Assembly: GCA_052387775.1 (NCBI GenBank)
Contig: JBQTIV010000071.1
Span: forward strand, 1 to 53,734
From: Betaproteobacteria bacterium
GTDB lineage: Bacteria; Pseudomonadota; Gammaproteobacteria; Burkholderiales; JACQAP01
Direction of reading: 5' to 3'
DNA: 53,734 nucleotides
A model generated the notes under the pieces. That model saw only the letters and a program-made list of their open reading frames with translations. It did not search any database and was not told the DNA's origin. Positions 1 through 53,734 of the stretch are shown one piece after another; position 1 is the stretch's first letter, and each line of letters starts with the position of its first letter. The translations under genes and the position numbers were made by a program.

Positions 1-2017
1 CGACGTCGAACAGCGTCACGTTGCCGGTGTTGGTGACCGTGTAGCTGTAGTTGATCTCGTCGCCCGCGTCCTCGCCGTTGGCGTCCTGGTCCTCGACCCC
101 GTCGTTGGTCTTCACGACCGTGAGCTCAGGAGCGGCCCCGAAGTAGGAACTGTCGTCGCTGAATTGCGCTGTAACAAGGTTAAATGTGCCCTCGGCAGTG
201 CCGGTGTTCTCGTAGAGGTCTACCTCCGCCGTGCCCGTGGCCGTGTAATACCAGGTCTCGCCAACCTCGAGCACGTTGTCGTCGTCGTCGCCCGTCAGGT
301 ATGTCGGCGTCACGCCGAACTGGTCGTCGGTCACTACGACATCGGAAAGGTCATATGTGCCCGGATTTGTGACCTGGTAGATCCAGGTCACTTCCTCGCC
401 TACCAGGATGAAGGCACCGTCAGTGGCGTTGTTGGTGAAATCGCTCTCGACAGTGCCCGCCGTGGTAGTGCCGTCCAGCGTGCGCTTCTCGATGCCGATG
501 ATGACGTCCTGCGCATTGAACGTGAACTCGTCCTTAAACGTGAGCGTCCAGGCGTCGCCGTTCGTCAGGGTGATACTCACCTCATCGGCAACGGGGTCAA
601 TCTCCGTATCAGCCGTGTCTGGATCGTTGATAGGATCGACCTCCAAGAGGTCGACACTCGTCAAATCCCAGAAATCCGGAATGGGAGTTTCAACAATCGT
701 GTACTCGCCGAATTCCGTAAAGCTAAACGTTTTCGAGGAAAACACTCCGTCCCCGTCATCACCATCGTCGTCGAGCTCGAACGCTTGAATGAAACCGTTC
801 GGGCCGTAAATCTCAAATGCGAAGACCTGATCAGGATTTTCATTCTCATCGAAGGGGTCGAACGCGTCCTTCACGATCGTGATGGACATGGGCGTCCCCG
901 TAAGCGCCCACTCTTCAAACCCGCCGCCCGCATTATAAGCGCCGCCCTCGTAGCCGAATGCCGAATAGAGGTAAACGTACGGCAGTTCAGCGTCTTGGAA
1001 GAGTTCGTCGGGTATCAAGACCCGGATATCGCTCTGGCCGCTGCCGTGGGAGAGGTCGGCGTTAAGTGCCAACGAGGTATTGCCATCGCCGTCCATGTCG
1101 TAGACGAGTAGCGAGTCGCCGCTGGTAAACGATCCGTCTTCGGGATTGTCCGCAGTGCCGCCGGTACCGTACGTGAAGCCATGGAGCGATCCGTTCTCGC
1201 CCAGATAGATCTGCAGCGCATCAAGCGAAACGAATCCTTCGTTTTTGCTGTTGGGTTCGTTGATATCGAGCAGAAACTCGCGGTATTCAACCTCACCGAC
1301 CGTGACGATCGGCACGTTTGCCAAAAGTAGCGCCCGCGTAAACTGCGGGCTCGAGTTCTCGTCGAACTCAAGCGGCCGGTGATCGGTGTTGTAGCCCTGC
1401 TCGTTCGTGTCGTTTCCGGGGGACTGGACACGGACGAATGAATGGATGAACCCTGTTCCAGCCGGTTGTTGGTAGAACTGCTCGAAGACGGCGTCATTGA
1501 TCGACTCCGGACCATCGTCAGCCTCGACCAGATTATGGTCCAGGGGATCGGGCAGCGCGTCGGTGAACGAGGTCGATGCGACCTGCCCGGTCGAGGTGTC
1601 ATCCTTGGTTCCCGCTTTGCCATCTTTTCCCAAGTTGATGCCGCTCGCTGTCAGCAAGAATGTCGAGCCGAACGAATCGTCGGGGTTCACATACCAACTG
1701 GTGACGATGGTCCCGTTTGCGACACCGTCAAGATCGCCCCCGTCATCCGCAGTGCCTAGGAGGCCGTCGGCACCCGCGGTTCGCACCCCGTCGGTGACAT
1801 ACCACTTCTGGTGGCCCCCGCCCGTCGCGTTCGTCTGGGTATCGAGCTTGTCATCCAGGGTTCCGTACTTGCCGTCCTTGCCCGCATCCAGTACATGCGA
1901 TACCTGGAAGGCGATGGTTGACCCAACCAGGAAGTTTTTCGCGGTGATGACCGCCGTGCTGCCCGGCAGGTAGTCGAGGAGGTCGGTCGTTACACTCGGG
2001 CTGGGTGTGGTTGCCAT
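1..2017 (-). CDS. Large secreted repeat protein / putative adhesin, N-terminal part only (continues beyond window start); probable T1SS substrate
   Basis: ATG at 2017 after a GGGGA RBS, and the frame runs to the window edge. Reads MATTPSPSVTTDLLDYLPGSTAVITAKNF..., with three GxDGxxGTxDD motifs, an FVRVQ..EQGYNTD..FDEN segment, a prealbumin/SpaA-like segment and DUF11/DUF7507-like repeats (GEEVTWIYQVTNPG; GDEINYSYTVTNTGNVTLFDV). Acidic and Thr/Gly-rich, with no Sec signal. Confidence 0.85.
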   Translation of the reverse strand, partial: MATTPSPSVTTDLLDYLPGSTAVITAKNFLVGSTIAFQVSHVLDAGKDGKYGTLDDKLDTQTNATGGGHQKWYVTDGVRTAGADGLLGTADDGGDLDGVANGTIVTSWYVNPDDSFGSTFLLTASGINLGKDGKAGTKDDTSTGQVASTSFTDALPDPLDHNLVEADDGPESINDAVFEQFYQQPAGTGFIHSFVRVQSPGNDTNEQGYNTDHRPLEFDENSSPQFTRALLLANVPIVTVGEVEYREFLLDINEPNSKNEGFVSLDALQIYLGENGSLHGFTYGTGGTADNPEDGSFTSGDSLLVYDMDGDGNTSLALNADLSHGSGQSDIRVLIPDELFQDAELPYVYLYSAFGYEGGAYNAGGGFEEWALTGTPMSITIVKDAFDPFDENENPDQVFAFEIYGPNGFIQAFELDDDGDDGDGVFSSKTFSFTEFGEYTIVETPIPDFWDLTSVDLLEVDPINDPDTADTEIDPVADEVSITLTNGDAWTLTFKDEFTFNAQDVIIGIEKRTLDGTTTAGTVESDFTNNATDGAFILVGEEVTWIYQVTNPGTYDLSDVVVTDDQFGVTPTYLTGDDDDNVLEVGETWYYTATGTAEVDLYENTGTAEGTFNLVTAQFSDDSSYFGAAPELTVVKTNDGVEDQDANGEDAGDEINYSYTVTNTGNVTLFDV

Positions 2018-2061
2018 GGTTTTCCCCTAAATTCAGAAATTGTGATTGCCTGGTTTATCAA

Positions 2062-2394
2062 TTAAGCATTTCCGGCGCACGACGGATATCGAAGTCCTGT
2101 GCGCGCCGCGTGAAATCTTGTGATTGCATCGTCAATCGCCACGTAATCGAACGAGACGATGTGGCTGTCGCCGGAGTAAAGGGAGTCAAACGGGCCGATG
2201 GGAACGAACGACCGGATCCCGTGCGCGGTAAAGGCGCACCCCATGGGCGCGTGGCCCATCAGGCTGGAGCAGAAATCGGTGGTGTTGTCGGCCGCCGTGC
2301 CGCTGAACGCCATGTCCTCATCGGACAAGGCGTTGACACTGGTGGAAAGAGACGGCTGGGCGCCGTCCAACGACCGTTCGTTGACGTGAAACAC
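2062..2394 (-). CDS. Small ORF or remnant containing one degenerate VCBS/cadherin-like Ig repeat
   Basis: GTG at 2394 after AGGGAGG. FVPIGPFDSLYSGDSHIVSFDYVAIDD resembles the VCBS-type motif FDPNGAFDSLxxGExxxVSFTYxxxD. Lies between the riboswitch and the adhesin gene. Confidence 0.45.
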   Translation of the reverse strand: MFHVNERSLDGAQPSLSTSVNALSDEDMAFSGTAADNTTDFCSSLMGHAPMGCAFTAHGIRSFVPIGPFDSLYSGDSHIVSFDYVAIDDAITRFHAARTGLRYPSCAGNA

Positions 2395-2580
2395 ACTTCC
2401 TCCCTTGAACAACGGTGACGCCCGCTACTTGCACAACCTCATCGCCTACGGCCGCCTCAGTATCCTCTGACCCGGCCGCGTGTGCCCTTTGATAAAGATC
2501 AAGAGCACAACAATGAGCTCAAATATTTTTCTGACTTTTTTATTTTCTTGCGCGGAGCGCCGCGATGCACGCTTCCGCAC

Positions 2581-2616
2581 AAATAAAAAAACCGGGTTGC
2601 CTTTAAGGCAACCCGG
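2581..2616 (-). terminator. Intrinsic terminator (riboswitch expression platform)
   Basis: CCGGGTTGCC-TTAAA-GGCAACCCGG stem followed by TTTTTTTATTT on the minus strand. Its 5' arm is the 3' end of the aptamer. Confidence 0.9.
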
Positions 2617-2680
2617 CCGTCTTTGCAGGAGACCCGTGGTTTTCCGACCCCGCATTTCTACGGGTGTGGCTTTGTCTTAA
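2603..2680 (-). ncRNA. c-di-GMP-I (GEMM) riboswitch aptamer
   Basis: Minus strand reads UUAAG-ACAAAG-CC-ACA-CCCGUA-GAAA-UGCGGG-GUC-GG-AAA-ACCACGGGUCU-CCUGCAA-AGAC-GGCCGGGUUGC-CUUAA. This gives P1 UUAAG/CUUAA, P2 with a GAAA tetraloop, an AAA junction, P3 and a 3' GGUUGCC, matching the GEMM architecture with G20 and C92 equivalents retained. Confidence 0.88.
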
Positions 2681-2825
2681 GTAGAACCGGATCGAGGCGC
2701 GCAACCCACTACTACAACTGGACCGCCCAACCCTTTTTTTGCCCTGGCTTCCAGCCGGATCGATGGATCAATCCCCGTTTCCACCGATGCGGCCGATCGA
2801 ACCGATATGATCGTAACGCCGAAAA

Positions 2826-2842
2826 AGCTTAACCTATGCCAA
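2826..2842 (-). promoter_or_regulatory. Possible sigma-54 promoter facing the riboswitch and adhesin
   Basis: TGGCAT-AGGTT-AAGC keeps GG-N10-GC spacing, but the -12 box is AAGC rather than TTGC. Confidence 0.3.
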
Positions 2843-3024
2843 GATAAAGTCAACAGTTGATGAATTTAGTAATGCACATTTCATATTGGCGTTGGGCGCG
2901 ATCAGGGAGTCGGTCCCGCCATTGTGATATAGCCCGATGCCCTCAACCGATTCTGCAGATAACACATGAATTCAGCGCAGCAACTATATGTTTGAAAAAG
3001 GCTCAGACCTGCAAGGCAAGCAAT

Positions 3025-3199
3025 TGGGCGATTCGGGGATTGAGCAATTGAGCGGCCTCCCCAGAAGGCGGGGAAGGGAAGCGAACGAGCGATTCGGCGA
3101 TTAAGCGATTTAGAGCCCTCCCACCCTACCCTCCCCCGCAAGCGGGGATAGGGAGGCGGTTGAGCGATTCGGCGATTGAGCGATTGAGAGCCCTCCCCC
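3025..3199. repeat. Left composite repeat: REP-like CCCTCCCCCGCAAGCGGGGATAGGG palindrome plus GCGATTRR octamer arrays
   Basis: Full unit at 3120-3199; partial or degenerate copies at ~3087-3120 and ~3025-3062. Confidence 0.85.
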
Positions 3200-3280
3200 G
3201 CTAGCACAACCGGTACGGGGCCTGGCTAACATTTACTTGAGCACATAATACTTCCACATATACACGTTGGAGGGAGCGGC

Positions 3281-3509
3281 ATGGGCCAAATGACCATTTA
3301 CCTGGATAGCGAAACGGAAGCGAAGGCACGGGCGGCGGCGCGCGCCGAGGGAATGCCGCTCAGCAAGTGGGTTGCCGGGCGCATACGACGGCGCGCGCGG
3401 CGAATGGCCCGACGCAGTCCGGGCGCTGGCGGGCGCATGGCCCGACCTGCCCTCGCCCGCGCGGATCCGCAAATCGAGGGCGAAGGACGTCGCACGAGGC
3501 CGCGTGTAG
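3281..3509 (+). pseudogene. CopG/RHH-type antitoxin, frameshifted
   Basis: MGQMTIYLDSETEAKARAAARAEGMPLSKWVA. The family-like C-terminus GEWPDAVRALAGAWPDLPSP...* resumes in the +1 frame at 3399, consistent with loss of one GC from a CG run. Stop TAG at 3507-3509. Confidence 0.75.
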
Positions 3510-3511
3510 CG

Positions 3512-3906
3512 ATGTACGCCTTGGACACCAATACGGTCCTTGACTACTTCAAGGGGAAAGGCGAGGTCGCGAAGAATTTGCTTGCGGTCCCACCGGGGGA
3601 AGTGGCGTTGCCCGCCATCGTTGCCTACGAAGTCTGGTTCGGTGTGCTGGGCTCGCAGAACGCCAAGCGCCGCCAGGCCTAGTACGAGCAGTTCCTCGCG
3701 ACAGTCGAGGTCCTGCCGTTCGATTCCACCGTCGGCCGGCGGGCCGCAGAGCTCCGTTACGCCCTGGAGCGCCGCGGTGAAGGCATAGGCCCAATGGACA
3801 CCTTGATCGCGGCTACGGCGCTCTCACGCAACGCAACCCTGGTGACGCGCAACCTGCGCGAATTCGGCAGGGTGCAGGGGTTGACTTCGTCGACTGGCAC
3901 GGCTGA
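3512..3906 (+). pseudogene. vapC: VapC/PIN toxin with an internal stop and a 3' frameshift
   Basis: MYALDTN...YEVWFG...IGPMDTLIAATALSRNATLVTRNLREFGRVQGL. In-frame TAG at 3680-3682; the expected ending FVDWHG* is in a shifted frame (3886-3906). Confidence 0.85.
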
Positions 3907-4026
3907 GAGAAAAGCGATAGGAAAATCAATCCGGCACCGATTTTGCCGCGCCGAGCCCGTGCGCCGGTCGAACATTGCGAATGAGCTCGCAGAGTGCGCA
4001 TGACGGGTTTTATGTTCACGCTGCCC

Positions 4027-4107
4027 CCCACCCTAATCCTCCCCCGCAAGCGGAGATAGGGAGGCGATTGAGCGATTCGGCGATTAAGCGATTGAGAGCC
4101 CTCCCCC
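4027..4107. repeat. Right copy of the ~80-bp composite direct repeat
   Basis: Matches 3120-3199 with about five differences. Confidence 0.85.
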
Positions 4108-4294
4108 TGCGGCCCAGGGGGGCTTGTAATGTGGCCGGCAGACGCCCAGAATGTCCATGTTTTTTGCGGTACGGCAATAACTTAGCAGCGATATAACAAC
4201 AAGCTGCCCGGTCAAAACGGGACCACGGGCACGGTAACGGCCTGGGGGAGGGCCACCACAGGTTTGGCAGTACCCATTGGGAGGTAACGCGCCA

Positions 4295-6001
4295 GTGCGC
4301 GAATTTTTTGTCCGGTTCCGGTCCTACTTCATCTACGCGGCCTTCTTCAGCCTGGCGATAAACCTGCTGATGCTGGTGCCTGCACTTTTCATGCTGCAGG
4401 TTTTCGACCGCGTGGTCAGCAGCCGCAGCCAGGAAACCCTGGTGATGCTCGCGGTACTGGCCGGCGGCGCGCTGCTTTTCATGGCCTATCTGGATGTGAT
4501 CCGCTCGCGGCTGCTTTCCGGCGCGGGCGTGGCTCTGGAGAAACTGGTGGGTCCGCGCGTGCTCGTCGACATGGTTCGACGCGGCACCATGCCGAATAAT
4601 CGCAATGCGATGCACGGGCTGCGCGATGTCGGTGCGATACGCGCCTTCCTGACCGGACCGGGGATCGTGGCGCTTTTCGATGCGCCCTGGGTACCGATCT
4701 TCGTATTGATCATCTGGCTTTTCCACCCGCTGCTCGGCGGCATTGCGCTGGCCGGTGCAGTGCTTCTTTTCGGCATCGCCTGGCTGAACGAAAGGCTCTC
4801 GCGCAAGCCGCTGGAGCAGATGCAACTCGAGTCGCGCAAGGCGGGCCGCTTCGCCGATCAGACCGTCAGCCATGCCGAAGTGGCCGGCGCGTTGGGCATG
4901 GTCGAGAATCTCGCCCGCGGCTGGCGCGGACTCAGCCATAACGTGCTCAACCATCAGTTGGACGCCAATCGCGCCTCATCACTGGCATCGAGCGCATCGC
5001 GCTTCACCCGCCAGTTCCTGCAGGTGGCGATGCTGGCGGCGGGCGCCTGGCTGGTCATCAATCAGTCGGCAACGATCGGCGTAATGATCGCCGCTACTAT
5101 CCTGCTCGGCAGGGCGCTGGCGCCGGTGGAATCGGCGATCGCCGGGTGGAAGAGCCTCGTCGATGCGCGCAGCGCCTACGGGCGACTGGACAAGGATCTG
5201 AGCGCAGCAAAGGACGCCGAGCCGGTAACGAAACTGCCGGCGCCGGTTGGCGCCCTTAACGTGGAGCAGGTGGTGTTCGGGTTTGTCGGCCAGGACAAGC
5301 CGATCATCAAGCGGGTGTCATTCGATCTGCGGGCCGGTGAAGCGCTGGCAATCGTGGGGCCAAGCGCGGCAGGCAAGTCGACATTGACGAAACTGATCGT
5401 CGGCATCTGGCGCCCGCTGACGGGCGTGGTCCGGCTGGACGGCGCGGATATCAGCACGTGGCCGCGCGAGCGCCTCGGGCCATTCGTCGGCTACTTGCCG
5501 CAGAACGTCGAACTGTTTGCGGGCACGGTGAGCGAAAACATCGCGCGCCTTGGCGAAGTCAATTCCTCGGCGGTGATCGAAGCGGCCAAGCGAGCCAATG
5601 CGCATGAAATGATCCTGCGGCTGCCGAAGGGCTACGACACGCCGATCGGCGATGGCGGCGCATTTCTTTCCGCCGGGCAGCGCCAGCGCGTCGCACTGGC
5701 GCGGGCGCTGTATGGCACGCCACGGTTGGTCGTACTGGACGAGCCGAACTCCAACCTGGACAACGAAGGCGAGACCGCGCTGATCGAAGCGATGCGCAAC
5801 CTCAAGCCTGCCGGCGTGACGGTGGTCGTGGTCACACACCGCACGCCGCTTCTCGCCGCCATGGACAAGGTGATCCTGCTGCGCGACGGCGTAGTCGAAA
5901 AGCAGGGAGCCGTTGCCGACGTTCTCGGTCCGGCGCGCCCGCGCCCGGCCGAGGCCGGTGCCCAGGCGGGCGCCGAGCAGGCCGTGATCAAGCGCGGTTA
6001 G
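4295..6001 (+). CDS. prtD: Type I secretion ABC transporter permease/ATPase (PrtD/AprD family)
   Basis: GTG at 4295 after GGGAGG. Motifs FMLQVFDRV, FDAPW, Walker A GPSAAGKST, LSAGQRQR, LDEPNSNLD. Confidence 0.92.
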   Translation: MREFFVRFRSYFIYAAFFSLAINLLMLVPALFMLQVFDRVVSSRSQETLVMLAVLAGGALLFMAYLDVIRSRLLSGAGVALEKLVGPRVLVDMVRRGTMPNNRNAMHGLRDVGAIRAFLTGPGIVALFDAPWVPIFVLIIWLFHPLLGGIALAGAVLLFGIAWLNERLSRKPLEQMQLESRKAGRFADQTVSHAEVAGALGMVENLARGWRGLSHNVLNHQLDANRASSLASSASRFTRQFLQVAMLAAGAWLVINQSATIGVMIAATILLGRALAPVESAIAGWKSLVDARSAYGRLDKDLSAAKDAEPVTKLPAPVGALNVEQVVFGFVGQDKPIIKRVSFDLRAGEALAIVGPSAAGKSTLTKLIVGIWRPLTGVVRLDGADISTWPRERLGPFVGYLPQNVELFAGTVSENIARLGEVNSSAVIEAAKRANAHEMILRLPKGYDTPIGDGGAFLSAGQRQRVALARALYGTPRLVVLDEPNSNLDNEGETALIEAMRNLKPAGVTVVVVTHRTPLLAAMDKVILLRDGVVEKQGAVADVLGPARPRPAEAGAQAGAEQAVIKRG

Positions 6002-6013
6002 GTTTATAGATAC

Positions 6014-7348
6014 ATGGCCAACTCTCTCCTCGATCTGGTACTGCCATCGCTTGACGTCGAGCAGGCCGACAATCCCCGCCGGCTAATCCACGCGGGGTTG
6101 GCCGCTATCGTGCTGTTGATTCTCAGCGTTTCGGCATGGGTCGCCCTGGCGCCGGTGAGCGGCGCCGCCATCGCGCCGGGCGTGGTGAAGGTGGACATGA
6201 ACCGCAAGACGGTGCAACACCAGGAGGGCGGGCTCGTCAGCGAGATCCTGGTGCGCGATGGCGACAAGGTGAAAGCCGGGCAGACGCTGATCGTGCTGAG
6301 GGATATCCGCGTCGACGCCGGCAACGAGCTGGCAAAGACGCAGCTCGACGCCGATCTGGCGAAAGCAGCGCGCCTCGCCGCAGAACAGGCGTGGGCGCTG
6401 AAAATCAAATTTCCCGATGAACTGCTTGCCCGCAAAGACGATCCGCGGGTGGCGGAGCTGTTGCAACGCGAAAGCGAATTGTTCAAGGCGCGTCGCGATG
6501 CATACGGGAACCAGGTCGCGCTGATTCGCACGCAGATTCACGAGATCGAGGCCGAAATCGCCGGGCGCAAACAGCAGCTTCGTGCCGACAGCGACGCGAT
6601 ACGGCTGTTGCAGGAAGAGCTTACCGCCAACGAGTCGCTGGTCGGCGAGGGCTTCGTCTCCAAGGTCCGCATCCTGACCCTGCAACGCAACCGCGCCGAG
6701 CTTTTGTCGCGGCGCGGAGAAAATGAATCGGAACTTTCGCGCGCACGCCAGAAAGTTGCTGACCTGCAACTGCGCGCGGAAACGCTACGCAGCACTTTTA
6801 TGCAGGAAGCCGCGGGAGAACTCAGCCAGACGACTGCGAAAATCTTCGACCTGCAGGAGCGCGTGCGCCCGGCGCAGGACGCGGAGGAACGCCAGCGCAT
6901 CACCGCGCCGATCGCCGGCGAGGTGGTGGATCTGAAAATAACTTCGATCGGCGGCGTGATCGGTCCGCGCGAACCGATACTCGACATCGTGCCGGAAAAC
7001 CCGGACCTGATCGTCGAGGCACGCGTGCGCCCGGAGGACATCAACTTTGTCCACGCGGGCGCCGAAGCCGATGTGCGGCTGACTTCGTTCCGCCGCCGGA
7101 TCACCCCGACAGTCGCGGGCACGGTGGTCTACGTCTCCGCCGACCGGCTGGAGGACAGGGCCACCAACACCTTTTACTACACTGCGCGGGTGCGGGTGAC
7201 GCCGCAGGTACTTAAGCAGGCCGGCAATCTCATGCTGCAGGCCGGCATGCCGGCCGAAGTCTTCGTCAAGACCGAAGCGCGCACGGCCTTCGAATACCTC
7301 CTCGATCCGATCTCCGGTTTCCTGCAGCGCTCGATGCGCGAGCATTAG
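6014..7348 (+). CDS. prtE: HlyD-family type I secretion membrane fusion protein (PrtE/AprE)
   Basis: N-terminal TM, VQHQEGG..EILVRDGDKV, long coiled coil, ITAPIAG, GMPAEVFVKT. Confidence 0.92.
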   Translation: MANSLLDLVLPSLDVEQADNPRRLIHAGLAAIVLLILSVSAWVALAPVSGAAIAPGVVKVDMNRKTVQHQEGGLVSEILVRDGDKVKAGQTLIVLRDIRVDAGNELAKTQLDADLAKAARLAAEQAWALKIKFPDELLARKDDPRVAELLQRESELFKARRDAYGNQVALIRTQIHEIEAEIAGRKQQLRADSDAIRLLQEELTANESLVGEGFVSKVRILTLQRNRAELLSRRGENESELSRARQKVADLQLRAETLRSTFMQEAAGELSQTTAKIFDLQERVRPAQDAEERQRITAPIAGEVVDLKITSIGGVIGPREPILDIVPENPDLIVEARVRPEDINFVHAGAEADVRLTSFRRRITPTVAGTVVYVSADRLEDRATNTFYYTARVRVTPQVLKQAGNLMLQAGMPAEVFVKTEARTAFEYLLDPISGFLQRSMREH

Positions 7349-7445
7349 GAAAGGACTGAGGACGACAGAACAGGATTGAGGATTGCGGATTGAGGATTGA
7401 GCAAGTGCAAGGACTCAGAACGACACAACAGGATTGAGGACGGAG
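7349..7445. repeat. GAGGATT heptamer array containing a 32-bp direct repeat
   Basis: 7351-7382 and 7409-7440 differ at three positions; starts immediately after the prtE stop. Confidence 0.8.
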
Positions 7446-7552
7446 TTAAGGCGAGTGCCCACTCGCTTGCAGCGCGTCAAGGCTAAACAGCCCGATCTTT
7501 CCCTTGAGCAGCGCGCCGAACCGCTGCTGCGCAATCTCGATCCTGCGCCGAC

Positions 7553-7915
7553 TTATCTGATCCGTGAGGCCATGGGTTTCACTGAAAGCCGCAATCCGGC
7601 AGCGGCGAGCAATGCGGTCAAGCTGCGCAGCTCGGGGTTGCCCGATTCGGAAAGCATCCGGTAGGTCGCTTCGCGGCTGAGCTTCGACTTGCGAGCGACT
7701 TTGGAAACGCCGCCGACCGCCTGCGCGACGTGGCGCAGCGCGAGCATCAGCCCCGCCTGGTCGCCGTCCTCGATCGCCGCTTCGAGATACGCCGCCGCTT
7801 CTTCAGGGTCTTTCAGGCGTTCGATCAGCCATGGTTCATACGGGACGCTTGGGGGAGCGGCTTTTTTCGGCGCGGTCCTTGTAGTCCTGTAGGTACGCTT
7901 TCGCATGTTCGACAT
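7553..7915 (-). CDS. Addiction-module antidote protein (HI1420-like HTH antitoxin), orphan
   Basis: LKDPEEAAAYLEAAIEDGD..LMLALRHVAQAVGGVSKVA..SREATYRMLSESGNPELRSL. Start at 7915 or 7906. No cognate toxin gene adjacent. Confidence 0.85.
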   Translation of the reverse strand: MSNMRKRTYRTTRTAPKKAAPPSVPYEPWLIERLKDPEEAAAYLEAAIEDGDQAGLMLALRHVAQAVGGVSKVARKSKLSREATYRMLSESGNPELRSLTALLAAAGLRLSVKPMASRIR

Positions 7916-7920
7916 GAGCA

Positions 7921-7940
7921 CTGTAACTTATAGATTACAG
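7921..7940. promoter_or_regulatory. Inverted repeat, probable antitoxin operator
   Basis: CTGTAA-CTTATAGA-TTACAG lies directly upstream of the antidote start codon. Confidence 0.55.
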
Positions 7941-7944
7941 AGAC

Positions 7945-8158
7945 TCAAGCGCGGCGCGGGTATTTGCCGAGGGGAGAGCTGCCGACCAGTAGGAAGCCTG
8001 CGGCGGTGAGGCGCCCGCGCGTTTCGGGAAGGCGGGTGATGCGCACCACCTCGGCGTCGAGCCTCGTGATGATCTGCGGCGGCGTCCCGGCGGTCACGAG
8101 GAACCCGGTTCACGAATCGAATCCACGTTTAAAGCTTGGGAAGCTTTCCTTCTACCAT
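7945..8158 (-). pseudogene. C-terminal fragment of a Bug/TctC tripartite tricarboxylate transporter binding protein
   Basis: Reads ..DS*TGFLVTAGTPPQIITRLDAEVVRITRLPETRGRLTAAGFLLVGSSP, with TGA (8110-8112) replacing the conserved Trp of W-x-G-x-x-x-PAGTP. Upstream MVEGKLP is in another frame. Confidence 0.65.
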
Positions 8159-8214
8159 TGAACTACACCCGCGTGCTAGCATTGCATGTTCACGAAAATG
8201 GCTCGTATCTTGAA

Positions 8215-8418
8215 GTGATTGCACTCACCGTCAACGGCCAATCGCGGTCGTTCCCAGGCCCCTTGAACGCTACCCGCCTCATCGAAGAACTGGAACTCAA
8301 GGGCAAGCGTATCGCGCTGGAACGCAACGGCGAAATCGTCCCACGCAGCCAGTTCGACCAGGTGGCGCTTGCGGACGGCGACGCGCTCGAAATCGTCGTG
8401 GCGGTTGGAGGGGGATAA
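8215..8418 (+). CDS. thiS: Thiamine biosynthesis sulfur carrier ThiS
   Basis: GTG start; VNG...NGEIVPRS...EIVVAVGGG C-terminus; upstream of thiG. Confidence 0.93.
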   Translation: MIALTVNGQSRSFPGPLNATRLIEELELKGKRIALERNGEIVPRSQFDQVALADGDALEIVVAVGGG

Positions 8419-8423
8419 GAGCG

Positions 8424-8606
8424 GGGAATGGGTGATGAGTGATGTGAATGGTGAATCGTGAATCGGAAATCGTGGATGGGTGTTTAGTGATGAGTGATGA
8501 GTGATGAGTGATAGGCAACGACTGATGAACAATGAGCGATGGGTTAAACCCAATCCTCAATCCTCGATCCTCAATCACCATCACCCATCACTCATTGCTC
8601 ATCACC
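8424..8606. repeat. Inverted pair of heptamer arrays (GTGATGA/GTGAATC ... TCAYCAC) enclosing an AATCCTC array
   Basis: Fills the thiS-thiG intergenic gap. Confidence 0.8.
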
Positions 8607-8614
8607 GAATTTAA

Positions 8615-9418
8615 ATGGATCAACTCGTAATAGCAGGAAAATCCTACTCGTCGCGGCTGCTGGTCGGCACCGGCAAGTATCAGGACTTCGCACAGACGCG
8701 CGCGGCGGTCGAGGCGAGCGGCGCGCAGATCGTCACCGTGGCGATCCGCCGCACCAACATCGGCCAGAACCCGAACGAACCGAATCTGCTCGATGCGCTG
8801 CCGCCGTCGCGCTACACCATCCTGCCGCACACCGCCGGTTGTTTCAGCGCGCAGGACGCGGTACGCACGCTGCGCCTGGCGCGCGAACTGCTCGATGGCC
8901 ACGAGCTGGTGAAGCTCGAGGTGCTGGGCGACCCGCACACGCTGTATCCCAACATGGTCGAGACGCTGGCCGCCGCCGAAACACTGGTGAAGGAAGGCTT
9001 CAAGGTGATGGTGTACACCTCCGATGATCCGATCCTCGCCAAGCGGCTCGAGGAAATCGGCTGCGTCGCGGTGATGCCGCTCGCCTCGCTGATCGGTTCC
9101 GGAATGGGCATCCTCAACCCCTGGAATCTGCAGATCATCCTTGCCAATGCCAAGGTTCCGGTGCTGGTGGACGCCGGCGTAGGCACGGCCTCCGACGCCG
9201 CCATCGCCATGGAACTGGGTTGCGACGGCGTGTTGATGAACACGGCGATCGCCGCCGCAAAGGATCCCGTGATGATGGCCTCGGCGATGAAAAAAGCGGT
9301 CGAGGCCGGACGCGAGGCTTTCCTCGCCGGGCGCATGGCGAAGAAGCTCTACTCCGCGGCGCCCTCCTCTCCGACAAGCGGAGTCATAGGCGCCGCCTCA
9401 AAGAACAAGGCCGCCTGA
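8615..9418 (+). CDS. thiG: Thiazole synthase ThiG
   Basis: [39 protein letters not shown]. Confidence 0.96.
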
Positions 9419-9458
9419 TACCTTGTCTCCGCCGTGGCGCGCCGTCACGGCCTCTCAA

Positions 9459-10187
9459 TTGAACGATCCCCACATCCGGCGGCACATCCGCAGCTTCGTG
9501 CTGCGCCAGGGCCGCGTTTCCAATGCGCAGCGCCGCGCCGTGGCGACACTGCTGCCGAAGTTCGGCATCGCCTACGCTGCGGCGCCACTGGACCTGGATG
9601 CGGCGTTCGGCCGCACAGCGCCGAAGATTCTCGAGATCGGCTTCGGCATGGGTGAAACGACCGCACAGATCGCTCTGGCGCATCCGCAGAACGATTATCT
9701 CGGCATCGAAGTGCACACGCCCGGCGTCGGCAGCCTGCTGAGGCTGATCGAGGGTCATGGGCTCACCAACGTGCGCATCATTCAGCACGACGCGGTCGAA
9801 GTGCTGAACCACATGATCGCCCCCGGCAGCTTGAGCGCCATTCACGTTTTCTTTCCCGATCCCTGGCCGAAGAAGCGCCACCACAAACGCCGTCTGATCC
9901 AGCCGCCGTTGGCGCGCCTGTTGGCCGGCCGGCTACGGCCGGGCGGTTATCTGCACGTCGCGACCGACTGGGAGGATTACGCGCTGCAGATGCTCGAGGT
10001 GTTGTCCACCGAAACGATGCTCGAAAACACCGCAGAAGGCTTTGCGCCCCGCCCCGACTACCGCCCGCTCACCAAGTTCGAGACGCGCGGCTTGAAACTC
10101 GGCCTTCGGGTTTGGGACATCGTCTTTCGTCGCCGTGCCGGCGGTGAAGGGCAAGGAGGAAGGGCAAGGATGAAGGCGGAAGGATGA
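9459..10187 (+). CDS. trmB: tRNA (guanine-N7)-methyltransferase TrmB
   Basis: [37 protein letters not shown]. Start uncertain (9423-9459); the C-terminus runs into a GAAGGAT array. Confidence 0.94.
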
Positions 10188-10290
10188 AGGATGAAGGAAA
10201 CGAGCGGGCGGTTTGCAGCCAATGCCAACCGATAACTGCCACGCCGGATCCAGTCACTTAGTCACGTAGTTACGTAGTTACGTAGTCACG
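10143..10290. repeat. GAAGGAT heptamer array (10143-10197) and AGTYACGT octamer array (10252-10290) between convergent genes
   Basis: Direct reading; the two arrays are not complementary to each other. Confidence 0.75.
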
Positions 10291-10304
10291 AAACCACTTG
10301 CCAC

Positions 10305-11483
10305 TCAGGACAGCGAGGGAGTCCGGTAGATCGTCTTGCCCTTCACGCGGATTTCCGTGTCCACCAGAAAATTCCTTAGCCCGCCCGCATCGACCTCCAT
10401 CCCCAGTCCCGGTGCGTCCGGTACGCGCACCCGCCCGCCTTCGTCGGGCAATAGATGCGCTCTGGTGATCGCCAGCGCCAAAGCTTTCGGCTCCGCCGGA
10501 TATTCGCAGATCACGTGGTTCTCCAGCCCCGCGTACGGTTGCAGGGAAGCCGAGAGCGCGAGGTGCGAAGTAAATGTGTGGTTAACGTAGGTGACCCCCT
10601 TGGCATTTGCGTAATCCGCCACCTGCTTCGCCACGGAGATGCCGCCGATGCGCCCGGCGTCGATCTGCACGTACTTCAGCCCCGCGTGGTCGATCATGTG
10701 CTTTGCCATATGGAAATTATGCGAACCCTCGCCGCCGGCCATGCCGACCGCCCCGCTTTCCAGGGACAGGGTGCGGTACTCGTCAAGGGCCCCCGACACG
10801 AACGGTTCTTCCAGCCAGGTTGCGCGGGCCCGTTTCAGCGAGGCGAGCCGCTTGCGCGCCGCAGCGACATCGGTGTTCCAGACGGTGCCGGCATCCACCA
10901 GCAGGATGCCGTCCTCTCCGAGACCCTCGCGCGCTGCGGCGACCTGGTCCTCGTCTTCCTGCACCGTGCCGCGACCATAGCGCCCCCAACCGAACTTGGC
11001 GGCGCGAAAGCCCTTCGCGCGCGCGGCGCGCGCCTTTGCGCACGTCTCCTCCGGCGTGTTGCCGAACAACACCGAAAAGTAAGGCGTCTTGGCAAATACC
11101 CTGGGCCATCCCAACAGCTTCCAGGCCGGCTCGCCGAGCTTCTTGCCGAGCAGGTCCCACAGCGCCAAGTCGATACCGGAGAGTGTATGGTCGGCCTGAA
11201 GCAAATCCAGACTGTTGGCGCGCACCCGATCGCCGATCTTGCGAATATCATCGGGCGTGTCGCAAATGGCTCCGAGCACCGAGGCCTGTACCGGCTTGCA
11301 GGCGGAGTGTGACATCGGGCACACCAGGCTCGCGATGGACGGCAGTGGCGCCGCCTCGCATTCACCCCAGCCGATTTGATCACCCGCCACGACCCTGACC
11401 AGCAGGGCATCCTGGCTGCCGTCGCCAATGTCCAGCACCTCCGGCATGGACAGGTAGAAAAAGTCCACGGCTTCGATTCTCAC
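10305..11483 (-). CDS. Mandelate racemase/muconate lactonizing enzyme family protein
   Basis: GWGE, SGIDLALWDLLGK, metal ligands VDAG/WLEEP/GGE, VNHT. Confidence 0.9.
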   Translation of the reverse strand: MRIEAVDFFYLSMPEVLDIGDGSQDALLVRVVAGDQIGWGECEAAPLPSIASLVCPMSHSACKPVQASVLGAICDTPDDIRKIGDRVRANSLDLLQADHTLSGIDLALWDLLGKKLGEPAWKLLGWPRVFAKTPYFSVLFGNTPEETCAKARAARAKGFRAAKFGWGRYGRGTVQEDEDQVAAAREGLGEDGILLVDAGTVWNTDVAAARKRLASLKRARATWLEEPFVSGALDEYRTLSLESGAVGMAGGEGSHNFHMAKHMIDHAGLKYVQIDAGRIGGISVAKQVADYANAKGVTYVNHTFTSHLALSASLQPYAGLENHVICEYPAEPKALALAITRAHLLPDEGGRVRVPDAPGLGMEVDAGGLRNFLVDTEIRVKGKTIYRTPSLS

Positions 11484-11504
11484 GGTCCCCTCCGTTTGTT
11501 CTTT

Positions 11505-12743
11505 TCAGCCGGCGTCCAGAAAAATCTGCAGCAGGTCGTTAAGAAACCGCTGCCCCCGCAGAGTCGGCCGCACGCGCAGGTGATCGCGCTCGATCAAGCC
11601 CGATCGCTCCGCGGCGTCCAGCGGTTTGCGCAACGCATGGACGCGCACGCCGGTGCGTTCCGCGAACAGGCGCAGTTCGACGCCATCGATGAGCCGCAGC
11701 GCATTCATCATGAACTCGAACGGGAGCTCATCGGCCACAAGCCGCTGCTCCTGCAGGAGCGGCACCCCGGCGGCGATCTTTTCCAGGTAGTCGCGCGGAT
11801 GCTTCGCTCGCGTCTGGCGCACGATGCGGTCGGCGAACGAGAGCTTGCTGTGCGCACCGGCGCCGATGCCGAGGTAGTCGCCGAAGGTCCAGTAGTTGAG
11901 GTTGTGACGCGCCTCGCGACCGGGCCGCGCGAACGCGGAAGTTTCGTAGTGCCGGTAGCCTGCGGAGGCCAGTCGCGCTTCGATTGCTTCCTGCATGTCG
12001 GCGGCCACGTCGTCGTCCGGGAGCTGCGGCGGATGGCGATAAAAAAAGGTATTCGGCTCGATGGTGAGGTGATACGCGGAGACATGCTCAGGCCCGAAGC
12101 TGATGGCCGTGTCGATGTCGGCAAGCGCCTGTTCCACGGTCTGGCCCGGCAGCGCGTACATCAGGTCCAGGTTGAAGTTGTCGAAACTTGCCTGTGCGAT
12201 CCCGATCGCGGCGCGCGCCTGCGCGTCATCGTGAATACGTCCGAGCGCTTTTAGATGCACCGGATCGAAACTCTGGATGCCGATCGACAGCCGGTTCACT
12301 CCGGCGGCGCGGAAATCGGCGAATTTCTGCGCCTCGAAGGTCCCGGGGTTCGCCTCCAGAGTGATCTCGGCATCGGGTACGAGCGGGAGCCTTGCCCGGA
12401 TCGCGGAGAGCAGTTCATCCAGCGCATGCGCGGACAGCAGCGAGGGCGTACCGCCGCCGAAGAAAACCGTGTGTACCGGCCGGCCCCACACCTGCGGCAG
12501 CGCCGATTCCAGATCGGCAATGAGGGCCGAGAGATATTGCCTCTCAAGCTCCGGTTCGATACCGACCATCTCCGTCCGCGCCGTCGGTAGAGCGGCGGGG
12601 TGAGGTGGTTTGAGCTCGTGGGAATTGAAGTCGCAATACGGGCACTTGCGCACGCACCACGGGATATGAACGTACAGCGACAGCGGCGGCAGCGCCGCCA
12701 GCGACACGGTCCCGGACGGGGTCGTCAACGGCTGGATCTGCAC
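11505..12743 (-). CDS. hemW: Radical SAM heme chaperone HemW (HemN-like)
   Basis: LSLYVHIPWCVRKCPYCDFNSH, FFGGGTPS, EANPGT, HNLNYW. Start approximate (GTG 12743). Confidence 0.92.
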   Translation of the reverse strand: MQIQPLTTPSGTVSLAALPPLSLYVHIPWCVRKCPYCDFNSHELKPPHPAALPTARTEMVGIEPELERQYLSALIADLESALPQVWGRPVHTVFFGGGTPSLLSAHALDELLSAIRARLPLVPDAEITLEANPGTFEAQKFADFRAAGVNRLSIGIQSFDPVHLKALGRIHDDAQARAAIGIAQASFDNFNLDLMYALPGQTVEQALADIDTAISFGPEHVSAYHLTIEPNTFFYRHPPQLPDDDVAADMQEAIEARLASAGYRHYETSAFARPGREARHNLNYWTFGDYLGIGAGAHSKLSFADRIVRQTRAKHPRDYLEKIAAGVPLLQEQRLVADELPFEFMMNALRLIDGVELRLFAERTGVRVHALRKPLDAAERSGLIERDHLRVRPTLRGQRFLNDLLQIFLDAG

Positions 12744-12781
12744 GCGGGCAACGTCTCGAGATGAGCGCTCGTTCTGCCTTC

Positions 12782-13099
12782 TCAGGGGGCGGCGCGCGAC
12801 CGTTGCAGCAGATCGGCGAGCACCTTTGCCAGCGGCGCGACGACCGCGAACAACGACACAGCACGATAGCCCCAGCGCAGCGCACGGCGTGGCCCGGCCA
12901 CTGCTACCAGACCCAGCACCAGCGCCGCTCGCAACGGCCGCGACTTGACCAGACGGTAAGCGCGCAGCGCCACGTTGGCGAACCACAGTGACGAACGCAG
13001 CGCGGACGCATCGGCGGAAAACCCGGTGCGTTGCGCCGCTGCGCGCTCAATCAATGCTTCGCGCCGGCTCACGATCTGGGCAATTCTCGAGGACATCAT
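12782..13099 (-). CDS. YqjK-like protein
   Basis: RREALIERAAAQR followed by a hydrophobic segment; ATGA overlap with the yqjE-like gene. Confidence 0.7.
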   Translation of the reverse strand: MMSSRIAQIVSRREALIERAAAQRTGFSADASALRSSLWFANVALRAYRLVKSRPLRAALVLGLVAVAGPRRALRWGYRAVSLFAVVAPLAKVLADLLQRSRAAP

Positions 13100-13503
13100 C
13101 GGGAATCGAGCTCTCTGCGATCCTTGGCGAGTTCGTCCAGGCTCGCCTTGAACAACCGCGGCCTGGCTTTCGCTTTTGCAACAAATACCAGCGCGGCAAT
13201 CACCGCCAGCAGAACGAAGGCCGCTGCAAGTCCGGCAGCGGCCAGCACCCGGTTCGAATCCCAGAACAGGACGATGAAAGCGATCGCGGAGAGGATGACG
13301 CCGGTAAACGCGAAGAATAGCGCCACCAGCCCCCACGCCAGCAGCGACACCAGTCGCGCGAACTGCTCCTCGAGTTCGGTGCTTACCAACTCGACACGGG
13401 TCTGCGCGATGCCAAGCAGGGTCGCCAGCATTGCCTTGAGCGAGTCGAACAGGCCGAGGTGCGGACTTTCTTCCGGCGTCTGCGCCGGGTTGTGTTCATC
13501 CAT
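13096..13503 (-). CDS. YqjE-like membrane protein (phage holin family 3_6 annotation)
   Basis: TRVELVSTELEE, two TMs, ELAKDR; follows the DUF883 gene. Confidence 0.85.
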   Translation of the reverse strand: MDEHNPAQTPEESPHLGLFDSLKAMLATLLGIAQTRVELVSTELEEQFARLVSLLAWGLVALFFAFTGVILSAIAFIVLFWDSNRVLAAAGLAAAFVLLAVIAALVFVAKAKARPRLFKASLDELAKDRRELDSR

Positions 13504-13512
13504 GCGCGCGCG

Positions 13513-13818
13513 TCACTTGCGGTTAATGAGAACGCCGATCACGATTCCCACGACTGCGGCGATGCCCACCGCAGACCACGGATTCTCGCGCAGGTATTCG
13601 TCCGCGGCCTGTGCGGCTTCGCGGGTCTGCTGCACGGCCGCTTGCCCGGCTTCGGTGATACGGACCCTGGCCGCGCGGACGGAATCCTCTGCACGCGCCC
13701 TCGCGCTGTTGACGTTTTCTCCCGCCAGACCGGCAGTCGCCTTGAGCAGTTCTTCAGCGTCGGATACCACCAGCCGGAGGTCTTCCATGAGCTTGTCAGT
13801 CGTAATTTCCTTTTTCAT
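13513..13818 (-). CDS. ElaB/YqjD/DUF883 tail-anchored membrane protein
   Basis: DAEELLKATA...YLRENPWSAVGIAAVVGIVIGVLINRK; GGAG RBS before ATG 13818. Confidence 0.9.
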   Translation of the reverse strand: MKKEITTDKLMEDLRLVVSDAEELLKATAGLAGENVNSARARAEDSVRAARVRITEAGQAAVQQTREAAQAADEYLRENPWSAVGIAAVVGIVIGVLINRK

Positions 13819-13932
13819 CGTGGACTCCATGAACTTTTTCACAAACTAGCGTGACACACAATGTATGCGCCTGTCAGGCAGCGCTGCGAAAATATGGTTC
13901 CGCCATGCCGTGCCGGAAAGCGGCGAGAGCCA

Positions 13933-14526
13933 TTACGCGCCCCGCTTCAGCACGTCCACCAGCGCGGCAAGCGCCTTGCCGCGATGGCTGACGCGGTTTT
14001 TTTCCTGCGGCGACAGTTCTGCGCCGGTTTTGCCCAGCAGCGGATCGAAAAACAACGGATCGTAGCCGAAACCACCGCCGCCGCGAGGCTGCCGCAGGAT
14101 TTCGCCCCGCCATTCGCCTTCGGCGAGCAGCGGTTGCGGGTCGTCGCCGTGGCGCATCAGCAGCATCACGCAGTAGTAATGCGCGCGGCGAATGTCCTCG
14201 GCTTCCAGCATTTCGAGCAGTTTGCTGTTATTGCGCGCATCCGATCTTGGCTCGCCGGCATAATGCGCCGAAATCACGCCCGGCGCACCCCCGAGCGCGT
14301 CAACGCAGATGCCGGAATCGTCCGCCAGTGCCGGCAATCCGCTCAGGCGCGCCGCATGGCGTGCCTTGGCAAGCGCGTTCTCGATGAAACTGGGGTGCGG
14401 CTCTTCGGCCTCCGGGATCCGGAACGCCGACTGCGGGATGACCTCCATGCCGAGCGGCGCGAGGATCTGGCCGATTTCTCGCAACTTGCCCGGGTTGTTG
14501 CTTGCTATGACGAGCTTCTTGAACAT
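13933..14526 (-). CDS. rdgB: dITP/XTP pyrophosphatase RdgB
   Basis: ASNNPGK, ENALAKA, ADDSG, GFGYDP, SHRGKA. Confidence 0.95.
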   Translation of the reverse strand: MFKKLVIASNNPGKLREIGQILAPLGMEVIPQSAFRIPEAEEPHPSFIENALAKARHAARLSGLPALADDSGICVDALGGAPGVISAHYAGEPRSDARNNSKLLEMLEAEDIRRAHYYCVMLLMRHGDDPQPLLAEGEWRGEILRQPRGGGGFGYDPLFFDPLLGKTGAELSPQEKNRVSHRGKALAALVDVLKRGA

Positions 14527-14537
14527 CAAACAATCTC

Positions 14538-14695
14538 ACCGCAATGACGCAAAGAACGCAAAGGAAACCGAAGCGAGATATTTCGTTGAGTTGGAGACTT
14601 TCGCAGGCAACGTTCTGGGCAATGTGGATACATCGCACTCAATCCCGTCGCAATTCTTTGCGTGTTTTTCTTCGCGCCCTTTGCGTCTTTGCGGT
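14538..14695. repeat. Inverted 9-mer (ACGCAAAGR) arrays bracketing ~90 bp; MITE-like
   Basis: ACCGCAATGACGCAAAG (14538) is complementary to CTTTGCGTCTTTGCGGT (14679-14695) at 16 of 17 positions; abuts the rph stop. Confidence 0.75.
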
Positions 14696-15417
14696 TAATC
14701 GTTCTTCGCGAGCGCGGAGTGCTGCGCGGCAATGAGCTGGCGGATGCCTGTTTCTGCCAGAGCCAGCATGGCGTCCATTTCCTTGCGCGAAAACGGCGCG
14801 CCTTCTGCGGTGCCCTGCACCTCGACCAGTCCGCCGGCGCCGGTCATCACCACATTCATGTCGGTATCGCTGGCCGAATCTTCAGGGTAATCGAGGTCCA
14901 GCACCGGCACACCCTGAACCATCCCGACCGACACTGCTGCGACGTGGTCCAGGATCGGCGATTCTGCGATCATCCGCCTTGCTTTGAGGTAGCTCGCCGC
15001 ATCAAAGAGCGCGACGAACGCACCGGTTATGCTCGCCGTGCGCGTGCCGCCGTCGGCCTGGATCACGTCGCAGTCGATCTGGATGGTGCGCTCGCCGAGC
15101 AAATCGAGCCTGGTCACCGCGCGCAGGCTGCGCCCGATCAGGCGCTGGATTTCCTGGGTGCGTCCCGACTGCTTGCCGCGCGCCGCCTCGCGCTCGGTCC
15201 GTGTGTTGGTCGAGCGCGGCAGCATGCCGTACTCGGCGGTCAGCCAACCCTGACCCTTGCCCTTCAGGAACGACGGCACTTTGTCGTCGATACTTGCGGT
15301 GCAAATCACCCTGGTGTCACCGCACTCTATCAACACCGAACCTTCGGCGTGGCGGGTATAGCCGCGGGTGATGCTGAGCTTTCTCAATTCGACGGGGGAG
15401 CGTCCGCTGGGGCGCAT
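14695..15417 (-). CDS. rph: Ribonuclease PH
   Basis: [40 protein letters not shown]. Confidence 0.97.
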
Positions 15418-15578
15418 GGCGGCTCTTTCCTGGTATGGGGATACGGGAGCCCGCGAGCGCCTGCGGCGCGCACGCTGCGGGATCGGCCTGTGAGCAATTT
15501 GCCGTTGATTTGTGTGCTATCTTTTCGGCTCGCCAATTCTGGTCAAGTCCGTTCACCTTGTAAAGCGCCAGGACCGCC

Positions 15579-16445
15579 ATGATCTACAGCATGACCGGTT
15601 ATGCCGTCGCTGCGGCCGATTTGCCTTTCGGCGCGCTCAACCTGGAACTACGCTCGGTCAATCACCGCCATCTCGACGTGCTGTTCCGCGTCCCCGACGA
15701 TCTGCGCACCCTTGAAGCGGCACTGCGCGAAAAAATCGGCGGGCGCATCACGCGCGGAAAAGTGGAAGTGCGCATCACCGTCAACAAGACGCCGGCGTCG
15801 CAGTCGGGCCTGCAGATCGACGAGAAGCTGCTTGCCCAACTCGAGAAACTCAATGACGACGTGCTGGCGGTAATGCCGGACAGCGCGCCACTGTCGGTCA
15901 ACGACGTGCTGCGCTGGCCCGGAATGCTGGGAAACGACAGCTTGCAACCGGAGGAGCTGCAGGAAGCCTGCGGGCGGCTGCTGGAGCGGGCACTGGACGA
16001 CCTCACCGCGACCCGCGGGCGCGAAGGCGAAAAAATGAAGAATGTCCTGCTCGAGCGCATCGGCGCGATGGAAACGCTGGTGACGAACATCGAGCCGCGC
16101 ATGCCGCAGTTGATCGCCGGCTACAAGGACAAGCTCACCGCGCGCTTCAGGGAGGCGATGGTGAACATGGACGACGACCGGCTCAAGCAGGAGCTGGTGC
16201 TGTTTGCCTCCAAGATCGACGTCGACGAGGAACTGTCGAGGCTCAGCACCCACTTCGGCGAGATCCGCCGCATCCTCGATAAAGGCGGTGCGGCCGGAAA
16301 GCGATTGGATTTCCTGATGCAGGAACTGAACCGCGAAGCCAACACGCTGGGTTCCAAATCGGTGGACCTCGAAGTCACGCAGACCTCCATGGAGCTCAAG
16401 GTGCTGATCGAGCAGATGCGGGAACAGATTCAGAATATTGAGTGA
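15579..16445 (+). CDS. yicC: YicC/YloC family endoribonuclease
   Basis: MIYSMTGY, RSVNHR, EELSRL, GKRLDFLMQELNREANTLGSK, EQIQNIE. Confidence 0.95.
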   Translation: MIYSMTGYAVAAADLPFGALNLELRSVNHRHLDVLFRVPDDLRTLEAALREKIGGRITRGKVEVRITVNKTPASQSGLQIDEKLLAQLEKLNDDVLAVMPDSAPLSVNDVLRWPGMLGNDSLQPEELQEACGRLLERALDDLTATRGREGEKMKNVLLERIGAMETLVTNIEPRMPQLIAGYKDKLTARFREAMVNMDDDRLKQELVLFASKIDVDEELSRLSTHFGEIRRILDKGGAAGKRLDFLMQELNREANTLGSKSVDLEVTQTSMELKVLIEQMREQIQNIE

Positions 16446-16611
16446 GGCGGGAGCGTTAGGCGTGACGCGTAAGGAGTCAGGAGTGAGGAAAGCTCAGCGC
16501 TCATTCGTCTCAACGCGCGTCCCGGGCTGCGCTTGTGCGATCTCGCTATTGGCGACGCAGCTTCCCGCAGGCCCCCCTCACGCCTCACGCCTCACGCCTC
16601 GCGCCTCACCC
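16442..16611. repeat. Inverted heptamer arrays GTGAGGC ... GCCTCAC
   Basis: The first unit overlaps the yicC stop; the complementary (CCTCACG)n array at 16576-16611 ends just before the gmk ATG. Confidence 0.8.
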
Positions 16612-16613
16612 AC

Positions 16614-17222
16614 ATGACTGGAAACATTTTCATCGTCTGCGCTCCTTCGGGGGCAGGGAAGACTTCCCTGGTCGGCGAATTGCTCGCCCGCAACCCAAAC
16701 CTGCGCCTGTCGGTGTCCTATACGACTCGGGCGCCACGGCCCGGCGAACAGGACGGGCACGACTATCACTTCGTAACCAAGCCGGCATTTCAGGCAATGC
16801 TCGAGCGCGCCGAGTTCCTGGAAAGCGCCGAGGTACACGGCAATCTGTACGGCACTTCGCAGGCCTCGATCGAAGCGCAGCGCGGCCAGGGCCATGACAT
16901 CGTGCTGGAGATCGACTGGCAGGGTGCGCAACAGGTGCGCAAATCGATTCCCGATGCGATCGGCATATTCATCCTGCCGCCTTCGCTGGACGATCTGAGG
17001 CAGCGCATGATGGATCGCCGTCAGGACAGCGACGCCGTCATCAAGCGCCGCCTCAAGGCAGCGCGCGGCGAGATCGCCCATTTGGCGGAATTCGACTATG
17101 TTATTATCAACAACGACTTCGATGACGCTGTGGAAGATCTGGCAAGCATCGTGCGATCGACGCGGTTGCGACTGCCCTTGCAAGCCGCGCGTCACAGCGA
17201 ATTGATCAACAGTTTGAAGTGA
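16614..17222 (+). CDS. gmk: Guanylate kinase
   Basis: [33 protein letters not shown]. Confidence 0.96.
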
Positions 17223-17229
17223 AGGTGTT

Positions 17230-17433
17230 ATGGCGCGTATTACCGTAGAGGACTGTCTGAAGCACATTCCCAATCGCTTCGAGCTCACGCTTGCGGCGAC
17301 CTATCGCGCGCGCCAGCTCGCCACAGGCGCCTCCCCGATGGTGTACACCAACAAGGACAAACCCACCGTCACCGCGTTGCGCGAGATCGCGGCCCAGAAA
17401 GTCGGGGTCGAGAGTCTCAAGTCCAAAGGCTGA
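17230..17433 (+). CDS. rpoZ: RNA polymerase omega subunit
   Basis: [30 protein letters not shown]. Confidence 0.96.
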
Positions 17434-17537
17434 CGGCACTGCCGTCCCCCACGATCGCAGGAGGATCAGCCAGGCACACCTCCACCGGTGAGCGCCTGCG
17501 GCCCACCGGTTCCCGGCTGACTCCCCCAGCGCTGACC

Positions 17538-19646
17538 ATGTCCGAGGCCGAGCTTCTCTTCAAGGATGCAGCCGGCTATCTCAAGCCGGAGGATATCGCT
17601 CAGCTTCAAAGCGCGCACCAGTTCAGCAAGTCCGCGCACGAAGGCCAGTTTCGCAAGTCCGGCGATCCGTTTATTTCCCATCCGATTGCCGTTGCCCACA
17701 TCCTGGCGCAGTGGCATCTCGACGGCCAGGCCCTCACCGCGGCGCTGCTTCACGACTTGATGGAGGACACCGCCGTCACCAAGACCGAAATCAGCGACAA
17801 ATTTGGAAAGCACGTCGCTGAGCTGGTGGACGGCGTCTCCAAGCTCGACCGCATCGAGTTCCAGACCCAGGAAGAGGCGCAAGCAGAGAACTTCCGCAAG
17901 ATGCTGCTCGCCATGGCGCGCGACGTGCGCGTCATCCTGATCAAGCTGGCCGACCGCCTGCACAACATGCGCACGCTGCAGGTGATGCAGCCGAAAAAAC
18001 GCGCGCGCATCGCCCGCGAAACGCTGGAGATTTACGCGCCGATCGCCAACCGCCTCGGACTTAACCAGCTCTACCAGGAGTTGCAGGAGCTGGCGTTCCG
18101 CCACCTCTTCCCGAACCGCTTCAGCGTTTTGTCCAAGGCGCTGCTGCGCGCGCGGGGAAATCGCCGCGAGGTGGTGGACAAGATTCTAAACGCGATCAAG
18201 CAGAAGCTCGCCGACAGCCACATCGAGGCCACTGTCAGCGGACGCGAGAAGAATCTCTACAGCATCTACAAGAAGATGCTGGAGAAAAACCTGTCGTTTG
18301 CGGAAGTGTTCGACATCTACGGGTTCCGCGTCATCGTCAAGGACGCGGCCGCCTGCTATCTCACGCTGGGCGCGCTGCACCAGCTTTACAAGCCAATTCC
18401 AGGAAAGTTCAAGGACTACATCGCCATCGCCAAGGGCAATGGTTACCAGTCGCTGCACACAACGCTGCTTGGCCCTTTCGGCACGCCGATCGAGGTGCAG
18501 ATCCGCACGCTGGAAATGCACAAGATCGCCGAGGCGGGCGTGGCATCCCACTGGTTGTACAAGGACGACGCGCAGATCAACGAACTGCACATGAAGACCC
18601 ACCAGTGGCTGCAGAGCCTGCTGGAAATGCAGTCGGAAAGCGGAGACTCGATCGAGTTTCTCGAGCATCTCAAAGTGGACCTGTTCCCGGACGCGGTCTA
18701 CGTGTTTACCCCCAAGGGCAAGATCATGGCGCTGCCGCACGGCGCCACCTGCGTGGATTTTGCCTACGTGGTGCACACCGACATCGGCAACCGCTGTGTG
18801 GCCGCCAAGATCAACCACGAACTCGTGCCGCTGCGCTCGGAACTGAAAAGCGGCGATCGCGTGGAGATCATCACGGCTGCGCACGCCAACCCGAACCCGG
18901 CCTGGCTCAATTACGTGGTGACCGGCAAGGCGCGCTCGCACATCCGCCACTTCCTCAAGACCATGCAGTACGAGGAGTCCGCGCAGCTCGGCGAGCGCCT
19001 GCTCAACCAGGCGCTGGCAGCGCTCAAATCCAGCCCGGACCAGATCAGCGACGACCAGTGGGAGAGGCTGCTCAAGGAAAACACCGCCAAGACCCGGCAG
19101 GAGGTCCTGGCAGACATCGGGCTTGGCAAGCAACTGGCGATCGTCATCGCACGCCAGCTGCTGTCGATCGCAGAACCCAAGGGCGGCAAGACAGTGAAGC
19201 TGCCGGGCAGCCTGGTCATTCGCGGCTCGGAGGGCATGGCGCTACAGTTTGCCAAGTGCTGCCACCCGATACCCGGTGATCCGATCATCGGTTTCCTGCG
19301 CAAGGGCTACGGCCTGGTGATCCATACCCACGACTGCCCGGTGGCGCGCAAGACCCGCAACGATCCGGAAAAGTGGTTGGACGTGGAGTGGGCACCGGAC
19401 ACCAGGAAACTCTTCACGGTGAATATCAAGATGGTGGCTACCAACGAACGCGGCGTGTTGGCCAAGATCGCCGCGGCGATCGCCGAGACCGGCTCGAATA
19501 TCGATAACGTCAGCATCGAGCCGGGCGACTCCAGCGCGTACTCCACCATCCACTTCACCTTGCAGGTGTCCAACCGGCAGCACCTGGCGCAGATCATGCG
19601 CGGCCTGCGGCGCGTTACCGAGGTCATCCGCATCTCGCGGCTATAG
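17538..19646 (+). CDS. spoT: Bifunctional (p)ppGpp synthetase/hydrolase SpoT
   Basis: HD motif (ALLHD), YQSLHT, TGS, CC and ACT domains; gmk-rpoZ-spoT synteny. Confidence 0.96.
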   Translation: MSEAELLFKDAAGYLKPEDIAQLQSAHQFSKSAHEGQFRKSGDPFISHPIAVAHILAQWHLDGQALTAALLHDLMEDTAVTKTEISDKFGKHVAELVDGVSKLDRIEFQTQEEAQAENFRKMLLAMARDVRVILIKLADRLHNMRTLQVMQPKKRARIARETLEIYAPIANRLGLNQLYQELQELAFRHLFPNRFSVLSKALLRARGNRREVVDKILNAIKQKLADSHIEATVSGREKNLYSIYKKMLEKNLSFAEVFDIYGFRVIVKDAAACYLTLGALHQLYKPIPGKFKDYIAIAKGNGYQSLHTTLLGPFGTPIEVQIRTLEMHKIAEAGVASHWLYKDDAQINELHMKTHQWLQSLLEMQSESGDSIEFLEHLKVDLFPDAVYVFTPKGKIMALPHGATCVDFAYVVHTDIGNRCVAAKINHELVPLRSELKSGDRVEIITAAHANPNPAWLNYVVTGKARSHIRHFLKTMQYEESAQLGERLLNQALAALKSSPDQISDDQWERLLKENTAKTRQEVLADIGLGKQLAIVIARQLLSIAEPKGGKTVKLPGSLVIRGSEGMALQFAKCCHPIPGDPIIGFLRKGYGLVIHTHDCPVARKTRNDPEKWLDVEWAPDTRKLFTVNIKMVATNERGVLAKIAAAIAETGSNIDNVSIEPGDSSAYSTIHFTLQVSNRQHLAQIMRGLRRVTEVIRISRL

Positions 19647-19724
19647 GGCCGAGCGCGGAATGGCAGCCCGGGTGCGCGCGGGACTATAATTAAGGCAAAC
19701 ATGTTCGGCTCGTGGAGGTTGCCA

Positions 19725-20018
19725 ATGATGCGTTCAGGTGTCGCGGTATTTTTTGCGCTCGCCGCGCTGGCCTCGGCTGTGGCTGCCGCGGGTGAAAGGA
19801 CCACGCCGCAGTTCTCGCGTTTCGACGGTCTGGAACTGCCCGGACTCACCGCCGGATGTCACATCTGCGAATGGCGGCCCAAACTCAACCAGAAGCCGGC
19901 GGCCGAACAATGTGGCACCGACGAAGCCGGCGTGGCCAAGGTAGGCCTGTTCGAATGCGGCTACGCGGAGGATTGCGAACGGCTGTGCAACTTCATTCGC
20001 TGCGGAACGACGAATTGA
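19725..20018 (+). CDS. Small exported Cys-rich hypothetical protein
   Basis: TATAAT at 19685-19690, GGAGG RBS at 19714-19718, signal-peptide-like N-terminus, and seven Cys including CHIC. Confidence 0.7.
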   Translation: MMRSGVAVFFALAALASAVAAAGERTTPQFSRFDGLELPGLTAGCHICEWRPKLNQKPAAEQCGTDEAGVAKVGLFECGYAEDCERLCNFIRCGTTN

Positions 20019-20217
20019 CCCGCGTGCTCCTGCAATTCGGCCGACGCGCGCATTGACGCGCTGCAGCTGCGCGGGCGGCGCGTAGGCGCGGCGCTCGGAC
20101 GCAAACGCCATCGCCAGTCGCCTGCCGGCGACGGTTTGACCCCGAAAATCCCCGGTTTTCCCCTATAAGAGCCACTGCGGCCAGCCAACGTCTTGATTGG
20201 CCGCAGCAAATAATCAG

Positions 20218-20232
20218 TGGCACGGGCATTGC
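20218..20232 (+). promoter_or_regulatory. Sigma-54 (-24/-12) promoter
   Basis: TGGCACG-GGCA-TTGC matches the TGGCACG-N4-TTGC consensus, 40 nt upstream of the ATG. Confidence 0.75.
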
Positions 20233-20271
20233 GATACCTTGCCCGGAAGAATTCCAATCACGAGGTGCAGC

Positions 20272-20640
20272 ATGTTGCTCGATCCCTTATCCGATTTGAC
20301 GTCACGCCCGCTCCGCAGCGTCGTGCAGTTGCTGCAGGAAGGCGTGCAAACCCTGTTTCATTTGCTGTTATTTTCGCTGCTGGTGCTCGGCTTCGGCGGT
20401 CTGCTGTACACGGCGGTGCGCTCCGGAGGCTGGCTTGAAAGCGTGCTGGGGAGCATCTGGGACCAGCACCCCACCGTGGCGATCGTGACCCTGCTGGCAG
20501 TGCTTGCGGGTTCAATCTGGGGTACGCGCCTGTTCGATCGTCTGCCGCTGTTTGGAAGGCGCGGCGACATGCTGGTTTACTGCTGCCTGGCTTTGGGCGT
20601 GTTCTTCGCGTTCAAGCTGGTGGTGACGGGTTCCCTGTAA
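20272..20640 (+). CDS. Hypothetical membrane protein (~3 TM)
   Basis: GAGG RBS, three hydrophobic segments, and a hairpin after the stop (20644-20696). Confidence 0.7.
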   Translation: MLLDPLSDLTSRPLRSVVQLLQEGVQTLFHLLLFSLLVLGFGGLLYTAVRSGGWLESVLGSIWDQHPTVAIVTLLAVLAGSIWGTRLFDRLPLFGRRGDMLVYCCLALGVFFAFKLVVTGSL

Positions 20641-20843
20641 GGCCTCCCTTGCCGCCGCCCACAGATCCACCCCTGTGTTCGGGTTTGGCAAGGGAGTACT
20701 CCCGCCAGTGTCGTTCACCGACAACATCGATCTTCCAGCGGCCTCAGGTAGTTAGTCAGACACTGCCGAAGCTTGTCGCCCGCGGGCGACTTTGCCGGTC
20801 CGGCAGACCCCCTAATCGACTGTTTTTCCTCCGCTCTCGCAGA

Positions 20844-20858
20844 TGGCATGCGAGTTGC
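20844..20858 (+). promoter_or_regulatory. Sigma-54 (-24/-12) promoter
   Basis: TGGCAT-GCGAG-TTGC. Confidence 0.6.
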
Positions 20859-20996
20859 GGCAGTCCTGTTCGAGTTCATTCGCAACGAGCAATGCGTGAT
20901 TACTGGCCACGCCCGGCTTCGCCACCCGGGACGTGTCCGCGGCGGTTCAGGGCAGCATCAGCGCCGCCGCAAGCGAGTTTTCAAGGGGGGGCGCCA

Positions 20997-21248
20997 ATGC
21001 GTATGCGAACGTTGTTGTTGCTGACCGGCATCGCCGTCGTCGCTGCTGCACCCGGATTCGCCAAGGATGCACAGACACCTGCCGGCAACTCCACTACTGC
21101 ACAGCCTGGTTCCGGAGTGCAGCAAATCACCGCTCCTGCCGTCCCCGGCGCTGCCAAGGCCAAAGAGGAAGTCGCTGGCCAGCCCGCCGAGACGAAGAAG
21201 CAAAGAATCCGTTACACGTTTCCTCCCGCAGCGGCGAAGCGCATGTAA
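20997..21248 (+). CDS. Small exported low-complexity hypothetical protein
   Basis: AAGGGGG RBS; signal peptide MRMRTLLLLTGIAVVAAAPGFA; followed by a terminator. Confidence 0.65.
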   Translation: MRMRTLLLLTGIAVVAAAPGFAKDAQTPAGNSTTAQPGSGVQQITAPAVPGAAKAKEEVAGQPAETKKQRIRYTFPPAAAKRM

Positions 21249-21266
21249 GCGCGCCCGCTGCAACTG

Positions 21267-21300
21267 AAAAGGCCGCAGAATATCGCGGCCTTCTTTTTTT
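21267..21300 (+). terminator. Intrinsic terminator, possibly bidirectional
   Basis: AAAAGGCCGC-AGAATATC-GCGGCCTT-CTTTTTTT. Confidence 0.8.
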
Positions 21301-21356
21301 CCTGCTACCGAGCAACCCGGAACAGCAGTTCCCCGAAAAATGTGGCGGCGCCCGCC

Positions 21357-22202
21357 TCACTCAGGCCTGCGCCTGACAGGGTTGAAGAGCGTTCCCAGCC
21401 CATCGATGCGGCACTCCGCCACGTCGCCGTCCCCGATCACCACCGCCCCCGGCGTGCCGGTGCTGATGATGTCGCCGGGGTACAGGGTGGCGACATGCGA
21501 ATGGAAAGACACCAGGTAAAACGGCGGGAACGCCATGTTGGCCACCACGTTTTCGCGATGAAGCCTGCCGTTGTTGTACGTTCCGACCTTCACCTTCAGC
21601 ACATCCGCCACTTCGTCGGCGGTGATCAACTCGGGGCCGAAAGAAAAGAAGGTGTCGAAATTCTTCGAGCGGGTGAGGAAGCGCGGGTTCTTCTGCAGGA
21701 TATCTTCGGCGGTCATGTCGAGGATCAGGCAATAGCCGGCGATGTATTCCGGCGCCTGTGTCTCGGACACCATGCGGCATTGCCTGCCGATGATCACCCC
21801 GATCTCGGCTTCCGCTGTGACCCGCTCCGACTGCGGCGGCAGTTCGATCGTGTCCCCGGGTCCAATGATGGTGTTGTCGCACTTCATGAACGATGCCGGC
21901 TCGGTCGGGAAGGGAGCATTCAGATCGGCAGCATGATCGCGGTAATTCAAACCAATGCCGAGGATCTTGCGCGGGTGCCGGTACAGCGGCCCGTATCGCA
22001 CCGACCCGGGATCGAGTTTCAGCGGCGTGCGCTCCGCGTCGGCGAGCAGGTTCGCGCTGATACCGTGGACAATCAAGCCGTACAGTTCCGCCGGCCAGGC
22101 TTTTCCCAGGTGGGCGTTGATTGCCGCAACGGGAACGATGCCGGCGCGCGTCACCACCGCGGCTTCCTCGCATCCGTCTTTCTTTATGGTGCACAGGCGC
22201 AT
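21357..22202 (-). CDS. Fumarylacetoacetate hydrolase family protein
   Basis: GIGLNYRDHA, EAEIGVIIG, DMTAED, RSKNFDTF, GDIISTGTP. Confidence 0.92.
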   Translation of the reverse strand: MRLCTIKKDGCEEAAVVTRAGIVPVAAINAHLGKAWPAELYGLIVHGISANLLADAERTPLKLDPGSVRYGPLYRHPRKILGIGLNYRDHAADLNAPFPTEPASFMKCDNTIIGPGDTIELPPQSERVTAEAEIGVIIGRQCRMVSETQAPEYIAGYCLILDMTAEDILQKNPRFLTRSKNFDTFFSFGPELITADEVADVLKVKVGTYNNGRLHRENVVANMAFPPFYLVSFHSHVATLYPGDIISTGTPGAVVIGDGDVAECRIDGLGTLFNPVRRRPE

Positions 22203-22333
22203 GCTGCTGTCCCCCGAACCAGGGATCCGATCCAGTTCCGCGACGCGTGTTGCGCCAGGTGCGGATGAGTGCCAGGGGACGCTGTGCAGAGTGGCGCATG
22301 CGCCTGTCTTGCAGAGCGTCCCCTGGAGTGTGC

Positions 22334-22409
22334 TGGTGGGCCGTGAAGGATTCGAACCTTCGACCGTTGGATTAAGAGTCCACTGCTCTACCAGCTGAGC
22401 TAACAGCCC
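22334..22409 (-). tRNA. tRNA-Lys(CTT)
   Basis: GGGCTGTTAGCTCAGCTGGTAGAGCA...CT-CTT-AA...GGTTCGAATCC...CCCACCA; 76 nt with encoded CCA. Confidence 0.96.
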
Positions 22410-22535
22410 TTTTTGAAGGGGCGAATTCTAACAAGAATCCGGGTAACAAGTCGCGGGATCACGGTTTTCGCCGGATGGAGCGAGGCAGATCAGGACGGGC
22501 CATGTCAGTCGCGCGTACGCTCGCCGCAAAAAAAG

Positions 22536-22605
22536 GTGCGCGACGCGACAGGCGCGCAGGCGCGAGCGCGTCGTGGATCAGGACGTGAGTATCAAGAACG
22601 ACCAC
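22536..22605 (-). pseudogene. Truncated PIN/VapC toxin N-terminus
   Basis: GTG overlapping the antitoxin end gives MVVLDTHVLIHDALAPARLSRRA; similarity is then lost. Confidence 0.7.
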
Positions 22606-22831
22606 TCTCGGCGCGCCAGCGCTCGCCGGTGGGCGCGATCACATCGCCCACGCGGGCCGTCTTGCGCAGCGCTTTGAGGCGGTCGCGCGCGACTTCCCCA
22701 GCGCTTTCGGCCGGCAGCAGACGTGCCACCGGCTTGCCGCGCGACGTAATGCGCAGTTCGCGCCCCTTCTCCACCTGCTTGAGGTAAGACGGGAGATTCT
22801 GGCGCAGCTTGGTCAGTTTGACGTCATCCAT
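22592..22831 (-). CDS. Phd/YefM family antitoxin
   Basis: MDDVKLTKLRQNLPSYLKQVEKGRELRITSRGKPVARLLP. Confidence 0.85.
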   Translation of the reverse strand: MDDVKLTKLRQNLPSYLKQVEKGRELRITSRGKPVARLLPAESAGEVARDRLKALRKTARVGDVIAPTGERWRAESGRS

Positions 22832-23008
22832 TGAATCCTTAGATTGCAGTCGCTGTTGAAACGCGCACTTGTAGCGCTTGCCCATTACCTTACCAACGTC
22901 ACACGCGGCACAACGACTTACGTTGACGCCTGAAGGCGCACTCTCGACAATAAGTGCGTTGTACGCTGGCTCCGCGCGCATCCGGGCGCTTCGCTGCGCG
23001 CAAAACCC

Positions 23009-23324
23009 TCAGCTAACAAGTTCCAGATACTCACCCGGCTTCAATGACGCAAGCGCGGCAACAATGCTCTGAATCTGGCCGCGAAGCTTAGGCCAGCTCG
23101 TGGTCGGTAAAACCAGCACCGACAACTTGCGGTACCAACAAGGATTGTTGGTACTGAAGGTTCCGGCCGGTTGTTACAAGAATGTCGAATCGACCTTCAG
23201 CGGCAGCCAAGAGCTCGCCGTTGGTCAGGCGAGACCAACCAAGCTCGTACGCAGTTTCAATCTGATGTCCGGAGAGGTGCTGCCTCAGGGGGACCGGCGT
23301 ACCCTGATCAAACAGGATTCGCAT
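23009..23324 (-). pseudogene. DUF5615/PIN-like toxin, frameshifted
   Basis: MRILFDQGTPVPLR..GW..LTNGELL..FDILVTTGRNLQYQQ. The family-like tail RKLSVLVLPTTSWPKL...PGEYLELVS* is in another frame after ~23135. Confidence 0.75.
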
Positions 23325-23336
23325 CCCGATCGGACA

Positions 23337-23555
23337 TCAGGCGGTCTGAACGCTGCGCGCCGCGTGCTCGAGGACGGCGTCGATCTGCTCACGGGTGACG
23401 CCAGGAAACCACTGCACGAACTGGTCCACGGTGGCGCCTCCTTCGATATTCTCGAACAGGGCGCTCACCGGTACCCGGGTTCCGCGAAAGACCCACGCCC
23501 CGCTGACTTTCTGCGGGTCGCGCTCGACAGCCCGGCAGCTTGTCCAATCCAGCAT
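23337..23555 (-). CDS. DUF433 family antitoxin
   Basis: ERDPQKVSGAWVFRGTRVPVSALFENIEGGATVDQFVQWFPGVTREQI. Confidence 0.9.
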   Translation of the reverse strand: MLDWTSCRAVERDPQKVSGAWVFRGTRVPVSALFENIEGGATVDQFVQWFPGVTREQIDAVLEHAARSVQTA

Positions 23556-23647
23556 TGAGGTACTCTACGGTGAATGCAGTCAGCGGGAAAATGACAAAAG
23601 AGCTGCCGCCCGTTGAGCCGCGCTTTGCGTCCGCCTCCAAGGGACGA

Positions 23648-23680
23648 CCCTATTCCGGCGCAGCACCTCCGGAATACGGG
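23648..23680 (-). terminator. Hairpin downstream of tRNA-Lys(TTT)
   Basis: CCCTATTCCGG...CCGGAATACGGG; no clear U-tract. Confidence 0.45.
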
Positions 23681-23681
23681 T

Positions 23682-23757
23682 TGGTAGGCGGTGCGAGATT
23701 CGAACTCGCGACCAACGGATTAAAAGTCCGCTGCTCTACCGACTGAGCTAACCGCCC
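23682..23757 (-). tRNA. tRNA-Lys(TTT)
   Basis: GGGCGGTTAGCTCAGTCGGTAGAGCA...CT-TTT-AA...AGTTCGAATCT...CCTACCA; 76 nt. Confidence 0.96.
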
Positions 23758-23847
23758 AAAAAAAGAGCGCGCATTGTACCGGCAGCGCTGTTGGTGCGTC
23801 AAACAGGAATGTCCGGAAAACCGCGTGGATTCTTGATCTGCGCATGA

Positions 23848-24960
23848 TCATGTTTCCCGGAGCAGGCGCCAATACTGAACCTTCATGGTCGCGGCTGCGC
23901 CGGCGACGATCGCGAAGAACGCGAGAAAAGAGCCGACTGCGAGAGTGGAAAGCCCGGTCAGGCCCTGACCTATGGTGCAGCCCATGGCGGTGACGCCGCC
24001 GAAGCCCATCAGCACACCGCCGATGATGTGATTGCGGGTATCGGCTGCGGAGGCGAAACTCTCCCAACGAAAGTTCCCGGTGAGGATTGCGTAGCCAAAC
24101 GAACCCAGCAGCGTGCCGGCGACGACGGCGACGCCGAAGCTCAGTTTCGAGGATTTGTCGGACCAGAACTGCAGCCACTCGAGCGCGTGGGCAAGCGGAC
24201 CGACGTAGGTCAGCGACTCCGGGCGGGCGGTCCTCGAGCCGAGGTAGGCCTCCTGCAGCGTATCCGGATCTTCGGCGATGAAACCGATGTGCCCGGTGAC
24301 GTACCACCCAGCGACAACAACCAGCCCGAGCACCAAGCCGCCGACAACCTGTTCGCGGGTGGCGCGAAACGTCCGATCCTTGAACACGAAGAAAAGCAGC
24401 GGCATCACAATCACTGCGGTTATCCATAACTGCAAACCGTGCCGGCCCACGCCGAGCTGGGTGGCGATGACCCAGGGCAGATCCTGGCCCTGATCGAACT
24501 GCACGGCTGCTGCACTCAACACCTCCACGCGTGCCGGCGCGAACAGGCCGCGTATGGTCATGTCTGCAGAAATAGCGAGGAACACCAGAACCACCAGCGA
24601 CTTGAGGTTGCCTCCTCCAACCCGCACCAGGCTGCGGCTCCCGCAGCCGGAAGCCAGCGTCATGCCGATCCCGAACACCAGCCCGCCGACGATGTAGGCG
24701 ATCCACGGGCAGCGCGGTGCCGGATAGGCGGAGCGCGACAGATCCACCTGCCCCGCCCAGTCGAGCGCGTTGGCCCCGACAATCGCAACTGCAATGGCCA
24801 GCAGCCACATGCGCATGCGGCCCCAGTCGCCAACGTTGACCACGTCGGCCACCGCGCCCATGGTGCAGAAATTGGCTTTGTGGGCCATCGCACCGAAGGC
24901 CAATCCGAGGACAAATCCCGACGCGACGACCAGACTTGCAAGGTGAGCGAAGTTTTCCAT
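23848..24960 (-). CDS. YeeE/YedE family sulfur-compound transporter
   Basis: Multi-TM protein with FCTMG, GMTLASGCGS and MGCTIGQG Cys motifs. Confidence 0.9.
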   Translation of the reverse strand: MENFAHLASLVVASGFVLGLAFGAMAHKANFCTMGAVADVVNVGDWGRMRMWLLAIAVAIVGANALDWAGQVDLSRSAYPAPRCPWIAYIVGGLVFGIGMTLASGCGSRSLVRVGGGNLKSLVVLVFLAISADMTIRGLFAPARVEVLSAAAVQFDQGQDLPWVIATQLGVGRHGLQLWITAVIVMPLLFFVFKDRTFRATREQVVGGLVLGLVVVAGWYVTGHIGFIAEDPDTLQEAYLGSRTARPESLTYVGPLAHALEWLQFWSDKSSKLSFGVAVVAGTLLGSFGYAILTGNFRWESFASAADTRNHIIGGVLMGFGGVTAMGCTIGQGLTGLSTLAVGSFLAFFAIVAGAAATMKVQYWRLLRET

Positions 24961-25007
24961 CGGCAAAACGAGCGCATCCAGGTGCCGGGAAAAATTCCCG
25001 CAGACGC

Positions 25008-26237
25008 CTATTTGATCCTGGCGAGCCGCCCCCTGGCTTTTTCCGCGGACTCGGAATTCGGATACCTGGCGATCAGTTCTTCGAAGGTTTTCCGGGCGGC
25101 GCCATTATCGCCGAGGCTGGTTTCGGCGGTGCCAATGATCAGCAACGCGTCCGGTGCCTTGGGGCTCTCGGAGTAGGTGCCGAGAAGCCGGCGCTGTGCT
25201 TCGATCGCGGCCCGGTATTCATGCAGTTGAAAGTAGGATTCGCCGATCCAGTACTGCGCGTTGGCGGCCAATGGGTGCTTCGGGTAAGTCTTCAGAAACC
25301 CCTCAAAGCCGCGGATCGCACCTTGATAGTCGGTGCTGCGATAGTTGCTGTAGGCATTGTCATAGGCGCGCTGGATTGTGGCCTGATCGGAAAGGCTGGC
25401 CGGCGGCGGCGAGGGTTGCGCCGCGGCCACGTTGGTGGCCACCGGTGCAGGCGCCGTGGTCGCCCCGCCGGGCGGCGCCGCGGCAGCCGCAGCGGTTGCG
25501 GACGCAACCGGAGTCGGAATCGCGGTCAGTCCGGCTGCGGCCTGTTCGAGTTTGCGGATGCGCTCCTCGAGAGCGGGCAGCGCCTCCTGCTCCTTCCTGG
25601 CGGCCGCGCTTTGACTCTCCATGCGGCGCAGCCGCGTGTCGAGATCAACGTACATGTCGCGCTGGCGCTTCTGCGCGTTGTTGATGTCGTTGGTCAGCAC
25701 TTCGATCTGCCCGCGCAAGCGGTTCAGATCGGTATTGAGCCCTTCCACCCTGTTGAGCAGTTGCACGACGCCGCGATTGGCGCCTTCGGGCTCAGCCTGG
25801 GCGAGCTTCTCCCCGGCGATTTTCTGTTCGTCGCCGAGAGATTGCACCTGTGCCAGGATCGACGAAAGACGATCCTCCAGCGCCCGATGGGTTTCGTGAA
25901 CCTCCTGATACTCGCTGCTGAGCCTGGCGTGTTCTTCGCGCAAAGACACAAAAAGCGTGTTGAGATCTTTCTGCACGTCGTACAGGCCGTCATAGCGGAT
26001 CTGCAGTTGGTCGCTTTGGGCCTGCATCTCGGCGCGCCAGGTATCGAGCGAACGCACCTGGTTCTGCAACTGCGCAAGCTGCGTCTGCTGGCGCGATATC
26101 TGCACTCGCGCTTCGCCATCAACAGCAGCGTTGCACTCAAAAGACAGCAGCACCAACACAACAAGGGGCAGCCAATGCTGCCCCGGGCTGGCCAGCGTTG
26201 ATCGAGAAGATCCGATTATTGAAAAGTGTCTTGTCAT
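25008..26237 (-). CDS. cpoB: Tol-Pal protein CpoB/YbgF with an extended coiled coil
   Basis: LRGQIE...YVDLDTRL trimerisation segment and a TPR C-terminus (NAQYWIGESY, KAPDALL); follows pal. Start uncertain. Confidence 0.88.
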   Translation of the reverse strand: MTRHFSIIGSSRSTLASPGQHWLPLVVLVLLSFECNAAVDGEARVQISRQQTQLAQLQNQVRSLDTWRAEMQAQSDQLQIRYDGLYDVQKDLNTLFVSLREEHARLSSEYQEVHETHRALEDRLSSILAQVQSLGDEQKIAGEKLAQAEPEGANRGVVQLLNRVEGLNTDLNRLRGQIEVLTNDINNAQKRQRDMYVDLDTRLRRMESQSAAARKEQEALPALEERIRKLEQAAAGLTAIPTPVASATAAAAAAPPGGATTAPAPVATNVAAAQPSPPPASLSDQATIQRAYDNAYSNYRSTDYQGAIRGFEGFLKTYPKHPLAANAQYWIGESYFQLHEYRAAIEAQRRLLGTYSESPKAPDALLIIGTAETSLGDNGAARKTFEELIARYPNSESAEKARGRLARIK

Positions 26238-26256
26238 TGCCGGCCCTCCCAGGACA

Positions 26257-27003
26257 TCAGCCGAGGTATGGGAAGCGCGCCGGGGATCCCGCGCGCCCGT
26301 GGATTGCCCCCGGCGCTGGGTACTTCGGTTCCTTCGGGTAAACGATGTCGCTGCGGCGGTTCTTCGCCCAACTTTCCTCGTCCTGACCGAAGGCGACCGG
26401 CTTCTCCGCGCCGAAACTCACGGTTTCGATCTGCTTCTCCCTGACGCCGAGAAGCACCATAGCCCGCTTGACGCTGTCGGCGCGACGCTGGCCGAGCGCG
26501 AGGTTGTACTCGCGGCTGCCGCGATCGTCGCAGTTGCCCTGCACGGCGATCTTCATGTCGGCATTCGACTTGATCAACTTGGCGTGCGCCTCGATAACCG
26601 GCACATATTCATCCTGGATGTCGTAGCGGTCATAGTCGTAGTAAATGCTGCGCTTCAAAAGCAGGCTGCCGGGTTCCTTGAGCTGTGCCCACGGATCGGC
26701 CTTGAGCTGGGATTCACCTACCGTGCCCTCGGAGAGCGGCCGTACGACCGGCGACTCCTGCTGCTGCGCCTGGGCTTGCTGGCGACGTTGCTGATCCTCG
26801 AGCTGGCGCTTGAGCTCTTCCTGCTCCCGCATGACCTGCGCCTGCTTTGCGGCCTCCTGCTGGCGTGCGGCCTCCTGCTGGCGTGCGGCCTCCTGCTGCT
26901 GATCGAACAGGTCGCGCTGTTCGATATCGGCGCTTTTACCGCCCTGGCTCGCGCAGCCGGCGACGAAGAAAACCAGGAACGCGACAAACAGAACATTTCT
27001 CAT
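26257..27003 (-). CDS. pal: Peptidoglycan-associated lipoprotein Pal with a Gln-rich insertion
   Basis: Lipobox VAGC; GNCDDRGSREYNLALGQRRA; KNRR. Confidence 0.93.
   Translation of the reverse strand: MRNVLFVAFLVFFVAGCASQGGKSADIEQRDLFDQQQEAARQQEAARQQEAAKQAQVMREQEELKRQLEDQQRRQQAQAQQQESPVVRPLSEGTVGESQLKADPWAQLKEPGSLLLKRSIYYDYDRYDIQDEYVPVIEAHAKLIKSNADMKIAVQGNCDDRGSREYNLALGQRRADSVKRAMVLLGVREKQIETVSFGAEKPVAFGQDEESWAKNRRSDIVYPKEPKYPAPGAIHGRAGSPARFPYLG
26848..26898. repeat. In-frame 18-bp tandem repeat (~2.8 copies) in pal
   Basis: TGCGGCCTCCTGCTGGCG units encoding (R/Q)QQEAA. Confidence 0.9.
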
Positions 27004-27010
27004 ATCCAAC

Positions 27011-28339
27011 TCACTCCTTTCGGCGAATGTTCAGAAGCGGTCCCCACGCAGGCTCGCGGATGTCGCCAGTCTGCGCGGTAAATCTCTGCTTGATCCGCCC
27101 ATCGCTCGACACGGCGGCTAATATACCACGCCCCTTCACCACTGACGCGTAGAGGATCATCTTGCCGTTCGGTGCGAATGTGGGCGATTGATCGAGGCCT
27201 CCGGCCGTCAGGATCTGCATCTGGCGCGTAGCAATATCCACGCTCGCGACGTTGTAGCGGCCCTCGTTGCGATGGATGAAGATGAACGACTTGCCATCCG
27301 GACTGTGGCGCGGCGTAACGTTGTAACCTCCTTCGAAAGTCAGGCGCTCGGCCTCGCCCTCGCCGTCGGCACGCATGCGGTAGATCTGCGGACTTCCGGA
27401 GCGGTCGGAGGTGAACAGGATGTGCCTGCCGTCGCGCGAGAAATTCGGCTCGGGATCGATGGACTGCGTGTTGGTAAGCCGCTCGAGACCCGAACCGTCG
27501 GCCTTGATCGAGTAGATATTCGAGCTGCCGTCCTTGGTCAGCACCAGCGCCAGCTTGCTGCCGTCGGGCGTCCATGCAGGGGCGGAGTTCGAGCCTTCGA
27601 AATTCGCCAGAACCATGCGCGTTCCGTCGAGCAGGTTGTGCACGAACACTATCGGCTTCTTGCGCTCGAAGGAAACGTAGGCTATGCGGGTGCCGTCGGT
27701 CGACCACTGCGGCGAGATGATCGGTTCCTTGTGCGCCAGTATGAATTCCGGGTTGTAGCCGTCGGCATCCGCCACCTGCAGTTCGAATCGATCTGCGTTC
27801 TTGGTCACGAAGCAGATCTTGGTAGCGAATACGCCGATGTCGCCGGTCAGCTTCTCGTAAATCAGGTCGGCGATCTTGTGGGCGGTGACACGCATCTGCG
27901 ACACCGTCACCATGTAGGAAAAACCGAGGATCTGCGACTGCTTGGCGACATCCATCATGCGAAATCGCACTTCCACGTGCCCGTCGGCTTTCTCGATGAC
28001 GCTGCCGATGACCAGCATTTCGGCGCCCTCGTTCTTCCAGTAGCGGTAGTTGATTTCGGAAGGTTCCGCCGGCAACGGCCGCACGCTGCCCGCCGAACCC
28101 AGTCTGAACATGCCGCTGCGGTGCAAATCGGCGGAGGCGATCTGGCTGATGCGCTGGGCGAAGCGCTCTTCCCCGGCAAAAGGCAGGATGGTGACAGGAA
28201 TCTGATTGGCGCCACCACCGATGATTTCGATGGTCAGTTGCGCGAAGGCCGCAGGCGCCAAGGCGAGACAGATCAGCAGACCCGTCAGAACGAGAAGACC
28301 ACGCAATCGTCTGTCCAGCCTAACGTTGGTCAGGTTCAT
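27011..28339 (-). CDS. tolB: TolB
   Basis: Signal peptide; PD40 repeats (SPQWSTDG, APAWTPDG, SPTFAPNG, EPAWGP). Confidence 0.95.
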   Translation of the reverse strand: MNLTNVRLDRRLRGLLVLTGLLICLALAPAAFAQLTIEIIGGGANQIPVTILPFAGEERFAQRISQIASADLHRSGMFRLGSAGSVRPLPAEPSEINYRYWKNEGAEMLVIGSVIEKADGHVEVRFRMMDVAKQSQILGFSYMVTVSQMRVTAHKIADLIYEKLTGDIGVFATKICFVTKNADRFELQVADADGYNPEFILAHKEPIISPQWSTDGTRIAYVSFERKKPIVFVHNLLDGTRMVLANFEGSNSAPAWTPDGSKLALVLTKDGSSNIYSIKADGSGLERLTNTQSIDPEPNFSRDGRHILFTSDRSGSPQIYRMRADGEGEAERLTFEGGYNVTPRHSPDGKSFIFIHRNEGRYNVASVDIATRQMQILTAGGLDQSPTFAPNGKMILYASVVKGRGILAAVSSDGRIKQRFTAQTGDIREPAWGPLLNIRRKE

Positions 28340-28367
28340 GGATGAAAAGTAAATCAAGGCACATTGA

Positions 28368-29264
28368 TCAATCCTTCGGTCGGAACTTCAGGAGCAACTC
28401 GCGAAAGTTCTCCTGAAATAGGTCAGGCTCGGGGGGCACCGGCAAAGGCTGCGCCGCCAGGATGGCACGCTCCACCGCGGCGTCGTAAGCCGGGACGCCG
28501 CTGGATTTTCTGAGCGTTGCACTTAGCACTTCGCCTCCCGGCAACAAAACCACTTCGAATCGCGCTTCCGGGTTGCCCTGCATATTGGTAGGCACCACCA
28601 CCCTGCCCCTGATCGCCGCCTGAATTTTTGCGGTCCAGTCATCGATCAGCTTCTGCTGCGCGGCGCGCACGGCGGCCTCGGCGCGGCGTTTGGCCTCATC
28701 GGCTTCCCGCTGCTTGCGCTGCGCTTCCTGTTGCTGGCGCTCCTCCTCGCGGCGCAGATCCTCCGCGCGGCGCTGCTCTTCCAGCTTTTTCTTCTCCTCC
28801 AGCTGGCGCGCTTCTTCCTCGCGCTTGAGTTTCTCCTGCTCCAGGCGTTTGGTTTCTTCCTCGGCCCGGCGCTCTTCTTCCAGGCGGCGCTTCTCCGCCT
28901 CGAGCGCTTTTTTCTCCTCCAGGAGTTTGGCTTCCTCCTCTTCCTTCTGTTTGCGCAGCTTTTCCCGCAGCTCGATCTCGGCGGGTGTGGGCTTGGGCGG
29001 CGCCTCCACTTTCGGCGGCGGAGGCGGCGGAGGTTCTTTCTTGACCTCGGGAGCCGGCCTGGGCGGGGGCTCCACGATCTTCGGCGGCGGCGGGCTCACT
29101 TTTGCCACCGGTTCAGGCAACTCTTCCCACAGGTCCACCATCACCGGTCCGACGATTTTTTTCTGCCAACTGATGCCGAACATCAGCATGCCGAAGAACA
29201 GCAGATGCACCAGCAGCGCGAAGATGCCGGAGGCGACGCGGCCAGGTTCGTCAACCGTGTGCAT
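28368..29264 (-). CDS. tolA: TolA
   Basis: N-terminal TM with His, Pro-rich and E/K/R helical linker, C-terminal SSG..YD.AVERAI. Confidence 0.92.
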   Translation of the reverse strand: MHTVDEPGRVASGIFALLVHLLFFGMLMFGISWQKKIVGPVMVDLWEELPEPVAKVSPPPPKIVEPPPRPAPEVKKEPPPPPPPKVEAPPKPTPAEIELREKLRKQKEEEEAKLLEEKKALEAEKRRLEEERRAEEETKRLEQEKLKREEEARQLEEKKKLEEQRRAEDLRREEERQQQEAQRKQREADEAKRRAEAAVRAAQQKLIDDWTAKIQAAIRGRVVVPTNMQGNPEARFEVVLLPGGEVLSATLRKSSGVPAYDAAVERAILAAQPLPVPPEPDLFQENFRELLLKFRPKD

Positions 29265-29266
29265 TG

Positions 29267-29683
29267 TCAGCCCGACCGGGGCTTGGCCAGAAGTCCGAGC
29301 CTCTTGACCCGGTTCTGCTGCAGCAGGTCCATCACCTCGATCACTGCCTCGTACTTGACGTCTTTGTCTGCAGAAATGACGACCGGCTGGTTAGGCTTCT
29401 TGGCCTGCTTGCTCTTGATCACTTTCACCAGCTCGTCGCGGTCCCGCAACGGCCTTTCGGCGTTGGACTGGTCACGGTCGATATAGGACAGCGCCCCGCC
29501 GGCACGGATCGAGATTTCTATCGGCTGCGCCGGCGGCGCCGAAGCCTTGCCGATGGTCGGCAGATTGATGACGCCTGGATTCATCAACGGCGCGGTGACC
29601 ATGAAGATCACCAGCAGCACCAGCATCACGTCGATATAGGGCACGACGTTGATCTGGTTCATCAGGCGCGGGTGGCGGCGCAT
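29267..29683 (-). CDS. tolR: TolR
   Basis: INVVPYIDVMLVLLVIFMVTAP. Confidence 0.95.
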   Translation of the reverse strand: MRRHPRLMNQINVVPYIDVMLVLLVIFMVTAPLMNPGVINLPTIGKASAPPAQPIEISIRAGGALSYIDRDQSNAERPLRDRDELVKVIKSKQAKKPNQPVVISADKDVKYEAVIEVMDLLQQNRVKRLGLLAKPRSG

Positions 29684-29689
29684 GCGCGG

Positions 29690-30418
29690 TCAGGTTCCGG
29701 TCGCCGCAACCGGCGCCTGCGCCACCGGAGGCTGCACCAAGGCGTTGGATTGCCGCTGCAGGATGTTGGAGAACTCTTCCATGAAACTCTCGAAGCGGGT
29801 CGAGAGCCGCTCGATGTGGCGTACGAAGTGGTTGAAGGCGATGACCGCCGGAATCGCGGCAAACAGACCCATCGCGGTTGCCACCAGCGCTTCGGCGATA
29901 CCCGGCGCCACGTGCGCCAGCGTCGCCTGGCCGACGTTGGCCAGTCCGCGGAACGCGTTCATGATCCCCCACACCGTGCCGAACAGGCCGACATAGGGGC
30001 TGACCGATCCCACCGTCGCGAGAAAGGACAGGTGCGCCTCGAGATGGTCCATTTCGCGCTGGTAGGTGGCGCGCATGGCGCGGCGGGTGCCGTCCATGAG
30101 CACCGCCAGGTTGGTCCCGGTCTGCTTGCGCAGTTTCACGAATTCGCGGAATCCGGCCTCGAAAATTCGCTCCATGCTGCCGGCGTTCTGGCGGGTGCCC
30201 GCGGCCTGCTGGTACAGCGCGCCCAGATCGGCGCCGCTCCAGAAGTTGCGCTCAAACACGTCGGTGCGGCGAACGGCGTCGTGAACCACGTACATCTTGC
30301 GGAAGATGAACCACCAGGAAATCAGCGACACCAGCAGCAACAGCGCCATCACCAGTTGCACCAGCACGCTGGCATTGGTGAGCAGGCTCATCAGGGATAG
30401 ATCTTGGGTAACGTTCAT
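29690..30418 (-). CDS. tolQ: TolQ
   Basis: SPYVGLFGTVWGIM, PGIAEALVATAMGLFAAIPA. Confidence 0.96.
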   Translation of the reverse strand: MNVTQDLSLMSLLTNASVLVQLVMALLLLVSLISWWFIFRKMYVVHDAVRRTDVFERNFWSGADLGALYQQAAGTRQNAGSMERIFEAGFREFVKLRKQTGTNLAVLMDGTRRAMRATYQREMDHLEAHLSFLATVGSVSPYVGLFGTVWGIMNAFRGLANVGQATLAHVAPGIAEALVATAMGLFAAIPAVIAFNHFVRHIERLSTRFESFMEEFSNILQRQSNALVQPPVAQAPVAATGT

Positions 30419-30472
30419 GTCTGTTTGTCTAGCGAGTTAAACGCGACTGCGGCGCCCGCGGGGTTGCCGGCG

Positions 30473-30898
30473 TCAAGCGGTCGCCTCCACCGGTAGCAGC
30501 ACCTCATCAGCAAACGATTCCCGCACTTCGTCCGGGAACGGCATCGGCTTCAGGTTCCCGGTCGCCACACAGGCCAGGTTCACGCAGGCGCGCACCAATG
30601 CTTCCTTGCCACGCAAAATTTCCTGCACCAGGGTCACCTGCGCGCGACCCATCCTTTGCACTGCCGCTGTCACGGTCAGCGAGTCGTCCAGAACTGCCGG
30701 CTTCATATAGGCGATTTCGAGCTGCCGGACGATGAATACGAGCCCGAAGCGGCGCGCAAGTTCCCGCGGCTCGAATCCCTGGTCGCGCAGCCACTCGACC
30801 CGCGCGCGCTCCATGAAATCCAGATACGTGGCGTGGAACACCACGCCGGCCGCATCGGTGTCCTGGTAGTAAACCCGCACCGGAATGGCAAAGGCCAA
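30473..30898 (-). CDS. ybgC: Tol-Pal-associated acyl-CoA thioesterase YbgC
   Basis: RVYYQDTDAAGVVFHATYL..ERARVEWL. Confidence 0.92.
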   Translation of the reverse strand: MAFAIPVRVYYQDTDAAGVVFHATYLDFMERARVEWLRDQGFEPRELARRFGLVFIVRQLEIAYMKPAVLDDSLTVTAAVQRMGRAQVTLVQEILRGKEALVRACVNLACVATGNLKPMPFPDEVRESFADEVLLPVEATA

Positions 30899-31939
30899 TC
30901 AGCCCTCCTGCCACAAATCGCCGCTTGCCCTGCCGGCAGGCGGTGCAGCACCGAAATGCCGATAGGTCAGCACGGTGGCCATGCGCCCGCGCGGCGTACG
31001 CTGCAGATAGCCCTGCTGGATGAGGAACGGCTCCAGCACATCCTCGATGGTGTCGCGTTCCTCGCCGATCGCCGCCGCCAGGTTTTCTATGCCGACCGGT
31101 CCGCCGCCGAACTTTTCCAGCACCGCGAGCAGCAGCTTTCGGTCCATCACATCCAGACCGATCTGGTCGACATCGAGCATCTTGAGCGCGGCGTCGGCCA
31201 CCTCCTTGGTCACGCTGCCCTGCGCCTTCACTTCCGCGAAGTCGCGCACCCGGCGCAGCAACCGGTTGGCAATGCGAGGCGTGCCGCGCGAGCGGGAAGC
31301 GATCTCCGTTGCCCCGCCGGCCGCGATGTCCACGTTGAGCAGGCGCGCCGAACGCTCGACGATCTGCGTCAACTCCGCGATTGAGTAAAACTCCAGCCGC
31401 GAGACAATGCCGAAGCGGTCGCGCAGCGGATTGGTGAGCATGCCGGCGCGGGTGGTGGCGCCGATCAGCGTGAACGGCGGCAACTCGAGCTTTACCGAGC
31501 GCGCCGCCGGCCCCTCGCCGATCATGATGTCGAGCTGAAAGTCCTCGAGCGCAGGGTAGAGGATTTCCTCGACCACCGCAGAGAGGCGGTGAATCTCGTC
31601 GATGAACAGGACGTCGTTGGGCTCCAGGTTGGTGAGCAGCGCCGCCAGATCGCCGGGTCGTTCCAGCACCGGGCCGGAAGTGTGGCGCAGGTTCACGCCC
31701 ATTTCCCTGGCAATGATGTGCGCCAACGTGGTCTTGCCGAGCCCCGGCGGACCAAACAGCAACACGTGGTCCAGTGCTTCGGTTCGATTCCTCGCGGCCT
31801 GGATGAAAATCTGCAACTGGCCGCGGATCTTCTCCTGGCCAATGTATTCGTCAAGCTGCTTCGGACGCAAGGCACGCTCGAGCGCTTCCTCCTGCGTCGA
31901 GATCGGGGCGGGCTGAGTCAGACGGTCGGTTTCGATCAT
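30899..31939 (-). CDS. ruvB: Holliday junction branch migration helicase RuvB
   Basis: [33 protein letters not shown]. Confidence 0.97.
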
Positions 31940-31973
31940 CCGTTGGTGCCGCGGCACGGACGCTTTTTACGCA

Positions 31974-32756
31974 TCAGGCGCGTTCACTCATGAATTCTTC
32001 CAGCAACGGCTGGATCTCGCCGGCGCAGGCATCCACCTGTTCTGGCAGCGTGCCGGCCACTTCGTCGATACGCCGGTTGACGATGCCGGTCAGTTTCAGG
32101 ATGGCGGTCACGAAATACTTCTTGCCGAGCGGCGACAGGGCAAAGCGCTGGCCCTCGACGTTGGCGGCATCCTCGATGGAAAAACGCATCTCCGCATCTT
32201 CCGCGTTCCAGAGGTACTGCATTCGGCTGCGATCGGCCTCGGCGCCAGCGACGTCTTTCAGTTTGCCTGAAAACGACAGGGTCATCATCACGTGGGTCGA
32301 CACCGTATGATCCATGATCTTGACCTGCTTGCGGCCGACATCGGAGCGCAAGTGCGTCAGCAGCAAATCGAGCTCCTCCGAAGTAAACTCGCGATCGTCG
32401 AGGTCGTGCCACTGCGGCCACAACCAATCGAGGCTCGCGAACTCCTCGGTGATTCTCGCCGTCAATGGTCCGAGCAGTTGGGCCTCGGCACGCCGCCAGT
32501 GTGGATTGTCGGGCTTCCACTCCGGACCGAGGTTGCGTTCCCCGCCCAAACGGGCCAGCAGCGCGCGGATTGCCAGCAGGCTTTCCTGCTTGAGGTAGTA
32601 GTTGCCGATTGAAACCGAAGTGGAGAGATCGTGCAGATCGATGAGTTCAGCGATCCGGTCACTCTTGTCGCGCGCGCTTTCGGGATTCGCCGCAACGGGC
32701 AGCGCGATCGCCAGGGCCAGCAAAGCCGCAGCGATCTGTCGTATACCCACAATCAT
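31974..32756 (-). CDS. Exported hypothetical protein, weakly DUF2059-like
   Basis: Signal peptide (AAALLALAIALPVAA); EFTSEELDLLLTHLRSDVGRK and ALSPLGKK; TATAAT at 32815-32820. Confidence 0.7.
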   Translation of the reverse strand: MIVGIRQIAAALLALAIALPVAANPESARDKSDRIAELIDLHDLSTSVSIGNYYLKQESLLAIRALLARLGGERNLGPEWKPDNPHWRRAEAQLLGPLTARITEEFASLDWLWPQWHDLDDREFTSEELDLLLTHLRSDVGRKQVKIMDHTVSTHVMMTLSFSGKLKDVAGAEADRSRMQYLWNAEDAEMRFSIEDAANVEGQRFALSPLGKKYFVTAILKLTGIVNRRIDEVAGTLPEQVDACAGEIQPLLEEFMSERA

Positions 32757-32990
32757 GAACAACCTGCTCCTGGCCGAGTGCGGCGCTCCATGCCGGCGCC
32801 GCGAATTGAGCCGGATTATATCCCAGCGTCCCCGCAAGTCACCGCCCTGTTGTGCTGTCACATTGTCGTTGCAGGGCGACATTGCGGCGGTCGATCGCGT
32901 CGAGGTTTTCATTTGAGCCCGGTGCCCCCGCCGTCTTGCCCTCGACTCGAATCGCCTCCGTAGCGCGTGCGGGACTCATGCGGAGTTTGC

Positions 32991-33569
32991 CTAAGTTTTC
33001 GAGAGCAGCTTCAACGCCTGCCGGATCGCCTCCGGAACCGTGGCTTCAGGAGAGATCCTGGCGAGTGCCGCGTTGGCTTCCTTGTCGTTGTATCCAAGCG
33101 CACTCAGCGCGTTGAGCACGTCACCGCTAATCGACGCGGCACTGCCCGACGCCGACGGCGCGACGCCTGCAGCCAGCTTATCGCGAAGCTCGAGCAGTAA
33201 TCGCTCCGCGGTTTTTTTGCCGATGCCGGGGATCTTGGTCAGGCGCATACCATCCTGCGTGGACACGGCCCGATACAACTCCGAGACCGACAGGCCGGAC
33301 AGCACCGCCAGCGCCGTGCGTGCACCGACGCCGCTGATCTTGAGCAACTGCCGAAATACCCTGCGTTCCTCCTCAGTGTGGAATCCGAACAGCAGGTGCG
33401 CATCTTCCCGCACCACCAGGTGGGTGTGCAGCGTCACGGTGGAGCCGGTCGCCGGCAGGACAAAGAAGGTGCTCATCGGCACATCCACTTCGTAGGCCAC
33501 GCCGTGCACGTCGACCACCACCGTGGGCGGACGTTTTTCGATCAGCTGCCCGGTGATGCGGCCGATCAC
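32991..33569 (-). CDS. ruvA: RuvA
   Basis: [30 protein letters not shown]; GTGA overlap with ruvC. Confidence 0.96.
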
Positions 33570-34087
33570 ACCAACCTCCCGCGTTTCATGCGGTAGCCGC
33601 GCGTCGCGAGTTGCCCCAGTCCCATGCCTCCATGGGCGTGGCAGATGGCACAGGCCAGCGCATCGGCAGCGTCGGCGCTGGGATCGCCCGGCAGCTTGAG
33701 CAGCCGGCGCACCATCTCCTGCACCTGTTCCTTGCGCGCATGGCCATTGCCGACCACGGCTTGCTTGACCTGCAACGCGGTGTACTCCGCTACCGGCAGG
33801 CTGCTGATGACCGCGGCGCAGATTGCGGCGCCGCGCGCCTGGCCGAGCAGCAGGGTGGATTGCGGATTCACGTTGACGAATACCTTTTCCACAGCAACCT
33901 GCTGCGGCTTGATCTCGCCGATCAACTGGCACAGCCCCTCGAGGATGGCCTTGATGCGCTCCGGCAGTTCGCCATCCTGCCGGGTGCGGATTCGGCCGCT
34001 GGTGACGTAAGTTATTTTCTGGCCAACTTTATCCAGAACTCCAAACCCGGTGACCCGCAATCCCGGATCGATTCCCAGGATTCTCAC
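33566..34087 (-). CDS. ruvC: RuvC
   Basis: [21 protein letters not shown]. Confidence 0.96.
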
Positions 34088-34110
34088 GCCTCTCGCCTCA
34101 CGTATCACGC
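34082..34110. repeat. Short GTGAGGC-type heptamer array at the yebC-ruvC junction
   Basis: Minus strand GCGTGATACGTGAGGCGAGAGGCGTGAGA; includes the yebC stop and the ruvC GTG. Confidence 0.6.
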
Positions 34111-34830
34111 TTCCATCACCGCGGTCGTATGAATCTCCTGCAGATCGTCGATCGCCTCCAGGGCATCGAGGAGCCTGTGCATTTTCGCGGCGTCGTCTCC
34201 CACCAGCACATTCTCCACCGTCGGCTTCATGGTCACTTCCGCGACTTCCGCCTTGAGCCCGCGCTTGTCCAGCTGCTCCTTCACCGCCAGGAAATCATTG
34301 GGCGCGGTGATGACCTCGATGCTGCCGTCGTCGTTGGCAATCACGTCTTCAGCGCCGGCATCCAGCGCGGCATCCATGACTTTTTCTTCACTGGTGCCGG
34401 GAGGGAACAGCAACTGCCCGCAATGCTTGAACAGGAAGGCGACCGAACCTTCGCTGCCGAGATTGCCACCATGCTTGGCGAACGCATGGCGCACATCGGC
34501 GACCGTGCGGATGCGGTTATCGGTCATGCAGTCCACCATGACCGCGGCGCCGCCGATTCCGTAACCCTCGTAACGCACTTCCTCGTAACTCACGCCCTCG
34601 AGTGCGCCGCTGCCGCGCTTGATCGCGCGCTCCACGTTGTCTTTGGGCATGTTGTTAGCGTAGGCCTTGTCCATCGCCAGGCGCAGCCGCGGATTGGTGC
34701 CCGGGTCGGGGCCGCCCAGACGGGCGGCGACGGTAATTTCCTTGATAAGGCGGGTGAAAATCTTGCCGCGTTTGGCATCTGCCGCGGCCTTCTTGTGCTT
34801 GATGTTCGCCCACTTGCTGTGGCCTGACAT
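34105..34830 (-). CDS. yebC: YebC/PmpR family protein
   Basis: [31 protein letters not shown]. Confidence 0.95.
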
Positions 34831-35076
34831 GACTACCTCTGCGAAGACGCTGCACTGACGCCGAATGCGAACCGCTGCATCAACCCGATGAGGCACCGTA
34901 TACGGCTGATATAATAAAAATCTTATCACACCACTCATTTATCTCCGGTCGCCGAAAAACGCTTGCGATAACCTCTGCCGATCGCCAAATCTTTGCACGA
35001 GATTCCACTTCTGGCCGGATTTGCCAACCGCCATGAACTGATCACCGACGGCAGCTGGCGCTAATCGCGGCCGCCG

Positions 35077-35988
35077 ATGCCACAAGACCACGGCCGGCCT
35101 TCTGTCGCCGGCACGATTTGCATCCTGCTTGCGGCGATAGCCTTCTCCGCGAAAGCGGTCATCGTCAAGCTCGCTTACGCCTTTGCAGTCGATGCCGCCA
35201 CGCTGCTGGCGCTGCGCATGCTCTTCTCGGCGCCTTTCTTCGTGCTCATGGCGCTGTGGTCGGGCCGCGGCGCGGCCGCGGAGTCGCTGACCCGCAAGGA
35301 TTGGCTTGCAGTCGCACTGCTCGGATTCATCGGTTACTACCTCGCCAGCTATCTCGATTTCCTCGGGCTGCAGTACATTACCGCCGGCCTCGAGCGGCTG
35401 ATCCTGTTCCTCTATCCGACGATAGTGGTGCTGCTGTCAGCGTGGTTGCTGAAGAAGCCCATTCGCCGCCACCACTTTGCCGCACTGGCGCTGTCCTATG
35501 GCGGTATCGCACTGGTGTTCACAGAAAACCTGCAATTTGGCGCTCACTCTATCGAAATCGCGCTCGGCGGTGCGCTGGTGTTTGCCAGCGGCGTGGTGTA
35601 CTCGTTCTACTTGATTGGCGCGGGGGAAGTGATCGGCAAACTCGGCGCCGCGCGCTTCACCTCCTACGCGATGCTGGTGGCCTGCGCGGTGGCCATGCTG
35701 CAATTCCTCGCCGCCCACGACCTCACCAAGCTGGCGCTGCCGCGCCAGGTCTACTGGCTGGCGCTGTTGATGGCGGTCGTCTCCACCGTGATTCCGGCGT
35801 GGCTGATGTCGGAGGGCATCCGCCGCACCGGCGCCAGCCATGCGGCCATGGTCGGCTCGATCGGGCCGGTGGCCACGATCTTCCTCGGTTACCGGGTGCT
35901 CAATGAGCCGATCAGCGCGATCCAACTGATCGGCGCGGCACTCGTGCTGGCCGGGGTGATGCTCGTAAGCGTAAGGAGAATTCCCTAG
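35077..35988 (+). CDS. EamA/DMT family transporter
   Basis: About ten TMs in a two-repeat arrangement; [10 protein letters not shown]. Confidence 0.9.
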
Positions 35989-37079
35989 ACGTTGAAGCGG
36001 TAGTGCATGACGTCGCCGTCCTTGACGACGTACTCCTTTCCCTCCAGGCGCATCTTTCCGGCCTCCTTGGCGCCTTGTTCGCCCTTGCAGGCGACGTAGT
36101 CGGCGAAGGCGATGACCTCCGCGCGGATGAAGCCTTTCTCGAAGTCGGTGTGAATCACTCCGGCAGCCTGCGGCGCAGTATCGCCTTTGTGGATGGTCCA
36201 TGCCCGCACTTCTTTTTCCCCGGCAGTGAAGAAAGTCTGCAGTCCCAGCAGGTCATAGCCGGCGCGGATCAAGCGGTTCAATCCCGGCTCCTTCAAACCC
36301 ATGTCGGCGAGGAACACCTGCTTGTCTTCGTCGGACAGATCCGCGATTTCGGCTTCCATGCGTGCACAGAACGCCACCACCGGCGCGCCTTCCCTGGCAG
36401 CGCTCTGCTTGACCAGTTGCAGCATCGCGTTGTCGTCACCGAAACCGTGCTCCGCGACGTTGGCGGCATACAGCACGGGCTTGGCGGTAATGAGACAGAG
36501 CGGCTTTATGTTCGCCAATTCCTCTTTCGAAAGATCGAGCGCGCGCACCGGTCTGGCCTGGTTCAGTTGCGCTTGCGCCTTCTCCAGCACGGCAACCAGC
36601 AGCTTCGCCAATTTGTCGCCGGACTGCGCCGGCTTGCGATAACGGGCGAGCGCCTTGTCCACCGTGGCCAGATCCGCGAGCGCCAGTTCGGTCTGGATGG
36701 TTTCGATGTCGGAAAGCGGATCAATCTTTCCGCTGACGTGCACTACGTTGTCATCCGTGAAGCAGCGCACCACATGCACCACCGCATCGGTTTCACGGAT
36801 GTTGGCGAGAAACTGGTTGCCCAGACCTTCACCCTTGGAGGCGCCCGCCACCAGGCCGGCGATGTCCACGAACTCCACAATCGCAGGAACCACTTTCTGC
36901 GGCCTGGCGATGGCGGCGAGCTGCGCCAGCCGGGGATCCGGTACCTCGACGATGCCGACGTTCGGCTCGATGGTGCAGAACGGGTAGTTCTCCGCCGCGA
37001 TCCCCGCCTTGGTGAGCGCGTTGAACAGCGTGGACTTGCCGACGTTAGGCAGTCCGACGATTCCGCATTTCAATGACAT
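35985..37079 (-). CDS. ychF: Redox-regulated ATPase YchF
   Basis: [37 protein letters not shown]. Confidence 0.97.
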
Positions 37080-37084
37080 GGCAA

Positions 37085-37253
37085 TGGGTGAGGGGTGAGG
37101 GGTGAGGGCTGAGGCGAGAGGGCAAGAATCGGAGATTAAGTGATTCAGTGATTGGGTGATTGAAACCAGTCACTCGATCGCTTAATCACTCAATCACTCA
37201 ATCACTTAATCACTTAATCACTCATTCACTCATTCACCCCTCACGCCCCTCGC
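37085..37253. repeat. Nested inverted arrays: outer GGTGAGG/CCTCAC heptamers, inner GTGATTRA/TYAATCAC octamers
   Basis: Fills the whole pth-ychF intergenic region. Confidence 0.88.
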
Positions 37254-37820
37254 CTACCCCTTCGTGTGCAGTTTCAGCATCGCCGCTTCGGTCTTGCCTT
37301 CCAGCAGCAGCGGCCAGAGTTCCAGGCTGCGCTCGATCGCCTTCTCAATTAGCGGCAGCTCTTCCTTGCGCGGCGCGTTCAATACGTAGTTCGACACCTG
37401 TCCGCGATCGCCGGGATGGCCAATGCCGATGCGCAGCCGCCAGAAATCCACGCCCAGACGGGCGGCGATATCCTTCAAACCGTTGTGACCGGCCACGCCG
37501 CCACCCTTCTTGAGCTTGACTTCGCCCGGCGGCAGGTCAAGTTCGTCGTGCACCACCAGCACATCCGCGGGCGCGATCTTGTAGAACTGGGTGAGCGCCT
37601 GCACTGCGCGGCCGCTCAGGTTCATGAAGGTGTCGGGTTTGAGCAGCCAGCATTCGCGGCCTGCCCCGACCAGCTTGGCGGCGTGGCCGTGAAAACGCGC
37701 TTGGCTCCGAAGCGGAGCGTGGCCGCGCGCGGCCAGACGGTCGACCCACCAGAAACCGGCGTTATGGCGGGTACCGTCATGTTCGCGTCCCGGATTTCCC
37801 AGTCCTACGACGAGCTTCTT
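37254..37820 (-). CDS. pth: Peptidyl-tRNA hydrolase (no canonical start codon)
   Basis: KLVVGLGNPG..TRHNAGF..KPDTFMNLSG..HDELD..GHNGLKDI..RLRIGIG. AAG at 37820 occupies the expected Met position. Confidence 0.92.
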   Translation of the reverse strand, partial: KKLVVGLGNPGREHDGTRHNAGFWWVDRLAARGHAPLRSQARFHGHAAKLVGAGRECWLLKPDTFMNLSGRAVQALTQFYKIAPADVLVVHDELDLPPGEVKLKKGGGVAGHNGLKDIAARLGVDFWRLRIGIGHPGDRGQVSNYVLNAPRKEELPLIEKAIERSLELWPLLLEGKTEAAMLKLHTKG

Positions 37821-37840
37821 GTTGTTTGTCGGCGATCCCC

Positions 37841-37882
37841 AAAAATGAAACGGCCCGCCGGACGCACAGACGGGCGGGCCGT
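37841..37882 (-). terminator. Intrinsic terminator after rplY
   Basis: ACGGCCCGCC...GGCGGGCCGT followed by TTCATTTTT. Confidence 0.75.
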
Positions 37883-37901
37883 ACAGCCAGGAAGAAGAAA
37901 A

Positions 37902-38642
37902 TTACTTCTTGGCGCCCTTGTCGCCCTCCTTCTTTTCGGGCTCCTTTTTGGCTCCCGCAGCCGCCGGAGCAGCACCCGGGACCGCGGCGGCGGCCTCGGT
38001 GGCGGCAGGTGCGCCTTCCACTGCGGCAGCTTCGACAGCAGGAGCGACTTCGGGCTCCGGCTCGACCAGCGCACGCGGTATCTGCACGGTTGCCACCACG
38101 GCATTGTCGCCGCGCGCCAGTTGCGTCGACTCCAGCCCCTTGGGCAGCTTCACATCAGCCAGGTGCACCGAGTGGCCGAGTTCGAGATGCTGCAAATCGA
38201 CTTCGACGAATTCGGGCAGATCGTCCGGCAGGCAGGTCACGTCAATTTCGTTCATCACGTGACTGACGATACCACCCCCGGTCTTCACACCTGGAGCGAT
38301 GTCGGCGTTAATGAAGTGCAACGGCACTTCCATGTGGATTTTCTTGTTGGCCGAAACCCGCTGAAAGTCGACATGCAACACCTGTTGCTTCCACGGATGC
38401 ATCTGCACGTCGCGCAGCAGCACGCGGTCACTCTTGCCGCCGAGGTTCATGTTCAGAATCGAGGCGTGGAAGGCCTCCTGCTTGAGCTGGTGGAACAGCG
38501 AATTGTGATCCAGCTCGATGTTCTGCGCCGGCTCTTCGCCGCCATAGACGATTCCCGGCACCTTGCCCGTTCTGCGCAGACGGCGGCTCGCACCCGTTCC
38601 CTGCAGCGAGCGGGACATCGCATTGACTTCGATCTTTGCCAT
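37902..38642 (-). CDS. rplY: 50S ribosomal protein L25/Ctc (long form)
   Basis: [23 protein letters not shown], and an Ala/Glu/Lys-rich tail. Confidence 0.96.
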
Positions 38643-38701
38643 GTTGCTCTCCTAAAGTTGACGCCATCCGCGACCAGATGGCGCCAGGGTTAAAAAAAGC
38701 A

Positions 38702-38772
38702 GTGTCAAATGTTGAATGCAAGGCCGCAATTCGCTCTTCAATTCAAAACTCAACACTCGTCACTCGTCACGC
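38702..38772. repeat. Degenerate heptamer arrays (TTGAA/TTCAA and CACTCGT types)
   Basis: Minus strand GTGACGAGTGACGAGTGTTGAGTTTTGAATTGAAG just after the prs stop. Confidence 0.55.
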
Positions 38773-38778
38773 AGCTAA

Positions 38779-39729
38779 CTACTCCATGAATAACGAGCTG
38801 ACAGAGTCCTCGTTGCTGATTCGCAGCATCGTCTCGGCCAGCAGCGCCGCGATGCTCAACTGGCGGATGCGCTTGCAGCGCTTCGCCTCCTCGCGCAACG
38901 GGATGGTATCGGTCACCACCACCTCGTCCAGAACCGAATTCTCGATACGCTCGATCGCCTTGCCCGACAGTACCGGGTGGGTACAGTAAGCCAGCACTTT
39001 CAGCGCGCCCGCCTCTTTCAGCGCCGAGGCGGCTTCACACAATGTATTCGCCGTGTCCACCATGTCGTCCATGATGACGCAGGTGCGATCCGCCACGTCG
39101 CCGATGATATTCATCACCGTGGACACGTTGGGACGCGGACGACGCTTATCGATGATGGCAAGGTCCGATTCCAGCCGCTTCGCCAGCGCACGGGCGCGCA
39201 CCACGCCGCCAACGTCGGGCGACACCACCACCAGATCCTTATGGCCGAGTTTCCAGATGTCGCCCAGCAGAATCGGCCCCGAGTAGACGTTGTCCACCGG
39301 GATGTCGAAAAACCCCTGGATCTGGTCCGCGTGAAGATCCATCGTCAGCAGCCGGTCCACACCGGCCACCACCAGCATGTTGGCCACCACCTTGGCGCTG
39401 ATCGCCACACGCGCCGAGAGCGGTCGCCGGTCCTGCCGCGAGTAGCCCAGGTAGGGAATTGCCGCGGTGATCCGTCCGGCCGAGGAACGCTTCAGCGCAT
39501 CCGCCATCAGCAGGATTTCCATCAGACTGTCGTTGGTGGGCGCGCTGGTCGACTGCAGCACGAATACGTCCTTGCCTCGCACGTTTTCCAGCAGCTCCAC
39601 CATGACCTCGCCATCGCTGAAGCGGCCTACGGTGGCACGCCCGAGCGGGATGTTGAGGTGTTTGACGACGTCCTCGGCAAGCTTGCGATTCGCGTTGCCG
39701 GTAAACACCATCAAGCTGTCGTAGGCCAT
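38779..39729 (-). CDS. prs: Ribose-phosphate pyrophosphokinase
   Basis: [32 protein letters not shown]. Confidence 0.97.
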
Positions 39730-39730
39730 T

Positions 39731-39857
39731 CTAGAGACTGGAAACTGGATACTGAAAACTGGAAAAAAAACCCTCACGGCGGTAAAGCAACTTGCCCCGC
39801 AAATACTCCGGCGGGCGGCGCCTTCTGGTCTCTAGTCTCAAGCCGCTAGTCTCTAGC
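39731..39857. repeat. Inverted heptamer arrays CTRGARA ... TCTCTAG
   Basis: CTAGAGACTGGAAACTGGATACTGAAAACTGG versus CTGGTCTCTAGTCTCAAGCCGCTAGTCTCTAG, between tRNA-Gln and prs. Confidence 0.7.
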
Positions 39858-39858
39858 A

Positions 39859-39933
39859 TGGCTGGGGAGGTAGGGATCGAACCTACGAATGCCGGAATCA
39901 AAATCCGGTGCCTTACCACTTGGCGACTCCCCA
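39859..39933 (-). tRNA. tRNA-Gln(TTG)
   Basis: TGGGGAGTCGCCAAGTGGTAAGGCACCGGA-TT-TTG-AT-TCCGG...GGTTCGATCCC...GCCA; conserved ispE-tRNA-Gln-prs position. Confidence 0.96.
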
Positions 39934-39939
39934 ATATTC

Positions 39940-40809
39940 CTAATTGCCCTCCGACCACAGAGGGTGCCGGTCCAGTCCGCGCGCCACGAATCCCCGCATG
40001 TCCGCCGGAAGCTCCGACAGGACCCGCTGAGCCTGCGCCTCGGTATCGAACCCGCAGAATACGCAGGCTCCGGATCCGGTCATGCGGGCGTCGCCGTATT
40101 GGCGCAACCACTCGAGATGTCGGGCCACTTGCGGATAGCGCCGGCACACCACCGGCTCGAGATCATTGCGACCCTGGCCGACCGAAAAGGCGGCTATTGT
40201 GATTGCATTCGAATTACGTGTCAATTCAGGCGCGGAGAAGATTTCCGCAGTGGAAACAGCCGTTTCCGGTACCAGAACGAGGTACCACGAAGGCGGCAGC
40301 GGGAGCGCTGCAAGGCGCTCGCCGACGCCTTCGGCAAAGGCGCTGCGCCCGAACACGAACACCGGAACGTCCGCGCCCAGTTGCAGCGCCAGCTCCTGAA
40401 GTTGCGCGCGCGAGAGCCCCGTTTGCCACAAGCGGTTCAACACGATGAGCGTGGTCGCGGCATCGGAACTGCCGCCACCCAGGCCGCCGCCCACGGGCAG
40501 CCTCTTGACCAGCTCGATATCCACGCCGAGGCGGGACCTGGTGCGGTCCTTGAGCAGCCGTGCCGCACGCACACACAGGTCGGCCTCGGCGGGTACGCCG
40601 GCAAGCTCGGTGACTCTGCGCACCTCGCCGTCGTCCCGCACCGAGAAGCCCAGTTCGTCGCCGTAGTCGATCAGGCGAAACGCGGTCTGAAGCCAGTGAT
40701 AGCCGTCTGCGCGCCGGCCGAGGACGTGCAGGAACAAATTGAGCTTGGCAGGCGCAGCAAACCGCGCCGCGGCGTTAGCCGCCGTAGCAGATTTTTCGGC
40801 GGGATTCAC
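39940..40809 (-). CDS. ispE: 4-diphosphocytidyl-2-C-methyl-D-erythritol kinase
   Basis: APAKLNLFLHV, GGGLGGGSSDAA, GADVPVF, MTGSGACVF. Confidence 0.95.
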   Translation of the reverse strand: MNPAEKSATAANAAARFAAPAKLNLFLHVLGRRADGYHWLQTAFRLIDYGDELGFSVRDDGEVRRVTELAGVPAEADLCVRAARLLKDRTRSRLGVDIELVKRLPVGGGLGGGSSDAATTLIVLNRLWQTGLSRAQLQELALQLGADVPVFVFGRSAFAEGVGERLAALPLPPSWYLVLVPETAVSTAEIFSAPELTRNSNAITIAAFSVGQGRNDLEPVVCRRYPQVARHLEWLRQYGDARMTGSGACVFCGFDTEAQAQRVLSELPADMRGFVARGLDRHPLWSEGN

Positions 40810-41381
40810 TCGATCAGGTCCCAGCGGTCGATGATCAGCCGCAGGCTGAGACGGTTGTATGCGAGCGCCATGCGCGCCGGCAGCGCGCTGTCTCCGGCGT
40901 AGGCAAGAAAGCTGATGCGCCAATCGTTCTGCGTCAGCGTGGTCAAGCGGCCGCGCGCGTCGCGCTGCTCGGACTGCACCGGAAGCACCGGCTCGACACG
41001 TCCGACCACCCAGTACTGCAGCCCTTCGAGCGGCAGGTCCCAGCCCAAGACCTCGCGGGTCAGCGCCTGCACGTCGCCGGAGCGATAAACCTGATTGTCC
41101 CCGGTCGTCAGCATCGCCCCGGACGCATCGGCCTCGATTTCGGCAATTACCGAGCCGACCGGGGACAGCAGGCGCAGCCGATCTCCGGCAGCCGCATGCC
41201 GCCAGCTCAACTTGGCCGAGTAGCCGCGTTGTTCCATTTTGACCGCGACGCGGCCGGTGAGGGAGAACGCGTCGATCCCGGCATTGGAGGCCGGTAGCGT
41301 CTGCGGCGCGCGCGGGGCCGCGCAGCCGGCCGCCACGGCGAGGACAACAGCGCTCGCGAAAAGACGAATGGGAAGAGGCAC
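40806..41381 (-). CDS. lolB: Outer membrane lipoprotein LolB
   Basis: Lipobox AAGC, GRVAV, LGWDLPL..L.YWV; TPR-lolB-ispE synteny. Confidence 0.9.
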   Translation of the reverse strand: MPLPIRLFASAVVLAVAAGCAAPRAPQTLPASNAGIDAFSLTGRVAVKMEQRGYSAKLSWRHAAAGDRLRLLSPVGSVIAEIEADASGAMLTTGDNQVYRSGDVQALTREVLGWDLPLEGLQYWVVGRVEPVLPVQSEQRDARGRLTTLTQNDWRISFLAYAGDSALPARMALAYNRLSLRLIIDRWDLIE

Positions 41382-41390
41382 CGATGCGCC

Positions 41391-43214
41391 TCAGGGCAGG
41401 ACTTTCTTGATGACCTTCTGCAGCTCTTCGCTGCCGGGGTTGTCGCGCAGCGAGTCGCGCCAGAGTTTTTCGGCCCCGCCCTTATTGCCTTTTACCCACA
41501 TTACTTCGCCCAGGTGCGCGGCGATCTCGGGGTCGGGACGTTGATCGAACGCGCGCTGCAGGTATCGCAGTCCTTCGGCATTATTGCCGAGGCGGTACTC
41601 AACCCAGCCCATGCTGTCGAGAATGAACGGGTCCTCGGGCGAAAGTTTAAGCGCTTTTTCGATGTAGTCGCGCGCCTCGGCGAGCCGATCGGTGCGGTCC
41701 GCCAGGGTATAGCCGAGCGCGTTGTAGGCCTGCGCATGGTCCGGCTTGAGCGCAATGAGACGCCGCAGGCTGGTCTCCACCACGTCGAGGCGGTCAAGCT
41801 TCTCCGCCGCCAGGGCGATGTCGTAGAGCAGGTCCGGATTGTCCACATGGGCGTCGAGCGCGGCCTTGAGGATGTCGTAGGACTCCTCGTAGGCTTTCGC
41901 TTCGCGCATCAGTTGCGCCTCGGCCTGCAGTATCTGCACGCGCTGTGCTTCGTTCTGCAGTTGCAGGCCCTGCAGATGGGTGCGTGCTTCGGCCAGGCGG
42001 TTCTGTCGCGCGAGCATGAACGCGTAGCGCGCGTGCGCCATCACGAATTGCTCACCACCTTCGACCGCGAGGTACCATTGGGCGGCCTCGTCGAAGCGCT
42101 TGCGCTCCTCGCTGACCTGGCCGAGATGAAAACGCACGCTGTCGGGGTCCTTGTAATTCAATTCCAGCACCCGCTTCAACTGCATTTCCGCCGTGTCCAG
42201 ATCGTTGATCTGCACCGACAGTAGCGCCACCGTCACCGCGACGTCGGGATTCTGCGGATTGTCGTCGAGCAGCCGCTGGAACTGGGCGCGCGCCTCAGCG
42301 TATTTCTTTTCCCCGATCAGCTGGCGGGCGTAATTCAGGCGCACTTCCTGCGCATTCGGATTGGCGGCCAGAAAATCCTTCATGTAGTCGAGCGACTTGG
42401 CGCGCGACTCGCTGGTCAGTGCCTGGGCCTGGAACAGCGCAGCCGCCTCCCAACCCGGCCGCATTCGCAACGCTTCGCGGATTTCCGCCAGCGCTGCGTC
42501 ATATTTATTGGCCGCCAGCGCCGCCTGCGCCACCGCGAAGTGGGCTTCCGGGAGCTGCGGATAGGGTTTCACCAAATCCTTTACCAACGCCAGAACGGCA
42601 TTCTCGTCGGCGTGCTTGGCGAGCAGCGTGTGCAACTGCATCATCGATGCGCCGACATTGGCGCCGTCCGCGGCAAGCATCTCCTGTAGCAGCGGCCTGG
42701 CCGCCTGCAGGTTATCGGTGGTGACGAACAACGCCACCAGCGTATTGCGTGCCGCGCTCGACCCTTTCTCCGTGGCCAGCCAGATCTGGGCAGCTTCCAG
42801 CGCCATCCCGGTCTGCCGTGCATACAGAGCCAACTCGGTGGCGCGCCGGGCGATCCGCGGGTCGCGCGTGGACCGGGCCATGTCGAGATAGGCTTGCGCC
42901 GCAATCTGGTAGCTGCCGCGCTGACCGGCAATCTCGCCCAGCAAAAACTTGTAGAGCAGATCCGAATCCAAATCGCGACCGGGGAGATCTGCCGCAGACA
43001 GCGATTGCGTGCCGAAGACGCGCTGGGCACGCTCTTCGAAGCTCTCCTCCGCATCTGCGGCCTGCGCCGACCACTCCATGTCGGCCCCGGAAGTCATCAC
43101 GCGGTCCGCGGCCAGCACAGGTGCGCCGGCGCGCGCTCCCGGCTGGGCACAGGCGCCCAGCGTCAGACAGGACGCGGTCAACAACGGCAGGAGCCAGGAT
43201 AACAATGACGGCAT
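41391..43214 (-). CDS. Tetratricopeptide repeat (lipo)protein
   Basis: Multiple TPRs (NALGYTLADR, DSMGWV, AAHLGEV) and a possible lipobox LGAC. Start approximate. Confidence 0.9.
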   Translation of the reverse strand: MPSLLSWLLPLLTASCLTLGACAQPGARAGAPVLAADRVMTSGADMEWSAQAADAEESFEERAQRVFGTQSLSAADLPGRDLDSDLLYKFLLGEIAGQRGSYQIAAQAYLDMARSTRDPRIARRATELALYARQTGMALEAAQIWLATEKGSSAARNTLVALFVTTDNLQAARPLLQEMLAADGANVGASMMQLHTLLAKHADENAVLALVKDLVKPYPQLPEAHFAVAQAALAANKYDAALAEIREALRMRPGWEAAALFQAQALTSESRAKSLDYMKDFLAANPNAQEVRLNYARQLIGEKKYAEARAQFQRLLDDNPQNPDVAVTVALLSVQINDLDTAEMQLKRVLELNYKDPDSVRFHLGQVSEERKRFDEAAQWYLAVEGGEQFVMAHARYAFMLARQNRLAEARTHLQGLQLQNEAQRVQILQAEAQLMREAKAYEESYDILKAALDAHVDNPDLLYDIALAAEKLDRLDVVETSLRRLIALKPDHAQAYNALGYTLADRTDRLAEARDYIEKALKLSPEDPFILDSMGWVEYRLGNNAEGLRYLQRAFDQRPDPEIAAHLGEVMWVKGNKGGAEKLWRDSLRDNPGSEELQKVIKKVLP

Positions 43215-43288
43215 GGAGCGGTTGGGGCGGTGAGATGGAATAAATGCGCGCAACTGAACGTTAGAGGGGATGGCCGCGCGCGAAGTTC

Positions 43289-43317
43289 TTCAACCCGGTA
43301 CACAGTTTAGGTATATT
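43289..43317 (+). promoter_or_regulatory. Putative sigma-70 promoter for the ABC operon
   Basis: TTCAAC-17 nt-TATATT. Confidence 0.45.
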
Positions 43318-43451
43318 TGGCGGCCATCACAAGTAACCCCGACCCGTCCGCCGACAGCCGTTGCGGCGCGATAGCCCGCATTCACAAGGGGCTGAAGACG
43401 AACGGGGTTGCGACAGCACAAATTTCCGCAATTTCGAGATGAGGCGAGGGC

Positions 43452-44417
43452 ATGACCACCACGGTGAGCTCTGAATTGACCGTTTCCGCGCAGGCACTGA
43501 CGCGCACCTACGGCGCCCTTCGCGCGGTGCGCGAGGTTTCGCTGGAACTCAGGCGCGGCGAAGTACTGGGACTGCTCGGGCCCAACGGCGCCGGCAAGAC
43601 CACCACCATGCAGATGCTCACCGGCAATCTGGCGCCGACCAGCGGCGAAGTGCTCATCTGCGGCATCGACCTGATCGATATGCCCACCCGGGCGAAATCG
43701 CGCATCGGCTATCTACCGGAAGTGCCGCCGTTGTATCGTGAACTCAAGGTCGACGAGTACCTGCGCCTGGCTGGGCGCCTGCACAAACTCAGGAAAAGCG
43801 CGCTGAAGCCGGCGGTGGAGCGCGCCAAGAATCGCTGCGGGCTGGCGGACATGGGAAAGCGGCTGATTGGCTCGCTGTCGAAAGGCTACCAACAGCGCGT
43901 CGGCATCGCCCAGGCGATCATCCACGAACCCGATGTGATCATTCTCGACGAGCCCACCATCGGTCTGGACCCGAACCAGATTCGTGAGATGCGCGCGCTC
44001 GTACGCGACCTCGGGCGCGATCACAGTGTCATCCTCTCCACCCACATCCTGCCCGAAGTCGAAGCGGTGTGCGACCGGGTGCAGATTCTGCACCGCGGTG
44101 AAGTGGTGTTCTACGACAGCATCGCCGGGCTCAAGCAGTTCCGCGGCGGTCATGCTTTGCAGATTGGCCTGCACAATCCGCCGCCGCTTGCCGAGCTTGC
44201 CGTCGCGGCCGCCGATGCAGAAGTCGACGCCATCAATGCCAACCTGTTCCGGGTGCGCCCGCGCAGCGGCATCGATCCCACTGACGCCCTGGTGCGGGCC
44301 GCGGTCGCGCGCAACTGGGGCCTGTATCTTCTGCAACCGGCGCTGGCGAGCCTGGAAGAGGTGTTCGTCCAATTGACCCGGGACGAAGAAGATCAAAGTG
44401 AAAGGGCGTCCGCATGA
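43452..44417 (+). CDS. ABC transporter ATP-binding protein (GldA-like)
   Basis: GPNGAGKTT, LSKGYQQRVG, LDEPTIGLDP. Confidence 0.92.
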   Translation: MTTTVSSELTVSAQALTRTYGALRAVREVSLELRRGEVLGLLGPNGAGKTTTMQMLTGNLAPTSGEVLICGIDLIDMPTRAKSRIGYLPEVPPLYRELKVDEYLRLAGRLHKLRKSALKPAVERAKNRCGLADMGKRLIGSLSKGYQQRVGIAQAIIHEPDVIILDEPTIGLDPNQIREMRALVRDLGRDHSVILSTHILPEVEAVCDRVQILHRGEVVFYDSIAGLKQFRGGHALQIGLHNPPPLAELAVAAADAEVDAINANLFRVRPRSGIDPTDALVRAAVARNWGLYLLQPALASLEEVFVQLTRDEEDQSERASA

Positions 44418-45157
44418 TCTGGACCATTGTGACCAAGGAATTGAGATCGCTGTTCGCCTCGCCGCTGGCGTGGGTGGTGCTGGCGTTCCTGCAGATCATC
44501 CTGGCGTGGATCTTTCTCACCCGGGTGGACTACTTCCTGAGCATTCAGGCGCAACTCGTACGCGTGCCCAATGCACCGGGACTCACTGAAATCGTGGTGG
44601 TGCCGATGTTCGGCATCGCCTCGATCGTGCTGCTGATGTCGGTGCCGCTGCTGACCATGCGGCTGGTGGCTGAAGAGCGCCGCAACCAGACCATGGCCAT
44701 GCTCATGTCGGCGCCGGTATCGATGACGCAAATCGTGCTTGGCAAGTTCCTCGCCACACTCGCCTTCCTCGCCATCGTCGCGGGCCTGATTGCACTGATG
44801 GGACTGTCGCTGCTGCTGGGCGGCAAACTGGACCTTGGACTCATCGCCACCAATATGCTCGGCTTGCTGCTGCTGACCGGAAGCTTCGCCGCGATAGGCC
44901 TTTTCATATCCTGCCTGACCAACCACCCGGTGGTGGCGGCCGTCGGCACGCTGGCGGCGTTTCTGCTGCTATGGCTGGCTAACATCTCGGCCTCCGACGC
45001 GGACAGCCCGCTGCACCTGCTGTCGCTGCTGAAACATTTCGAGACGTTCACCAACGGTTCGATTGCGCTCACGGACCTCATCTACTTCGCGCTGCTGACC
45101 GCCACCTTTCTCATCTTTTCGATCCGGCGTCTCGATGCCGATCGCCTGCGCGCATGA
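44414..45157 (+). CDS. ABC-2 type permease (GldF-like)
   Basis: KELRSLFASPLAW, PLLTMRLVAEERR, LGKFL; about six TMs. Confidence 0.9.
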   Translation: MIWTIVTKELRSLFASPLAWVVLAFLQIILAWIFLTRVDYFLSIQAQLVRVPNAPGLTEIVVVPMFGIASIVLLMSVPLLTMRLVAEERRNQTMAMLMSAPVSMTQIVLGKFLATLAFLAIVAGLIALMGLSLLLGGKLDLGLIATNMLGLLLLTGSFAAIGLFISCLTNHPVVAAVGTLAAFLLLWLANISASDADSPLHLLSLLKHFETFTNGSIALTDLIYFALLTATFLIFSIRRLDADRLRA

Positions 45158-46503
45158 AACCGAATCGCAAACTCAGACTGCAACTGCTGCTCCAGAACGG
45201 CCTGTTCGTGGTGCTGTTGGTCGGGCTGGCAGCCGCCATCACCTGGGTTACCCGGGACATAAAGATCCAGTGGGATCTGACGCATAGCCAACGCAATACC
45301 CTGTCGCAGGCTTCCGCTGAGGTGCTCAAGCAGATGGCCGGACCGATTGACGTTACCGCCTACGCCACCGCCCAGGATGCCGAGGGCGACATCCGCAGGT
45401 CCGTGCAGACCTTTCTCGCCCCTTATCAGCGCGCCAAGAACGACTTCATGCTGGATTTCGTCGATCCGCGCGAGCAGCCGCAGAAAGCGCAGGCAGCGGG
45501 GGTACGCATCAACGGCGAACTGGTGATCGCATACAAGGGCAGAAACGAACATCTCACCAACCTCACCGAGCAGGAACTCACCAATCTGTTGGTGAGGCTG
45601 GCACGCTCTACGGAGCGCCAGGTGATGTCGCTTGACGGGCATGGCGAACGCAAGCTCGACGGCCGCGGCAATCACGATCTGGGCGAGTTCGGCAATCAGC
45701 TTGTCGCCAAGGGTTTCAAGACCGCGGCGTTGAACCTGGCGCAGGCGCAGGATGTCCCGGAAAACATCAGTGTGCTAATCATCGCCGGACCGCGCCTTGA
45801 CCTGCTGCCCGGCGAAGCGGGCAAGATCAGGCGCTGGGTCGAGACGGGCGGCAATCTGTTGTGGCTGATCGACAACGATTCGCTGCGCGGACTGCAGGCG
45901 CTCGCCGACGTGCTGGGCCTGGACCTGATTTCGGGCACTGTGGTCGACCCGCGTGCCAGCGGCCTGAACCTGCCGCCGACTTTCGCGCTGGCCTCGGGCT
46001 ACCGCCCGCATCGCATCACCGAGAACTTCGCGATGACCAGCGTGTTTCCTTACGCGCGCCGCATCGCCGCCAACGAGGCAACAAAGTGGCAATTCCAGCC
46101 GCTGGTGGAAGCGGCGCAGAGCGGCTGGTTGGAGACCGGCGCCATCGATGACAATGTCGCGTTCGAGCGCAATCGTGATATACGTGGCCCGATCGTCGTC
46201 GCCGCCGCGCTGGAGCGCGACCTCGGCAGCCGCAAGCAGCACGTCGTGGTTGCCGGTACCGGCGAATTCCTGTCGAACCAGTATGTCGGCTTGCTCGGCA
46301 ACCTCGACCTGGGCGTGAACATGGTCAACTGGCTGGCGGGGGACGAGGCGCTGATCACGGTTCAGCCGCGCACGCGTTCGGATCTTTCGCTGGAATTGTC
46401 GCGCGTCGGCCTGGCGCTGATCGGCATCGGTTTCCTGGTCATCGCGCCGCTTGCCTTCCTGGCCGCCGGCGGCGTGATCTGGTGGCGCCGCCGCAAGGCA
46501 TGA
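45154..46503 (+). CDS. GldG-like ABC auxiliary protein
   Basis: N- and C-terminal TMs, DLT..RNTLS, GHGE, NMVNWL. Confidence 0.88.
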   Translation: MKPNRKLRLQLLLQNGLFVVLLVGLAAAITWVTRDIKIQWDLTHSQRNTLSQASAEVLKQMAGPIDVTAYATAQDAEGDIRRSVQTFLAPYQRAKNDFMLDFVDPREQPQKAQAAGVRINGELVIAYKGRNEHLTNLTEQELTNLLVRLARSTERQVMSLDGHGERKLDGRGNHDLGEFGNQLVAKGFKTAALNLAQAQDVPENISVLIIAGPRLDLLPGEAGKIRRWVETGGNLLWLIDNDSLRGLQALADVLGLDLISGTVVDPRASGLNLPPTFALASGYRPHRITENFAMTSVFPYARRIAANEATKWQFQPLVEAAQSGWLETGAIDDNVAFERNRDIRGPIVVAAALERDLGSRKQHVVVAGTGEFLSNQYVGLLGNLDLGVNMVNWLAGDEALITVQPRTRSDLSLELSRVGLALIGIGFLVIAPLAFLAAGGVIWWRRRKA

Positions 46504-47357
46504 AATCCAAAGTCCTCGTGAACCTGGTGCTGACCCTGTTGCTGACGGGTGTGGTGCTGTTCGCCTTCTTCCGCCCCAAGGAACAATCCGCTGCGGAAAT
46601 AAGACTCACACAGCTGAAGCGCGAGGACATCGACCGCATCACCGTGGAACGCCGCGGCAGCCCGACCATCCAGCTGCGAAAACGCGACGGCGCCTGGCGC
46701 ATCAGCGCGCCGCTGCATGCCCGCGCCGACCCAATCCAGGTGGATCGCCTGACCGACATTGCCGCGGCCGTGGCCAAGCACAAATTGCCGCTCGGCGAAC
46801 CCGGCCGCTATCAGCTCGATCCGCCGCAAATGAAGCTCACCCTCAACGACGAGGCCTTCGCCTTCGGGCGCGTCAATGACATCACCTACGAACAGTATGT
46901 CGCGACCGGGGGAGCGGTCTATCTGGTGGCGCCTTTTTACGGCTACGGCATACCCACCGAGGTCGCCAAGCTGGTGAGCCGCAAACTGCTCGACGACGCT
47001 GAATTGCCGGTCGCCTTCGACTTCCGACGCTACCGCATCAACCGGGATGACCGAGGCACCTGGAGCATCACGGGTGCTTACCCGGGTCAACAGGGCAAAC
47101 CACTGACACAGGACGATTTCAATCGCTGGGCCGACGAGTGGCGTTTTACCTCCAGTCTTGGCGCCGAGCCGAGCCGCCGCGTGCGCGGCGAGGACCGCCT
47201 GGTCGTGCAGTTCAAGGACGGCAGGAAGGTCACCATGGAAATCGTGCAGAAACATCCGGAGTTCGTGCTGGTGCGCGGTGACGAAAACATGCGGTACCGC
47301 TTCGGCGCCGAAGTCGGCAGACGACTGCTCGACCCCCAAGTGGTGGCCGCGAAGTAA
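46500..47357 (+). CDS. DUF4340-like membrane-anchored protein
   Basis: N-terminal TM, WRISAP..ARAD, YQLDPP; usual fourth gene of this operon type. Confidence 0.75.
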   Translation: MKSKVLVNLVLTLLLTGVVLFAFFRPKEQSAAEIRLTQLKREDIDRITVERRGSPTIQLRKRDGAWRISAPLHARADPIQVDRLTDIAAAVAKHKLPLGEPGRYQLDPPQMKLTLNDEAFAFGRVNDITYEQYVATGGAVYLVAPFYGYGIPTEVAKLVSRKLLDDAELPVAFDFRRYRINRDDRGTWSITGAYPGQQGKPLTQDDFNRWADEWRFTSSLGAEPSRRVRGEDRLVVQFKDGRKVTMEIVQKHPEFVLVRGDENMRYRFGAEVGRRLLDPQVVAAK

Positions 47358-47366
47358 ACGCGCCGC

Positions 47367-48182
47367 ATGCCCGAACTTCCCGAGGTAGAGATCACCCGCC
47401 GGGGACTCGCCCCCCACCTGATCGGCAGGCGTGTGAAGGCCGTGGCGGTGCGCAACCGTAATCTGCGCTGGCCAATTGCGCGAAACCTCGGCGCCCGCAT
47501 CAGCGGTTGTACCGTGCTCACGGTAGAGCGCCGCGCCAAATATCTGCTGATCGGCTGTGGCAGCGGTTGGCTGATCGTGCACCTTGGAATGTCGGGTAGC
47601 CTGCGGGTGCTGCAGTGCGCAACCCCCGCCGGGAAACACGATCACTTCGACCTGGTGCTCGACTCCGGGATGATCGTGCGGCTCACGGACCCGCGCCGGT
47701 TCGGCGCCGTGTTATGGACGACGCGGGATCCCAATTCCCACCCTTTGCTGGCCGATCTCGCGCCGGAACCGCTCGACGCCGGGTTCGATGCCGGCTGGCT
47801 GCACGCCAGCATCCGTAGCCGCAGTGCAGCAATCAAGACGGTACTGCTGGATAGCCATGCCGTGGCAGGCGTCGGCAACATATACGCCAGCGAGTCGCTG
47901 TTTCGTGCCGGCATCCACCCGTTGACCGCGGCGGGAAGAGTCTCTCTGCTGCGTTGCGAGCGGCTGGTGAGCGCCATCCGGGAAACGCTGACTGCGGCGA
48001 TCGAGGCCGGAGGCAGCACATTGCGCAACTTCGTCGGCGCCGAGGGCGACCCCGGACACTTTCAGCGAGCTTATTTTGTGTACGGCCGCCACGGCGAACC
48101 CTGCCGATGCTGCGGCGCGGCCATCCGGGTGCTGCGGCAGGCGCAGCGGGCGACGTTTTACTGTCCCCATTGCCAGCGCTGA
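47367..48182 (+). CDS. mutM: Formamidopyrimidine-DNA glycosylase MutM/Fpg
   Basis: MPELPEVE, HLGMSG, DPRRFG, GVGNIYASE, C4 zinc finger. Confidence 0.97.
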   Translation: MPELPEVEITRRGLAPHLIGRRVKAVAVRNRNLRWPIARNLGARISGCTVLTVERRAKYLLIGCGSGWLIVHLGMSGSLRVLQCATPAGKHDHFDLVLDSGMIVRLTDPRRFGAVLWTTRDPNSHPLLADLAPEPLDAGFDAGWLHASIRSRSAAIKTVLLDSHAVAGVGNIYASESLFRAGIHPLTAAGRVSLLRCERLVSAIRETLTAAIEAGGSTLRNFVGAEGDPGHFQRAYFVYGRHGEPCRCCGAAIRVLRQAQRATFYCPHCQR

Positions 48183-48452
48183 ACCCGATGAGCACCGGAG
48201 CCAGTCCCGACGAGCCCCGATTTCCAGCTTTCCCCTTGACTAGTCCGGAAACACCCCCGAGAATCGCCTTACCGAAGTGCGACGCTTGGCTTGCTGACAC
48301 TCCCATGCATGCGAGCCCCTGCCCCGCACATGAGGCAAAAAGGTAGTGACCGGTTCGCCCCATCGCCCCGCGACTGGTCCTGTTAATAACGATCCCGAGG
48401 CGAACTGCAGTTCCGGGGGGAAAGCAACATTCTCTTGGAGAGGAAAATCACT

Positions 48453-50195
48453 ATGAACAGCAACGCGTCTCGCTTTGCGCGCGCAGCGCTGGCGACGGTA
48501 TTTTCGGCTGGGTTGCTTGCCGGAAGTGCCTTCGCCGCGGATGTCGACCACAGGCGGCTTCTCAACGCAGACAAGGAACCGGGCAACTGGATGACCCATC
48601 ACGGCTCCTTCAAGTCCTGGCATTACAGTGGCCTCGAACAAATCAACACCGGAAACGTCGGCAAGCTGCAGGAAGCGTGGTCGCATGTAGCTTCGCGCGC
48701 CAACCGCGGCCTGCAAGGTCATGCGCTGGCGATCGACGGTATGTTGTATTACACCAGCCCGTACAACCAGGTTTATGCGCTGGACGGCGCCACCGGTCAG
48801 ATGATCTGGACTTACAAGCACAAGCTGAATGAGGATCTGGTCGCACGGCAAACACACTCGCCGTACAACCGCGGTCTCGCAGCCGGCTATGGCAATTTGT
48901 ATATGGGCACGCTCGACGGCAAACTCGCCGCAATCGACATGAGGACCGGCAAGCTGAACTGGGAAACCAAACTTGTCGATTCGGAAAAGTTGACTGTGGG
49001 CTTCACCGGCGCACCGCTGGTGGTCAAGGATAAGGTGATCATCGGCGCCCAAGGCGGTGAGTGGCCTGATCGCGGCCCGATCTTCGGCGTCAACGCCAAG
49101 ACCGGTCAGCAAGTGTGGCGGTTCTTCACCGTAGCCGGCAACGAGGGCACCTCGAGCGACCGCCGCGATACCTGGGGCGGCGATTCCTGGAAGACGGGCG
49201 GCGGCGGCGGCTGGATGGCCGGCAGCTACGATCCGGAGAACGACACGGTATGGTGGGGCACTGGTAACCCGGCGCCGTTGTATGACTGGGCTGGCGACAA
49301 GTTCATGACCGACGGTCCGCGTCCGGGCATCAACCTGTACACCTCCTCGGTGCTGCAACTGAACCCGGATACCGGCGAGCTGAAGAGCTATCACCAAGTC
49401 CTGCCACACGATGCTTGGGACTACGACCCGGCGCAGGGCGAGTTGATGATGATCGAGCGCGACGGCAAGAAATACGTCGTGCATCCGACCAAGGCTGGTT
49501 TTGTGTTCGTGTTCGACCGCAAGAGCGGCAAGCCCGTCAACGTCTACAAGGGCGTGGATGCGATCAACTTCGTCAAGGATATCAAGCCCAATGGCGAATT
49601 GGTCGGTCGCTGGGATCCGCCGGAAGGCAAGCACACCAACCTGTGCCCGGCCATTGCGGGCGGCTACAGCTGGAACGCGGGTTCGTACAGCCCGAAGACC
49701 GGCCTGCTGTACAAAGTGGGCTTCGAGTGGTGTATAGATCTCGAAATCAAGAGGACCGAACCGATCACTGAGCCTGTGGTACAGCTCAACATCGGCGCCG
49801 ACTTCACGTTCCGCGGACCGGGCTCGGATCCAATGTCCGGCCATATCCGTGCGCGTGATCCGATCACCGGCAAGGTCAAGTACGAGATCAAATACCCCGG
49901 CGCCTCACCTCACGGCGGCCTGCTGACGACAGCCGGCAATCTGCTGTTCGTACCGGAAGCCGAAGGCACGCTCGTCGCGTACAACGCGGCGGACGGCAAG
50001 AAACTGTGGAGCCACAACCTCGGCCAGGGCAGCAACGGCGGCACCATCACCTATATGGCCAGGGGCAAGCAGTATGTGGCGGTCATGACCGGCTGGGGTA
50101 GCCTGGTCGGCGACGGCTACGGCGAATGGTTTGGTGAACCCTGGAAGAGCATGCCCAAGGACTCTGGCGTGCTGAAGGTGTTTGCACTGCCTTAA
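48453..50195 (+). CDS. Periplasmic PQQ-dependent dehydrogenase (methanol/ethanol family, divergent)
   Basis: Signal peptide; W-motif propeller repeats (ALDGATGQMIW, TGKLNWE); GGE, GTGNP and WDYD metal/PQQ residues; ends VFALP. Confidence 0.92.
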   Translation: MNSNASRFARAALATVFSAGLLAGSAFAADVDHRRLLNADKEPGNWMTHHGSFKSWHYSGLEQINTGNVGKLQEAWSHVASRANRGLQGHALAIDGMLYYTSPYNQVYALDGATGQMIWTYKHKLNEDLVARQTHSPYNRGLAAGYGNLYMGTLDGKLAAIDMRTGKLNWETKLVDSEKLTVGFTGAPLVVKDKVIIGAQGGEWPDRGPIFGVNAKTGQQVWRFFTVAGNEGTSSDRRDTWGGDSWKTGGGGGWMAGSYDPENDTVWWGTGNPAPLYDWAGDKFMTDGPRPGINLYTSSVLQLNPDTGELKSYHQVLPHDAWDYDPAQGELMMIERDGKKYVVHPTKAGFVFVFDRKSGKPVNVYKGVDAINFVKDIKPNGELVGRWDPPEGKHTNLCPAIAGGYSWNAGSYSPKTGLLYKVGFEWCIDLEIKRTEPITEPVVQLNIGADFTFRGPGSDPMSGHIRARDPITGKVKYEIKYPGASPHGGLLTTAGNLLFVPEAEGTLVAYNAADGKKLWSHNLGQGSNGGTITYMARGKQYVAVMTGWGSLVGDGYGEWFGEPWKSMPKDSGVLKVFALP

Positions 50196-50231
50196 GCTGG
50201 GGCCGTAACAGTTATACTGGCCACCATCGCA

Positions 50232-50266
50232 AGAAGGGTGGGGATTCGTCCCCGCCCTTTTTTCTT
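50232..50266 (+). terminator. Intrinsic terminator between the dehydrogenase and cytochrome c genes
   Basis: AAGGGTGGGGA-TTCG-TCCCCGCCCTT-TTTTCTT. Confidence 0.85.
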
Positions 50267-50362
50267 GTAAGCGAAATTACTGTCGCAAGCGTTTACTAGT
50301 TGTTGAGTGTGCAGACAGCACGGCGGACGAGGGTCGATGCACTGCCCGAAGGAAAATTGCAA

Positions 50363-50716
50363 TTGAAAAAATTGAACACCAGTACGAGTCTGCGAAACCT
50401 GTTGGCCAGCCTGTTCGCGGCCTGTGTCATCGCCGGACCGGCGTTGGCGGGTGACGCCCCCAAAAAGGACTTTGACGTAAAGTCGGCCTTCCGCAACATC
50501 TGCGGCTTCTGCCACTCGGATTACGGGCGCCACGCCAGCAAGGGGCCGCAATTGATGAATTCCGAACGCACCGACCAGTACCTGTTCGATCGGATCAAGA
50601 ACGGACTGCCGGGTCGCATGGCCGCCTTTGGGAGCATCTACACCGACGAGCAGATCTGGACGATCGTAAAATTCATTCGCAGTCTCAAACCCGGCGTCGA
50701 GCCGAAGAATCCATGA
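50363..50716 (+). CDS. Small monoheme class I cytochrome c
   Basis: Signal peptide, CGFCH, distal Met in GRMAAFG. Start approximate (TTG). Confidence 0.88.
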   Translation: MKKLNTSTSLRNLLASLFAACVIAGPALAGDAPKKDFDVKSAFRNICGFCHSDYGRHASKGPQLMNSERTDQYLFDRIKNGLPGRMAAFGSIYTDEQIWTIVKFIRSLKPGVEPKNP

Positions 50717-51516
50717 ACCCATTTATGAATATGTTCCGCATACGTATCGGGCTTGTAGTGGTGTGCGCGTGTACCGCGTTGTGGCTATCCGCCGTGCAAA
50801 ACGCCGACGCCCGCACGCTTGCCGAAGTGAAATCGCTCGGCGCCATATCCATGTGCGCCAATCGCGACGCGCTCCCCTATGCCAGCAATAATCCGGAAAC
50901 GCCGGGATTCCAGATCGAAATCGGACGCGCTATTGCCGAAGGCCTGGGCGTGCCGCTGAATGTTGAGTGGATCCTGCCGCGACGGCGCGCCAATGTCGTC
51001 AATTGCGACATGTTGCTCGATAGCATCAATGACCCGGCTATCCAGGAAAACCGGCTGCGCCTGTCGCGTCCTTACCAGAAATCGGGGATCGCGCTCGGTC
51101 TTGGACGGGATGCCGAGCCTATCAGCGACTTCAAGGAACTGAAAAAGGACCAGAAAATCGGCGCTATGGTCAGTTCCGTTGCCAAGATGGTGCTCATCAA
51201 GGCCGGCAAGGCGACCTCGCCCTATGCTTTCCAGACCGATTTGGTGGAGGATCTGGCGAAGGGCGAGCTGTACGGGGCCGCGGTATCGATGGCAACCATG
51301 AGCTACTACATTTACCAGCACCCGGATTCCGGGCTGCGGCTGGTGAATGCCTTCGACAGCGAGCCCGAGCTGACCTGGGAAGTTTCCGTGGGTCTGCGCA
51401 AGTCGGACCAGGCACTTACGGATGCCGTAAACGAGGTGCTCGAAAAAATGCTGGCCGACGGCAGCATTACCCGCATCTACGCCAAGTACGGCGTCGAACA
51501 TCGCCGTCCGCACTAG
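50713..51516 (+). CDS. Quinoprotein-associated periplasmic binding protein (MxaJ/XoxJ-like, SBP family 3)
   Basis: MCAN..ALPYAS...PGFQIEIGRAIA, SRPYQKS, VGLRK, IYAKYG. Confidence 0.8.
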   Translation: MNPFMNMFRIRIGLVVVCACTALWLSAVQNADARTLAEVKSLGAISMCANRDALPYASNNPETPGFQIEIGRAIAEGLGVPLNVEWILPRRRANVVNCDMLLDSINDPAIQENRLRLSRPYQKSGIALGLGRDAEPISDFKELKKDQKIGAMVSSVAKMVLIKAGKATSPYAFQTDLVEDLAKGELYGAAVSMATMSYYIYQHPDSGLRLVNAFDSEPELTWEVSVGLRKSDQALTDAVNEVLEKMLADGSITRIYAKYGVEHRRPH

Positions 51517-51561
51517 GGAAGCTCTGATCAGAGCTTCCCCAAGCCGCCCGCTTCGCCGCGG

Positions 51562-52875
<1,314 letters not shown>

Positions 52876-52889
52876 CGGGCCTGTATGGG

Positions 52890-53734
52890 TCAGGGGCCTG
52901 CCGAGGCAGCGACCACCACGGTAACCATGCGTGCAGGGTCGATACGCCGGCGCCAGGCGTCTTTCACCTCGGCCAGCGTCACCGCGTCGATCCTCGCCGG
53001 AAAATCTTCCAGATAACTTGGCGGCAGGCGGTAGAAGCCGATCAGCGACAAGTACTCGAGGATTTTCCGGTTGCTGTCGATGCGCAAAGGGAAGCCGCCG
53101 ACGATGTTGCGTTTCGCGGCTTCCAATTCCTGCTGCGTCGGACCGTCTGCGAAAAATTTCGCCAGCGTGTCGCGCGCCACTTTGAGGGTTTCCCCGGCCT
53201 GATCTTTCCTGGTCTGCAGGCCGACCTGGAACGGTCCCTGCTGTGCAAGCGGGCTGAAGTAACTGTATGCACTGTAGGCAAGACCGCGTTTCTGGCGGAT
53301 TTCTTCGTTGAGGCGGGAGGAGAATCCGCCGCCACCGAGCACGTAATTGCCCACCCACAGCGGAAAGTAATCGGGATCGAGGTGTCTGATCCCCGGCTGG
53401 CCGATGAGGATATGCGCCTGCGTGGCTTGGTGCGCAATCGAGCTCGTCTGTTCCCTGGCTAGGCGCGCCACCGGCGGCAGAGGCGGCAGCGGCGCCGCCG
53501 CGTTCAACCCCGAAGTCAACTGCTCGGCGATGGCGCGCGCCTGATCGTGGTTGAGGTCGCCGATGATGGAAACCACCGCATTTCTGGCGGAAAAATGGCG
53601 GAGGTAGAAACCCACCATATCGTCGCGGGTGAGCCCTGCGACCGTGTCGATTTCTCCCGGACCGCGCAACGAATAGGGATGGCCCGCAAAAAGCAGCCGC
53701 TTGAACTCGCGGTCGGCAATCGTCTCGGGTTTGG
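52890..53734 (-). CDS. M16 family peptidase-like protein, C-terminal part (starts beyond window end)
   Basis: HPY, VLGGGGFSSRL.EEIRQKRGLAYS; conserved position upstream of rsmD. Confidence 0.9.
   Translation of the reverse strand, partial: KPETIADREFKRLLFAGHPYSLRGPGEIDTVAGLTRDDMVGFYLRHFSARNAVVSIIGDLNHDQARAIAEQLTSGLNAAAPLPPLPPVARLAREQTSSIAHQATQAHILIGQPGIRHLDPDYFPLWVGNYVLGGGGFSSRLNEEIRQKRGLAYSAYSYFSPLAQQGPFQVGLQTRKDQAGETLKVARDTLAKFFADGPTQQELEAAKRNIVGGFPLRIDSNRKILEYLSLIGFYRLPPSYLEDFPARIDAVTLAEVKDAWRRRIDPARMVTVVVAASAGP

What the first reader, a model, noticed from the sequence alone, without database searches (positions are those of the whole stretch)
1..7348. c-di-GMP ON-riboswitch controlling a large repeat protein divergent from a T1SS pair
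Seen: a GEMM-I aptamer (2603-2680, minus) whose 3' strand CCGGGUUGCC is also the 5' arm of an intrinsic terminator. Downstream lie a VCBS-like ORF and a large signal-less Ig-repeat protein; prtD/prtE are transcribed divergently. Known: when a GEMM-I aptamer overlaps its terminator, ligand binding prevents termination, and PrtD/E systems export signal-less repeat proteins. Inference: adhesin transcription is switched on directly by c-di-GMP through RNA, unlike the protein-based LapD/LapG and FleQ control of Pseudomonas adhesins. A standard ORF-based annotation of this window would miss both the RNA and the gene.
Basis: partly seen in the sequence, partly recalled or inferred. Interest (0 to 1): 0.75.

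Follow-up and report, generated by a model that had tools for sequence, protein, structure and literature searches.

The report
c-di-GMP ON-riboswitch before secreted repeat protein
A standard c-di-GMP-sensing RNA switch with a built-in transcription terminator sits in front of a large, acidic, signal-less repeat protein gene next to a type I secretion pump; this is a clear but ordinary example of a known way to switch on surface proteins.

Summary
Rfam finds one GEMM-I aptamer at 2603-2680 (minus). It scores 62.5 bits on RF01051 and 69.8 bits on the GGC-variant model RF03167. The variant's defining G is an A here (2643), so the ligand triad is the canonical one for c-di-GMP. Aptamer nucleotides 2618-2606 form the 5' arm of a 13-bp terminator followed by U7, which is ON-switch architecture.

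Downstream lie two genes. The first is a 110-aa ORF that is a divergent single VCBS/cadherin-like repeat. The second encodes a protein of at least 672 aa, cut by the contig end, with no signal peptide, no Cys, pI about 4 and DUF7507/DUF11 repeats. PrtD and HlyD-family genes lie divergently, 1.6 kb from the aptamer.

Export by T1SS is supported by gene neighbourhood: 8 of 9 relatives with enough flank have a PrtD gene next door, and one congener shows the same synteny. It remains unproven because the C-terminus is not in the assembly.

RNA control of adhesins by c-di-GMP is already known (Bc2/Cap, Vc1/GbpA), and this scan found similar leaders before on other DNA. The switch is not conserved with this gene family: 1 of 87 related loci has one. 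Gene callers did find the gene. Verdict: a new member of a known kind, of modest interest.

The parts
2603..2680 (-). c-di-GMP-I (GEMM-I) aptamer with the canonical ligand triad: G at 2670, A at 2643, C at 2608
   Evidence: RF03167 69.8 bits; RF01051 62.5 bits; nucleotides read from the alignment and the sequence
2585..2618 (-). Intrinsic terminator: 5' arm 2618-2606 (inside the aptamer), loop 2605-2603, 3' arm 2602-2590, with a 7-U run at 2591-2585 that overlaps the end of the 3' arm
   Evidence: 13 pairs, 8 G-C; -23.5 kcal/mol and present in the leader MFE
2062..2394 (-). Small ORF (110 aa from GTG 2394 after GGAGGA; 116 aa from TTG 2412). It is a single divergent VCBS/tandem-95/cadherin-like repeat with no signal peptide. 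It may be a real small protein or a relic.
   Evidence: (P0090, 99% identity, 110 aa; 67 hits); GC3 0.76
2..2017 (-). 5' part (672 codons) of a large repeat-protein gene, cut by the contig end. It holds an MG/Ig-like domain (aa 3-156), a conserved jelly-roll-like domain (aa ~157-375, GGFEEW motif), then DUF7507/DUF11 repeats.
   Evidence: RBS GGGGAA before ATG 2017
4277..6001 (+). T1SS ABC permease/ATPase, PrtD subfamily
   Evidence: TIGR01842 652.6 bits, cut-off 510; Pfam ABC_membrane + ABC_tran
6014..7348 (+). T1SS periplasmic adaptor, HlyD family
   Evidence: TIGR01843 364.5 bits, cut-off 208.65

Best explanation
A canonical class-I c-di-GMP riboswitch acts as a transcriptional ON switch. 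Without ligand, the nascent leader folds into the 13-bp terminator, whose 5' arm is the 3' part of the aptamer, and RNA polymerase stops at the U7 tract (about 2585-2591). With c-di-GMP bound, P2/P1 and the ligand-contacting C (2608) are held in the aptamer. The terminator cannot form, and transcription reads through into a two-gene unit.

The unit consists of a small single VCBS/cadherin-like-repeat ORF and a large, very acidic, cysteine-free, signal-less protein. That protein has an N-terminal Ig-like domain, a jelly-roll domain and DUF7507/DUF11 repeats. It is most likely exported in one step by the divergently encoded PrtD/HlyD type I system together with a TolC-like channel encoded elsewhere. 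High c-di-GMP would then put a surface or extracellular repeat protein out.

Shown: the aptamer, the terminator, their overlap, the ORFs and the T1SS genes. Inferred: ligand response, export route, adhesive role.
For: Aptamer scores and full-length model matches.

The G20, A47 and C92 equivalents are G, A and C (alignment). That these three contact c-di-GMP in Vc2 is stated in PMC4744006.

The only difference I see between the two printed Rfam consensus lines in this stretch is GCAAAg (RF01051) versus GCGAAg (RF03167). The window has A at that place.

The terminator overlaps the aptamer and dominates the MFE.

The genome has 13 GGDEF matches on 12 contigs.

Cargo traits: pI about 4.05, 0 Cys, 123 D+E against 21 K+R, and no hydrophobic N-terminus.

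Neighbourhood: 9 loci carry the same N-terminal module and have at least 5 kb downstream. In 8 of them a PrtD homologue follows the gene (L027, 28, 29, 33, 37, 39, 44, 45; not L036). L079, L082 and L089 have a PrtD homologue divergent upstream of the gene; L082 and L089 also show PrtE.

In congener G019 the same prtDE pair (80.7% nt identity over 3054 nt) faces a 1104+-aa protein. That protein has 12 RTX stretches and contains the same ~140-aa domain (58% identity).

Precedent for the mechanism: Bc2/cap (PMC4933901).
Against: No experiment or RNA data were available.

The C-terminus, where a T1SS signal would lie, is absent from the assembly. No GGxGxD motif occurs in the 672 aa seen.

The T1SS genes are 1.6 kb from the aptamer, with a broken VapC-like gene in between, so they do not share a compact divergent promoter.

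No TolC reaches the T1SS-TolC cut-off (best 111 bits against 225).

The riboswitch is not conserved with the gene family. Only 1 of 87 other loci has one (L080; 1 of the 34 re-scanned with Rfam). It is absent at the syntenic G019 locus.

No sigma-70-like promoter was found (0 sites).

The aptamer's P2 is short and lacks the internal-loop extension of the RF01051 consensus.
Confidence: 0.62

Rival explanations
1. The riboswitch works as described, but the large protein is not cargo of the neighbouring T1SS, or is not an adhesin. The adjacency would be incidental, and the protein is exported another way or has another role, for example a protease-bearing or glycan-binding exoprotein.
For: There is a 1.6-kb spacer with a toxin-antitoxin relic between the two units. 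The C-terminus is unseen. There is no RTX motif in 672 aa. Relatives have varied C-termini: some have an HExxGH tail or a Peptidase_M10 domain, and P0010 has RTX-type repeats in its tail (read; Pfam HemolysinCabind). The jelly-roll domain has no clear structural relative (best Z 5.5).
Against: The PrtD neighbourhood recurs in 8 of 9 informative relatives, and in the syntenic congener. The composition is typical of T1SS substrates. No N-terminal signal for Sec or Tat is visible.
Confidence: 0.2
2. The aptamer belongs to the c-di-GMP-I-GGC variant class, as Rfam's best hit says, and senses something other than c-di-GMP or senses it poorly.
For: RF03167 outscores RF01051 (69.8 against 62.5 bits) and passes its gathering score of 59.
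Against: The one consensus position that differs between the two models (G in RF03167, A in RF01051) is A here (2643). G (2670) and C (2608) are canonical. The higher score is explained by the short P2, which the variant model shares. That 'GGC' names the G20/A47G/C92 triad is recalled: Weinberg et al. 2017 was not held.
Confidence: 0.05
3. The element is an inactive or decaying leader, or the terminator acts constitutively. This would be a recently transferred cassette not integrated into the host's c-di-GMP network.
For: It is the only GEMM-I in this genome. GEMM-I occurs in 5 of 37 genomes of the genus, this one included, and nowhere else beside prtDE. The cargo side of the locus is replaced between congeners. 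The small ORF looks like a lone, drifted repeat with 3 Cys.
Against: All conserved aptamer positions, the GAAA tetraloop and a perfect 10-bp terminator core are intact. The genome has 13 GGDEF matches.
Confidence: 0.08

Closest known systems
Bc2 c-di-GMP-I riboswitch upstream of cap (collagen adhesion protein), Bacillus thuringiensis (PMC4933901; abstract and passages read)
   Same: Both are class-I aptamers followed by an intrinsic terminator. c-di-GMP binding favours an anti-terminated fold and read-through into a surface adhesin-type gene (repression/de-repression).
   Different: Bc2 is in a Gram-positive host and its cargo is a collagen adhesion protein. Here the host is a diderm MAG, the putative cargo is T1SS-exported, and the aptamer itself is the anti-terminator. 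Nothing is tested experimentally.
Vc1 riboswitch upstream of gbpA, Vibrio cholerae (PMC4744006; passages read)
   Same: Both are GEMM-I with conserved G20/A47/C92 equivalents that positively regulate a secreted colonisation/adhesion factor in a Gram-negative bacterium.
   Different: GbpA is a small chitin-binding protein and is not linked to a T1SS. As far as I read, the Vc1 platform is not a simple overlapping terminator.
LapA / LapD-LapG / FleQ control of T1SS adhesins in Pseudomonas (PMC3032545, abstract seen in search listing; PMC6584795, passages)
   Same: A giant signal-less repeat protein next to an ABC/MFP type I system, with output raised by high c-di-GMP.
   Different: That control is protein-based (FleQ transcription, LapD/LapG proteolysis). 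Here no LapG (Peptidase_C93) was found in a 95.9%-complete genome. No Ala-Ala site is present in the first 160 aa, and Pfam gives no LapA domain.
Rfam RF03167, c-di-GMP-I-GGC variant
   Same: It is the best-scoring model, and both have a short P2 without the receptor-type internal loop.
   Different: The variant's G at the first junction nucleotide is A in the window (2643), so the defining feature is not met.
Clostridioides difficile class-II ON riboswitches before sortase-anchored adhesins CD2831/CD3246 (PMC6366702; passages)
   Same: c-di-GMP acts through RNA to switch on predicted adhesins.
   Different: Those use a different aptamer class and a different anchoring route.

Membership tests
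c-di-GMP-I (GEMM-I) riboswitch, RF01051 | Covariance-model score above the gathering threshold over the full model | tested here: met
   62.5 bits against 35, model 1-87
c-di-GMP-I (GEMM-I) riboswitch, RF01051 | Ligand-contacting nucleotides equivalent to Vc2 G20, A47 and C92 | tested here: met
   G 2670, A 2643 and C 2608, read from the alignment. Their role is stated in PMC4744006. All 6 GEMM-I of the genus share them.
c-di-GMP-I (GEMM-I) riboswitch, RF01051 | GNRA tetraloop on the first hairpin, and the inter-helix C-G pair | tested here: met
   GAAA loop; C at model position 34 and G at position 66 are kept. Mapping these to Vc2 C44/G83 is my own reading, with numbering recalled.
c-di-GMP-I (GEMM-I) riboswitch, RF01051 | Tetraloop-receptor internal loop in the second hairpin | tested here: inconclusive
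   P2 is short. The model's CUAAgg...cuAuG extension is deleted here, as it is in the RF03167 consensus.
c-di-GMP-I (GEMM-I) riboswitch, RF01051 | Selective binding of c-di-GMP | not testable with these tools
   Needs in-line probing or ITC.
c-di-GMP-I-GGC variant, RF03167 | Score above gathering | tested here: met
   69.8 bits against 59
c-di-GMP-I-GGC variant, RF03167 | G instead of A at the first junction nucleotide (A47 equivalent) | tested here: not met
   Consensus G at model position 37; the window has A (blank in the match line). The meaning of the name 'GGC' is recalled, not read.
Transcriptional ON switch by aptamer/terminator competition (as in Bc2) | G+C-rich hairpin plus U tract, sharing a strand with the aptamer | tested here: met
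   Of 7 GEMM-I leaders folded, only this one has a run of at least 5 U within 90 nt.
Transcriptional ON switch by aptamer/terminator competition (as in Bc2) | Ligand-dependent read-through | not testable with these tools
   No RNA holder was listed for the stretch.
Type I secretion system and substrate | ABC exporter of the PrtD subfamily and an HlyD-type adaptor | tested here: met
Type I secretion system and substrate | TolC-type outer-membrane channel | tested here: inconclusive
   The best match is on contig C51: 111 bits, below the 225 cut-off of TIGR01844.
Type I secretion system and substrate | C-terminal secretion signal / RTX repeats on the cargo | not testable with these tools
   The gene runs off the contig. 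The rest was not found in the assembly.
Type I secretion system and substrate | No N-terminal signal peptide; acidic, Cys-poor; T1SS genes conserved next to relatives | tested here: met
   8 of 9 informative loci; G019 synteny
LapA-type adhesin under LapD/LapG | LapG (Peptidase_C93) in the genome, and an N-terminal retention module with an Ala-Ala cleavage site | tested here: not met
   0 matches to PF06035 in a 95.9%-complete genome. No AA dipeptide in aa 1-160. No Pfam LapA domain.
VCBS repeat (TIGR01965) / Big_9 / Cadherin_4, for the small ORF | Match to the family model | tested here: not met
   No Pfam or NCBIfam hit even at E 1-10. Likeness is only through proteins that carry these repeats.

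The most novel reading that the evidence does not exclude
c-di-GMP gates a type I secretion cargo purely at the RNA level, in a genome where no LapG was found. The riboswitch would travel with the cargo as a swappable cassette placed beside a conserved prtDE pair. In support, the cargo side differs between congeners, and the same N-terminal domain is riboswitch-led on an unrelated low-G+C metagenome contig (L080). This would be an undescribed but recurrent mode of T1SS-adhesin control.
Probability: 0.3. Interest if true: 0.5.

Novelty: new member of a known kind. Interest (0 to 1): 0.3.

Why it matters
It adds a clean, easily testable ON-type c-di-GMP riboswitch in an uncultured diderm bacterium. 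It suggests that type I secretion cargo can be put under direct RNA control by c-di-GMP. The reviews and papers I could search describe only protein-based control of T1SS adhesins (FleQ, LapD/LapG).

It also gives a practical warning for annotation. Rfam's clan competition files this aptamer as the GGC variant although the variant's defining nucleotide is absent.

Beyond that it is an expected pairing: c-di-GMP riboswitches before adhesin-like genes are well documented.

Tried and rejected
Rest of the gene. tblastn of the 672 aa, Pfam DUF7507 over the genome, and C-terminal and repeat parts of 9 full-length relatives found nothing outside C71. The one exception is an RTX stretch on C88, which belongs to another truncated giant gene and cannot be linked.

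Expression. No RNA holder was listed for window 1-4300.

Related loci. The genome-contig scan returned only 6 loci, and these match the query only over its first ~160 residues. Two alignments were too divergent for the metagenome scan. A 4-sequence alignment worked.

Function of the N-terminal module.
- Foldseek on the 400-aa model gave only generic beta-sandwich and adhesin rows with low TM.
- VIA-align placed aa 3-156 with MG/FN3/Ig-like domains at Z about 9.
- The 224-aa middle domain (pLDDT 84.8, pTM 0.87) had no match above Z 5.5 and no Foldseek E of 0.001 or better.
- The ESM Atlas gave only leads (0.92 to an unnamed cluster, 0.84 to DUF8239).

Promoter. 0 sigma-70-like sites in 1900-4400.

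Papers. Weinberg et al. 2017 and Sudarsan et al. 2008 are not held. The definition of 'GGC' and the original gene-association lists were therefore not read.

Complex prediction was not used because the part of the cargo that should touch the transporter is missing.
Full report
**Setting.** The window is a complete 53,734-nt contig (C71) of a 3.10-Mb, 202-contig, 62% G+C assembly. The assembly is rated 95.9% complete. The finding lies at the left end of the contig, so the large gene is cut by the contig end and no adjacent window exists.

**The RNA.** cmscan of the whole window at gathering thresholds returns three tRNAs and one riboswitch. The riboswitch is at 2603-2679 (-), RF03167 c-di-GMP-I-GGC, 69.8 bits (gathering 59), E 1.6e-14, full model. 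The parent family RF01051 scores 62.5 bits (gathering 35) at 2604-2680. Both models find only this copy in the genome.

The two printed Rfam consensus lines (RF03167, RF01051) differ in one place that I could see across this stretch. After the first hairpin, RF01051 has GCAAAg and RF03167 has GCGAAg. The window has A there (2643); the match line is blank at that column. The G before the first hairpin (2670) and the C in the 3' junction (2608) are kept.

PMC4744006 (passages) states that G20, A47 and C92 contact c-di-GMP in Vc2. By my mapping these are the three positions above. I therefore read this as a canonical c-di-GMP aptamer that Rfam's clan competition files under the variant. The likely reason is that its second hairpin is short, like the variant model's. 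That 'GGC' stands for G20/G47/C92 is my recollection of Weinberg et al. 2017, which is not held. An A at the G20 position, as I recall for cGAMP-sensing GEMM-Ib, is not present.

**The expression platform.** The scan finds a 13-pair stem (8 G-C) at 2618->2590 with tail TTTTTATTTG. Its core is the perfect CCGGGUUGCC/GGCAACCCGG pair with loop UUAAA and a 7-U run at 2591-2585.

The 5' arm (2618-2606) lies entirely within the aptamer. It covers the bulge Gs, the 3' strand of the second helix, the junction GC with the ligand-contacting C, and the 3' strand of P1.

The energies are:

| Structure | Energy (kcal/mol) |
|---|---|
| Terminator hairpin alone | -23.5 |
| MFE of the 131-nt leader (contains the terminator) | -49.9 |
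| Leader with Rfam aptamer pairs enforced | -32.4 |

The two folds are mutually exclusive, and the terminator is the default. Ligand binding must therefore act as anti-termination. This is the logic shown experimentally for Bc2 before the cap adhesin gene (PMC4933901).

I folded 7 GEMM-I leaders: this one, five from the genus, and L080. Only this one has a run of at least 5 U within 90 nt of the aptamer. No sigma-70-like promoter was found, so the transcription start is unknown. No intact minus-strand gene lies upstream between 2680 and 4277, so the RNA heads its own unit.

**Downstream genes: the small ORF.** It runs 2394-2062 from GTG after GGAGGA, or from TTG at 2412. GC3 is 0.76. It hits no Pfam or NCBIfam model even at lax thresholds.

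A full HMMER scan of 1.84 billion representatives gives 67 hits at E of 0.001 or better. One is a 110-aa protein at 99% identity (P0090). Most of the rest are large to giant proteins that match through 2 to 18 repeat stretches. Those I scanned carry Big_9 / Cadherin_4 / Cadherin_5 domains (6 of 8 scanned). P0099 and P0091 also carry TIGR01965 VCBS and tandem-95 repeats. Identity to a P0099 repeat is 42%.

So 'VCBS-like' is fair in the loose sense. A lone repeat without any export signal, and with 3 Cys, may be a relic. I leave its status open. tblastn finds it in 0 of 87 related loci. A 34-nt trace of its 5' end lies upstream of the cargo gene in G019.

**Downstream genes: the large ORF.** It starts at ATG 2017 behind GGGGAA and is open to base 2, giving 672 aa.
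- Pfam finds DUF7507 (57 bits; two stretches at the C-terminal end), and NCBIfam finds the DUF11-type repeat TIGR01451.
- It has pI about 4.05, no Cys, 123 D+E against 21 K+R, no hydrophobic N-terminus and no GGxGxD motif.
- Relatives are numerous: 58 longer proteins and 222 of similar length. None is above 45% identity over the shared module; higher figures (up to 70%) cover only 22-30% of the query.
- They share the same signal-less start and a ~370-aa N-terminal module with invariant residues including GGFEEW.
- After the module come DUF7507/DUF11 or SdrD-B/Cna-type repeats and varied C-termini. Some end in an HExxGH tail or a Peptidase_M10 domain. One (P0010) has RTX-type repeats in its tail, by my reading and its Pfam HemolysinCabind entry. 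Others have an unannotated domain.
- They are also very acidic and nearly Cys-free.

AlphaFold2 models give an MG/FN3/Ig-like sandwich for aa 3-156 (Z about 9, generic). For aa 157-380 they give a confident jelly-roll-like domain (pLDDT 84.8, pTM 0.87) with no clear solved relative (best Z 5.5; no Foldseek E of 0.001 or better).

**Is it T1SS cargo?** PrtD and the HlyD-type adaptor are secure. A TolC-like gene exists on C51 but scores below the T1SS-TolC cut-off.

The link to the cargo rests on neighbourhood.
- Nine metagenome loci carry the full N-terminal module and have at least 5 kb downstream. In 8 of them a PrtD homologue directly follows the gene; L036 is the exception.
- Three loci with only the first domain (L079, L082, L089) have a PrtD homologue divergent upstream; L082 and L089 also show PrtE.
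- In congener G019 the orthologous prtDE (80.7% nt identity over 3054 nt) faces a 1104+-aa protein with 12 RTX stretches. That protein contains the same ~140-aa domain at 58% identity.
- Overall, PrtD appears in 12 of 87 loci. Many of those loci are too short to be informative.

This supports export by T1SS but does not show it. The decisive C-terminus is not in the assembly.

The system is not LapA-like. No LapG was found, and there is no Ala-Ala site in the first 160 aa.

**How general is the pairing?** It is not conserved. A covariance model built from the six GEMM-I of the genus was run over 87 other loci encoding relatives. It finds one aptamer (L080, 48.7 bits). Rfam confirms it (RF01051, 53.3 bits) and finds no other in the 34 loci re-scanned.

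In L080 the aptamer sits 68 nt before the ATG of a protein that starts with the same domain. It lies behind IS3-type transposase fragments and has no obvious terminator.

Within the genus, GEMM-I occurs in 5 of 37 genomes, this one included. The other five copies precede a subtilase with Big_7 domains, a PilW-like pilin, a Big_5 protein, an unannotated gene upstream of a ShlB-type transporter, and an unresolved stretch upstream of a CarboxypepD_reg-like protein and cyclase genes. These are mostly envelope or secreted products, and none lies beside prtDE. The large protein's N-terminal 480 aa match in only 1 of 36 congeners.

The cargo side of the prtDE locus therefore varies between species, and the riboswitch came with this particular cargo.

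**Comparison and novelty.** The host makes c-di-GMP: 13 GGDEF matches on 12 contigs.

c-di-GMP riboswitches that switch on adhesin-type genes are established:
- Bc2/cap (PMC4933901)
- Vc1/gbpA (PMC4744006)
- class-II switches before C. difficile adhesins (PMC6366702)

This scan has reported GEMM-I leaders before giant TpsA, T9SS and other adhesins on other DNA.

For T1SS adhesins, the papers my searches returned describe protein-based control only. The three-term search gave 3 papers and the four-term search gave 7. I read passages of PMC6584795 and PMC6890996. I found no paper placing a riboswitch directly before a T1SS cargo gene in those searches. The library lacks most subscription papers.

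I therefore rate this a new member of a known kind, with a modestly new target class.

- The gene and its neighbours are already called by gene finders (P0157, P0059).
- The RNA is found by routine Rfam annotation.
- The two units are not a tight divergent pair. A VapBC-like relic with an in-frame TAG lies between them.

Noticed in passing
window 3281-4003 (+): A VapBC-like toxin-antitoxin relic lies between the riboswitch unit and prtD. The PIN domain is split by an in-frame TAG at 3680-3682: N-terminal part 3518-3652, C-terminal part in 3683-4003 (37.8 bits). The antitoxin-like start runs on in the same frame.
   Followed up: partly
window 878-1549 (-), aa 157-380 of the large protein: A conserved ~220-aa domain with invariant G..G, E.GYN, D.N, SGSG..D and GGFEEW motifs. 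It models confidently (pLDDT 84.8, pTM 0.87) as a jelly-roll-like sandwich. It has no Pfam family and no clear solved relative (best Z 5.5). It is widespread at the N-terminus of signal-less repeat proteins of Mesorhizobium, Bradyrhizobium, Bosea, cyanobacteria and many MAGs.
   Followed up: partly
G000 contig C88, 3-4517 (+): The 3' 1504 codons of another giant protein with many RTX repeats and cadherin-like domains, open to the contig start. It is a second likely T1SS cargo cut by assembly, and it cannot be linked to the window's gene.
   Followed up: partly
L007 (G019:C81) 1735-9363: A syntenic prtE-prtD pair (about 81% nt identity to the window's) faces a different cargo: a 1104+-aa RTX protein that carries the window protein's N-terminal domain internally (aa ~770-900). 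No GEMM-I is present. Cargo genes at this T1SS locus seem to be swapped or recombined between species.
   Followed up: partly
L080 2088-2167 (+) and 2235-3827 (+): A second GEMM-I (RF01051, 53.3 bits) lies directly before a protein starting with the same Ig-like domain, on a 45% G+C metagenome contig. It sits downstream of fragmented IS3-family transposase ORFs, and no terminator follows the aptamer.
   Followed up: partly
L013, L014, L015, L010, L016 (genus relatives): The other five GEMM-I copies of the genus precede an S8 subtilase with Big_7 domains, a PilW-like pilin, a Big_5 protein, an unannotated gene upstream of a ShlB-type two-partner secretion gene, and an unresolved ~1-kb stretch upstream of a CarboxypepD_reg-like protein and adenylate/guanylate cyclase genes. 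None has a U-run terminator within 90 nt.
   Followed up: partly
window 7553-7921 (-): An addiction-module antidote protein (TIGR02684, 61.9 bits) lies just after the T1SS pair. This is a second toxin-antitoxin trace flanking the locus.
   Followed up: no
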